From positions 14,384,001 through 14,448,000 of the forward strand of contig NC_086097.1 in the NCBI RefSeq assembly GCF_963921235.1: 64,000 nucleotides of DNA. The letters are read 5' to 3'. Made by a program: the position numbers and the translations under genes. Shown piece after piece: positions 1-64,000 of this stretch; position 1 is the first letter of the stretch; every line of letters starts with the position of its first letter. The DNA is from Mobula hypostoma (taxonomy: Eukaryota). The notes under the pieces are model-generated. The model was given only the letters and a program-made list of their open reading frames with translations, searched no databases and was not told where the DNA came from.

Positions 1-170
1 GACTCTCTGAATAGCCTTGTTCTGTGTGGAGATGATTCCGTGATTCTGAATACTCTCAACTCGTATCCCGAGCTGGAAACTGGAGAGGGAGCAAGGGTAG
101 AGGTGGTGCCCTGTGCCCTGTATGTGGTCGGGCAGAGTCCAGAAGATGTGAAAGAGATTGAGCAGATTGA
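1..170 (+). other. Possible coding exon fragment truncated at the window start (unidentified)
   Basis: Frame 1 is open from base 1 (DSLNSLVLCGDDSVILNTLNSYPELETGEGARVEVVPCALYVVGQSPEDVKEIEQI) and is followed by a consensus GTAAGT donor at 171-176. No homolog recognised; could be a retroelement relic. Confidence 0.25.
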
Positions 171-681
171 GTAAGTTACCAACCCCTTCAGGAATGGCCG
201 GAGCTGGGCTGGAAATTCTAATTTTAGAGACTGGGTGGGATGATATGTGAAAGGCAGGAGGAAGCAGAGTGGGTGACCTAGTCAAATTTGAGTGAGGTGT
301 TCATGCCTTATAGCATCAGACATCTGTATTCAGTCCTCAGGGAGTATACATAAGGATCCTGCACTTTATTCCAGTGACAATGTGGGTTTCCTCTCCATAC
401 TCTAGCTCAGAATTAGAAACAGGTTTATTATCACCGGCATGTAATGTGAAATTTGTTAACTTAGCAGCAGCAGTTCAATGCAATACATAAACTAGCAGAG
501 AAAAAATAATGATAATAATAAATAAAATAAAAAATAATAAATGAACAAGTAAATCAATTACATATTTTGAATAGATTTTTTTAAAATGTGCAAAAACAGT
601 AGTGTCTAAAGATTCAATGTCCATTTAGGAATCAGATGGCAGAGGGGAAGAAGCTGTTCCTGAATTGCTGAGTGTGTGCCT

Positions 682-1557
682 TCAGGCTTCTGAACCTCCT
701 ACTTGATAGTAACAGTGAGAAAAGGGCATGCCCTGGGTGCTGGAGGTCCTTAATAATAGACGCAGCCTTTCTGAGACACCGCTCCCTAAAGATGTCCTGT
801 GTACTTTGTAGGCTAGTACCAAGATGGAGCTGACTAGATTTACAACCTTCTGCAGCTTCTTTCGGTCCTGTGCAGTAGCCCCTCCATACCAGACAGTGAT
901 GCAGCCTGTCAGAATGCTCTCCATGGTACATCTATTGAAGTTTTTGAGAGTATTTGTTGATGTGCCAAATCTCTTCAAACTCCTAAGCTGTCTTGCCTTC
1001 TTTATAACTACATCGATCTGTTGGGACCAGGTTAGATCCTCAGAGATCCTGATACTCAGGAACTTGAAGCTGCTCACTCTCTCCACTTCTGATCCCTCTA
1101 TGAGGATTGGTGTGTGTTCCTTCGTCTTACCCTTCCTGAAATCCACAATCAGCTCTTTTGTCTTACTGACGTTGAGTGCCAGGTTGTTGCTGTGGTACCA
1201 CTCCACTAGTTGGCATATCTCACTCCTATACGCCCTCTCGTCACCACCTGAGATTCTACCAACAAAGGTTGTATCGTCAGCAAATTTATAGAAGGTGTTT
1301 GAGCTGTACCTAGCCACACAGTCATGTGTATACAGAGAGTAGAACAGTGGGCTAAGCACACACCCCTGAGGTGTGCCAGAGTTGATCGTCAGCAAGGAGG
1401 ATATGTTATCACCAATTCGCCCAGATTGTGGTCTTCCAGTTAGGAAGTCGCGGATCCAATTGCAGAGGGAGCTACAGAGGCCCAGGTTCTGCAACTTCTC
1501 AGTCAGAATTGTGGGAATGATGGTATTAAATGCTGAGCTATAGTTGATGAACAGCAT
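682..1557 (-). pseudogene. Reverse transcriptase fragment of the Rex1/Babar LINE
   Basis: 291-aa ORF with PQGCVLSP and FADD motifs; frameshifted at the C-terminus and interrupted upstream. Confidence 0.88.
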
Positions 1558-2230
1558 CCTGGTCTAGATGTTTGTGTTGTCCAGGTGATCTAAAGCCGTG
1601 TGGAGAGCCATTGAGATTGCGTCTGCCATTAATCTATTGTGGTAATAGGCAAATTGCAGTGGGTCCAGATCCTTGCTGAGGCAGGAGATTAGTCTGGTCG
1701 TATCCAACCTCTCAAAGCATTTCATCACTGTCAATGTGAGCAATACTGGGCGATAGTCATTTAGTCAGCCCACATTATTCTTCTTAGGCACTGGTATAAT
1801 TGTTGCCTTTTTAAAGCAAGTGGGAACTTCCGCCCGTAGGAGTGAGAGGTTGAAAATGTCCTTGAATACTCCTGTCAGTTAGGTGGCACAGGTTTTTAGA
1901 GCCTTACCAGGTACTCCATCGGGAACTTCCGCCTTGCGAGGCTTCACTCTCTTTAAAGATAGTCTAACATAAGCTTCTGAGACAGACATCACAGGATCAT
2001 CAGGTGCAGCAGGGATCTTCACAGCTGTAGTTGTATTCTCCCTTTCAAAGCAGGCATAGAAGGTGTTGAGTTCATCTGGTAGCGAAGCATCACTGCCATT
2101 CATGCTATTGGGTTTCGCTTTGTAAGAAGTAACGTCTTGCAGACCCTGCCAGAGTTGCCAAGCATCCAATGTCGCCCCAACCTCTTTTGAATTTGTCTCT
2201 TCACCCTTGAAATAGCCCTCCACAAATCAT

Positions 2231-2264
2231 GTCCTGACGAAGGGTCTTGGCCTGAAACGTCGAC
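2231..2264 (+). ncRNA. Minimal type I hammerhead ribozyme motif (PLE-associated)
   Basis: gtc-CTGACGA-agg(gtcttgg)cct-GAAA-cgTC-gac: conserved core boxes, stem II agg/cct, stem I gtc/gac, palindromic ACGT at helix III. Confidence 0.75.
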
Positions 2265-2327
2265 TGCACCTCTTCCTACAGATGCTGCTTGGCCTGCTGC
2301 GTTCACCAGCAACTTTGATGTGTGTTG
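2231..2327 (+). mobile_element. 97-bp Penelope-like terminal fragment inserted in the Rex1 LINE
   Basis: Flanked by the 13-bp direct repeat ctccacaaatcat (2218-2230, 2328-2340); matches the PLE ends at 43.0 kb and 48.6 kb. Confidence 0.88.
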
Positions 2328-2974
2328 CTCCACAAATCATACCTGGTTTTCTGGTACAGGCCTGGGTTGCCAGCCTTGAATGCCACAGATCTAGCCTTCA
2401 GCAGCCTCCTCCCATATTTCCGAGGGTTGGTAGGTTAATTAGCCACTGAATGGTGCTCCTATGGAAAGGGGTGAACAGTGAATAAATAAACAATCTGAGA
2501 TCCTTCATCAGTCCTGGGATGTTGTGTGGGAGGTAGGAGAAAGAGGGGCCTTTAATCCTTTCTTGATGCTGCCTGACCTGCTGAGTTCCTCCAACATTCT
2601 GTGTGAGTTACTTTGGATTTCCAGTGACTGCATAATCTCGTGTTTGCAAGTTGCTCCTAATGTGCGACTGAATGGTGGAGCATGGGGAGAGTTGAAGAGA
2701 ATGCAAGGAGAATAAACAGAATTGGATTAATGTACATGGGTGGTTGATGGTCAGTGTGGAGTTAATGCACTGAAGGGCCTGCTTCTCTCCATGGTTATTT
2801 CTGAGATGAGACGGGATGGGATTTGCTATTGAGCTGTGGCTCTGGGGTTTACAGAAAGCTGGACGGCCTGAAGCTCAGGTAAATATTCTGACCATAACAC
2901 AGGCTTCTCCTTGCACCAATTGTTTCGTAGTGACCGTTACTGATATTAACCTAGGATATTAGCCTTACCATGGA

Positions 2975-3280
2975 TTGCCACAGTAGTGTAGCAATTGGCG
3001 TGACACTACTACACCTTGGGGCGTCAGAGTTCAGAGTTCAATTCCAGCATCCTCTGTAAGGAGTCTCTATACGTCCTTCCCGTGGGATGCGTGGGTTTTC
3101 CCTGGATGTTTTGGTTTCCCCCCTCAGTCCAAAGGCAGACCGTGTAGGTTAAGTAGTCATTGTAAATTGTCCCGTGATTAGATTAAGGTTAAATCGGGGG
3201 TTATCGGGGATTGCTGGGTTAGCGCCGCTCGAAGGGTTGGAAGGGCCTACTCCACACTATAATGGTAAATAAATAAAAAT
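2975..3280 (+). mobile_element. tRNA-derived SINE
   Basis: A-box-like tagtgtagcaattgg, B-box-like gagttcaattcc, (TAAA)n tail. Relatives at ~6893-7152 (+), ~7310-7500 (-), ~38020-38260 (-), ~50370-50640 (+). Confidence 0.7.
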
Positions 3281-3499
3281 TTGATATTCTGTCTCATGAA
3301 TAGCACAGAACCATTGGTTCAAGACCCATTAACTTAACTCTATCCACATTGTTCTCGAGGGAATCATCAGCAGGACTGACAGGGGACTGAGAACTTAAGC
3401 CATATTGAAGAAAGAACAAAATAATTCTGAAACAAAAGATCTTGAATTTTTGCAACACCTCTCATGATAGACCTCCCAACTCCTTTAAAGAAAATGTGA

Positions 3500-3905
3500 A
3501 GTATAATAATAATTTAATAGTAATAATAACATTAGGTTATTTATAGAGCACTTTCATACAATGTACAAAGTAGTTCAAAGCACTTTACAATGGCATAAAA
3601 TAAAATAAAAAATAAAAATAAACATGCAGATAAAAGTCAAAAAGATGCTAGTTAAAGTAAGGTTAAATAGCACACATAAAAGTTGCTGGTGAACACAGCA
3701 GGCCAGGCAGCAACTTTTATGTGTGTTGCTTGAAATTCCAGCATCTGCAGATTTCCTCGTGTTAAGGTTAAATAGGTTTTGAGCTGTTGTTTAAAAGTGT
3801 CAACTGAGTCTGCATCCTTTATTGTTTTAAGCATTGAATTCCACAGTTTAGGAGCGTAATCAGAAAAGCTGACCTGCCAATTATCTCTTGAGCGAGGTTG
3901 TTTAA
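3500..3905 (-). mobile_element. L2-like LINE 3' end
   Basis: Translation IKDADSVDTFKQQLKTYL and the tail motif tgtaaagtgctttg...gctctataa on the minus strand resemble L2 3' ends. Confidence 0.6.
3671..3762. mobile_element. 92-bp Penelope-like fragment with an inverted duplication
   Basis: 13-bp TSD taaggttaaatag (3658-3670, 3763-3775); perfect 18-bp inverted repeat cacacataaaagttgctg/cagcaacttttatgtgtg (3671-3688, 3708-3725). Confidence 0.85.
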
Positions 3906-3954
3906 CTTTACTAAAAAGGATAAGCCTATATGGAATAGGACAGGATTTTTAAAT

Positions 3955-6190
3955 TCAGAATCAGAATCAGGTGTATTTTCACCGGCATGTCGTGAATTTG
4001 TTAACTGAGCAGCAGCAGCAGTACAATGCAATACATGCTAATATAAAAAGAAAAAAAAGAAAAAAATCAATTGCAGTAAGTGTATGTGTATATATATATT
4101 AAATAGATTAAAATAGTGCAAACCCAGAAATAATATATATTTTAAAAAGTAAGGCAGTGTTCATGGGTTCAATGTCCATTTAGGAATTGTATGGCAGAGG
4201 AGAAGAAGCAGTTCCTGAATCATTGAATGTGTGCCTTCAGGCTCCTGTACCTCCTTCCTGATAATACCAATGAGAAAAGGGCACGTCCTGAGTGATGGGG
4301 GTCCTTAGTAATGGATGTCATCTTTCTGAGGCACTGCTCCTTGAACTATGGAGGCTAGTACCCAAGATGGAGCTGACTAATTTTACAACTCTCTGTAGCT
4401 TCCTTCAGCTTTGTGCAGTAACGCCCCACCACCACCCAGTACCAGTCAGTGATGCGGCCTGTCAGAATGCTCTCCACCGTACATCTGTAGAAGTTTTCGA
4501 TTGTTTTAGATGACAAATCAAATCTCTTCAAACTCCTAATGAAATATAGCTGCTGTCTTGCCTTCTTTACAGCTGCATCAATATGTTGAGACCAGGTTAG
4601 GTCCTCAGAGATACTGACACCCAGGAACTTGAAATTGCTCATTCTCTCCACTTCTGATTCCTGAGGACTGATTCATGTTCCCTCGTCTTATCCTTCTTGC
4701 AGTCCACAATCAGCTTTTTCGTCTTACTGACATTGAGTGCAAGGTTGTTCCTGCGACACTACTCAACTAGCTAGTATATCTCACTCCTGTACATCCTCTC
4801 ATCTCCGTCTGAGATTCTACCAACAATGGTTGTATCATCGGCAATTTTATTGATCACATTTGAGCTATACCTAACCACACAGTCATTAGTGTGTGGTCAG
4901 ACCGCACTTGGAGTACTTGCTCAATTCTGGTCGCCTCACTACAGGAAGGATATGGAAGCCATAGAAAGGGTGCAGAGGAGATTTACAAGGATGTTGCCTG
5001 GATTGGGGAGCATGTCTTATGAGAATAGGTTGAGTGAACTCGGCCTTTTCTCCTTGGAGCGACAGAGGATGAAAGGTGACCTGATAGAGGTGTACAAGAT
5101 AATAAGAGGCATTGATCGTGTGGATAGTCAGAGGCTTTTTCCCAGGGCTGAAATAGCTAGCACAAGAGGGAATAGTTTTAGGGTACTTGGAAGTAGGTAC
5201 AGAGGAGATGTTAGGGGTAATTTTTTATGCAGAGAGTGGTAATTGTGTGGAATGGGCTGCCGACGGTGGTGGTGGAGGCGGAAATGATACGGTCTTTTAA
5301 GAGACTCCTGGATGGATACGTGGAGCTTAGAAAAATAGAGGGTTATGGGTAAGCCTAGGTAGGTCTAAGGTAAGGACATGTTCGGCACAGCTTTGTGGGC
5401 CGAAGGGCCTGTTTTGTGCTGTAGTTTTCTATGTTTCTACAATACAGAGAAAGTAGAGCTGTGGGCTAAGCCCTGAGGTGCGCCAGTGTTGATCATCAGC
5501 GAAGAGGAGATATTATCACCAATCCGCACAGATTTTGGTCTTCCGGCTAGGATGTCGAGGATCCAATTGCAGAGGGAGGTACAGGGGCCCAGGTTCTGTA
5601 GCTTATCGATCAAGACTGTGGGAATAATAGCTTTAAGTGGTGAGCTATAGTCAACGAACAGCATCCTGATCTAAGGCCATGTGAAGAGCCATTGAGATTG
5701 TGTCTGCCGCAGACCTATCGTGGCAATAGACAAATTGCAGAGGGTCTAGATCCTTGCTGAGGCAGGAGTTCATTCTAGCCATGACCAACCTCTCAAAGCA
5801 TTTCATCACTGTAGATGTGAGTGCTACTGGGTGATAGCCATTTAGGCAACTCTTCTAAGGCTCTGTTATAATTGTTACCTTTTTAAAGCAAGTAGGAACT
5901 TCCAGCCGTAGCAGTGAGAGGTTGAAAATGTCCTTGAATAATCGCACCAGTTGGTTTTCAGAGCCTTACCAGGTGCTCCATTGGGTCCTGCCACCTTGAG
6001 AGGATTCACCCTCCTTAAAGACAGCCTGACATCATCCTCCAAGACAGAGATCACAGGGTCACCGGGTGCAGCAGGGATCTTCACAGCTGCAGTTATATTC
6101 TCCCTTTCAAAGAGGGCATAGGAGCCATTGAGCTCTTGTGGTAGTGAAGCATCACTGCCAATCATGCTATTGGGTTTCCCTTTGTAGGAA
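3955..6190 (-). mobile_element. Second Rex1/Babar LINE copy, split by a CR1 insertion
   Basis: ORFs 4355..4651, 5437..5664 and 5875..6207 align by eye with the copy at 405-2405; (ATTCTG)n tail at ~3955-3970. Confidence 0.9.
4888..5439 (+). mobile_element. CR1-clade LINE 3' fragment nested in Rex1
   Basis: QFWSPHYRKDMEAIERVQRRFTRMLPGL...SLERQRMKGDLIEVYKI is a CR1 ORF2 C-terminus; TTTCTATG-type tail at ~5425-5439. Confidence 0.9.
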
Positions 6191-6454
6191 TTATGCAGGA
6201 AATTCACTTTTGGGATCTGGGTAACCTTGGCAAGGACATCTCGTATTGATCATCCATAACAATAGCTCAGAAAGAACTTTTTTGAATTGCTGCAGATCTG
6301 CTGAAGGGGATCCCACTTTGCCTTGGGTGGGATCTTCAGGATTTACACTAACCCAGTACTAATGAAGGACCAGAGATATATTTCCAAGTTGGATGGTGTG
6401 GGACTCGAAAGAGATCCTGCAGGTTGTGGTGCTACCTCACACCTGCTTTTCTTC

Positions 6455-6875
6455 TACTTCTTGTTGATCATCATAATTATCATGGGCCGAGCCGTATGAC
6501 ATGGGTGATCATGGTTTTCATTTGTCTTTAATACCTCCATCACACTGTTGTTCTTATTCTTTTCTCTTTCAATGGTCATGATAGTTACTGGCAATTTTTT
6601 CTGCAGAAGCGATTTACCGCTGCCTTCTTCTGAGCAGTGTCTTTCCAGGATGGATGACCCCAGCCATTTATCAATACTCTTCAGGGATTGTCTGCCTGGC
6701 GTTAGTGGTCGCACAACCAGGACTTATACGACCATCCACCTGCTCCCATGGCTTCATGTGATCCAGATCGGGGGCTAAGCAGGTGCTACACCTTGCCCAA
6801 GGGTAACCAGCGGGCTAGCGGATGGAAGGAGCACCTTACACCTCGTTTGGTCGAGACCTATCTCCAGCCCACCAA
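6455..6875 (-). mobile_element. Non-autonomous retroposon with an RTE-like 3' end (second copy ~7790-8170)
   Basis: Two similar ~400-bp copies; the aagtggtttgccattgcct motif resembles RTE/BovB-related tails. Confidence 0.55.
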
Positions 6876-9800
6876 CAGAACTCTCATTGCAATTGGGCAG
6901 CATGATAGTGTAGAAATTAGTGTAACACTATCACAGAACCAGCGACACGGGTTCAATTCCACCACTGTCTGTAAGGAGCTTGGACATTCTCCCCATGACC
7001 GCGTGAGTTTCCTCCCCCATTCTGAAGGCGTACGGGTTAGTAGGCTAATTGGTCATATGAGTGTAATTGGGTGATACAAGCTTGTTGCTCTGCAAGGGCA
7101 CGTTACCGTGCTGTATCTCTAAATAACTAAAAGCTAAAAATAAATAAATAGAATCTACAGCAGCTTGGGTGAGTAAATGAGAGCAGATGAAGCACACAGA
7201 AGCCACAGTACACCAGTGCTGGAGAGGCAATGGATGGCACACCAACCAAGGGAAGATGCTCTGCTGTCAATGGCATACTGAGAGATGTAGTGTTGAGAAG
7301 CCACCATTTGTTTACTTATTGAGATACAGCGGGGCATAGGCACTTCTGGCCCTTCGAGCTGTGCCACCCAGTACCCCATATTTAATCCTAGCCTAATCAC
7401 AAAACCATTTACAATGACCAATTAACCTACCAACTGGAACATTTTTGGACTGTCGGAAGAAACCCGAGCACCCGGAGGAAACCCAGGTGGTCACGGGGTT
7501 AAACTCCCGAATTGTACCTTATAGATGACAGAAAGACTTCAGGGGGCAGGAAGTGTGTCACTCACTTCAGTGTATCTTGCCTTTACCTTACACTTCCAGT
7601 CACAGTAATTATGTGGCTGGCCCATTTTAGATTCTCCTCAGTGGCAAGTGACATCCAGGATTGGCGGCAGGTGACACAGTAGATGTCAAGAGTAGAAAGT
7701 GAGATGCTTCCTTGTTGGAGATGGTGACAGCCTATCACTTCTGTGATGTTACTCGTTCCTTATCAGCTGATGCATGAACAGCAGGACAATGTCGAGAAGG
7801 GATGTTTGTTCATTATGTGCCATTGTTGTATGACATGGACGATCACTGTCTTTCCATGACCATGATTGTTCTCGGCAAATTTTTTCTACAGAAGTGGTTT
7901 GCCATTGCCTTCTTTACAAGATGGGTGACCCCAGCTATGACCAATACTCTTCAGAGAATGTCTGCCTGGTGTGAGTGGTTGCATAACCAGGATTTGTGAT
8001 AAGCACCAGCTGCTCATACAACAATCCACCACCTGTTCCATGGCTTCATGTGATTGACATTGAGGGGCTAAGCAGGTGCTACACCATGCCCAAGTGTGAC
8101 CTGTGGGCTGGCAGAGAGAAACAGTGTCTTACACCTCCTTTGGTAGATATGTATCTCCACCCCGCCACACAAGAGTAGGGATGACGAAAGAAAAAATAGG
8201 ATGAGTTGGGGTGGGTGCTTAGAGAAGCTGGGACCAGACCTTCTTTCTAGATACTAGATTTATTTAATCAATCACTAGACTACTAATTAAAATAAGTATT
8301 TTGTCCATGTTGAGAATATCCCAGAAAATGCATAAACTTGCAGATTCATTGCAAAGAGAGAAAAAAAAACACCCTCAGAAATGTTAGAAGTATCAATGAT
8401 TATCTGACGCAGGAGGTGTAACTTCAGGGAGGAGGTGTGAAGTAAAGGTCGGTAACAACAAAATGAATTATCTCCTCCTCTGTATCGAGTTCTTAATCTT
8501 GCATCATAACTGCACTGCATAAAAAGGCGACTGAGATTAAATCAGCCTGACTTCCCGAAAATATCTTCATTCTTTAACCTCTTGCAGTAATGAATGTAGA
8601 GCAGGAAATCATAAGTAAGATCTTTTCTTTTCAGTATAGACAGATGATTAACCCTTTGAATCCTGAGCGATATTTGTGGATTAGAAAGAAGTGATGCCAG
8701 GAAGTAAATTTGGTTTTGGCTGGTAACGTGAGCTGATTGACAGCTTACAGACCTAGGCTGAAGAATCGTAGTTAGTTGCATGAACTTTCACCTGGATAGG
8801 TATAGCTAGCATTTGAGCACAGTTCTGGGGAATTCCGACACTGCAGGAGATGCTCTCTTTACAGATCCGGGCATCAAACCTAGATTTACACAAATACTCC
8901 ATCTTGAGTTAAATCTCTGTGTGGATTCTTTCCTGATTGGCTGTGCCCTTGTATGTATTTCCTATTGCATGTATTGAATGATTCAATAAATTGAGAGCAA
9001 TAATTATTCATTTGATTCAGAAAGCATCAATGTATTTCTTTGAATGGGGCTTCCATTCCATAATGACAAACACAAGTAAAATTCACAGCAGGTCAATAGG
9101 ATGTTTGATTCAACTTTAGAAATCTTAAATAGAAGCCACAAAGCAGAAATAGACTGTTCAGCTCAATTAATCCATGTTGGTGCTTGTACTCGATACCAGC
9201 CTTGTTAGGGTGTATTCTGGGATTAGGGTATATGGCAAATATTAAGTTCAACAGCAGCCATTCTTTAGATCTGAATGCGGATTGCAGATTGAACTTAAAA
9301 CACGCTCTGATCAATGACCTTCCATTTGACCACAGAAGCCTGCATATGCGTGAACGTTGCCCAGAGTTGATGGGAATTAACATTCATTTGGGTGAGTGGA
9401 ATGTGGGTGTGAAAAGGAAGATGTTTGAAAACTATATGTAATTCAAAGGAAGCATTGTAGATACATTGCAATGACAGAATTTTCCTGCTTTTATCTGTGA
9501 CCTTTAACATTTACTGTAAAAATGTCATGTAATAGTAGGTCTGGCAGGCCTCTTCTTCCAAGGGTGTCTCAAATTATGATGCTTGCTACTTGTTTTTGTC
9601 AAATAAACACTTTTATATTCTCTATCTTCAGTGTCTCTCCAGAGACTTGGTTTATGTCACAACATAGCCTCCTCTTAGCAAACATCACATTGTCCTTACA
9701 GCACAACCTAGCATCATGCCTGTTGTCAGCACACCCACCTCATCGCACCTCATTTTCAGTTCTTTCCTCCCTTTATTGACTCTTTCACTGCTTTGCACTT

Positions 9801-10043
9801 GCTTGCCCAGAACTTCATCCCCCCCCCAAAGAATAATGAATCCCCGGAGACAGAGTCTACACAATATCATGCATTTATCACTGTGATCTAAGGATGAATT
9901 TCTTGACAAGTCATATCACAATACTTTTCCACCTCCGACAAAAAGTAATTGTATTTCCTTCTCTACAGGTGCTGCCTAAATTGATGAGCAATTTCTGCCT
10001 TTATTTCAGTACCTGCAAATGTATATTTTTAATTAGCATACAG

Positions 10044-10829
10044 TGTAGAAAAATGTATGATCATGCACTGATAAAAGGGGTAGTCTATTCTCTAAATGGG
10101 GAGTGAATTCAGAAGTCAGAGGTGCAAAGGGACTTGGGAGTCCTAGCGCGGTATTTCCTAAAGATTAATTTACAGGTTGAGTCAATAGTAAGGAAGGCAA
10201 AGACACTGTTAGCGCTCATTTCCAGAGGACTAGAATTTAAAAGCGATGGTGTAATACTGGTGTAAAGCATTGGGCAAACTGGACCTGGACCATGGGAACA
10301 GCTCTGAGCCCATAAGAAAAGATTACTGGCATTTGAGAGGGTCTAGAGGAGGTTAGCAAGAATCATACCAGGAAAAAAAGGGTTACCATATGAGGAGCAT
10401 TTCATGACTCTAGGCCAGTATGCACTAGAGTTTAGAAGAATAAAGGGGGATCTCATTAAAACCTGCTGAATTTTAAAAGGCCTAAATAGAGTGGACATGA
10501 AAAGGGTATTTCCAATAGTGGGGGAGTCTAAGGCCAGTAAGCACATATTCAAAACACAACATCCATTTAGAACAGAGATGAGGAGGAATTTCTTTATGCA
10601 GAGGGTGGAGATTCTATGAAATTCATTACCAAAGATGGCTATAGAGGCCAAGGTATTGGGTATATTTAAAGCAGAGGTTGATATGTTCTTGATTGGTAAA
10701 GTTGTCAAAGGTTACAGGAGAAGGCAGGAGAATGGGGTTGAGAAGGATAGTATATCAATCATGATCAAATGGTGGGATAAACTTACCGGGCCATGATGAA
10801 ATAGGCCAAATGGCCTAATTCTGTTCTTA
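10044..10829 (+). mobile_element. CR1 LINE 3' fragment
   Basis: Decayed CR1 ORF2 end (gtgcaaagggacttgggagtcc; gatctcattaaaacc; aggaatttcttt) and 3' stem ggccaaatggcc; the tail resumes at 11363 after the MITE insertion. Confidence 0.85.
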
Positions 10830-11362
10830 CAGTACTGTGCAAAAGTCTTAGGCACATATATATAGCTAATATGCTTAAGACTTTTGCGTAGTACTGTATT
10901 TGTTAACATGGAGCAGAGAGCGGATTTGTAAATCTGGTGGGAGGAAAAGACGTTAGGGAATGGCAAGGGTGGAGCACCATGGGAAAGGTGTGGGATAGGT
11001 CGCAGAGAAGGAGTGCCAGGGGCAGGGGTGGCGCAAGTGCAGACACACCAAGTCCTGAGAAACCAGGCAAGGTCATTTGATTCCAAACAATTAGTTTATT
11101 GATCACTACAGAATGTCTCTCTGGTAATTCCTGCTCCCTCTCCTCTCCTCTTCCCCTTTTCCCAACCATGATTCCCCTCTCCCTGTCCCTTTCCCTCTCT
11201 CAGTGCACAAGAGAGACCCATATCAAAATCAGGTTTATCATTACCCACACCATGAACTTTTTTCTTTTTGCGGTAGTAGTACAGTGCAATACATAAAATT
11301 ACTATAGTACTGGCAAAAGTCTTAGGCACCCTAGCTGTTTATATATGTGACTTTTGCACAAT
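10830..11362 (-). mobile_element. Composite Tc1/mariner-type non-autonomous element, copy 1
   Basis: TA-flanked; begins cagtactgtgcaaaagtcttaggcac; palindromic units at 10830-10896 and ~11305-11362. Confidence 0.8.
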
Positions 11363-12269
11363 TATGGTCTTATGCTTTCTCTCTTCAGTGGTTATCTGGT
11401 TGTCCCTGTCTTAACTCTCCTTCAATCCTTCACTAACAAGAAACATCAAAGAGCTCTTCATCAAATGCAAATGTAAGTCCAATGTCAATCAATTGTTCTG
11501 AAATGATTTCTTTAGAGTTATATAGTAATTATACACTCTCAGAATGGCTGTGATGTATTAAGTCTTAGAAATGTTCTCATCCAATTGGTAAGCTCTGACA
11601 GGATCTCTTGACAGCTGACACTCCGAGTTGGTGACCAAGACAAAGACTTCTGATTACTTTTAGATCTTGAGAAGGGGGAAGCAATAGATAGCTTCAACGA
11701 TCTTTTAGTCAATGTGCTTTCTGTTTTATGATAATAAGTTAGGCTTAAGCTACTTTGTTGTGCTTGCACAATTATTACCACATTTCTGGACACTCAAGTT
11801 GATTTGCATTCCTGGTGTGAAGCTCCTCTCCAGCTGAGTGACCAAAGCACATATTGAAGCTTATCCAAACCCTGTGGCACATTCCAACTGATTGATAAAC
11901 CATGAGATCTATCACAACATTGATCAAAACACCAGCCCTAATTAGTAATGGCCCTTCAACCAGGTTAGAAGATCTGGAAACACCCTGGAAGCAATTAATA
12001 CATCTGAGCTGACTCCAATCACTGCACCCTTCTCTTGCGACATATTGAAGCCCAGCTTATAAACAACCAAGTTGCTCCAGGACAGTGGCAATGGGCTGAC
12101 GCTTCCAAAAGCTATTTTTACTCTTAAACTTCCTCAGAATGTTGGTCTCACTGGCATGATTAGCATGTATCACCCTCGCCAAATGGTCCTGCGAAAGACC
12201 AAGGACAGCAATGCCGCTTTGGAAGTGTTGGACAGGAGTGAGCGAAGTAGTGAATCAGCACATACAAAC

Positions 12270-13370
12270 ATCAACATTTCATTTCCAGGTTCAATTTCAT
12301 GTTTATTGTCGTCTGTCTGCACATATACACAACCAAACGAGACAGCATTCCTCCAGACCACAGTGTGCCCACACAGCATATATCACGCATAGCCCTCAAA
12401 ACAAAATACTACCACAAATAAGTGAGTAAAATATAATTCAAAGTGCATGTAGTGTGCAGCACAGGTGTGTTGTGGAGTATTGAATTTTGTAAAAATATCG
12501 GATGAAAGCCTGAACAATTCCAGCTGACACTTTAGCTCTCTGCGAGCTCCCAGCATGCAAGGTGTCCATACAGGTTAAACACTGTAGGTTTGTTAACTAT
12601 TTGCTAATATTGGCTGGATTCTTTCTTGGCCTCAGGACACCAGTGGTATGAGAACAAAAGGCCAAAGAGTTTATCTTACTCTCCATGTCTCGCTCTGCTT
12701 GTGGAACTGAACCATTTTTGATCGAGACAGCTTTTGCTTGGTTCTTGGGTCTTCACCTAGACCAAGGAATCGCAATTGATCCGTGCCTAGCATGGATCCA
12801 GGGTGATTTCACAAGTCGGATATCCGAACTCTCCTGACAACAGCAACAATTAAGTCCCTTGACAAGGCCAACAATCTACGAATCGTGAGCCCGAAATTTC
12901 TATGGAAATCTTTGTAACTTACTACATCATATTTAGCGTGGTTTGTTTGTGCTTTCTGTTTTATGATAATAAAGTAGGCTTAAGCTACTTCATTGTGCTG
13001 GCACAATTATTACCACATCTCTGGACACTCAAGCTGATTTTGGATCTTTTGGGTCTGATCAACCTAACCCATTACAATAGGGAAACAGTGAGCAGTAAAC
13101 ACTGTCCTAATGATGAACCCTCGGTTGTGGCCGGGTATTCATCAGTCTCACAGCCTGAAGGAAGAAGCTGTTACCCAGTCTGGCAGTCCTAGTCCTGATG
13201 CTCCTGTACCTCCTTCCTGAAAGCAAAGAGTCAGAGAGATTGTATGTTCGGTTTAGGGGTCTTCAAGAATGCTTCAGGCATTTGTATACAATGCTCCCAG
13301 TATTGTCACAAATGTGGGAAGAGTGATCCTTTTGGCAGTATTGTTTATCCTCTGTAGGGTCTTGCAGTCC
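12270..13370 (-). mobile_element. Rex1/Babar LINE 3' region, host of a solo LTR
   Basis: cagcctgaaggaagaagctgttacccagtctgg...ctcctgtacctccttcc at 13150-13220 matches other Rex1 3' ends; 3' UTR at ~12270-12465. Confidence 0.65.
12466..13076. mobile_element. Probable solo LTR
   Basis: TG...CA termini (tgtgttg...attaca), near-TSD acagg/atagg, interrupts a LINE; ~90 bp of its distal part recur at ~11713-11806. Confidence 0.55.
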
Positions 13371-14345
13371 TTAAGACCATAAGACACAGAGCAGAATTAA
13401 GCCATGTGGCCCATCGTGTCTGCTCTGCCAGACCATACTGAGTGTTCCATCATCCCTCTCAATCCCAGTCTTCTGCCTTCTCCCCATAAGCTTTGATGCC
13501 CCGTTTAATCCTATTAAACTACGCCTCCAACAGGCATTGGTGGTAATGAATTCTACAGATTCACCACCCTCTGGCTAAAGAAATGTTCCATCATCTCTTT
13601 TCTAACTGGACGTCTCTCAATTCTGAGCTGTGCCCTCTGGTCTTAGAATGCCTCACTACAGGAAACATCTTCTCCACATCTACTCTATCCAAACCTTTCA
13701 ATATTCAACAGGTTTCAATGAGATTCCCCCCCCCCCCCCGCCTCATTCTTCTAAACTTCAGCAAGCACTGGCCCAGAGTCAAGAAACATTTCTCATATGT
13801 TAACTCTTTCATTACTGGGATCATTCTTGTGTATCTCCTCTGGACCCTCTCCAATGCCAATATATCTATTCTTGGCTAAGGGGCCCAATACCGCACATTA
13901 TATTCCAAGTGCTGTCTTATAAAACCTAAGCATTACATCCTTGCTTTCGTATTCTAGTCTTCTTGAAATGAAGGTTAACTTTGCACTTGCCTTCCTTACC
14001 GCCAAGTCAACCTACAAATTAACCTTTAGGGAATCCTGCACAAGGACTCCCTCTACACCTCCAATCTTTGAGTTTTCCCTGTATTTAGAAAATAATCCAT
14101 GTCTTTATTCCTTGTGCCAAAGTACATGACCATGACCCTGCATTATATTTCATCTGCCACTTCTTTCCACATTCCCCCAAATTATCTAAGTCCTTTTGGA
14201 GACAACCTTCTTGACAACACTGCTTGCTCCTACACTTATTTTCGTATCCTCTACAAACCTGGGCACAAAGCTATCAATTCCTTCATTCAGATCATTGACA
14301 CAAAACTGTCACAACACCTAATCTTATGCCACACCACTAGGTCTT
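13370..14345 (-). mobile_element. CR1 LINE 3' fragment
   Basis: (taagacca)n tail at 13370-13390 followed by antisense CR1 ORF2 remnants. Confidence 0.85.
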
Positions 14346-14414
14346 CTGAAACTCCAAGTATACAACATCAACTGATTCTCCTTTCTCTATCCTGCTGTTA
14401 CTTAAACATATATA

Positions 14415-14956
14415 CAGTACTGTGCAAAAGTCTTAGGCACATACATATTGCTAGGGAGTCTAAGATGTCTGCACAGTACTATAGTAATTTTATGTATTGC
14501 ACTGTACTGCTGCCACAAAAAAAAGACAGATTTCATGACATATGTGAGTGATGATAAACCTGATTCTGATATGGGTCTCTACTGTGGACTGAGAGTGAGA
14601 AGGGGACAGGGAGAGAGGAATCATGGTTGGGAAAAGGGGAAGGGAGAGCCAAGGGAGCGGAAAGTAGCAGAGAAGCATTCTATAATGATCAATAAACCAA
14701 TAGTGTGGCATCAAATGACCTTGTCTAGTGTCTCAGGGCTGGGTCTTTGCAATCGCACCTCTCCCCACCCCTGTCACCCCTTCTATGCCACCTATCCCAC
14801 ACCCCTCCCACAGCACTCTATCTTGCCATTCCCAACATCCTTTGCTCCCGCCAGATTTTAAAACTCAGTCTGTTCCACGTTGACAATTACAGTACTATGC
14901 AAAAGTCTTAGGCACCCTAGCTATACATATGTACCTGAGACTTTTCCACAGCATTG
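14415..14956 (+). mobile_element. Composite Tc1/mariner-type non-autonomous element, copy 2
   Basis: Same terminal palindromes as copy 1; internal segment is the reverse complement of copy 1. Confidence 0.8.
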
Positions 14957-15740
14957 AATATATATATTGTATATATGTAAGTATGTCTAAAATATATCTC
15001 CCCTTCTGCCTTCACCTCATAATCTAGGCCACTATGCCTATGGCAACCCACATGTACAGCTGTGTGATGTTTCCTTTCTGGCCACGTTGAGTCTTACCGG
15101 ACAATCTGTGAATTTATGCTTCCTATATCACTGAGAAAGTGAGCATGCAGGAAGTGGACAGGGAGAAATGGTTTACCAGAGCAATCCCACAGAATGGCAC
15201 CTGACGTGGGAAACCAACAGCTTTTCTAGTAGGTCACATTACACGCTGGGTTTGACAACGCTCTAATCTTTCCTAGTTACCGATACTGTTATGCTTTTCG
15301 AAAAAAAGATTCTGCATATGAAAGATTCTAATCTGATTTGAAAGTAATGAAAATCAATCTGAAGCCATTTGGAAGTGCACCTTATTACAATGATTAACGC
15401 AACTGAACCCAGAGATATATCTCTGAGCCAAGTAGAAAAAGATCTTGGTGGATCCCTGCTTTCACCTGCTCTCCGTCCCTGAACAGTTATTCTCCATCTC
15501 TGCTTCTCCCTTTGGCTTCTTTGGCTATTTGGGTTTTTGCTCCGTGCATGCTGTTTGACAGTAGACACTCTGTTTCTTCCAGCCCTGCCTCATTCGGTCG
15601 AGATCTATCTGTGTCAGCACAGGGAGGGGTGACGCTGTGACCCAAAAAGAAAGCGCACACCGGAGATTAGTCTTACTGATATAAAACGCAAGCTTATCTA
15701 AGTATGCTTCCTTTTCTCTGAACGCAGACCACAAGGTAGG

Positions 15741-15742
<2 letters not shown>

Positions 15743-15792
<50 letters not shown>

Positions 15793-15823
15793 CTATGTGT
15801 GTGTGTGTGTCTGTGTGTGTGTG
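15743..15823. repeat. (GT)n microsatellite, interrupted
   Basis: Direct reading. Confidence 0.98.
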
Positions 15824-17606
15824 GTGGGAGTAGACTGGGTTGTGGGTGGTAGGTGCCCAACCTGTGTGGGCATAAGACAAAGATGGAAGCATTTGCAACT
15901 TCACAGAGCCTGCCTAACTTCACAGAGCAAAGTGTTCAAGGTAATTGAATTCACTCCATGTGTAATTAAGACATGGATAAACTGCACTGATAAGACACAA
16001 GTTACAGACCAGACAATATTTTATCTGTTGTGCAGAAGGTTGGCACACCAGAACTAGACACTATTCCAGCCAAGCTGCTCTAATATAGTGACAACACTGG
16101 CATCCACGAGATGGAAATGCACCCAGGTATATCCTGTACACAAAAAGCAACACAAATGCAATCCAGCTATCTCCTGCTTCATTAGTGCCCCCTCCATCAA
16201 CACCAAAGTAATAGAAGGTATTGCAACTGTCATAGTAACGTCAACTGGCACTTGCCATGACCTGATCACTGAGGCTCGCTTTGCCATGAGCTTTCAGTTC
16301 AAAACCTTGTTGCAGCTTTGAATCTAAAAGAGCTAGTCTCCAACGGTGAGCTGTGTTGACTGTCAAGTAGCATTTAACCAAGAATGGTCCTGAGGACCCA
16401 TTATGAAATTCCATTTAGTAGTATTCTTGCAGGGCCAGGGGGGTGGGGGCGTGATTTCTTCACAGTCTGGAACTGTGACTTGCTCAAAGATGACCGCTGG
16501 AAGCCAATCATCTCAAAACTGTGACCTCTCCCAAGCTGTAAGCTCACTGATGATTACACAAAGAAAGCACAGCAGAGCCTCTGCCTCTGTCAGAGCTTAC
16601 GAAGACTTGACATGGCAGCTAAAACTTTGACAAACTACCATAGATGTGTAGCAGAGGAATATTCATTGGCTGCATCATAGTTTGGTATGGAAGCACCCTT
16701 GAACAGAAAATCCTACAGAAAGCTGTGGATACGGCCCAGGTAAAACCATTCCCCTCCAATGGAGAGATTCCTCCTCCGAACAACACTAGTGAACCAGATG
16801 TGTTCTTACAAAAAAAAGGCTCACAAAAGCATTCAGTCATTCATCACAAAAACAGGCCCTTCAGCCCAAAATGTCTAGACTGATCCCATTTGTCCAAATT
16901 ACATCTATATCCTTTTCTATCTTGCTTATTGAAGGACCTGCGAATAAACATGGCATGGAAGGATACAGACCTAATGTCCACGTGCTTTTCTGCTTTGCTG
17001 CTACACAGGTCCATGAATAAACATAGCAATTGTTTCCAAATGCACAGCCTCCTCTGGTAGTTCACTTCCAAATATCGAACACTATCTATGAAGGAAAAAC
17101 ACCTTCCTCAAATTCCATTTAAAGCTCCTTCCTTTCACCTTTAAATCTACACCTTCTTGCTTTTGATTCCATGGGAAAATGATTCTATCTACCTTTTCTA
17201 TGCCTTTTGTTTCATTATATACCTCTCTTAGGGCACCCCTCAGCCTTCGTTGCTCCAGCGAAGAAAGGCACAGCCTACCCGATGTCTCCCATTAGACTCC
17301 TCCAATCCAGACAGCATACCAGTAAACCTCCTCTGCACGCTCTACGTTGCAGCCACATTCTTCCTACTGTGTGGCTGCCAAAACTGTACATAACACTTCA
17401 AGAATGGTCTAACCAGAATTCTGTAACGTTACAACATATTGCTTCACTTTAAGAACTCTTTGCCATGACCTATGAAAGCAAACATGTCATATGGCTTCTC
17501 CACCATCGTATCCACCTGTGTTGCCATTTTTCAGGGATCCATGAACTTGAGCCCAACAGTCCCTGTATTCATCTACATTCCTCAGCACCTTCCCATTTAC
17601 TGTATA

Positions 17607-18145
17607 CAGTGCTGTGCAAAAGTCTTACTAGATATAGCTAGGGTGCCTAAGACTTTTGCACAGTTCTGTAGTAATTTTATGTATTGCGCTGTACTGCTGC
17701 ACCAAAGGAAAAACAAATTTCATGACATATGTGCGTGATGATAAACCTGATTTTGATATGTCTCTGTTTTGGACTGAGAGTGGACTGAGAGTGGGCAGGA
17801 AGTGGGGAGTCATTGTTGGGAAAAGGGGAAGGGAGAGGGGAGGAAGTGGGAAGCACCAGAGAGACATTCTGTAATGATCAATACACCAATTGTTTGGAAT
17901 CAAATGACATTGCCTGCTGTCTCAGAGCTGGGTGTATCTAGACACCCATCCCCCGCCCTTGGCAGACCTTCTCTGCCACCTGGCCACCAGTCTCGCACCC
18001 TTCCCACGGAACTCCACCCTCGCCATTCCCAACTTCCTTTGTCCACAACAGATTTACAAATTCGCTCTCCGATACACGTTCACCAATACAGTGCTGTGGA
18101 CAAGTGTTAGGCACCCTATCTATATAAGACTTATTCACAGTACTG
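17607..18145 (+). mobile_element. Composite Tc1/mariner-type non-autonomous element, copy 3
   Basis: ta|cagtgctgtgcaaaagtc...cacagtactg|ta; inserted in a minus-strand CR1 remnant (~16840-18365). Confidence 0.8.
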
Positions 18146-18419
18146 TACAGTATGTCTTAAAATACACCAAAATACTTCCCAAAATACACCAGCTCACACT
18201 TATTAGGATTAAATATCATCTGCTGAAGTTTTGCCATGTTTTCCAACCGATTTATATTCTCCTGTAATCTTAGACAAACTTCCTCATAAAGAGCATTAAT
18301 TTTGGTGTCATCTGCAAACTTACTAATCCTACCTCCTATATTCACATTCAAGTCATTAATATACAGGCTATTCATTCTTTTTCTGTGTGTGTTCACAGTC
18401 TTCTGCTGCTACAGCCAAT

Positions 18420-19105
18420 CCACTTCAAGCTTCCATATGTTGTGCATGAAGAAATCATGGCAGTGCCTCTACTTCCTTAGAAGTTTACAGAGATTCAGCA
18501 TGGCATCTAAAACTTTGACAAACTTCTGTAGATGTGTGGTGGAGAGTATATTGACTGGCTGCATCGCAGCCTGGTATGGAAACACCAATGCCCTTGAACA
18601 GAAAGTTTTACAAAAAGTAGGGGATACATCCCAATCCATCACAGGTAAAGCCCTCCCAATCATGAAAGCAGCATCTGTTATCTGGGATGCCCAATCACCC
18701 AGCACATGCTCTTTCCTCGCTGCTGCCATAAGGAAGAAGATACAGAAGGTGCCTTAGCATTCAACCACCAGGTTCAGAAACAATTACTACCCCTCAACCA
18801 TCAGACTCTTGAACAAAGTGGATAACTTCACTCAACTTCACCCGCCCCTTCATTGAAATATTCCCACAAACAATGGACTCACTTTCAAGGACTCTTCGTT
18901 TCATTTTCTTATTTCTTCTTCTTGCTATTGCAGAGTTTTTTTTTCTTCTGCACTCTGGTTGAAAGCCCCAGTTCATTGATTCCATTATGGTTACTATTCT
19001 ATAGATTTGTTGAGTATGCCCACAAGAAAATTAATCTCAGGGTTGTAAATGGAGACATATATGTACTTTACTATAAAAATTTACTTTGAACTTTAAACTT
19101 TGAAC
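18420..19105 (+). mobile_element. Rex1/Babar LINE 3' fragment
   Basis: [38 protein letters not shown] in ORF 18302..18757; (ctttgaa)n tail. Similar 3' ends at ~26690-27050, ~38590-38985, ~45010-45560, ~55905-56225. Confidence 0.85.
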
Positions 19106-19109
19106 CTTG

Positions 19110-19508
19110 TGGATTCAAAGATGCTCTTCTGCACACTACTGTTGTAATGGGTGGTTGTTTCAGTTACTGTCACCCTCCTGTGAGCTTGGACCAGTATGGC
19201 CATTCTCCTTTGATCTCTCTTATTAAAAAGGCCTTTCTACCCACTGATCTGCCGCTCACTGGGTGTATTTTGTTTCTCGCACCATTCTCTGAGATCAGCA
19301 GTTTCTGATATACTCTGGCACCAACAATCATGTCACAATCAAAGTCACATAATTCACATTTCTTCTCCATGTTGGTGTTTGCTCTGAACAACAACTGAGC
19401 CGTTTGACCACATCTGCATGCTTTTATCATTGAGTTGCTGCTACCTGATTAACTGATTGGATATTTGCATTAATAAGCAGGTGTACCTAATAAAGTGGCC
19501 ACTGAGAA
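19110..19508. mobile_element. Tc1-like MITE, left end truncated
   Basis: Ends in gtacctaataaagtggccactgag; body homologous to 27500-28054. Confidence 0.7.
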
Positions 19509-20069
19509 TACAACCTGTCAGACACAGTAAATTAACTCAAATCAGATCACAGAACTCATCCTGGCTTTGAATTAATTAATTATGTTACTTTCTTTTCAAA
19601 ACTAGGTGTGCATACCAGCTCATCCAGTAATGGATCGGTTGTACCAAGTAAGAGCTAGGACTATCATGTAAAGCCTTAATTTAAAATTTTCCTAACCACC
19701 GACAGACTTATGACAGTAAATGATAGATTATTTGACTAAAGTTATCCTTCAGAAGTAGTTCTCAGGAATCAATATGCATGAAGGTTCAAAAGATAACATG
19801 ATTAAAGGGTATGATCAGGAAGTGCAATGTGTTTCCATATATGGGCATACTGCCATTGTATTGGATGATGAAGACATGTGATATACCTACTTTGCAACAG
19901 TAGCAGTTTCTGCCTAGGAGCTGAAAGGACTAACAAGCATAGAGATTGGATGTTAAAAATTTAGCTTTATTCATAAACTATTAACACCACATTCCGAGGA
20001 AACCACAGGCAGAGAAAAAGTAACTACTATGTCTGGTGGAGGCAAACCAGAACATTGGGTTATAATCTT

Positions 20070-21335
20070 AAAATCAAGTGCAAGCAATTCAGGAAATATT
20101 TCAGAGGGCAGTGCAAATGTGGAATTCTCACCTGAGAGACGATCAAAGATTCCAAAGCACAGCAGCCTTCCCTATCATTGCGAAAGACTTCAGAAGAGGT
20201 TTGGAGAGGCCTCTGAACAACTACTACTGTCATATCACCTGTAGGACTAGAGAAGCCAATACACTTGACTACTGTTTTACCACTATCAGGAACGTTTCCC
20301 ATGCCATGACACACCCATGCTTTCGACAGTTCAATCACCTGGTGGTACTTTTACTCCCAGGGTATATGCAGAGACCAAAGACCGCAGCATCAGTGGTGAG
20401 GAGCAAGGAGGTATGGTCAAGAGAGGCAGAGAGGCACTCACATGAATGCTTTTGGTCAGTACACTGGAAAATATTCAGGGATTCATCTTCAAATCAGAAT
20501 GAATATGCTACAGTTGACACTGACTTGACTAAGCCTGTATGAATGAGTTTCTGCCTCCAAGAGTGTACCAGACATACCTAAACCAAAAGCTGCGGATGAA
20601 AGAGGAGATTCACAGTCTACTGTGGGCTAGGTCTGTGGTGTTCAAGACCGGTGATCCAGAACTACACAAGAAGTCCAGATACAATCAATGGAAGGCTATT
20701 TTAAGAGCAAAATAAAACCTGATTCTGATTGAAGTTAGAGAGTGAATTGGAAGCACATCAGCTCTGGCAGGATTTGCAGGCCATTACCTTCTACAAGGTG
20801 AAACTTAACATCATGAATAACTGTGGTGCTTCACTCCCTAATGAGCTGAATGCCTTTTCTGCAGACTTTGAAAGGGAGAATAAAATACCCCTCTGTGAAT
20901 CCCTGCTGCATCTGGTAACCGTGTGATCTCTGCGTGGAGGCCTACATCAGATTACCTTTCAAAGGGGTGAACCCTCACAAGGTGTCCGGCCCTGATGGTG
21001 TACCTGGTAGGTCTCCGAAAATCTGTAACAACCAGTGTTCAAGGACATCTTCAATCTCTCACTGCTACAGTCCGAGGTTCCTATCTGCTTCCAAAGGGCA
21101 ACAATCATACCACTGCCCAAGAACTGCAGGCTAAGCTGCTTCTATGACTCACCCAGTGGCACCTACATCTACAGTGATGAAGTGCTTTGAGAGGCTGGTC
21201 ATGGATAGAACCAACTCCTGCCGAAGCAAGGACCTAGACTCACTGTAATTTGCCTCTCGCCACCATAGATCTAAAGCAGATACAATCTCAGTCACTCTTC
21301 ACTTGGCCTTGGATCAGCTAGACAATAGCAATTCT
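20070..21335 (+). mobile_element. Rex1/Babar LINE internal fragment (endonuclease end to RT start)
   Basis: HITCRTREANTLDYCFTTI...NHLVVLLLP (APE C-terminus), ASLPNELNAF and KVSGPDGVPG motifs; many stops. Confidence 0.85.
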
Positions 21336-22359
21336 ACTTCTGACATATGTCTGCAGGACTGTGAAATACATAAACATTTACATATAACATATGCAAATGT
21401 ATACTGATTATGTATTGTAATAGAGATCAAAGAAAATTAAGGTACAATACAGAGGCCTATTACGTGCTTTAGAACTAAGTCAAGTGTCTTTGATGTAAAC
21501 CAAGAAATTGCAGATGCTAGAGATCTGAAATAAAATCAGTAAATGGTCATTGTCAGTCAACAACAAACACCAAGTGCTGGAGGAATTCAACAGGTCAGGC
21601 AGGATCTGTATACTGGTATAAACAGTCGACTCCTCACATCAACTGTTTATTCCCGCACATGGATGTTGCTTTTTCTGCTGAGTTCCTCTAGCATTTTGTG
21701 TTTGTCGCTTGGGTTCCGGCATCTGCAGAATCTCTTAAGTTTAAGTCTGTCAGCATTAGTGAAAAAAGTCACTGAAGTTCCAAGTCATCAGAGGAAAGGA
21801 CTCGGACCTGAACTGTCAACTGTTTTTCTTTCCACAGATGCTGCCAGACCTGCAGTTTCTAAGATGTGTTTGTACCCCACACTGCTGTGGTACTGAGCAC
21901 ATTTCTTTCGATGTGCCTTCTGCAAAAGTTCCACTGACAGGAACAAAGGTACAAATCTAGGCCTTAATGCAATAGCACATGTGCATTCTAATCTAATTCT
22001 GAAACATGATTTATTGACCAAATTTCAGTAGCGTACAACATGTATTGTATTCAACACTTTGAGTTCCTCCACCAAATTGTCTAATGGTTGAGATTCAGGC
22101 ATCTGCAATCTCTTGTGTCTCCATTTGACTATATGGCGATTGGTCAAACTCCTTCTTCCCCAGAACATACTGGGTGCAATACTACACTGCCATCAGCTAT
22201 TTGGTGCAGCATCCTAGCACAATATATGAAAGCTACAGTGAACTGTCAGGTCAACAGAAAAGATCATTGACTTCAGTCTACCTTCACTGCAGACCTTATA
22301 TCTGTCCAATACAAAGAAGCAGGAAAAATCATTCTGGACACTACCTACTCTACAAACTC

Positions 22360-23332
22360 ATCATCATCACCTCTGGCCCCCTGACCCTCAACACAGGAGC
22401 TCCCCAGGGCTGTGTCCTAAGCCCCCTCCTTTACTCTCTGTACACACCTAACTGTGTTGCTACGCACAGCTCCAATCAGCTAATTAAATTTGCAGGCAAC
22501 ACTACATTGATTGGCCTTAACTCAAATAATAATGAGGCATCTACAGAGAAGAAATCATCAGCCTGACACAGTGGTGTCAAGAAAAACAACCTCTCCCTCA
22601 ATGTCATAAAACAAGGGAGCTGGTTGTGGACTACTGGAGGACTGGAGACAGGCTAACCCCTATTGACATCAGTGGATCTGGGGTTCAAGTTCCTCAGTAT
22701 ACACATCACCGAGAACCTCACTTGGTCTGTACATATGGGCTGTATGGTGAAAAAGCACAACAACGCCTCTTTCACCTCAGACGGTTGAAGAAGTTCAGTA
22801 TGAGTCCCCGAATCCTAATGATTTTCTACAGGGGCATAATTGAGAGCATCTTGACTGGCTACATCACTGCCTGATATGGGAACTGTACTTCCCTCAATCA
22901 CAGGACTCTGCAGAAAGTGGTGCGGACAGCCCAGTGCATCTGTGGATGTGAACTTCCCACTATTCAGAACATTTACAGTGACAGGTGCGTAAAAAGGGCC
23001 CTAGGAATCAGTGGGGACCTGAATCACCCCAACTACAAACTGTTCCAGCTGCTACCATCCGGGAAATGGTATCGCAGCATAAAAGCCAGGACCAACAAAT
23101 TCCAGGACAGCTTCTTCCACTAGGCCATCAGACTGATTAATTCATGCTGATGCAACTGTATTTCTAAGCTATATTGACTGTTCTGTTGTATATCTTACTG
23201 TACATATTATTTATTACAAATTACTATACTTTGCACATTGCACATTCAGACAGAGATGTAATGTAAAGATTTTTACTGCTCATGTATGTGAAGGATGTAA
23301 GAAATAGTCAATTCAAATCAATTCAATTCAAT
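22360..23332 (+). mobile_element. Rex1/Babar LINE 3' half
   Basis: [44 protein letters not shown]; (aattc)n tail at ~23310-23332. Confidence 0.9.
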
Positions 23333-23737
23333 ATGCCATTGTATGACATGGGCAATCATGGCCTTCCATCTCACTTTAATCTGAGAACTTCTAATAAGCT
23401 CTTCCAAACTTTTGCTAGTCCATCCCTTGATGTTACTCATGAATGTCAGGTGCTATCAACCACAACTTTTTCTTCCGTCAGTTTTTCTCGTCACTGCAAG
23501 ATGTTTAAGCTTGTCTTTTTTCATTTTGTAGGGTGTGTGACCTTACAAACTACCTTTTTCAAAAGCTCCCTTCTGGAGTGCACTATAAGACTGTTGAAAT
23601 AAAAACTTCACACCATCTTAAAAGTTTCTTCTCCCAGGCAGTTAATCTGCCCAATCATTCTTGTTTGTCCCTACCCGCTCTATTACTCCCATTACTACAC
23701 TGCATTGTAGACACTTTTTATAAGGCTATTTGGATTT

Positions 23738-24060
23738 TAACCATATAACCATATAACAATTACAGCAGAGAAACAGGCCATCTCGGCCCTTCTAGTCTGT
23801 GCCGAACTCCTACTCTCACCTAGTCCCACCGACCTGCACTCAGCCCATAACCCTCCATTCCTTTCCTGTCTATGTATCTATCCAATTTAACTTTAAATGA
23901 CAACATCGAACCTGCCTCAACCACTTCTGCTGGAAGCTCGTTCCACACAGCTACCACTCTCTGAGTAAAGAAGTTCCCCCTCATGTTACCCCTAAACTTT
24001 TGCCCTTCAACTCTCAACTCATGTCCTCTTGTTTGAATCTCCCCCATTCTCAATGGAAAT
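23738..24060 (-). mobile_element. CR1 LINE 3' end
   Basis: TRGHELRVEGQKFRGNMRGNFFTQRVVAVWNELP in ORF 23820..24095; (taaccata)n tail. Confidence 0.9.
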
Positions 24061-27000
24061 ACATGCTGGTGTATATGTACAGTATTTATACACATTTTAT
24101 TCTATATCCATACTTTAACCTCTAACTTTATATATAATTCTTTGTAATCGTTGAATTACTTGCATGCTTTCCATCCGTGCTGAGTTGAGCGTTGAGCTAG
24201 CAACTTGGCCTTGTAAAAACACACAAAATGCTAAAGAAATGGCAAAGTTGCCACCCAATGCGCCACAAGACGTGGAAAGGAAGAACAAAATTGTTGACTG
24301 TTTGTTTTGTTTGCATGTTGCACCAACACACTGCAGGAAATTCCTAATACGTGTAAATATATATGGGGAATAAAGTTGATCTTTGTTCTTTGCAAAGCAC
24401 CCACTACTGAGAACTCTCTCTATGCAATAGTACTCCAGCGATCAACATTGACCCCTTTGCCATTTCCTCAGTTAGACTGTGGTGAAAGGATTATTTGCTG
24501 TACAAGCCGTACCTCACAGAATATTGTCATTTGAATAAAATTAGCTTTGAAAGACAACCTTCTTGAGTGATTACAAATAAAAATTTGACAAAATATAAAA
24601 GTGGAACAGCAGGCACTGTAGTTCAACCTAAGTCACCCATGCATAAAATGCTTTGACTTTTTATGAAAAGACATGATAAACTGCTGTATTAAAACAAATT
24701 TCTCTTGAGCTTTTACCTTCTATTTATTAATATATAAAATGGAACTGCACCAACTTCTCAATGTTGCATTCTCAATTGCTTTGCTAATAATATATATGCA
24801 GTAAATAACATCTATTTGCCTTCTATTAATGGTTATTAAAACAATATTTAATTGTAAAGGAGGATGTATCAGAACACTGAATGTACGGAAGGGTTTCTTT
24901 GAACTTAAAAGTGAGCCTTAATTGAAATCAACAGAGATATCAGTGGCAATTTGGTACGCTCAGATCACAAACGATTCTTCCTTGTGTTTGGAGTGGCTTG
25001 GGAATTCCTGAGCACAGCCTCATTTACAGTAATCGCAGCATATGAGATTTCAAGTGTTAAAAATTTTTCAAATCTTGCTCTTTCTTCATTATTGAGAAAC
25101 CTTTTGCTACCTAAACCCAAGAATTATGTAAATCTCTAAACTTGCCTGTAATAACACACAAAAAAAAAGCTGTGTGAAAATTGCAACCTATTTCATACCA
25201 TTGTTGTCGGAACTGACAAGACAAGACACTTAATCCCACAAAGCAGCCAAGAGAATGTGCCATAATGCTTTGCGTAGGCAGGGAAATCTGAATATCAAAA
25301 AAGAGCTTCACTCACACACCTCAGAAGTGGCACTTTACTGAAGTGCACTTTCCTTTCAGCACTTGTTAAAGCTGTAGTAATCTTCTTTGTTTTTTTTTAT
25401 TATTTTCTATCTTCTTTCAGACCACTTTAGTGTACCTTCAAGGTAGCCTACCTTTTATGTTAATAAAGGCGTGTGAGTGACTACATGGTGAGCCAATGTG
25501 TTCTGTGTCGAGCTCCTGGAGTATCATACAACACTTCACAATATTGGCGATCAATAGGCAACAGAAAGGTACCGGAACCAATCATCATCTAAAATTCCTT
25601 TCTATGGTTGAGTTGCGTTGTTCTCCAATGTTGGCAATTTACATTTCAGAAACTCAATTGTGATGTGGGGAGGAAATTTCGTCGCTGAACCTTCTGTGCT
25701 GTGGTCTGGAATTTTGTCTGCATTGGCACACAAATAGGTTCAATGGGTCAAATGGTTCAATTCAATATCAGAGAATGTAGACAGTAAACAACCTGAAAGT
25801 CTTACTCTTCACAGACATCTATGAAACAGAAAAAAACCCCGCAAAGAATGAATGACAGAAAACAGAACCCCAACGCTCAACCTCCCCCCAATGCACAAGC
25901 AGCAGTAAGAGCATTACTCCTTTCTCCTCCCTCTCCCCAACTTGCTACAGCAAAATCACCAATCCCCACGACCTAAAATGCAAGTAATAGAAAGTCCCCA
26001 GGGACCATGATCTAGAGTCCATCAAAAACTACTGTCCATTCCAACAATCAACATCAGACAGGCTCCCTCTCTCACTAGCACTGGAGAGAGAGATATCACT
26101 CCCGCCACAGCGAGAGGGAGACCAACAGCTAGCTGTTTCAACATTATAATCTGCAGCATCACTTAATCGAGTTCCTCCAACTTGAGAGCTTGCATGAGAG
26201 AGAGAGAGAGAGAGATTGGATCGAGGTTTCTTTCTATCATGGGATTTTGAGCTGGGTGTTTTTAGACCATAAGACCATACAGAAGCAGAGTTAGACCATC
26301 CAACCCATTGACTCTGTTCCACCATTCCATCATGGTTGATTCATTATCTTTCTCAACCCCATTCTTTTACCTTCTCCCAATAACCTTTGATGTTCTTACT
26401 AATCAAGAACCTATCTACTGTACCTCTGCTTTAAATATGCCCAATAACTTTACCTCCACAGCCGTCTGTAGCAATGAAGTCCACAGATTTACCTCTTTTG
26501 GCTGAAGAGATTCCTCCTCATCTCTGTTCTGAGGGTTTTTAGTCAATACTTACTGTTAAAGTATCCCCGTTTAGGAAAAGTGTTGCAACACAGTGACATT
26601 TACGAAGCACCTGAATGAACATTTAAATCACCATGCACATGAGCTATGGACGAAGTGCTGGTAAATGGAATTAGTGCAGATAGCAACTGCTTTTACCCCT
26701 CAATCATAAGGCTACTGAACCAGAGGTGATAACTTTACTCAAATTCACTTACCCATCACTGAAATATTCCTACAACCTATGGGCTCATTTTCAAGGACTA
26801 TTCATCTCATGTTCTCCATATTTAATGTTTATTGATTTGTTTATTATTGTTCTGTTTGTTCTTTTTTGCATTTGAACAATTTGTTGTCTCTTGCACATTG
26901 GTTGTTCATCTTATGTGTGGTTTTTCATTGGTTCTATTATGTTTCATCGCACTTACTGTGAATGCCCACAAGAAAATTAATCTCAGGGTTGTATATGGTG

Positions 27001-27499
27001 ACAAATGTGTACTTTGATAATAAATTTACTTTGAACTTTTGAACTTTGAATGTTGACGGTCAGCGTAGATATGGTAGGCTGACAGGTCATTGTGCTCTGT
27101 GTTACTCTGTGACTGCGGTATAGATGTATCTCAGCTGTAGAACACGAGAACAAATAGGAGGAGGGCCATATTTGCCATTCGATAATCTGGCCCCAGCCTC
27201 CACTCCACTTACCTGTCTGATTCCTCAAAGCTCTTTGTTTCCCTGCGATCAAAGTTACATCACATCAATGAATCTCAGGATTTAGATAATTATATTCAGT
27301 TGGGTATGCTCAGCAGAACAGGCAGCTCCTGGAGCCTGCTGAGAGCTTCCATCATTAACTGTAGATATGTCATGTGCAGCATTGTATATTTATAATTAAT
27401 GAATCAACTTTGGATACCTCACTGAGAGTAAATGTGTATCACCATTTTTTGACAGAACATTACAGAAGCATTCTCAGGGAGATGAGGCAGTAGATGCTA

Positions 27500-28054
27500 C
27501 ACACAGTAGCTACTTTATTAGGTATTTCCTGTACCTAACAAAGTGGCCACTAAGTATACAGTCATGGTCCTCTGCTGCTGTAGCCCATCCACCTTAAGGT
27601 TTGACATGTCATTCATTCAGAGCTGCTCTTCCACGCACCACTGTTGTAACATGTGGTTATTTGAGTTTCTGTCAGCCACCCCATCAGCTTGAACTAGTCT
27701 GGCCATATTTCTCTGAATTTTCTCATGAGCAAGGTACTTTCGCCCACAAAACTGCAGCTCAATGGATCTTTTTTTCTTTTCTCACCGTTCTCTGTAAATG
27801 CTAGAGACTGTTGTGCATGAAAATCCCAGGAGATCAGCAGTTTCTGAGATACTCAAACCACCCTGTCTGGCACCAGTCGTCATTCCATGGACAAAGTCAT
27901 TTTTCCCCATTCTGTTGCTGGGTCTGAACAACTGAACCTCTTGACCATGTCAGCATGCTTTTACGTATTGAGTTGCTACCACATGATTGACTGATTGGAT
28001 ATCTGCATTAACATGCAGGTGTACAGGCGTACCTAATAACGCGGCCACTGAGTG
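27500..28054. mobile_element. Tc1-like MITE
   Basis: ta|cacacagtagctactttattaggta ... tacctaataacgcggccactgagtg|ta: inverted termini with a TA duplication. Confidence 0.8.
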
Positions 28055-28839
28055 TATACTCAGTGCTACAGTCTGTGATCCCAGTATTGGACAGTGGGTG
28101 CAACCTGTGGCGGTGAGATCACACGTAGCAAGAAAGCTCGGCTGCCCACACCATCCAGCTGTAATAGGAATTGCCCTTCTAAACTGTTGTAAAGTCACCA
28201 CAGAATCGCCTCTGCTTTTTAAACACCTGCACAATCCCCAAGCAATCCGAAGCGGGATGATAGCGAGAAGTGATCATAATGGGACATGGCATTGTGACTC
28301 ATTTGCGGCTTTAATTAAGTTTGTCAGAGTGAATGATTGGGTGTTGCGTGAAGGAAACCAGTAGACTGATGGCATTATCACAAATTAGATATTAAGCCTG
28401 ACAGCTCTTTTCATTTTGGCCCAGTTTGTATCCCACCCACCTCTCAATATATGGAACACCATTGGTGGGAGTAGTCGTGGAGGGTTCTGTAACCCACTTG
28501 CTCAGCATGCAGGCTGACAATGAAGCAACTTGAATCCTGCGCAAACCGAGCTTGTAAACAAAAACAATACTATTATCAGGCAGGCACAGCCACAAAGTTA
28601 ATTCTTAGCTTACAGTTAAGCTGTCGTATGCACCGACTTCAGGTTCTGTGAGGATATATGGAAGGCTGATCTTAGAGCCTAATAAGATGTCACTGAGTCT
28701 TAAGACTATAAGACATAGCAACAGAATTAGGCCATTCAGCCCATCGAGTCTGCTCTGCCATTTAATCATGGTTGATTTATTTTCGTTCTCAATCCCATTC
28801 TCCTGCCTTCACCCTGTAATATTTGACCCCCTGAAGGCA

Positions 28840-30090
28840 CAGACACAGGAAGGATGAAGCAGTATTCTAAAGGGAGGGTGAGGTAACCATGGCTGACCAG
28901 GGAAGTCAAAAACAGCATAAAAGCAAAAGAGAGGGCATGTAATATAGCAAAAATTAATGGAAAGATAGAGGATTGGGAAGCTTTTGAAAACCAGCAGAAG
29001 GCAACTACAAAGGCCATAAAGAAAGAAAAGGTGAAATATGAAGGGAAGCTAAACAATAATATAAAAGAGGATATCAAAGGTTTTTTTTCAAATATACTGT
29101 AATAAAAGAGAGATGAGAGTGGATTATCAGGCCACTGGAAAATAATGCTGAAGGGGTAGTAATGGGGGACAACTAAATGATGTATTAAATTACTATTTTG
29201 TGTCATTCTTCACTGTGGAAGACACTAGCAGAATTCCAGAAATGCAAGAGCGTCAGGGAGTATAAGTGAGTACTGTTGCTATTGCTGAGGAGAAGATGTT
29301 TGGGAGGTTGAAGAGTCTGAAGGTAGGTAAGTCACCTGGGCCAGATAGACTACACACCAGGATTCTGAAAGAGGTAACCAAAGAGACTGTGGAGGCATTA
29401 TTAATGATCTTAGAAGAACCACTAGATTCCAGAATGGTTCCAGAGGACTGGAAAATTGCAAATGTCACTCCACTCTTTAAGAAGGGAGGGATGTAGAAGA
29501 AAGGAAACTGTAGGCCAGTTAGTCTGACTTCAACAGTTGGAAAGATGTTAGAGTCTATTATTAAAGATGAGGTTTTAGGGTACTTGGAGGCATGTGATAA
29601 AATAGGCCAAGGAATCATTGTTTCCTCAAGGGAAAATCTTGTTTAACAAATCTGTTGGAATTCTTTGAGGAAATAACAGGTGAATCAGTGAATGTTATTT
29701 ATTTGGATTTTCAGATGGCCTTTGACAAGTTGCTGCACATGTGGATGTTTAGCAAGGTAAGAGTCCATGACATGAGACCTTCTTTCGCAGGAAAGGTACT
29801 AGCATAGATAGAAGATTGGCTGACAGGCAGGAGGCAAGGAGTGGGAACAAAGAGGCCTTTTTTGGTCGGCTGCCAGTGACTAGTAGTGTTTCGCACGTGT
29901 CAGTGTTTGGACTGCTTCTTTTCATGTTATATGTCAATGATTTAGCTGAAGGAATTGATGGCTTTCTGGCTAGGTTTGCAGATGATACGAGTATAGGTGG
30001 AGGGGCAGGTAGTGTTGAGGAAGCAGGGTTTCTGCAGAAGGATTTAGACATTAGAAGAATGGGCAGAGAAGTGACAGATGGAATATAGTG
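28840..30090 (+). mobile_element. CR1 LINE ORF2 fragment (RT)
   Basis: KSPGPDRLHTRILKE, VPEDWKIANVTPLFKKG, LYVNDL...RFADDT motifs; frameshifted. Confidence 0.92.
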
Positions 30091-30344
30091 TAGAGAAGAG
30101 CATTGACTTTGTAGGGGGAAAGGAACTGATAAAATTTCAGGACAAAATCTTGCATCAGGACCCTGCAAAGTTTAGATCCAAGAAGTCAACAATTCCTTTC
30201 TCCCCACAGACACTGAATTCCTCCAGAAGTTTTTGCTCCTGTTTCCAGCATCTCTTGTGACTCCTCCTTTAAGGAATTTTCCTGAATCAATTTTATCTAC
30301 CTATCACAATTATTTACTATTATTTTAGAAAAATAATCTGCTTA

Positions 30345-31010
30345 GACCATAAGACCATAAGATATAGGAGCAGAATTAGGTGATTTGGCCCATCGAGTCT
30401 GCTCCAGCATTTCATCATGGCTGATCCATTTTCCCTCACACCCCCAATCTCCTGCTTTCTACCTGTATCCCTCCCTGCCCTGACTAATTAAGAATCTATC
30501 AACCTCTGCCTTAAATATATCCAATGACTTCGCCTCCACAGCCACCTGTGGCAATGAATTCCACAGATTCACTGTTTTCTCATTTTCTCCATTCTAAAAG
30601 GATACCTCTGTATTCTGAACTGTGTCCTCTGTTCTTAGACTTCCCCACCATAGGAAACATCCTCAACATCCACTCTATTGAGGCCTTTCGATATTTGGTA
30701 AGTTTCAATGAGGTCATACTTCATTCTTCTGAATTCGAATGAGTACAGGCCTAGAGCCATCAAACACGCCTCATATGACAAACCTTCCAACCTGGAATCA
30801 TTTTCATGACCCTCCTTTGAACCCTCTCTAATGTCGACACATCCTTTCTGAGATAAGGGCCCCAAAACTGCTCACAATATTCCAACGTTATAAAGCCTCA
30901 ACATTATATCCTGGCTTTTATATTCTAGTCCTCTTGAAATGAATGCAAACATTGCATTTGCCTTCTTCACCGCCAACTCAACCTACAAATTAACCTTCAT
31001 GAGGAGATTC
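30345..31010 (-). mobile_element. CR1 LINE 3' fragment
   Basis: (agaccata)n tail; LGLYSFEFRRMKYDLIETYQI in ORF 30635..30865. Confidence 0.88.
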
Positions 31011-31284
31011 TGCAATGTAGCTTTGTTTTGGTATTACAAAGACGGTAATTGGTTTATTGTTGTTGCATGAACCAAGATATAGTGAAAAGCTTTTGTCTTC
31101 AGGCCATGCGTACACAAGTACACTGAGGTAGTACAAATGGAAAATCAAGTAGAGCATTACAGTGACAGAAAATGCAGTGTAGGTTGGCAAACCAAGTGTA
31201 AGGGCAATGCCGAGATAGATTGAGAGATCAAGGGTTTATCTTATATAAGAGGTTCGTTCAAGAGTCTTATAACTGATGATCTTG

Positions 31285-31702
31285 CCCGTTACACCACTGG
31301 TGCCTAGGGCAGCAGTGAAGGTCCTCTATCTCTGGCGATATTCAGGGTGCCCATCATCATGTTGGTAGTTTCCTCTTGGCTTTCACTACTGTCAGCCACG
31401 TGAGTCCCAGGTGGAGACTCAGGAATAGCATCATACTCAGATGTAGAAGAATTCTTCATTGCTGTTTCTCTAACAGATTTGCTTTACCAGTCAGGGTTGT
31501 TACCCCAGAACTGAATCCCCGAACCTTGAGGAGTAGTGGACCACTCTTAGTCTGTCCTCTACCTTTTGACCTGTTTGGCATGGATGACCCTGCCAAGAGT
31601 CAAACCATTAAGGCCCTGACTCCAGCTAACATAGCTCTCTGGGTTATTCAGGCATGCAAACATCCAACCCATGAGAATGTTGCGGTCCTCTTGGGGGGAG
31701 TC
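31285..31702 (-). mobile_element. Bipartite non-autonomous RTE-type element (5'UTR plus 3' tail)
   Basis: Reverse-complement homolog of 56321-56740; further pieces at ~54285-54597, ~33345-33432, ~47888-47985. Confidence 0.65.
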
Positions 31703-33602
31703 TAACAACAACAGGGTGGTAACTGTCCTTGGGCCTGGTGGTCATGTTTTCAAATTCAAATCAAATCAAATCAAATTTAAGTTTAATTTCAGCTTTTTGT
31801 ACCTTCTGCCTGATGGGAGGGGAAATAAAAGAGATGGACCAGGATGGGAAAGTCCAGTGATTCTATTGACTGCTTTCCCAAGGCAGGAGATGCAGGTACA
31901 GTCAATACAGGCAAGCAGATTTTTATGATAGACTGAGTGCTTATATCTACAATGAAAAGAGTTCTAATTCTTTTCATAGACTTTGAAACAAATTAAATCG
32001 GTTTATAGTTCTTGCCGATCGATAGGACAAAAAACAAATGGTTCAGTTCTTAATGTACTCAAGCTGTGGTTACTAGAAATCTGAAATAAGGTCAGAAAAA
32101 TACTATATATACTAAGCAGGGGACAACACCTGTGTATTCTATAAAAAAGGTCATCGTCGTGAAGTGCTACACCGCTTCTGCCTGCAACAAATTCCAGCAT
32201 TTTCCACTCTTACTTCTCACCTGTGCCAGCTTAGGTCAGGTGAAAGAACTTCTTTTGGACAGGGCACATGGGTCTTCACCCCTTTACTGGCTTTAGCGTG
32301 AAGTGGACTGACCATATAGTGGTGTACTGAGGAAATGCTAGTTTACCAAAAGGGATGCTGCTCAGACAATGCTAAACTTTTATCTGAGACTGATAGCAAG
32401 ATTCTGTTACATAATTTGAAAAAGGAACAAGCCCTCTCGTGATAAGAGATCTTAATCTCAATTTTAGTCGCATTTTCCCCTCAATTAGTATCCAGAACTA
32501 ATTTTTTCATCTACTAATTCTATCGTTATCTAATATCAGATAAGGTAACAGGTGAGAAGCCATGACCACCAAGCCCAAGGGCAGTTTCCACACTGCTATC
32601 ATCATTTAAGGTGATAGGGTGTCATTTCAAAGGAGATGTGAGGGGCAAGTTTTTTAACACAGAGAGAGTGGTGGGGTGCCTGCATGTGCTGCTTAGAGAG
32701 GTAGTTGAGGCAGATACATTAGGGACTTTTAAGAGATGTTCAGATAGATGATTCAGATACATGAATGTGAGGGAAATGTAAGAATATAGACATTGTGTAG
32801 GCAGAAGAGATTAATTAGGTTGCCCACTTGATTGCTAATTCAATTGGACCACACTATATCGTGGGCCAAAGTACCTGTACCTGTGCTGTACTGTTCTATG
32901 TTCCATGCTTTAACTAATTCTCAGGTTGTGTATGTTTCCAGCTATTCATTGCAGATCCCTGACTGTTCAAGAGCGGAACATCTTAAACAGCTGGACTTTG
33001 CGTGGGGGAGGAGGGATTTCCAGGGTTTTGACCCAACAGCAATGAAAGAATGGCTTTGTAGTTTTAATCAGAATGAATTGCGAATTGAATCCACTAGCTG
33101 TTCGTAATTGTAAGAAATGCAGAAACCAGCATCCTATTTGAAAAGCACTTGGACACACTGAAGAGCCGAGACCAGGTTGTGGGAGAAAATAGTCAGAAAA
33201 TAGTTGTTTTAGTCAGCTAGCTGTGGGAGAAAACGTTAACTGTTGAGAATTGCCGACATGATGATAGTGGCCCATCTGAATGATAATAGATATTCTATGA
33301 GCTATAGGGAATAAAGGACTTAAAACCATCACTCCTTTCTCTCTCTTTTGCCCGTTACACAGCTGGAATTTAGGGCAGCAATGAAGGTCCTCCACTTCTG
33401 GCAGTGTTCACAGCTTCCTTCATCATGTCAGTGAAAATTATTAAGCCAACTAATAAAGCTAAAGGCTAACAAACTCCCTGGTCTTGATGATCTGAATCCA
33501 CTTCCTTTAACTGTAGCCACTTGTTACTTAAAATTTTCCAACATCCCCTGGTTTCTAGAGAGGACCCAAATGAATAAAAAACTCTAAATGTAAATGTTCA
33601 GT

Positions 33603-34015
33603 ACCTCATATTCTATTTGGTAACCCTCTAGCCGGATGGTATAAATATTGATTCCTCCGCCCCCCGCCTTCCTTTATTCCCCACTCTGACCTTTCACTTC
33701 TTCTCTCCTGCCTATCACTCCCCACTCCTGGGTCCCCTCCTCCTTCCCTTTCTCCTATGGTCGACCTCCTTCTCCTATCAGATTCTTTCTCCTCCAACCT
33801 TTGACCTTTCTCACCCACCTGGCTTCACCTACCACCTTCCAGCTAGCCTCTTTCCCATCCGCTCCACCATTTTTTTGGGGCATCTCTTCCCCACCCCCTT
33901 CCCTCTCAGTCCAAAACATCGACTGTGTACTTTTTTTCCACAGGTGCTGTCTGACCTGCTGAGTCCTCTAGCATTGCTTTGGATTTCTGGTGTCTGCAGA
34001 TTTTCTGGTCTTTGT
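33603..34015 (+). mobile_element. Penelope-like 3' fragment, decayed
   Basis: cctcatattctatttggtaaccctctagccggatggtat (end of the endonuclease domain), a pyrimidine tract and the gacctgctgagt terminal unit. Confidence 0.7.
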
Positions 34016-34708
34016 GATTTACTCTGAATGCATTGCTGCTAATCAGTAGTCTGGTCAGACTAACTCCTGTCAACAGGAAAATCCAGGGAATCCCATTGTT
34101 AAGGAAGTAATAGTAGAAGAGTTAGAAAATCGCAAGACAGAGTCAGCATGGTTTCATGAAAAGGAAATCATGTTAGAAAAATTTGCTCGAATTCTTGGAG
34201 GATATAAAACAAGATGATAAAGAGTAACTAGTAAATGTACTGTGCAATTACAAATTGCGTGCACATATAAAAACCCCAATCATCCACCACTCTTGGGGCT
34301 TTGGTGGTGCCAGACAGATGTTATTTCTATTAATACACAACAAATGTTTAATTCACCTTTTTAGAAATTACACAGTGTTGGAATAAATTCCTGGCGAACC
34401 TGGTGAGTTTAAAGTGAGGCTTGGAAACAATGCCCTAGTGACATTAAAAGGAGTTCAAAGTTCAAAGTAATTTTATTATCAAAGTACATATATGATGGTG
34501 GGGGTCCTTGATGATGGATGCTGCTTTCCTGCAACAGTGCTCCTTGTAAATGTGCCAAATGAAACAATGTTCCTCCGGACAAAGGTGCACAACGCAGTAC
34601 CTATAACTCACACACACAACACATAAACTAATATTAACATAAATAAATTAACAAATAATAAGGTGCACTTATGACACAAGTTAAAAAGTAAACAGTATAA
34701 CGTTACTG

Positions 34709-35854
34709 TGTCATGGTCTGGTCCGTGAAGTCCGTATTCCGGTTCACTGTCCGGTCCATCGAACCTTGATCCAGGTTTTCCTGTCTACCCTGTTTCTGTT
34801 CTTGTTGAACTCTAACTGAGGCAGCTGATTCTTGTTGGGGCTGGCTGCATAAATACCTTCAGAGACCAGGGTGTGGTTGCTGGATTGTTCTTGTCCTTAT
34901 TCCTTGTATCCCTTCCTCTGCCTTCTGTTTCCTCGCCTGAAGCCCTGCCTTGTCTTGCTGGAAACTCTCGCCTCACCTGAAGTTCTCGTCTCACCTTGCT
35001 TTGCCAGAAACCTTGCCTCGTCTTGCCATCTTGTCCTGGATCCACCCTGTACCTAGCTCCCTTCCTGTCCCTTGCCTCCGCCCAGGTAAGCCAGGCCGTC
35101 TTGCCGTTACCTGTGGTTGGTTCTGTCCCTTCCTGTCCTATGCCTCCGTCGGGTGGTGATCCGTGCCCTGCCCAGGTGAACTGCGTCCTGCCCCGGAGGA
35201 GCCTGCCTAGCCTCAAGCCTGAAGACTCCAGCCTCCTGCCTAGCCTCAAGCCTGAAGACTCCAGCCTCCTGCCTAACCTCAAGCCTGAAGACTCCAGCCT
35301 CCTGCCTAACCTCAAGCCTGAAGACTCCAGCCTCCTGCCTAGCCTCAAGCCTGAAGACTCCAGCCTCCTGCCTAGCCCCTAGCCTGAAGGCTCCAGCCTC
35401 GTCCTGCCTGCCTGCCAAGCCTCGTTCTTGCCTAGTTCTGGGGTCCGAGCCAGAGGCAAGACCCAGGTACTGGGTCCCTGTCCAGTCTCTGGCTCGGAGT
35501 CCATCCTGCCTTCTATCAAGCCTCAAGCCTGAAGACTCCAGCCTCCTGCCTCCTGCCAAGTCTTGCCTCTAGCCTCAAGCCTGAAGACTCCAGCCTTGTC
35601 CTGCCTGCCTGCCAAGCCTCATACTTTCCTGGTTCTGGGGTCCGAGCCAGATGCAAGACCCAGGTACTGGGTCCTTGTCCAGTCTCTGGCTCGGAGTCCA
35701 AGCCCGGGCTCCTAGCTCTCTTGTCTAGTTCTGTTCCAGGTTCCTGGTTTTCCTGTCCATGTCCTTGCCATCGCCCTGTATCCTAGTCCTGTCCCTAGTA
35801 CTTCAGTGTCTGTGTCTTGCACTTGGGTCCGTCCCCAGCCACCGCCGTATGAGA
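34709..35854. mobile_element. Solo LTR (Gypsy-like) with internal tandem repeats
   Basis: Termini TGTCAT...ATGAGA (one mismatch from a perfect TGTCAT/ATGACA repeat), exact 5-bp TSD tactg (34704-34708, 35855-35859), TATA-like cataaata near 34848; interrupts a Rex1 3' end. Confidence 0.85.
35203..35400. repeat. 33-bp minisatellite (~5-6 copies) inside the LTR
   Basis: Unit ctagcctcaagcctgaagactccagcctcctgc; extra copies at ~35520-35595; ~130-bp duplication 35380-35503 vs 35570-35700. Confidence 0.95.
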
Positions 35855-36169
35855 TACTGGAGCTCTTCATGCGGAATGAGACCTGGGTGGTGGCAGAGAG
35901 TTCAGTAGTCTAACTGCCTGGGGGAAGAAGCTGTTCCCCATCCTAACAGTTCTTGTCCTAATACTATGGAACCTGACTGATGATAGGGGATCAAAGAGGT
36001 TGTTGGATGGATGGGAGGGATCATTTACTATAATAAGTGCCCTGCATATGCTTATATCTCAGATAGGTGTAATATCCTCTCTGTAATCCTTGCAATCCTT
36101 TGTAGGGACTTGAAGTTAGATGCCTTGCAATTCCCATACTAGACGGTGATGCAGCTGGTCAGAACACTC

Positions 36170-37915
36170 TCAAACCATAGAGATTTCCAACCAATAGGAT
36201 AGCGGAATATTCAAGTTTTGCTGTATTTTGGATTTCCGGGAAGCACCTAATCTTGTGCTACATAAAAAAAAAAAAAAAAAATCACTGTAGAAGATAAATG
36301 TGCCCAGAGTTTGAGTTAAAATGTTGGCATTGATAAGCACTGATTCATAAAGAATTAGAGAGTTGGGATGAAACAGTTCCTTTTCAGGTTGGCTGTAATT
36401 TGTGGGTGTCACAGGGATCAGGGTTTCAACAATTTATAACTTGTATTTATGACTTGGTTGAAGAGTTCAAGTGCATTGTTGCCATGGTACAAAGATGGGT
36501 TGAGAAGCAAGATGTGAAGAAGACACAAGAAGCTTTCCAAAAGGAATTAACAGATGGAGAACAATGAGGGAAAATGTGAGGTGTGTCTCTTTGGAAAGAA
36601 GGTAAAACATAGAACATAACAACACAGACTTTCTGGACAATGAGTATTTTTTTAAAAGGGGTGAGACTACAAAGTAACACACACAAAATGCTGGAGGAAC
36701 TCAGCAGGCCAGTCAGCATCCATGGGAAAGTAGAAACAGGATGAAGGGTTTCGACCCAAAACATCAACTGTTTACTCTTTCCCATAGATGCTGCCTGACC
36801 TGCTGAGTTCCTCCAGCATTTTGCTCTGGATTTCCAGCATCTCCAGATTTTCTTGTTTGCGAGACTACAAAGTGTTAGAGTACAGAGAGATCTGGGGCTC
36901 CAAGTAAATGAAATGCAAGAAGTTAGTATGCAGGTAAGGCAAGTAATTAAGTTTCAAGATTCAAAGTACATTTATTATCAAAGTAAGTATACAGAATACA
37001 ACTCTGAGATTTGTCCTCCTGCAAATAGCCTCGAAACAAGGAAACACCATGGAACCCGTTCAATGCGGGTGAAAAAAGAACAAATTGCGCAAATGGCAAA
37101 AAAGGAGTGAACAATGCATAGACATCAAACATCAAACCAGGAGTGCTGTAGTATTCAGTTCAGCTCACTTCAGCACCGTGCCACTTGCAAGGCTGCAGGA
37201 CCATTCTTTGCTGAAGCACCCCGGTCTGCATTAATTGCCCCAATCAAAACGCTCAAAAACAGCAAAAAAAAAGTAACCAGAAACTGGGAACACATGCAAC
37301 ATGAAACTCAAATCCCCCAAAACGATTCGGAAGCATAATGGCATGTTGTTCTTTTTGAAAGTGGTATGGTCTATAAAAGCAGGGAAGTTGAGGTTTGACT
37401 TGGAGTACTGTACAGATTTGATCATCATACTCAGGGAAGATTATTCTCACATTGCAAGTAGTGAAGAGAAGATTCACAGGGTTGATTCCCAGGATGAAGG
37501 TGTTGATTTGTGAAGTGAGGTTGAGCAGGTTGAAGTTTAGAAGACTGCAAGGTGATCTTATTGAAAGATAATATTCTGAGGGGGATGGATAAGGTGGATG
37601 CTAAGATAATGTTTCCTTTAATTGGAGTATAGATAACTCTACAGGAGCATAGTTTCAGAACAAGAAGTTGCCCAATTCAGCTGGAGGTGAGCAGGAACTT
37701 CTCTGAGGCCATGAGTCTCAAAAATGTTCTCCCCCAGAGAGCTGTGAAGGCAGAAACTGACACATATTTCAACTACAAGGGAGTCAAGGTGTGTGGGAAG
37801 AGAGAGAAAGTGGTGTTGAGGCTAAGACTGCAACAGCCATGAGCTTGTTGGATGGCAGAGCAGACTTAAACGGCCAACTGGCTGACTCTTGCCTCCTGTT
37901 TCTTTTGTTCTTATG
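36170..37915 (+). mobile_element. Old CR1 LINE remnant with nested insertions
   Basis: Decayed ORF2 (cagagagatctggggctccaagt; ggtgatcttattgaa) and 3' tail ttcttatgttc at ~37910; contains a PLE insert and a Rex1-type 3' end (~36950-37330). Confidence 0.7.
36676..36860. mobile_element. 185-bp Penelope-like hairpin insert
   Basis: 13-bp TSD gagactacaaagt (36663-36675, 36861-36873); inverted arms caaaatgctggaggaactcagcagg/cctgctgagttcctccagcattttg around a degenerate hammerhead. Confidence 0.85.
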
Positions 37916-39599
37916 TTCAGTGTGAAACTGAAATGAAACGCTTTACAAACAACAAATCGTGTTTAGGATAATTTAATTAAAACATTATCCATCTGTTTTT
38001 TTTCTCTCAGGATCAACAAGTTTTTTTATTGAGTTATCTATTGAGATACAGCGTGTAGCAGACCCTTCCTGTCCTTAGAGTCGTGCCACCAAGCAACTCT
38101 CTAGTCTAATCATGAAAAACATTTTACAATGACCAATTAACCTACCAACTGCTACATCTTTCGACTGTGGGAACAAACCCACGCGGTCATGGGGAGAACG
38201 TACCTTGAACGAGTGCCCTGGTACTGTAAATTGTAATGCTAACCATTAAGCTACCATGCTCCCCTAACTTTAACTTACTGTAACTGACAGAGAATTATCT
38301 GCATCATCAGGACACATATAAGCCAATGATAACACAAATTTTAATATACAGGTCAATATTTTGGCCACAAAGTTTCAATTTTGACTTACCAGAATTTCAG
38401 TTCAGTTGTTATTAACAGTGACTTTACAATTTATTATCCAGTTTAGCTGCCTTTACAAAGAAACTCATTATAGTTTTGAAGCTGCTCACTTTTGGGAAGT
38501 TTTAGCATTCAAGATTCCAGGGCTATTGTCAAGTTAAATGCTCTGAGTATATTTTCCTGGGTGGAGTTCAGAACAGGTTGCCATTAAGAAAGAGGTACGG
38601 GAGCCTCAGGTCCCACATCACCAGCTTCAAGAACAGTTATTACGCCTTAACCATCAGGCTCTTGAACCAGAGGATAACCTCATTCGCCTCAACAATGAAC
38701 TGTTTCCCTAACCTATGGACTCACGTTTAAGGACTCTACAACTCATGTTCTCAATATTTACTGCTTATTTTTATTTACTTATTTATTCCTTTTTTGTATT
38801 TGCACGTTGTCATCTTTTGCACATCGGTTGTTTGTCCATCTGTGGTGTGCAGCTTTTCACTGATCTTCTTTTGTTTCTTTGTATTTATTGTGAATGCCTG
38901 CAAGAAAATGAATTTCAGGGTAGCATATGGTGAGATATATATGTGTATAGTATATCTTGATAATAAATTTACTTTGAACTTTGAGAATTAGGAGATAGTT
39001 GAAGGCAATGGGGCAGTCAGTGAAGGCTTATTGGAAGGGAATTTCTTCTCTTTAAGGGCTCTGAATGATCTAAAGCTGAGAACTATGGACATTAATTTGC
39101 TTACGTTTATTCAGGGCTGTGGTGAATCAATAAGAGAATGAAGGTTTGTGGGGATCGGGCAGGGAAGTGTTGCTGAAGCCAAAGATCAGAACAGCCAATG
39201 ATTGACAGATCAGACTCGAGGGGATTGGATGGACTACTCCAGTTCGATTTCCCGCGTTAGCAATCATTGCACCGCTACCATTTGTATTTTAGCCTCAGCG
39301 CTTTCCTCTTATGTTAGCTTCCTCTTCTATGTTAGTTTTGTGTTTAATCTTTCTTTCTGTTTCTACGGTAGAGGTGAATTGAACAATGACTGTCAGAAAA
39401 GAAAACATCTTAGGAATGCAGGAGATGAACAGAATGCCCGTTGGGAAGCGGAAGGTTTCTAAGCATGGTGTCAGTCGGTCAAACATTCCAATTGCGTCGT
39501 TGAGTAACTCACTCTCAAAAGAAAGCAGTAAAAATCCACATTATCCCTGGCACTTCACAATTTTAACAGCATGTCACATTGAAAAAGTAGCTGAATTTA

Positions 39600-41130
39600 A
39601 GACTATAAGATACAGGAAACATAGAAACAGAAACATGGGATACTACAGCACACTACAGGCCCTTTAGCCCACAATGTTGTGCTCTAGAAACTGCCTAGGA
39701 TTTCCCTAACGCATAGCCCACTATTTTTCTAAGCTCCATGTACCTATCTAAGAGTCTCTTAAAGGACCCTATTGTATCTGCCTCTACCACCATCGCTGGC
39801 AGTGTATTCCATGCACCACCACTCTGTGTGAAAACTTACCTCTGACATCCCCCTTGTACCTACTTCCAAGCACCTTAAAACTATATTCCATCATGTTAGC
39901 CATTTCAGCCCTGGGAAAAAGCCTCTGGCTATCCACATGATCAATGCCTCTCATCATCTAAAACACCTCTATCAGGCCACCTCTCATCCAATCGTCACTC
40001 CAAGGAGAAAAGGCCGAGTTCACTCAACTTATTCTCATAAAACATGCTCTCTAATCCAGGCAACATCCATGTAAATCTCCTCTGCACTCCCTCTATAGTA
40101 TCTATAGTATAGGAGCAGAATTAGGCCATTTGGCCCATCAAGTCTGCTCTGCCATTTCATCATGGCTGATCCATTTCCCTCTCAGCGCCAGTCTCCTGTC
40201 TTCTCCCCATACCCCTTCATGCCCTGATTAATCAAGAATTTGTCTTGGGTATACCCAATGACTTGGCCAACTGCGGCAACAAATTCCATGGAGTTACCAC
40301 TCTCTGTCAAAAGAAATTCCTTATCATCTCCATTCTAAATGGAGATTTATTCCTGTCTATTTCTCTATTCTGAGTCTGTGTCCTCTGGTCCTAGGCTCCT
40401 CCACCATAGGAAACATCCTCTCCACATCCATTCTATTGGGGCCCTTCAACAATTGAAAGGTTTCAAATCAGATCTGCCCCTCCCCCATTCTTCTGAATTC
40501 CAGTCAATAGTGCTATGTTCCAGTTTACAAGGCTAGGGTTTGTAACCTAAGAACATAAGAAGTAGGGGCAGGAGTCGGCCATGACCCGACCAAGCCTGTT
40601 CTGCCATTCAATAAGATCATAGTTGATCTGGTTATAGACTCTGCACCACCTACCTGTCTTTTTGCCAGAACCTTTAATTCCCCTCTTATGCTTAAAAAGA
40701 CTATCTAACTGCGTCTTGAATATACTTAATGAAGTAGCCTCCACTGCTTCCCTGGGCAGAGAATTCCATAGATTCACTACTCTCTGGCAAAACCAGCTTC
40801 TCCTCATCTCCATCCTAAATCTATTCCCATGAATCTTGAGCCTATGTCCCCTGGTTCTAGACTCACTACCAGTGAAAACAGTTTTCCTGCCTCTATCTTA
40901 ACCATCCCTTTCATAATTTTATATATTTCCATAAAATCCCCTCTCGTTCATCTGAATTCCAGTCAATATTGTCCCAGGCATCTCGACCACCTCATCTCCA
41001 ACATCAACTTGGTGAACCTCCTACTGTCTCCAAAGCGAGTATCTTTCCTTAAGTAAGCAGACTAGAGCTGCTCACAGTACACCAGGTTTGGCCTCACCAG
41101 ATCCTTGTACGATTACAGCATAACCTTCCT
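39600..41130 (-). mobile_element. Stack of three CR1 3' fragments
   Basis: Separate tails at ~39615 (aaacatag), ~40100 and ~40548 (taagaaca); FCQRVVNLWNSLPREAVEA in ORF 40547..40813. Confidence 0.85.
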
Positions 41131-41154
41131 GCTGTTAAGCAACACACACATATA

Positions 41155-42530
41155 AAGTGGATTCCAGTTAATTGGGACATATCTGTACCAGGTCATTTTG
41201 GTCCAATTAAGCAGTTGCCTCAGTTAGCCAAAGTTTCATGGAAATTGTTTAAAAGGTATAAAAAAGACAAACAAAGTAACAAATTACATAGTTAAGTGAA
41301 GTATAGAACAAATTAGAAAACTACTAATACTGCTACAGTACTATCAAACTATGTATTGGTTGCTAATACTTGTTTATAGAGGAATTCATCCACATTGCAT
41401 TCTTTGGACTGTAAGTTAGCAAAATCAGCACAGACACTAGTGCAGATAATAGACTGCCTGCAAACAAAGCTGTTGACAATTGCATCCTTCAGATATCCAT
41501 TTTCATTTAACAGTCAAGATGATTGTTGATACATTCAAATTCTTCTTGGCTCCTAACTTGTAGAAGTAATGAAATCATTTCATTTTCACTCCCATCCATT
41601 TCAGGCATCTCCAAGCCTCAATGCTTGAAGCCGCAGTGAGCAAGATAGGTCCAAATTGTCTTACGGTTATTTCTCGCCAACTATCAGTGACAAAAATCAC
41701 TGCTCTTTGAACACAAACACATGCTGTAAGGTTTCACTGCTGTGTACCATCTGTAAGGTTTCACTAATAATTTAATGGTTTCTCTGTAGCAGCAATGTTT
41801 GGGTTATGACAAGAGATAATGGGGTTTGGAATGTTGTTATTCTTTCTTGTGAGCCTGGAAGAGAAATTTTCAGGGTCTTTTGCCAGGGAGAGATGAGGAG
41901 AGAAGACGTGAATGGAGGAAGTTGGTAGACCGCCGGACGGAGTGGACTTGGAGCGAGGGACTGAAAGGTGGCGACGATCGTAAGAGGTCGATGATGGACG
42001 AACAGCTTAGCAGCGAGCTCCAACATTGCGCAGCAGACGGATTCTGAAGAATGGGCCCTTTCTTTTTTTTTCATTTTCTTTACTAACCATATAGTCAAAG
42101 TAAGAATTATAAAGCTTAATCGTTTAATTGCATATTGTGTACTGTTTGTGATTTCGGGGTACTGATTTGTAACAAGGGACACATCGTGCAGCATCAACCC
42201 AAACGAGATTTCTTAAATTTGGCCGGACCAGGGTTGATCACCCCCTATATTAAGCCGCTAGCCGAAGTGAGAGTTACACGTGCAACTGACACTATTTTAA
42301 AACTGTTCGCTTGAAGCATGGTGTAGTATCTAATGGCCGTGCAAGTGTACATAACTGTCACTAGTTAGAAACTGTCGGCAACAAGGTCCTGCTCCGACTA
42401 AGCAGCATGGTGTCCCAAATAAACAAAGGGAATCCTGGCAATGTTTTCAATCCAGTTTTGTTCTCCAAAAGTTGTCCCAAATAAGTGCTTGCCCTAATTA
42501 ACCGATGGCCAAATTGACTGCAATCCACTG
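41155..42530. mobile_element. Tigger/pogo-like non-autonomous DNA transposon, host of a solo LTR
   Basis: ta|aagtggattccagttaattgggacat at the left versus the reverse complement of the right end, cagtggattgcagtcaatttggccat; TA on both sides. Confidence 0.78.
41725..42278. mobile_element. Solo LTR
   Basis: TGTAA...TTACA termini; 5-bp TSD catgc (41720-41724) / cgtgc (42279-42283) differing by one CpG-type transition; relatively CpG-rich body. Confidence 0.85.
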
Positions 42531-42965
42531 TACTCAAAAATGATTAAAAAATGAAGCCACTATTAAAAACAATTAAAAATTGCGGGTAAAATATAAGACT
42601 TAAAAAAGTAGAAAGCACTTAAAAAGCCATCTTCTGGTTTAAGATGGTGCTACCAAAGACGTGGGACAGCTTATTAGCAGTTCGAAAGCAAAGGAATTTG
42701 GTTAAAAAATTATTAATAACACTTTTTCTGCAGTAGATTGTGGTAAAATATCACCACAAACAATGGAGAGGCGGATGAAGCAAACACGAGAGATGTGCCC
42801 TTTTGGTGCCCTGCAAAATCGGCACACTTGGAATTGGAGCTGTGCTGGTTGGAGTGGATGACTCGGAGGGGAGAAGATGTGACGGAGGAGCTCCAATGCC
42901 CATCCAACTTACCCAGGTGCGAGGGTGGATCACTCTAAGTGCCAAAACAATTTGGTGAGGTTGAT

Positions 42966-43560
42966 GCAAACATGAGGAATTCTGCAGATGCTGGAAATTC
43001 AAGCAACACACATCAAAGTTGCTGGTGAATGCAGCAGGCCAGGCAGCATCTCTAGGAAGAGGTGCAGTCGACGTTTCAGGCCGAGATCCTTCGTCAGGAC
43101 TAACTGAAGGAAGAGTGAGTAAGAGATTTGAAAGTGGGAGGGGGAGGGGGAGATCCAAAATGATAGGAGAAGCCAGGAGGGGGAGGAATGGAGTCAAGAG
43201 CTGGACAGGTGATTGGCAAAAGGGATATGAGAGGATCATGGGACAGGAGGCCCAGGGAGAAGGAAAAGGGGGAGGGGGGGAAAACCCAGAGGATGGGCAA
43301 GGGGTGTAGTCAGAGGGACAGAGGGAGAAAAAGGAGAGTGAGAGAAAGAATGTGTGTATATAAATAAATAAGAGATGGGGTACAAGGGGGAGGTGGGGCA
43401 TTAGCGGAAGTTAGAGAAGTCAATGTTCATGCCATCAGGTTGGAGGCTACCCAGACGGAATATAAGATGTTGTTCCTCCAACCTGAGAGTGGCTTCATCT
43501 TTACAGTAGAGGAGGCCGTGGATAGACATGTCAGAATGGGAATGGGATGTGGAATTAAAA
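42966..43560 (-). mobile_element. Penelope-like element 3' fragment (GIY-YIG endonuclease C-terminus plus terminal unit)
   Basis: FNSTSHSHSDMSIHGLLYCKDEATLRLEEQHLIFRLGSLQPDGMNIDFSNFR; 12-bp TSD ggtgaggttgat (42954-42965, 43561-43572). Confidence 0.88.
43066..43101 (-). ncRNA. Minimal hammerhead ribozyme motif
   Basis: Minus strand agtc-CTGACGA-agg(atctcgg)cct-GAAA-cgTC-gact. Confidence 0.75.
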
Positions 43561-46323
43561 GGTGAGGTTGATAACATCTTCTTCAACAGCAAAATACAGG
43601 TCCGAAGCAAATCACTGGCGGTGTGTTCTAGGCCTGGAGCGATTCACCACGGCAAGGCCCGGGTACTAAGGTGAGGTACAATATGCTGTTTGAACAATCT
43701 AAATGCTGGCCCAGGTAGACTGGAAAGGCAGGTTGTTGAGAGTTGGGCGAGATTTGATTGCTCTAAGCGCCGAGCCAATTTGGAGAGTTTGAAAATGGCT
43801 TCTCTGGCAGTGAAATCTAGGCCCAGAGTGATTCACCACAGTGAGGCCCGGTTCCTAGTGCAATTTGAATGTCGCCAGCCCATATAGTTTCTCTGCAATG
43901 CTAAGGCTGTGAGACTGCGCTTAGCTGCTATGCCTCATGTCTGTGAATTTTGCAGTGACTTGCTCCACTAATATGATAAACTGGATACCTAGGCTTTGGG
44001 CCTACTCCGAGCTGCTCCAGGGATTTGGATCTAAGGACTTAATTGGTTCAGAATGCTGTTTTTTTTGCTTGCTTCTATTGTTTGCATGGTTTATTTTGTT
44101 TTTTTTTTCTCTTTCTCTGTGGGCACTGGGGGTTGGTCTTATTTTTATTTTAATTGGGTTCTTTCAGGTTCCTTGCTTTGCGATTGTCTGTTAAGCAAAC
44201 AAATCTCAAAATTGTATAATTTATACATTTGTTGTTACTAAAGACACTTTGAATCTTTGAAAAACAATTAATCACAAATATGTTAACACCATTGATTCAA
44301 ACACCTCATATCATCAAATGCATACCTTCCTACCTCAGAGATGCTCCTCTCCATCAATGTGCTCACTGTTCCTGTGCCAAGTCTGATCAAATTGCAGGCA
44401 GCCAACAGTGTAAGTTGGCATTCCCCTGCTGGATTCCATGAGGAGTCCAACATCAGAAGAGTGTTAAGAAGTTGGCAATGAGAATCTCTGGTGAAGTTTG
44501 GGTCTTCTGCTTGCCAGTCCCACACTTCCTGATGATTGCAGAGAAAACTGACATGATGGAAGTTGTTTATAAAGCTGCAAGAACCAGAAAGCAGTGGAGG
44601 CCAGTGGTAATCTGGTTACAATGTAACTGCAGATTTTACCCACTCATGAAGTCTTAATAGCAATTTTTAGATGTAATTAATTGGAAAATATATTAGAGTG
44701 CATTGGTGCACACAACAGCTTTATTAAATAGGTATTTAATAACATGTCATTAGTGTAAATGAGAGAATGCTTTCAACCCTATCTTAACTTTGGGTCCCAG
44801 CTCACCTTGTTACATGACAGAATCCACATTTATAAAAGAAATGATGTTGTGTCTCAATAGGCTCTTTGAGGGAGGAGTGGGTTCAAGTAGAGGGGCATTG
44901 TCTTCCAATGGTTTTACCACTTGTTTAGTAAACATGATTCGCAAAGGCTGGAATCTGCTCACTTAGATAGAAAAGCAGGAACTGAAAAGAGGTAGCTGCA
45001 TTTCACAGGAGCACCATGGAGAGTATCCTGACAAGCTGTATCTCCATCTGGTATGGAAGCAGCCGAGCGTCAGACCGGGAGTCCCTATAAAAGACTGAGA
45101 ATGGCCGAGAGGATCACAGGGGTTTCCCTACCATCCACCGGGGACATTTATCAGTAGCGCTGCATACACAGGGCCCTTAGCATTGTCAAGGATCCCACGC
45201 ATCCATCCATCCAGCATCCTCCTTGACTTTTACCATCAGACAGGAGGCTATGATGCATAAAAACAAGAACGGTCAGGTTGGGAAACAGTTTCTTCCCTCA
45301 GGCCATTAGAATTCTGAACTCCCTGCTACATCACATTCAAAGTGTCACTGGTTAATCTGTTCTGTACCTTACAATATTTAATTTATGCACTTTAGTTTGT
45401 TATTTATGTGTAATCTATCTTTTATCCTTACTTTCATAAGTTATTATGTGTTATGTGTACTACTGTGCTTTACACCCTGGTCCAGAGAGACTTTGTTGTG
45501 TTTGATGATATACATGTATATAGTTAAAAGACAATAAACTTGACTTGACTTGATTTGACTTGAAAGCATGTTGAAAGAAGGTATTATGGTAAGAATTAAT
45601 TGAATCTAAACCAGCCGGTGGAGATAATGAAATGACTGTTGCAGGAGGGGACTTTGGGTTGTCCATGTTATGCATTTGCAAGGTTCTCCCATTTGTTGGT
45701 TGGATACACTCAGGAATTCCAGTTGCTGCTCTAAAATAAACCTGCAGCAACAACCAGCATATGTGTTCTTACCTGAATATCCAAACAGTAGATGATGCAA
45801 AAAGCCAAAAAGAGAGCTTGAGGTTCAATCATCTTGAGAAAAGGCAGTGGATTCTCAATTATAGTGTTCCCACTACAGAGCTTTGTGGGTTTACAGCACT
45901 GAACGAGATTAACTCAGAGGAGAAGTGCATTCATTTGGGGCTTCGAAACAATGCTCATAGACATCCTGAGACAACTCATTTATAATGAATTACTTTGAAG
46001 TGTAGTATTACTATTGGGTAAGTGTGGCACCCACTCCAAGCTGCACAGCTTTAGAACACAGACCATCAAATGGTGCAGGTGCTTCAGCCCACGATGTTGT
46101 GCCAACCTCTTAACCTACTCCAAGGTCAATCTCTCTCTTCGCTCCCACATGGTCCTCCATTTTTTGTCATCCACGTGCCTATCTAAGATTCTCTAAAATC
46201 TCCCTAATGTATTTGCTTCCGCCACCACCACTGGAAACATGCTCCATGCATTTAACACTCTCTGTATAAAAAAACTATCTCTCACATCACCCCTACACTT
46301 TCCTCCAATCACCTTAAAATTAC

Positions 46324-46890
46324 AAACATGAGAAATTCTGCAGACACTGGAAATCCCAAGCAACGCATGCAAAATGCTGGAGGAACTCAGCAGGTCAGGC
46401 ATGGAAATGAATAAACCATTGACCTTTCGGGTTGAGACACATCACCAGGACTGGAAAAGAAGGGGAAGACACCAGAATAAAAAGGTGGGGGGAGAGGGAG
46501 GAGGAGAGCTAGAAGGTGAAGCCAGGTTGGTAGGAAAGGTAAAGGGCTGGGCAGGAAAGAATATGATAGGAGAGGAGAGTGGACCATGGGAGAAAAGGTA
46601 GAGGAGGGGGAGGTTATAGGCAGGTGAGGGGAAGTAAAAGGTCAGAGTGGAGAATAGAAGAAGAAGGGAGGGGAAGGGAAAAAATGTACTGGGAAGAGAA
46701 ATTGACATTCATCAATTAGGTTGGAGGCCACCCAGAAAAAATACAAGGTGTTGCTCCTCCCCTCTGAGGGTGGCCTCATCTTGGCACTAGAGAAGGCTAT
46801 GGACCGACATGTAGGAATGGAAATCGAATCAGAATTTAAATGTTTGGCCACCGGGCAGTTCCGCTTGTGGCAGATGGAGTGGAGGTGCAC
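46324..46890 (-). mobile_element. Penelope-like 3' fragment nested in a CR1 3' end (~46050-47095)
   Basis: CPVAKHLNS motif and similarity to 42966-43560; hammerhead degenerate; no TSD seen. Confidence 0.75.
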
Positions 46891-48553
46891 TTATCCTGGG
46901 AAAAAGTCTCTGGCTTTCCAGTCAGTCTGAGCCTCTCATCACTTTTATACACCTCTGTCAAGCCACTTCTCATCCTCCTTCACTCCAGATAGAAAACCCC
47001 TAGTTTGCTCAGTGTCTCCTCATAAGACATGCCTTCCAGTCCAGGCAACATACTGGTCAATCTTCTCTGCACTCTCTCTAAAACTTCCACATCCGTGTGG
47101 TAGGTGTGAAGCAGATCTTACTTTAAAGCCATCATTTGAAGGCATTCAAGTATTAGCCTTCTAATGGTGCCCAATAGAACTTTGAATATCCATTTCAACC
47201 ACCAAACTGGGCCTCAGTTTGATGACATCACCTGGGACAATCCATTCCCTCTGCACCAAAATCTTTGAAATGAGTGGAAACTTCAATTCTTGAGGGTTGC
47301 AGAAAACGATTACAATAATTATGCCCCTATGAGATCAGACAGACATTGTTCACTGCTATATTATTCAGTGAGTAACACCTAGAGCAGAAACATGCTCCTT
47401 TGACATCGTATGTAAAGTTCCCATGGAGTATATAATCCTCCTACTTTAAAAAGGCCTGTAACTTAAATATGTTACTGATAAATACTGAGCCATAGGTATT
47501 ATGTATCCCCTTTCTCAGAGCCCAGTCTCAAGTGAATAATTTGGCATTACTCTATAACAACAGTGCCAGCTATCAAGAGGAGGATTAGTTAATGCAACTT
47601 TAAGTAATTCATCTCTTGATATTCGGCACTATCGTTGCAAAGCTACAGCAAGTGAAGGAAAGACAGGCTAATTGCCTTCATCTCAAGCTGTTGATGTGCC
47701 AAGTTGCTTCGATGGGATACCAAGTCATCCTGCGCCAATTTATTTCATAAACTCTTTACTGTTGGTAAACATCTTTCATCAATGTTAAGTAAATCAATAG
47801 TTCTTCCTCCCTCAGGCCACTCAACATTTTGCTCTCATGATCCTCTCACGTGGATCACTCAAGTCCTCCAGAGAGAGAAGAGATCCTTTTACTTACTGCC
47901 CGTTACACCGCTGACATTTAGGGCAGCAATGAAGGTCCTCCACGTCTGGTGGCGTTGAGAGCTTCCTTCACCGTGTCAGTAGCTTCTAGCAGAGTTTCTG
48001 CAGATGCCGGAACTCTTGAGGAACACACTCAAAATGTTGGAAGAACTCTACAGGTCAGGCAGCATCTATGGAGGCAAATTAACAGTTGATGGTTCAACTG
48101 TTTATTTCCTTCCACAGATGAAGCCTGACCTGTTAAGTTCTTCCAGTATTCTGGGTGTGGTTGCCTGCTCAAGTCCTACCTGCTTTAATCACCAACAACA
48201 TCCAAGTGGCCACCAAGACAGCAATTTTAAATTCAAAAATGTTGATCATTTTGGAGCCTGAAGAACTGAATTTTATTAATATACATGGGAAGCTTTAAGT
48301 CAGTGGAAAGATGAACTTACCCTTATCAGGGGAAAAATGGAAGCTGGTGCTGGTGTCTTGCAAGGGCTACATCAGATATTTTATTTGGAGTCCTCACTGC
48401 CTTTATATTGGGACAGTATATCAAACAACTCTCGATGGTTGGACAGGTTTCTAAGAACTTGGTATCTTTAACATAATGACATTTCCCCAAGAGATTTCAC
48501 AGGATTTGATCATCAGAGAAAACCATGATACCAACCTTTCTGGGGGGATATTT

Positions 48554-49208
48554 AAGCAACACACACAAAATGCTGGTGAACGCAGCAGGCCAGACAGCAT
48601 CCATAGGAAGAAGCACAGTCGACGTTTCAGGCCGAGACCCTTCATCAGGACTAACTGAAAGAAGAAGTAGTAAGAGATTTGAAAGTGGGAGGGGGAGGGG
48701 GGAGATCTGAAATGACAGGAGAAGACAGGAGGGGGAGGGATAGAGCCAAGAGCTGGACAGTTGATTGAAAAGGGACACAAGGTTTGAGGATCATGGGACG
48801 GGAGGCCTAGGGAGAAAGAAAGGGGGAGGGGAGCACCAGAGGAAGATGGAGAGCAGGCAGGGAGTAAGTGTGAGAGGGACAGAGAAAGAAAAGAGAGAGA
48901 GAGGAAAAAAAGAAAAAAAGAATAAATAAATAAACAAACAAACAAGCAAACAAATAAAAAAAGGATGGGGTGAGAATGGGAAGAGTGGCATTAACAGAAG
49001 TTAGAGAAATCAATGTTCATGCCATCAGATTGAAGGATAACCAGACGGAATATAAGGTGTTATTCCTCCAACCTGAGTGTGGCTTCATCTTGACAGTAGA
49101 GGAGGCCGTGGATAGACATATCAGAATGGGAATGGGACGTGGAATGAAAATGTGTGGCCACTGGGAGATCCTGCTTTCTCTGGTGGACAGAGCATAGGTG
49201 TTCAGCAA
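48554..49208 (-). mobile_element. Penelope-like element 3' fragment
   Basis: Close homolog of 42966-43560; 11-bp TSD gggggatattt (48543-48553, 49209-49219). Confidence 0.88.
48617..48652 (-). ncRNA. Minimal hammerhead ribozyme motif
   Basis: Minus strand agtc-CTGATGA-agg(gtctcgg)cct-GAAA-cgTC-gact. Confidence 0.78.
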
Positions 49209-49901
49209 GGGGGATATTTGGTCTGTTGACCTAAATCTTGGTCAAAGAACAAAGTTTTAAATAGATAGATGTGCACTATGCCCCTTATAATGAGAAAGGA
49301 TTTGGCTCAAATTACCATACTGATAGCTGTTGACAACTCAAAGTCTTGCTTCTCCAACGTAGACATGATTTCTTGAAGTTCAAGGGATAAAATCAATGCC
49401 AATCACATTCCAATAATCGCGAGTTACTGGTTCAAACCTTTTCCTTTCACAGTGACTCGGTGAGAGTAGTTAACCTCATTGTTGTCCTGAATCTACCCCA
49501 GATTTCTAGAGCTAATGAAATGTAAAGCATTAGTTTTGTCTCTGTAACAAGTGAATCTTGAAAATATTCGCCTTCTTGGGCAAATCATATTTTCCAGAGG
49601 ATAGAATAAATGGTGAGCACTGCACTTTTCTGCGATTATCAGTAAAATACATTCATTTCAAAAACAATCACCCCACAACCCTGAACCTACCAACAGCCCC
49701 CACCCACCTTACCACACACAATTATTCTCAATATCATGTGTTAATGGAAACTACTCTTCACTGCCATTATGTTACCTTCCTGTCATTATGGCACAACATT
49801 TCCCTGGCTATTTGTAAGCCAGGAACCTTCTGATTTCTGCACAATATCCCATGACTAGCCAGGACTCTTGTTCCTAATGGGAGAATAGACTTCTCTAATC
49901 T

Positions 49902-49981
49902 CAGGGGTTCACATCCTGGGGTCCATGGACTCCTTGGTTAATGGTAGGGGTCCATGGTTTCAAAACGGTTGGAACCCCCTG
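49902..49981. mobile_element. Small hAT/Charlie-like MITE
   Basis: Termini caggggttc...gaaccccctg; imperfect flanking repeat ctctaatc/ctctactt. Confidence 0.5.
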
Positions 49982-51639
49982 CTCTACTTCAAGGACTGTA
50001 CAACTCATGTTCTTAACATTATTTCTCTACTTTTTTTTTGTATTTGCAGAGTTTGTCTGCTTTTGCACATTGGTTGTTTGTCAGTCTTTGTGTGTAGTTT
50101 TTCAGTGATTCTGTTGTTTTTCTTTGTCTACTGTGAATGCACACAAGCAAATGATTCATGTGGTGTCATATATGTACCTTGCAATAAATTTACTCAGAAA
50201 TTTGAAATTCGATCTTGCTCTTCCTCATTATTAGCCAGTAAACTGTTGCATCTATTAGATACCCCATGGTTATGCTGAGGGCAAATTACTTAGTTCACAA
50301 AGAATGTGCTTGAAATTGTTTCACTCAGTCATCTTGAGTGCTTGGATTTCTTTCTAAAAGTGCTCAGTAGTTGCCCGTCAATCCTGACCTCCAGTGCTCT
50401 CTGCATAGATATTGTACATTCTCCCTGTGACTGTGAGAGTTTCCTCTTGGTGATCGGGTTTCTTCCCGCTTCCCAAAGACATCCTGGTGGCTCAAATGCC
50501 CACTGCAAATGAACCCTAATATAGACGATTGATTGAATTGGTGGGAATGCTGAGAAAAATGAGTGGGGGAATGGGAATATTCTGTGAGCTGGCATTGATT
50601 TGAGGTACTGGATGGCCTCATGTGTTGTTTTGAAATATACATGGTAAAGTGGGACTTGTCTGCTTAATCATCACTCGCAGACCCTCCAATCAATAAACTG
50701 GGGTCTGGCCATAATACTAAAGGTAATCAGATTGGCTGTGTTTGAGAGGGAAACCTCCCCTCTCCTCCTTCAAAAATCATTCGTAAACAGCTGACTAACG
50801 TAATTATAGCACTTGAATCAGTGTTAGAAAATCCGGGGTCTGAAATCCCTCAGAAAACTAGATCTGCGTGGTTTTTCCCTTTGTCTAGTGCTCGGTGAAG
50901 ATGTTTGCCTAAGCATAAAGGAAATCTCCGAGTATGTCCCAGACCACAGCTGGGTTTTGTCTGCCAAAGCAGCCCCACCCTAGCATTAGAAGGATTTCTT
51001 GTACTTAGCATGAATTTATACTGTATGTCTTGGTGACTCAGACCTCAGGGTTTTAGTGCACTCGGTCATCTTCTGACTTATACTGCCACTGTTACGTTGA
51101 TGTACACTCAAAAGCACTTTGCATTAATGCACAAGTCACAGGAGATATGCAGTCTGTAACAGCAAAGTCCCCTTGCAGCTGGTTAACTGTTTTGGAGCTT
51201 TCCATATAATGTCTGAGGAAGATCTCGATTCTCTTTTACATATATCACCTCAAACCTGAAAAGAAAATCCACGCCAGGCCCACCAGACTCAAAAACAGTT
51301 CCTTTCCCCAAGCAGTAAGGCTGATCAACACCTCCATCCACTAACCCACCCCCCCCACATGCCCCGCCACCACTACTTTATCATTTCCTGTCAACCACTC
51401 CTGTGTCGATGTATATTAGTGGTCTTATGTGTTTATTGTGTTTTATTTTCTATTACCGAGTACTTATTGTGGATTTTTTTGTGCTGCATTGGATCCAGAG
51501 TAATAGTTGTTTTGTTCTTCTTTACACTTATGTACTGGAAATGACATTAAACATTAAATGTCTGAATAGTACAATTGGTTGTGTTTGATTTGCAGATAGC
51601 AGCCCCTCGCCTCTGTAATTTACGTCCATGTAAATATAA

Positions 51640-51857
51640 GAGATTGCCTCTCAAAGTCCAGCCCTACGTCCCCATCGTGAGGGGTGGTAACAGGTCGGCC
51701 AGCCAACAGGGTTCTGCTGAAGCTGGATAGGCCAATTCACCGAACAGTGGACACAGTGGATTACAGAAACTTTGATGAACTCCAACCAGACCATCGAGGA
51801 GATGGGAGGTCACCAATGGCTTCTGCTCGACTGGGAGCTAAGGGCCCAAGAAGAAGA
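51640..51857 (+). mobile_element. Short RTE-type non-autonomous retroposon
   Basis: 3' stem followed by an (aag)n tail, atataa on both flanks, HDV-like fold at the 5' end. Confidence 0.6.
51646..51713 (+). ncRNA. HDV-like self-cleaving ribozyme fold
   Basis: P1 gcctctc/gaggggt (G-U at position 1), P2 agccct/agggtt, P3 acg/cgt, L3 tccccat, P1.1 cc/gg, short P4 gg-tcgg-cc, J4/2 Ccaac; the elements occur in the HDV nested-pseudoknot order. Confidence 0.68.
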
Positions 51858-52689
51858 TATATAATAAATTAGAGCAAGAGGATGTCATTTTGAGACTTCT
51901 CTAACTTATCTGATTATTTCCTTAACCTCGACCCCTAATTCCAGCCTGATCCCTGTCACTCTTAATACCTCTGTAATCCAGAAATCTCTCACAGCTTCCA
52001 CAGCTCTCTGCATGTAGGATTTCAAAAATTTCCAATCCTCTCAACAATTCCTTCTCATCTCAGTCTTAAGCACATCTTGCTTTATCCCAGTTCTGGACTC
52101 CCCCATTAGGGGAAATACCCGTGCGGCATCAATGCTGTCAAACGCCCTCAGATCACATCTCAGCTTTCAGAACCCCAGTGAGTTCAGACACAGTGCAGTG
52201 TATACTTCCAAAGCTACTTAGGTGTGTAGTTTTTGTGGTTGTAAATCTAAAGCAACCTGCTCTGAATTGTCTAGACTGAGATTAAAACCACATATTATGG
52301 GTTGGCGAGGAAAATTGCTTGTGTGCGGATAAAGCTCATTATTGCAAGCTAATGGAATTATCATCATCCTCTGTATAAATGATTTCTGCACAGATTCACC
52401 TGGAGAGTTCAAGTGACCACTGAAAAAAAAACATTCTATCAACACCATTATTCATTTTAATTATAAAAACAAAGACAATGCTTGAAACGGTATTGCAATA
52501 TACCTATACCCTTCCAATGTCTGCTGGTTTCACTTTGTCTCTAATACATCAAATTCCACTGTACAATGCCACCTTTCTATGGTTAATGCAATAAAAATTT
52601 TTTTTTTCATGAGTGAATCACTTTTTAAATTATTTCCAAGTAATTTTGTGTAAATGATAAAATTAGACTGAGAGTTTCTTTTGTGAGTC

Positions 52690-53300
52690 ATCAATGCAAA
52701 TCAACTTTGGACTGCATCGTCCTTACAGTTGTCTGCTGATGGGAAAATGTAGTGCGATTCCAACGACGGAGTATTGCAAGGTCTACGAGGAAGGTACTTA
52801 CCACATCCTTGTCATCTGTTTTGTACCACCTAATATCAACAAATACCCTGACCACTGATTCACACTCTTCAGACCCACCCAGGTTTACCTTCAGATACAC
52901 AGTCCTCCCTTTCCTCATACCCACAAGACCAAATCACATTATCACCAAATACATGGGTCCAAAGCCTCCTCAACCCCAATTACAGAGCCCATGACCAACT
53001 TTCCCATCACAGCACTGATAGAGGTTTAAAGTAATGGGCCAATGACTCGAACAGTAGACATCCCAGCACAATGGCTCCATTTCCAGATAAACACCTTCAC
53101 CTATCTGAAGTGGATTCCTTTCAAGCAATGGGTCCAACACCATTTTCCCTTCTTCCAAATCCAACTCATTTATCCTTGGGAATTTCGGCATCAGACCAGT
53201 TGACTGGTAAAATAAGATATGAATTCAGGGCTGCAAAGCCCCAGGAGGGAGACTTTTCCTTCCCCGGGTTACCTTGGAGACTTTAAAGTTCAAGCTATGC
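52690..53300 (-). mobile_element. Possible heavily decayed Gypsy-type gag/protease remnant
   Basis: Fragmented, coding-like minus-strand frames loosely resembling fish Gypsy protease regions; no catalytic motif legible. Confidence 0.25.
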
Positions 53301-56300
53301 TCCCCTAGCTGCCTGACACGTGGATGCACAATTAAACCACTCACCACATTGAAAAGGTACCTCAATGAGTAACTGAAGAGCTGTAACACACAGGATTGTG
53401 AACTAAGAGAAGTGAGATTAACCACTTTTAACCAGTCTGGCCACAATGACTCAAGTAGACTTGCTTCTGTGCTTGATGAGCTGGGACAAGCATTAAAGAA
53501 AACTTGCATTCGGCCGTGGATATGGCTAGGCCCAAAGACAGGATCATAGGCAATGGAGAGGTGATATAAATGGCTCAATTTAATATCAGAGAATGTACAC
53601 AACATACAACCTGAAATTCTTACTCTTCACAGAGCATATCCTGGCTTTTAATTGGAATTAGTGGAAGATCATGCTATGGAGAGTAAACAGGGGAGTTGGA
53701 CCAACCAAGCTGCTTACCCTTGACACTCTACACACTGTCTTAATCTCTCTGGGTTCATGCCAGAGATTCTGGAAGGCATGCCTGCATTTTTAAGCACCTT
53801 AACAAACCACAACAGCTCTGCAATTTCCATAACACATTTTTAAGACCATGGTGTGATAATTGACAGAATTCCTGCTGCCAAATGTTGCCCTTGCCTACAG
53901 AAACAGTGTGAGTGGCATCAAAGCAGATGACAAAAGAAATAACTGAGGCTTATAGAGAATAAGAAGTAATGCAATGAGAAGATGAGATGAGCAATTGGCT
54001 TTGAACATGGAGCCTGGTGAGAAATTCAGTGCATTCACAAACTATCGCCTGGGTAGCTTTCATTTTAGTTGAACTTGCAAGAATTTTCTTCCCTTTACCT
54101 TGCTTCATGGAAAATAGAAGGAACAAAAGAAAACTCGTAAAACAGAGCCAAGGTTTCACGATCATATTTGATTCTAGCATTTAGGTTTGAGTTGGCTATC
54201 TGTTCAGTCCTAATGTGGATGTTGTTGATATGTGTGTGTGTGTATATTTATTTATTTATTCATATATTTATATATATTTCTGCCTGTTGCACTGCTGGCA
54301 TTCAGGGCAGCAATGAAGATCCTCCATCTCTGTCTGTATAGAAGGATTCTTCATTGCTATTTCCATAATAATATTTTTTGACCAATCAGCAGGGTTGTTG
54401 GCCCTGAGCTGAACTGCCGCCCCCCCCCCCACCCGCCAAACCTGGAGGACCACTCTTAGTCTGGCTTTTACTGTGTTTGGCAAAAGTGACCCTACCAAGA
54501 GCCAAAGCACAAAGCCCTGACTCCAGCCAACATACCTCTCCGGGTCACTGAGGCATGCAAAGCTCCAAATGATGATAAGGTTGTGGTCATCTAGGATAGT
54601 TAACATGTGGGACTAAGATTAAAACACCAGGGTATCAATGCAAATTTCCTCACCCTTACACAAGTACTGTATTAAATTTAGTCAATAAAATATTAGAAAA
54701 TTAGAAAAACTAACCTCAACGATGGTATTCACCAAACTCTTGGATTGCTCTGGAAACTCATCTGGTGCACTAACATACCTCAGTGAAGGAAATCTGCTAT
54801 CCCTACCTAGTGCAGGAATGTAATTGACTCATAATTGCAAGCCCTTCAGTTGCATCATGACTTCAATGTTAGGGCCACAGCCATTGAAGGAGCCAGCTCC
54901 CCAGGAGTAATCCAAGATAGGCAATAAATGCAGCCACAGAGACATCCTAAAGAAAACACAAATACAAATCTGGCTGGTGCATTGATTTCCTGTTGAGTTT
55001 GACAGTGAGAAATGAATTATTATTAAACTGAGGTAACAACTAGCAAAGTTCTTTAAACTGTTTATGTGTACAGCAGAAGTAAGTAAACCTTACCACATGC
55101 AATATTACTGGCAGTATGTTGGCAGGCTATAGAAAAAATCCAATGAAAACACAATCTGAGAATGAATTGCAGTCTGTAACATTATTTGAACCCCAGCATT
55201 CTAACTTGCAGCATACTATTGGGTATCTTTCATTATGCAGGACAGTTTCAATAGTGGAAGCTGGAAAAATTTTATTGTGCACATTTTCAGTCTTCTGTGA
55301 CCTTTTTGATGATATAGGCATTTGGACATCTTAATGTGGAAATCTTGTCTCACTGTTGTTTTATCGTTTGAGGTTGTCATTGAAGCTTAGTGGTTAGTAG
55401 GTAGACTTACTTATTTTTAATCAGATTGTTCAGTCTCCAATATTGTGTTTGTGACAGGAAGGTTTAGTCAACCAGTTGAGATAAAACTAAAATTGATGGG
55501 CTTGCAATGCAGGAAGAGATAAATAACCTACATGATTAGTTATATATCCAATAATATTTTAAATTGCCCTACTTTGTATACCTGAGGGCCGAGGGCCGCC
55601 AACTGCAACATAGTAGAGTTTTCCCAGTGCACCTATCCTTTCTATAACGCACTCTCAGGTCAGAAACCTCCTTTTCCTGCCACCTTTGTCTTCATTTCCA
55701 CCCTTAAGTTTTCCTGCCTCTGGGACACACTCTCTTACTTTTGCCATGTTTGATTTTCATGTTTCTGGTGAACCAGATGATTTACTGATACGGGGAAAAG
55801 CTTGTCTGATATAAAAAAAGGGTTTCAGCCATTAGGAAAAGATTACAGGTTATTCCTGGTTGTGATTTTGTTAATCATTCCTTTGGGCACTTATCTCACT
55901 GAAGGCAATGCCCCATAAAGGTGGCATTGCCATCAAGGACCCCCATTACCCAGAATATGCCCTCCTCCCATTGCTACCATCAAGGAGGAGCGACAGGAGT
56001 CTGAAGATGCACACTCAGCGATTCAGGAACAGCTTCTTCCCCTCTGCCATCTGATTTCTGAATGGGCAATGAACCCATGAACACCACCTCAGTACTTTTC
56101 CCTTTCTTTTTGCACGACTTATTTACTTTTTATATAATTCTTAATGCAATTTATAGTTTTTATTATTATGTATTGCAATGTACTGCAGCCACAAAACAAA
56201 TGCTAGTAATATTAAACCTGATTCTGGGGTAAAATGCTCACCATCATCATATCAAGGACAATTAGGAATGGGTCATAAATATTGTCTTTGCCCACAATAC

Positions 56301-56320
56301 CACCACCTTTAATATATAAC

Positions 56321-56740
56321 CACCAAGAGGACCACTACCTTGTCATAGGGTTTGGAGGCTTGCATGCCTCAGTAACCCCAAAAGCTATGTTGTTTGGAGT
56401 CAGGGCTTTATGCTTTGACTTATGGTAGGGTCGCCCATGGCAAACAGGTCAAAGGGTAACAGCCAGACTAAGAGTGGTCCACCGGACCTCCAGGTTCTGG
56501 GGTTCAGCTCAGGGCCAACAACCCTGACCGGTGAAACAAAATCGTTATGGAAACAGAAATGAAGAGTCCTTCTACATCTGAGTGCGATGGTATTCCAGAG
56601 CCTCCACCTGGGACTTGCATGACTAAGAGTAGTGAAAACTGAGAGGAAGCTACTGACAATGAGGAAAGCCCTGGACTCCATTAGAGATGAGGATCTTCAT
56701 TGCTGTCCTAAATGCCAGTGGCATAACAGGCAGTAAGTAA
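56321..56740 (+). mobile_element. Bipartite non-autonomous RTE-type element
   Basis: 5' part (accttgtcatagggtttggaggcttgcatg...agctatgttg...ggtagggtcgcccatggcaaacaggtc) resembles RTE/Expander 5'UTRs; (agta)n tail; no ORF. Confidence 0.68.
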
Positions 56741-57393
56741 CATATAAAGAAAAATGCAGTATTTACTTCAAGCCTAAAAATGTATACAAAATATAATTAA
56801 TACCCTGCCACTAATAAGGTCTCATCACTAGGAGAGCGAGCTGTTTACTGTTTATTATTACCTATTATACTGCACTGCTGCTGCAAAACAACTTTGGCAA
56901 CATAAGCTAGTGATATTAAACCTGATTCTGATTCAGTGGCAGCATCCATGTGGCTAATTCTCTCCTGCTCTCCCTGTCTCCATTTTGCTGGACGTACCAC
57001 AGCGTCTAACTCAAAACACCTCTATTGAGAAAGTCTTGCTTCCAGGTAAAGCTATCCCCCTTCCACCAAAACCTGGCTGAGCCCTTGCTCTGTTTTCCAC
57101 CGCATGAAAGGGACACCCATGATCTGAGGAATGATTTCAAAATTAAATCCCTCATAGATTCTTAGATTGCTATCCAAAACCGAGCCTACCACGGGCAATA
57201 GTGATTGACAGGAAAGCAAAATACATCCCTTTCAGCATCCTCTTGACAAGGCTCGTCTGTTCTGTCACAGTTAGAATAGACCGAGGTTGGGAAAAATTGT
57301 GAGCATTTTAATTCATTTTGTTAAATAAAGGAATCATTACAATAAATAGACACAGTAAAGTCCTTTTTATATAAATATAAGCAGTCAATTTCT

Positions 57394-57399
57394 TTTATT
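57394..57399 (-). terminator. Polyadenylation signal AATAAA
   Basis: tttatt on +; downstream on the minus strand lies a GU/U-rich element ctttactgtgtctatttattgt (~57360-57339). A second AATAAA is at 57617-57622. Confidence 0.6.
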
Positions 57400-57450
57400 A
57401 GAAAACCTTGGATAAATTGGTGCCAAGGGATATGAAGTAAAAACACAATT

Positions 57451-57477
57451 ATATTTATATATATATATATATATATA
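57451..57477. repeat. (TA)n microsatellite
   Basis: Direct reading. Confidence 0.9.
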
Positions 57478-59665
57478 AAAAAGGGCAGCTGTCTACCAAA
57501 TATAAAGGGAAAACTATTTTGACTATGAGCTGTAAATGTACCAATGGAATTTTGTGCGTGCTTTACCCAAAGAATGAATTCTACTCAGAAGATATAAGTT
57601 GGGCTTGAAAAGGTCCTTTATTAAAAGATGGTTAAAATAATTAAAAAAAAACATGGTGTACTATCTAATCCCCAATGATAAGTCACATTATGCCTATGAT
57701 CACGAACAGATAACCTATCAAACAAAACTGATTATTACTGGCCCGGTCAATGGATTGGGTGGGCCTTTAAGACTTAGCGACGTGCCACAGTGAATCGCAC
57801 AAACGTTTCATTATCATCTCGAGTGCTGTCTGATATTTTATCTCAGCCGGAATCGATTGTGCTCAACCTGACCTGTCATACCATCATTTATACAGACGCT
57901 GACTGCTGAACAAGTACTGAACTCCAGATTCTTACATGGGGAAAAAATAGGCAGAAAGGTAAAAGTTTGAAGATTGTAAAGATAACTTTTGATTTATTTT
58001 TTTTTTCACTTGAAAATGGGACAAACATTTTGGATGAGTGTATGAGTGAAATGGTAGACACAAGCTGAAAACAGTGTGGCTTAGAAAAGGGCTTGATTTT
58101 GTACAGAAAACAGAACAATAAATATTTCACAAAGCCAAGCTGATGTGACCTCAGGTCAACACTTCAACATAAAAAAAGGATAAAGTGCATCTGTTTTAAA
58201 CAGAGCACAACACAAGCAATAATAAATAGTTCAAACCTGTAGTATAAGACCAAATCTCAAGTTACAATAAAGAGCTCTAAATACAGAAATAGAAAAAAAG
58301 CTAATAAAATATTTGCCTTGCCATTACAAATAGGTCCAACTCAAGTGGCATTGATTTGCTTTGCATTTTAAGTACAATTCTTAAAAATACAACAGCACCA
58401 TTAAAGTGTTTGGTCATGATTAAAAAAAAACAAGCTGTGGACTGTACTTCACAGAGGCAGGATGAAACATGAGCTCTTGAACTTTGAACTTTTTATAATA
58501 GTTTTGTTTCTCGTACTTCTCCAAACAGGTGAGTTCATGATGTTGTCAAGATAGTGGTAAACAGCAGGGTGGGGACCTTAGTCTTGCATTGTGACACATT
58601 AGGGCACAAACTGCTAATGGCCGGAACACATTAGCCAGTGAAGGGCAACAACATCAGAGAATTAAATCGTACCATGTTAAAGGAGCATTGTTTAGACTCG
58701 GAACAACCTGGTGGCAAATGCTCATATGGAAATAGGGAAGTGGGGGAGGAATTATAGCCATGGAGCACAGAAACAGGCCTTTTGGCCCATCTAGCCCATG
58801 CCAAATTGTTATTCTGCCCAGTCCCATTGACACACAACTAGACCATAGCCCTTTATACCCTTTCTGCCTATGTACTTATCCAAATAAGTACTTCTCTTAA
58901 ATGCTGAAATTGAACCCACATCCACCACTTCTGCTGGCATTTGCCATCTAGACTAGAAAATAAGCCCATTATTTTTAACCAAGTTTAAAGGGAAGTAGAT
59001 ATTACAGTTCTTTACAGGAACTCGTTCAATTACCCTTGCTTGGTTTAGAGGTCGTCAATCCCAGGTAATGGCATGTGACACCTTCAGCGGGTGTTTCCTT
59101 TGGTACTGCACATCCTCACCTTCCCCATGATGAGGAGTGACAACCTGTGCAAATAACAGACCTTTGTCTTTTTTTCCAAATGCCCATACCGAATGGTGTA
59201 TGTGCCATGTCTGCGTAACAGGCAAGCCCTTGGTCACTGCCTCACTGAAGACCTCCTTCCTCCTTGGGGGGTTGAGGAGGCAAGCCCCAAAAGCTGCATT
59301 CAGTTCCTAGCCTCCCTCCCATAACTCACAACAAGAGGCACTTGTCTTTCTGATATGTACAGCTCATGTTCCTTTACCAACAGTTTTTCTTTGGAAGTCA
59401 TTTGACGATGCCACAAGCAAACACTGCCACATTGTAACCAGGAAATAAACCCTGGCTGAAATGAACAGGGAACAGATATGTTACAATAGGTTCTTGATCA
59501 GTCAGGGCGTCAAAGGTTACGGGGAGAAGGCAGGAAATGGGACTGAGAGGGATAATAATGGCCTAATTCTGCTCTTATGTCTTATGGAACCTATCAGCAG
59601 AAACCGTGCTGATGCTCTTCTCTTCAATTCTGGTTCCCATTTAATTCCAACTGAGCATAATACAA

Positions 59666-59860
59666 GGCCGGCTAGTGGCGTAGTGGCATCAGCACCGGAC
59701 TTTGGAGCGAAGGCTCCTGAGTTCGAATCCACCCGGCTCCCTTGCACACTTTCCATCTGTGCTGGGTTGAGCATTGAGCTAGCAACTCTGCCTCGTAAAA
59801 ATAAGAAAGCCTGATAAAGTCCCGATGACTCCACTTGGAGTTAAGGGCTTTCTTCTTCTT
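59666..59860 (+). mobile_element. tRNA-derived SINE with RTE-like body/tail, full length
   Basis: A box tggcgtagtgg, B box gagttcgaatc, (ttc)n tail, exact 10-bp TSD cataatacaa (59656-59665, 59861-59870). A headless relative lies at ~24158-24288. Confidence 0.9.
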
Positions 59861-62800
59861 CATAATACAAAGGATATCCCTTTTTAACAGGCGTGCTGAG
59901 TAATTTCTTTAGCCAAAGAGTGGCGAATTTGTGGAATTCATTGCTGTGGAGGCCAAGTCATTGGGTATATTTAAAACAGAGGTTGATCGGTTCTTGATAG
60001 GTCAGAGCATCAAAGGTTATTGGGAAAAAGTAGGAGAATGGGGTTGAGAGGAGAAACGAATCAACCATGATCAGAATGATGGGCTGAATGGCTTACTTCT
60101 ACTTCTATATCTTAAGGACTTTATGTGATATCACTGTCAGTCCTCCCTTTTTCTACAGTGTATAGAACAGTTAAAGGTCAAAAGCTGACACTATTTTTGC
60201 TGTAGGTGAGTTATGTGAAGATGGCAAAATCTGACTAATGCTCTCTGCCACTGGAATGAGTTGTGAAAATGTCGATCAATACACCAGAGAAGATGGCAGA
60301 AGCCCCAAGGACAGAGGGGGTTTGGCTCCACTGATGGTAATTCAAAATCATTACACCATTTTGCCCAACCCAGGAACGATGCAATGGGTAGACTGCAGCA
60401 TTGATACTAGCCTTGGCTTTATTCCATCTACCTGGACTGGGTAGGATCTTGCAGAAGGAACGAGGACATCCTTGAGAACAATGACTATCTCCAGAAAAAT
60501 GGGGCAAATGAGTATCCGGACACCTTGTTCTAATAAAGAAAACTCAAACAAAATGACATAGCCAACTAGAGCTGACATAATCAACTACAAATGGCCATAG
60601 TTGCAGAGTAGTAGATATGCATTGAAATCACGGCAGCTGCTTTTCTTTTTATTTACAGAAATGGCTGAATAAAAACCCACTGGCCGATTAAGTTACTTAG
60701 CCTGTAAGCAACTTAAAATAAGAAGAGGTTAATAAATTCTGTTCATGGCTTTTAGGGAGTGAAGCACAAACATTTCAGTTCTTGAAATATTGCATTTCTC
60801 TAATGTACCAATTATTCGCTCAGGATGGTTTGTGTTCCTGTCTTTAGTGCAAATTTCAAAGTGTCAAAATACACACAATTTCATCCCACCTCTTTGCGAT
60901 TATTACAAGTATTGAAGAACTGTGGAATGTGAAATTAGGAGTGAGTGATCCTGTTAACACAAGAAACCAAATGGCAGCTTAGATCAACATACACTTGTAC
61001 CTGCCTCATCGGTTTTACACAGCAGCAGATCAAGGAGGCCCAAAACCCAAATCCCCACGGAAACGTTGGACTAAACAGTGCCATGCGCGCAACATGGATG
61101 CATCAGGGACAAAAAAAGAAAAAAAATGCAGAACTATTAAAGGTAGGTCCACTGTTGGGAAATGCAGTATCGATTCACTCCCACTGACAGTCTCTAGCAT
61201 TAGTGACATCTAGTGGCTTCTAATACTGCACAAATCAATGTTAATCATTGATTTTTTTTTTCTTCAAGAAAGAACGGTCCATCTATTTTACAAAACAAAT
61301 AAAAGGCAGAAATGCATCCAACATAAGGAAACCTCGTCCCTGTGAACATACTCCGGCCCAGGATGTACACGACATTGACTCAACCACTGTCTTCCATGCC
61401 ACATACTGGATGATCCTTAAAGCAGCGTGAGATACACATGTTTTGGTCTTCAATCAGTTGGATTTACATTGATCTAACTCTGACCACAACGGATCGAAAC
61501 AGAGTCTGCGTAAACAGGGAGAGTGAAGGCAGCAGATCACAAAGAAAAAGAAACTCAGAACAAAACTGGTAAAAACTGTAAACCATGCATATCCAACACG
61601 GTGGAAAACTGGGTGATGGTGGGAAAGTGGGAACTGTACAACTGAAAAATCACATTATCAGTGACCAGCAATGCATTTCCTAATTCCTTTTTGTATTTTT
61701 TTTAAACAAAAGGTCGTTACACGACCTTTTTTTTCTCCTGTACAATAAGATTTCAGAACATACAAATTATTTTTGCACTATTTTTATCCTGCCAAAATTA
61801 AAAAAATATATTATGGCAGCCTGTGTGATTTTTTTCTTCTAATCCACTACCAAAAAAAAGGTACTTTTCTTTTTGTTGTACCTTTAAAAGGACAAGCAAA
61901 CAGTTAAAAAATACAAGCTGCTGTATGAATACAGCAAGTGCCTACACTATTATGAACCAATACCAAGTAACCATTCCAGAGAAACAGAGGGAAAAAGTAC
62001 AGGTCAGAAGTGTGATTTAAGCAAAGCAATTACATGAATATGCACTTTTCTACTAATTTTTTTTCTTGCCTACATATGGTAGCAGTAATCGTTCTTCCCA
62101 ATACAAGTTCTATACAATTTTTGAAAAAAGATAAAACACTCAAGGCAAAAAAGTCTACTAAAACTGATAGTCAATTAGACTTTACAATTACAGTGACAAG
62201 AACAATTTTAGACCCACAAATTTACTGCAACAATTTCCATTTTTGAAAAAAAAAATTTTTTTGTTTTTTTTCTCTCTCTCCATTTTGTAAAATGCCCAGG
62301 CATTCTCCATTAATACAAATACTGGTACACTTTTACAGTGATCAAGAAACTGTAATATATATATATTAAACCCCGTCACCAGTTGAATCAGAGAACCAAT
62401 ATACACATGGCCATAATGGCACCCATGTATTTACTAAGCAAACTTCGGGAAAAAAAAACCTCTTGATCATTCAACAAACACGCACGCACGCACACACAAT
62501 ATTTTTTTTGTATTTTTTTCCACTCTTGTAGATATTCAATACTGTAAACTTATTCGAGACTGAGTGCACTAAATTCTGTTCAGAACCAAAAAAAAATAAG
62601 GAGTAGCCATTGTTCCTGATGAGTAACTGTCTTTATGTTCTTGTTGGGATTCTGGAGGCATCTTTTATTTTACTATTGAGCCTTGCTACAGTGGGGCTCC
62701 CACAGTTTAAGCAGCATCCTGCAGTGTCAAATGATGAGCATAGATCGGCAGACCAGTTTCCGAAGTTGATTAGCTGGGTGGGGTGGGGGCTGGGTTAACT

Positions 62801-64000
62801 GGGGATTAGGAATGTTGTCACATCTTCACCAACTTGTAGCGACTGGCGTGAAGGTCCGCTGATTGCTTTATTTTGTTTGTCTATAAATTCTGGATTGTTG
62901 GTGCGTGGAGAACTCTAGAATCTAATGACGTACATCTTTCTCTTGTGTGATTTTTTTTCCTCTCTTCTTCAAATCAGCACTTTTTTTTTAAACTTCACAA
63001 AAAGTGGTTTTGCATTTGTCTCAGAGACTCATTAGGAAGATCAAGTATTCAAGGCACTCATGTCAAATCGAATGGCAGTATAAAAACTGTCAAATGACAT
63101 TAACTTTTTTTTTAATATAGTGCCAGCATTGTGAATGCTACGCTAAGCAACACTGACACTTTAATCTCAGTTGTTCCCTAATGTATATGATAACCCTTTT
63201 TGGACCATAGAATTCCCATAGTTTTTCTTGTTCAGAAGTCGCAGTTTCTATAATTAAAAAAACAAATACGTTAAGGTGCGGGTTCAAAAAAAGGAAATAT
63301 CTCAGGTACAAATTTAGCTCTTTAAAACACAATGGCCATAGACCATCCACTCCTGTTGGCAAAATACCTGTGCATTTCAGCAATAATGCATATCGCATAC
63401 AATCAAGCACAGATGTTTTGGTAGGCATTGGCAATAATGCACTTCTGATTTTGCTTGGTTCACTTTCGCTGTGCATTTTACTCACTAGTTAGTAACACAA
63501 ACTAAAAGATCGTTATTGCTTAGGTTAAATTTCTGGCCGGTATCACTGGGCACTGGATAGTAAATTCCCTCTCTCATCTGCCTGAGCTTTCTTTCTTTAC
63601 TTGTCATAAACTATATTAGTTTTAGCCAGGGGGAGGGTGGGGGTCAGTGACGAAAATTGACAACGGCAGTTCCAGATTCCAGTGGCTTTTAAGATCAGTG
63701 CTACATTTCGAACCCAGTTTGTGATTTAAAAAAAATGAGTTAAGTGCTACGATTAGGATTGTGATCCGCTGTGGCTCTCCCTTTTTCCTTAAAACACAAA
63801 TTGTAAGAAAAATATGTTTTTTGTGCAAATCCAATCTGCCTCACCCCAACCAACCCCCTCCTTGACACCGATGGCAAAGAAATTAAAGGAAATCAACAAA
63901 GGCGGCTTCTATCCAAGAAATTACTGTGTTAACTATTCGGTTCCAAATAAGCAGCGGCCCCAGAGAAGGGTTATTTCGATGGATCTGCACCTCAAAATGC

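Follow-up and report, generated by a model that had tools for sequence, protein, structure and literature searches.

A short repeat in Mobula hypostoma that begins with a predicted HDV-like ribozyme: a decayed copy of a probable bipartite non-autonomous RTE-type LINE family

Introduction

What moves a repeat barely longer than its own 5' structure, and what sets the point at which it begins? The question is raised by an insert of 211 bases (51646-51856, + strand) in repeat-rich DNA of Mobula hypostoma with a G+C content of about 42%. Positions are those of the window, by which we mean the whole analysed stretch of 64,000 nucleotides of NC_086097.1 (14,384,001 to 14,448,000, forward strand). 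A first-pass annotation, made from the letters of the sequence, had proposed a complete HDV-like ribozyme fold at the head of a SINE-like retroposon of about 220 bp. The follow-up reported here indicates that the insert very probably belongs to a ribozyme-headed, bipartite non-autonomous family of RTE-type LINE, and that the copy at 51646 is decayed. The element combines both termini of a longer LINE, the interior being deleted, and is not a new class of SINE. Its features are listed in Table 1.

Table 1. Features of the insert and of its predicted ribozyme head, in window coordinates (G1 = G51646).
Feature	Position	Strand	Details
Candidate left TSD, decayed	51632..51645	+	stops directly before G1
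HDV-like ribozyme fold (predicted)	51646..51717	+	descriptor match; pairs kept in four relatives; family 5' ends at 51645-51647
P1, 5' strand	51646..51652	+	pairs with 51679-51685
P2, 5' strand	51658..51665	+	core 51662-65:51708-11; in the family, distal 51658-60:51715-17 with 51661 unpaired
P3 and L3	51666..51678	+	P1.1 formed by C51670/C51671 with G51687/G51686
Short P4	51691..51701	+	51691-93 with 51699-701; one of three pairs intact in this copy
J4/2	51703..51707	+	predicted catalytic C51703, conserved A51706
Rest of LINE 5' UTR and first codons	51718..51797	+	likely start ATG at 51775-77
LINE 3' end: last RT codons and short 3' UTR	51798..51847	+	frame to stop at 51839-41
(AAG)3 tail	51848..51856	+	contigs end at 51857 after AAG repeats, unrelated flank beyond
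Candidate right TSD	51857..51870	+	similarity to left candidate

Copies and boundaries of the family

Contigs of four of 24 runs (species labels A, B, D and G) were aligned to 51540-52080 at 80% likeness, resulting in 1058, 907, 973 and 1104 aligned contigs per run, nearly all of them on 51645-51857, so that the repeat of about 220 bp is borne out by the pile-up. In run X1, which may derive from the window's own source, the summed depth rises from 5.68 in the flanks to 1,403 in the bin with G1, and the element bins range over 1,191-21,970; summed depth is not copy number, and the family probably comprises hundreds to thousands of copies. More than half of the X1 contigs (613 of 1058) are less than 90% alike to the window copy, and blastn at word size 7 found no second copy inside the 64-kb window.

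In all four runs similarity is lost at G51646 +/-1, and among the loose-end rows listed the top ones fall before 51645-51647, each with 32-56 contigs and a flank agreement of 0.38-0.41. The 5' end of the family coincides with the predicted HDV-like cut site 5' of G51646, as these loose ends support. On the 3' side, 64-86 contigs per run have loose ends behind 51857, where AAG repeats give way to unrelated flank; the expected (aag)n tail is present, with only three AAG units in this copy. The junction at 51797/51798 is common to many copies, since 27-47 contigs continue past 51797 into sequence of the 3' part and 55-69 extend to the left of 51798 into sequence of the 5' part. The window copy is missing about 9-10 nt near this junction, and contigs that span it show 3-11 gaps.

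The candidate TSD pair is identical at 11 of 14 positions by eye (51632-51645 vs 51857-51870) and the best scripted match is 10/12 (51634-45 vs 51859-70); random pairings were equally good in 76/5000 and 68/5000 cases (p ~0.015), and a TSD around the element is, from these letters, suggestive only. Flank-bearing contigs of X5, X10 and X16, the runs of the other three species, also contain the element, those of X16 covering both flanks (about 92-96% alike), and no empty insertion site was found among the aligned contigs. Since the element stands at the same site in the other three species, the insertion is old.

The HDV-like fold in relatives and in the family

A degenerate ribozyme-core motif was searched in metagenome, viral and prokaryote contigs. 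Four metagenome loci (L001-L004) were recovered, all aligning to the head of the element at 70-78% (E 1e-6 to 1e-31), and there were no matches in the viral and none in the prokaryote contigs. Positions 51644-51797 align to L004 at 78% over 155 nt (E 1e-31), and the 5' part matches L001 at 76% over 137 nt.

All the strings that the first-pass annotation had assigned to P1, P2, P3, L3, the P1.1 GG and C51703 are in place. P3 (acg/cgt, 51666-68/51676-78), the 7-nt L3, the GG at 51686-87 and the C at 51703 were read correctly, and P1 (51646-52/51679-85) does have 7 bp with a G-U first pair; a second wobble, U-G at 51649:51682, had gone unmentioned. The fold had been called complete, and the named helices do occur in order, but a short P4 that is broken in this copy had been missed. 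The proposed P2 (51660-65/51708-13) forms 6 bp here, one of them G-U, but its register does not hold in the family and results from two copy-specific changes.

The letters of the majority of copies make this plain. At 51682 the family has A (95% in X1), which gives U-A instead of the U-G of this copy and a family P1 of one G-U and six Watson-Crick pairs. The X1 majority has A at 51661 (90%), C at 51712 (80%) and G at 51717 (89%); the first two break the fifth pair of the 6-bp P2, which is thereby ruled out as the family structure, and the third makes three distal P2 pairs possible. The P2 predicted from these letters is 4 bp, a 1x3 loop and 3 bp, and the four relatives agree with it. P4 has 3 bp and a variable 6-nt loop, is paired in 12/12 cells of the four relatives, and also pairs in the family loose-end consensus.

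Across five aligned sequences, 99 of 108 helix cells are paired (91.7%) vs 35-47% in slid controls, including 19/20 cells of the P2 core and 13/15 of the distal P2. As 26 columns of the relatives were preselected by the search pattern, pairs with one side beyond it were counted separately in the four relatives, and 24/26 are paired in P1, 15/16 in the P2 core, 11/12 in the distal P2 and 12/12 in P4. C51703 and A51706, both outside the pattern, are invariant in 5/5 sequences, and the loops vary while the stems are kept. The pairings were also expected to covary: they are conserved in the relatives, but covariation is not above that of shuffles (500/500, five sequences) and no pair is changed on both sides among the five sequences. 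The sole double change is in the middle pair of P4, which is A-U in the four relatives vs G-C in the family loose-end consensus, itself unphased.

An HDV descriptor was written with a P1 of 7 bp starting from G, a P3 of 3 bp, the L3 motif, P1.1, C..A in J4/2 and a P2 of 4 or 6 bp. With both strands searched, it matches the window once, at the same 51646 that the first-pass annotation had pointed to, and has no match in any of 100 dinucleotide-shuffled versions of the 64 kb; the descriptor was written with the site known, so the window match is partly by construction and the shuffle rate is the informative figure. Among the four relatives it matches L004 alone, L001-L003 carrying mismatches in P1 or P3. 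The Rfam search suggested in the same annotation returned no ribozyme match to this copy even at E<=10: the window has no match at gathering and four unrelated weak ones at E<=10, and Rfam covers HDV-like ribozymes with a few specific models. The match of the L004 head to HDV-F-prausnitzii coincides with the predicted span and has 27.2 bits (E 0.081), against a gathering score of 44; the L003 head, again over the predicted span, has 18.5 bits to drz-agam-1 (E 6.6, gathering 37). The pseudoknot-free MFE is unremarkable (z = 0.06).

State of the window copy

Compared with the four relatives, this copy has a G-to-A change in L3 at 51674; it has also lost two of three P4 pairs and one distal P2 pair, and has one weakened P1 pair. 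A51674 lies at a CpG site of the relatives and at the position of the conserved L3 G, which we take to be G25 in HDV numbering. The first-pass annotation had suspected that the L3 'ca' was a decayed 'cg', and G does stand there in 4/4 relatives, at a position where the search pattern permitted A or G. Because A51674 removes the L3 U-G reverse wobble, the copy is classed as a decayed fold and not as an active ribozyme; judged by its lesions it has quite probably lost activity or cleaves far more slowly than the ancestral form, and it is likely a fossil. According to PMC3774820, the R2 ribozyme of Nasonia no longer cleaved once this L3 change was made, HDV itself is not fully inactivated by it, and some R2 ribozymes can do without P4.

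Origin from a longer LINE

APE-coding sequence follows the head in both L001 and L004. The L001 head runs into a decayed ORF (RVT_1 E 4e-11; Exo_endo_phos_2 E 1e-4, which is below the cut-off) that aligns with residues 1-737 of P0007 at 64-67% identity, and the space between the head and the APE start of L001 is too short for an ORF1. P0007 is an intact single ORF of 1046 aa on a contig of 3202 nt, with Exo_endo_phos, RVT_1 and DUF6451 domains, and its cluster has 53 members including an Atlantic herring entry. L004 (341-947, - strand) is itself an element of about 610 bp with two ends, consisting of the head, an APE start, an RT end, a related 3' end and an ATC-repeat tail, with a TSD of 13/14 that ends 2 nt before G1. 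Its HDV-like head looks intact, and among natural elements L004 would be the first choice for testing cleavage.

The window copy retains pieces of both ends of such a protein. Positions 51702-25 and 51757-77 translate to pieces of the P0007 N-terminus (E 0.009 in the window), and a frame of the 3' part reads ..VTNGFCSTGS-stop. With the majority letters at 51813, 51821 and 51823 this frame gives INGLCS, as in the C-termini of P0007 and P0008 and near that of L004. For the frame of this copy by itself, an HMM of the C-terminus made from 9 of 120 proteins gave no significant match (E 9.8). At the DNA level the 3' end aligns weakly with L004, since 24 of about 5000 random pieces reached as good a local alignment.

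Because the LINE 5' UTR, the likely start codon and the last codons are retained, "bipartite non-autonomous LINE" is, on the sequences at hand, a better label than SINE. The earlier idea of a ribozyme-headed SINE-like family thus stands as to a multi-copy family with its 5' end at the cut site, but not as to its class. Its further idea that the element needs no Pol III promoter agrees with what was found: there is no tRNA gene in 51300-52200, no match to the A- or B-box consensus in 51646-51857 and no Rfam tRNA, 5S or 7SL head, and a Pol III SINE was rejected as a candidate.

The architecture of the parent LINE is RTE-like, with one ORF, APE then RT, a length of about 3.2 kb and a microsatellite tail, and this architecture, set beside the traits of the clade, suggests that it belongs to RTE. 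PDB matches of the LINE protein were to R2 and L1 only, with similar E-values, and no labelled RTE reference was among them. The autonomous partner was not seen in the DNA of this organism examined here. A search with P0007 found no relatives in viral contigs and one distant relative (29%), L005, in a bacterial MAG; L005 is a decayed LINE RT without a descriptor match and is likely host DNA contaminating that MAG.

Two side observations concern these relatives. The herring entry, named "craniofacial development protein 2-like" (P0121, P0123 and P0127 in the P0007 cluster), is the N-terminal part of this LINE's ORF, and translating the 3' half of the ribozyme yields its first residues. L003 has a C-terminal RT piece (994-1109, - strand; 93% to P0007) inverted directly upstream of its head (1117-1189, + strand), possibly an inversion made at insertion.

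Other repeats in the window

Another short family, about 420 bp long, is present at 31283-31697 (-), 56320-56732 (+) and 54255-54595 (-), with 77% likeness between two of the copies; 3' fragments of it lie at 33332-33432 and 47889-47986. Its head is rich in hairpins and has no HDV descriptor match, the translated 3' part shows a weak likeness to the C-terminus of a LINE protein (HMM E 0.15-2.3), and from these traits the family may be another bipartite LINE derivative. A tandem array of units of about 33 bp, with open repetitive frames on both strands, occupies 35202-35700. Perfect A-box and B-box matches stand 45 nt apart at 59676-59729 (+), likely the head of a tRNA-derived SINE, and 682-2061 (-) holds a decayed LINE reverse transcriptase distant from P0007 (24%, E 7.5e-18).

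Mechanism and alternative readings

For the short element we propose the following cycle. Read-through from a host or neighbouring promoter would transcribe a copy. The ribozyme is predicted to cut 5' of G1, which would free a unit-length RNA with a defined 5' end protected by the fold. The reverse transcriptase and endonuclease of an autonomous relative would then recognise the kept 3' end and the (AAG)n tail, and the RNA would be inserted by target-primed reverse transcription, leaving a TSD, as homology and the known RTE mechanism suggest.

The main rival to release by the ribozyme is that the fold is an inherited relic, kept as a promoter or as a protective structure, with the start at G1 set by an internal promoter or by a stop of the reverse transcriptase or of an exonuclease, and cleavage unneeded for the spread of the family. 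There is precedent in L1Tc and NARTc, whose first 77 nt, known as Pr77, are reported in PMC3383444 to be promoter and HDV-like ribozyme both, and the shortness of the family P2 core (4 bp) and P4 (3 bp) and the lack of covariation would fit a relic as well. However, the family keeps the majority pairing of P1 as well as the predicted catalytic C and the A of J4/2, P4 seems to have been re-paired in the family by its double change, and a promoter role is compatible with cleavage; we regard the relic as unlikely. A far less probable explanation is that the copies are one-off deletions or fragments of full-length LINEs and not a family that moves as a short unit. L004 shows that another deletion form, of about 610 bp, can have the same ends, and many aligned contigs span one part alone and may come from longer elements, but dozens of contigs per run have the identical 51797/51798 junction, several of them reading across it, and the candidate TSD flanks the short unit. 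That the pseudoknot is a chance arrangement within ordinary repeat DNA, as the Rfam result for this copy and the MFE z of 0.06 might suggest, is hardly credible given no descriptor match in 100 shuffled windows, a family 5' boundary at G1 and stems kept in the relatives.

For the parent LINE we add a more tentative suggestion, which we consider doubtful: that the RTE 5' ribozyme is a swappable module and that in the parent the HDV-like ribozyme overlaps the ORF, with the ATG of the P4 loop in frame with the 1046-aa protein. One RNA of 72 bases would then both cut the transcript and start translation. Residues 1-10 of P0007 are the translation of the ribozyme from the P4 loop to P2 (the 3' half of the L004 ribozyme), with the ATG in the loop, and L001 retains the P4-loop ATG frame, interrupted by a single stop ahead of the ATG farther downstream. 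The frame is not kept in L004 and in the window copy, and the P4 loop of the family has no ATG, so the start of P0007 may be a mere longest-ORF call.

Comparison with known systems

No report of this family was found in the literature; Repbase and Dfam, which lay outside the search, may already catalogue it. Five family motifs had no match in the supplement of the Perere-3/Sr3 survey, which thus gave no link to that lineage. In the accessible supplement of PMC5786205, five of six motifs had no match and the sixth was a single 9-mer in an unrelated context, and no element listed there is recognisably this family. The design principle is not new, being known from SIDEs and NARTc. What the family offers is a vertebrate case whose 5' boundary lies on a predicted cut site, with many natural mutants for a survey of structure and function. 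Its unit of about 220 bases likely marks out the smallest set of cis-elements that an RTE protein needs to mobilise an RNA in trans, a point of interest for gene-insertion tools built on RTE (PMC13708176).

The comparisons below follow the accessible parts of the sources cited. The R2 SIDEs of Drosophila (PMC3414825) are alike in joining an HDV-like ribozyme to a LINE 3' end by internal deletion and in moving by TPRT in trans; they differ in being rare, specific to rDNA and dependent on R2 or R1, whereas the present family is dispersed, abundant and tied to an APE-type LINE. NARTc and L1Tc of Trypanosoma cruzi (PMC3383444, PMC5814959) likewise pair a dispersed short element with an APE-type LINE and have an HDV-like head of about 77 nt. 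They belong to the Ingi clade (per PMC5786205) and to another kingdom, and both promoter activity and cleavage are reported for them, whereas our case is made from sequence. The Perere-3 (RTE) element of Schistosoma mansoni has a self-cleaving ribozyme at its 5' end (PMC8501958) and, like P0007, a single-ORF APE-RT of about 3.2 kb (PMC13155389), but its ribozyme is of the twister class (PMC8501958).

Some LINEs and SINEs are reviewed as employing HDV-like ribozymes (PMC6765202). Those of RTE elements (Ruminski et al. 2011, via PMC5786205, PMC3774820 and PMC6765202) mark, as here, precisely where an RTE-type LINE begins at its 5' side, and the roles proposed for them in those three papers are release from co-transcripts and translation. 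The ribozyme described here differs in heading a short non-autonomous derivative in a vertebrate and in its split P2 (4 bp, loop, 3 bp) and 3-bp P4.

The closest counterparts in form are the bipartite elements RTE-N1_Lch and RTE-N2_Lch (262 and 286 bp), RTE-N1_ATr (195 bp), RTESINE1, RTESINE2, MAR4_MD and WALLSI3 (Kojima 2018, PMC5786205), which combine RTE 5' and 3' ends, are 200-300 bp long, and have a microsatellite tail and no tRNA, 5S or 7SL head. Unlike the element at 51646, they come without a mapped ribozyme in the accessible text of that paper. Bipartite non-autonomous LINEs usually retain the LINE 5' end, a habit linked there to the 5' ribozyme, and the proposal in that text that ribozymes explain such exact 5' ends was made with none mapped; a family whose copies begin at a predicted HDV-like cut site fills this small stated gap.
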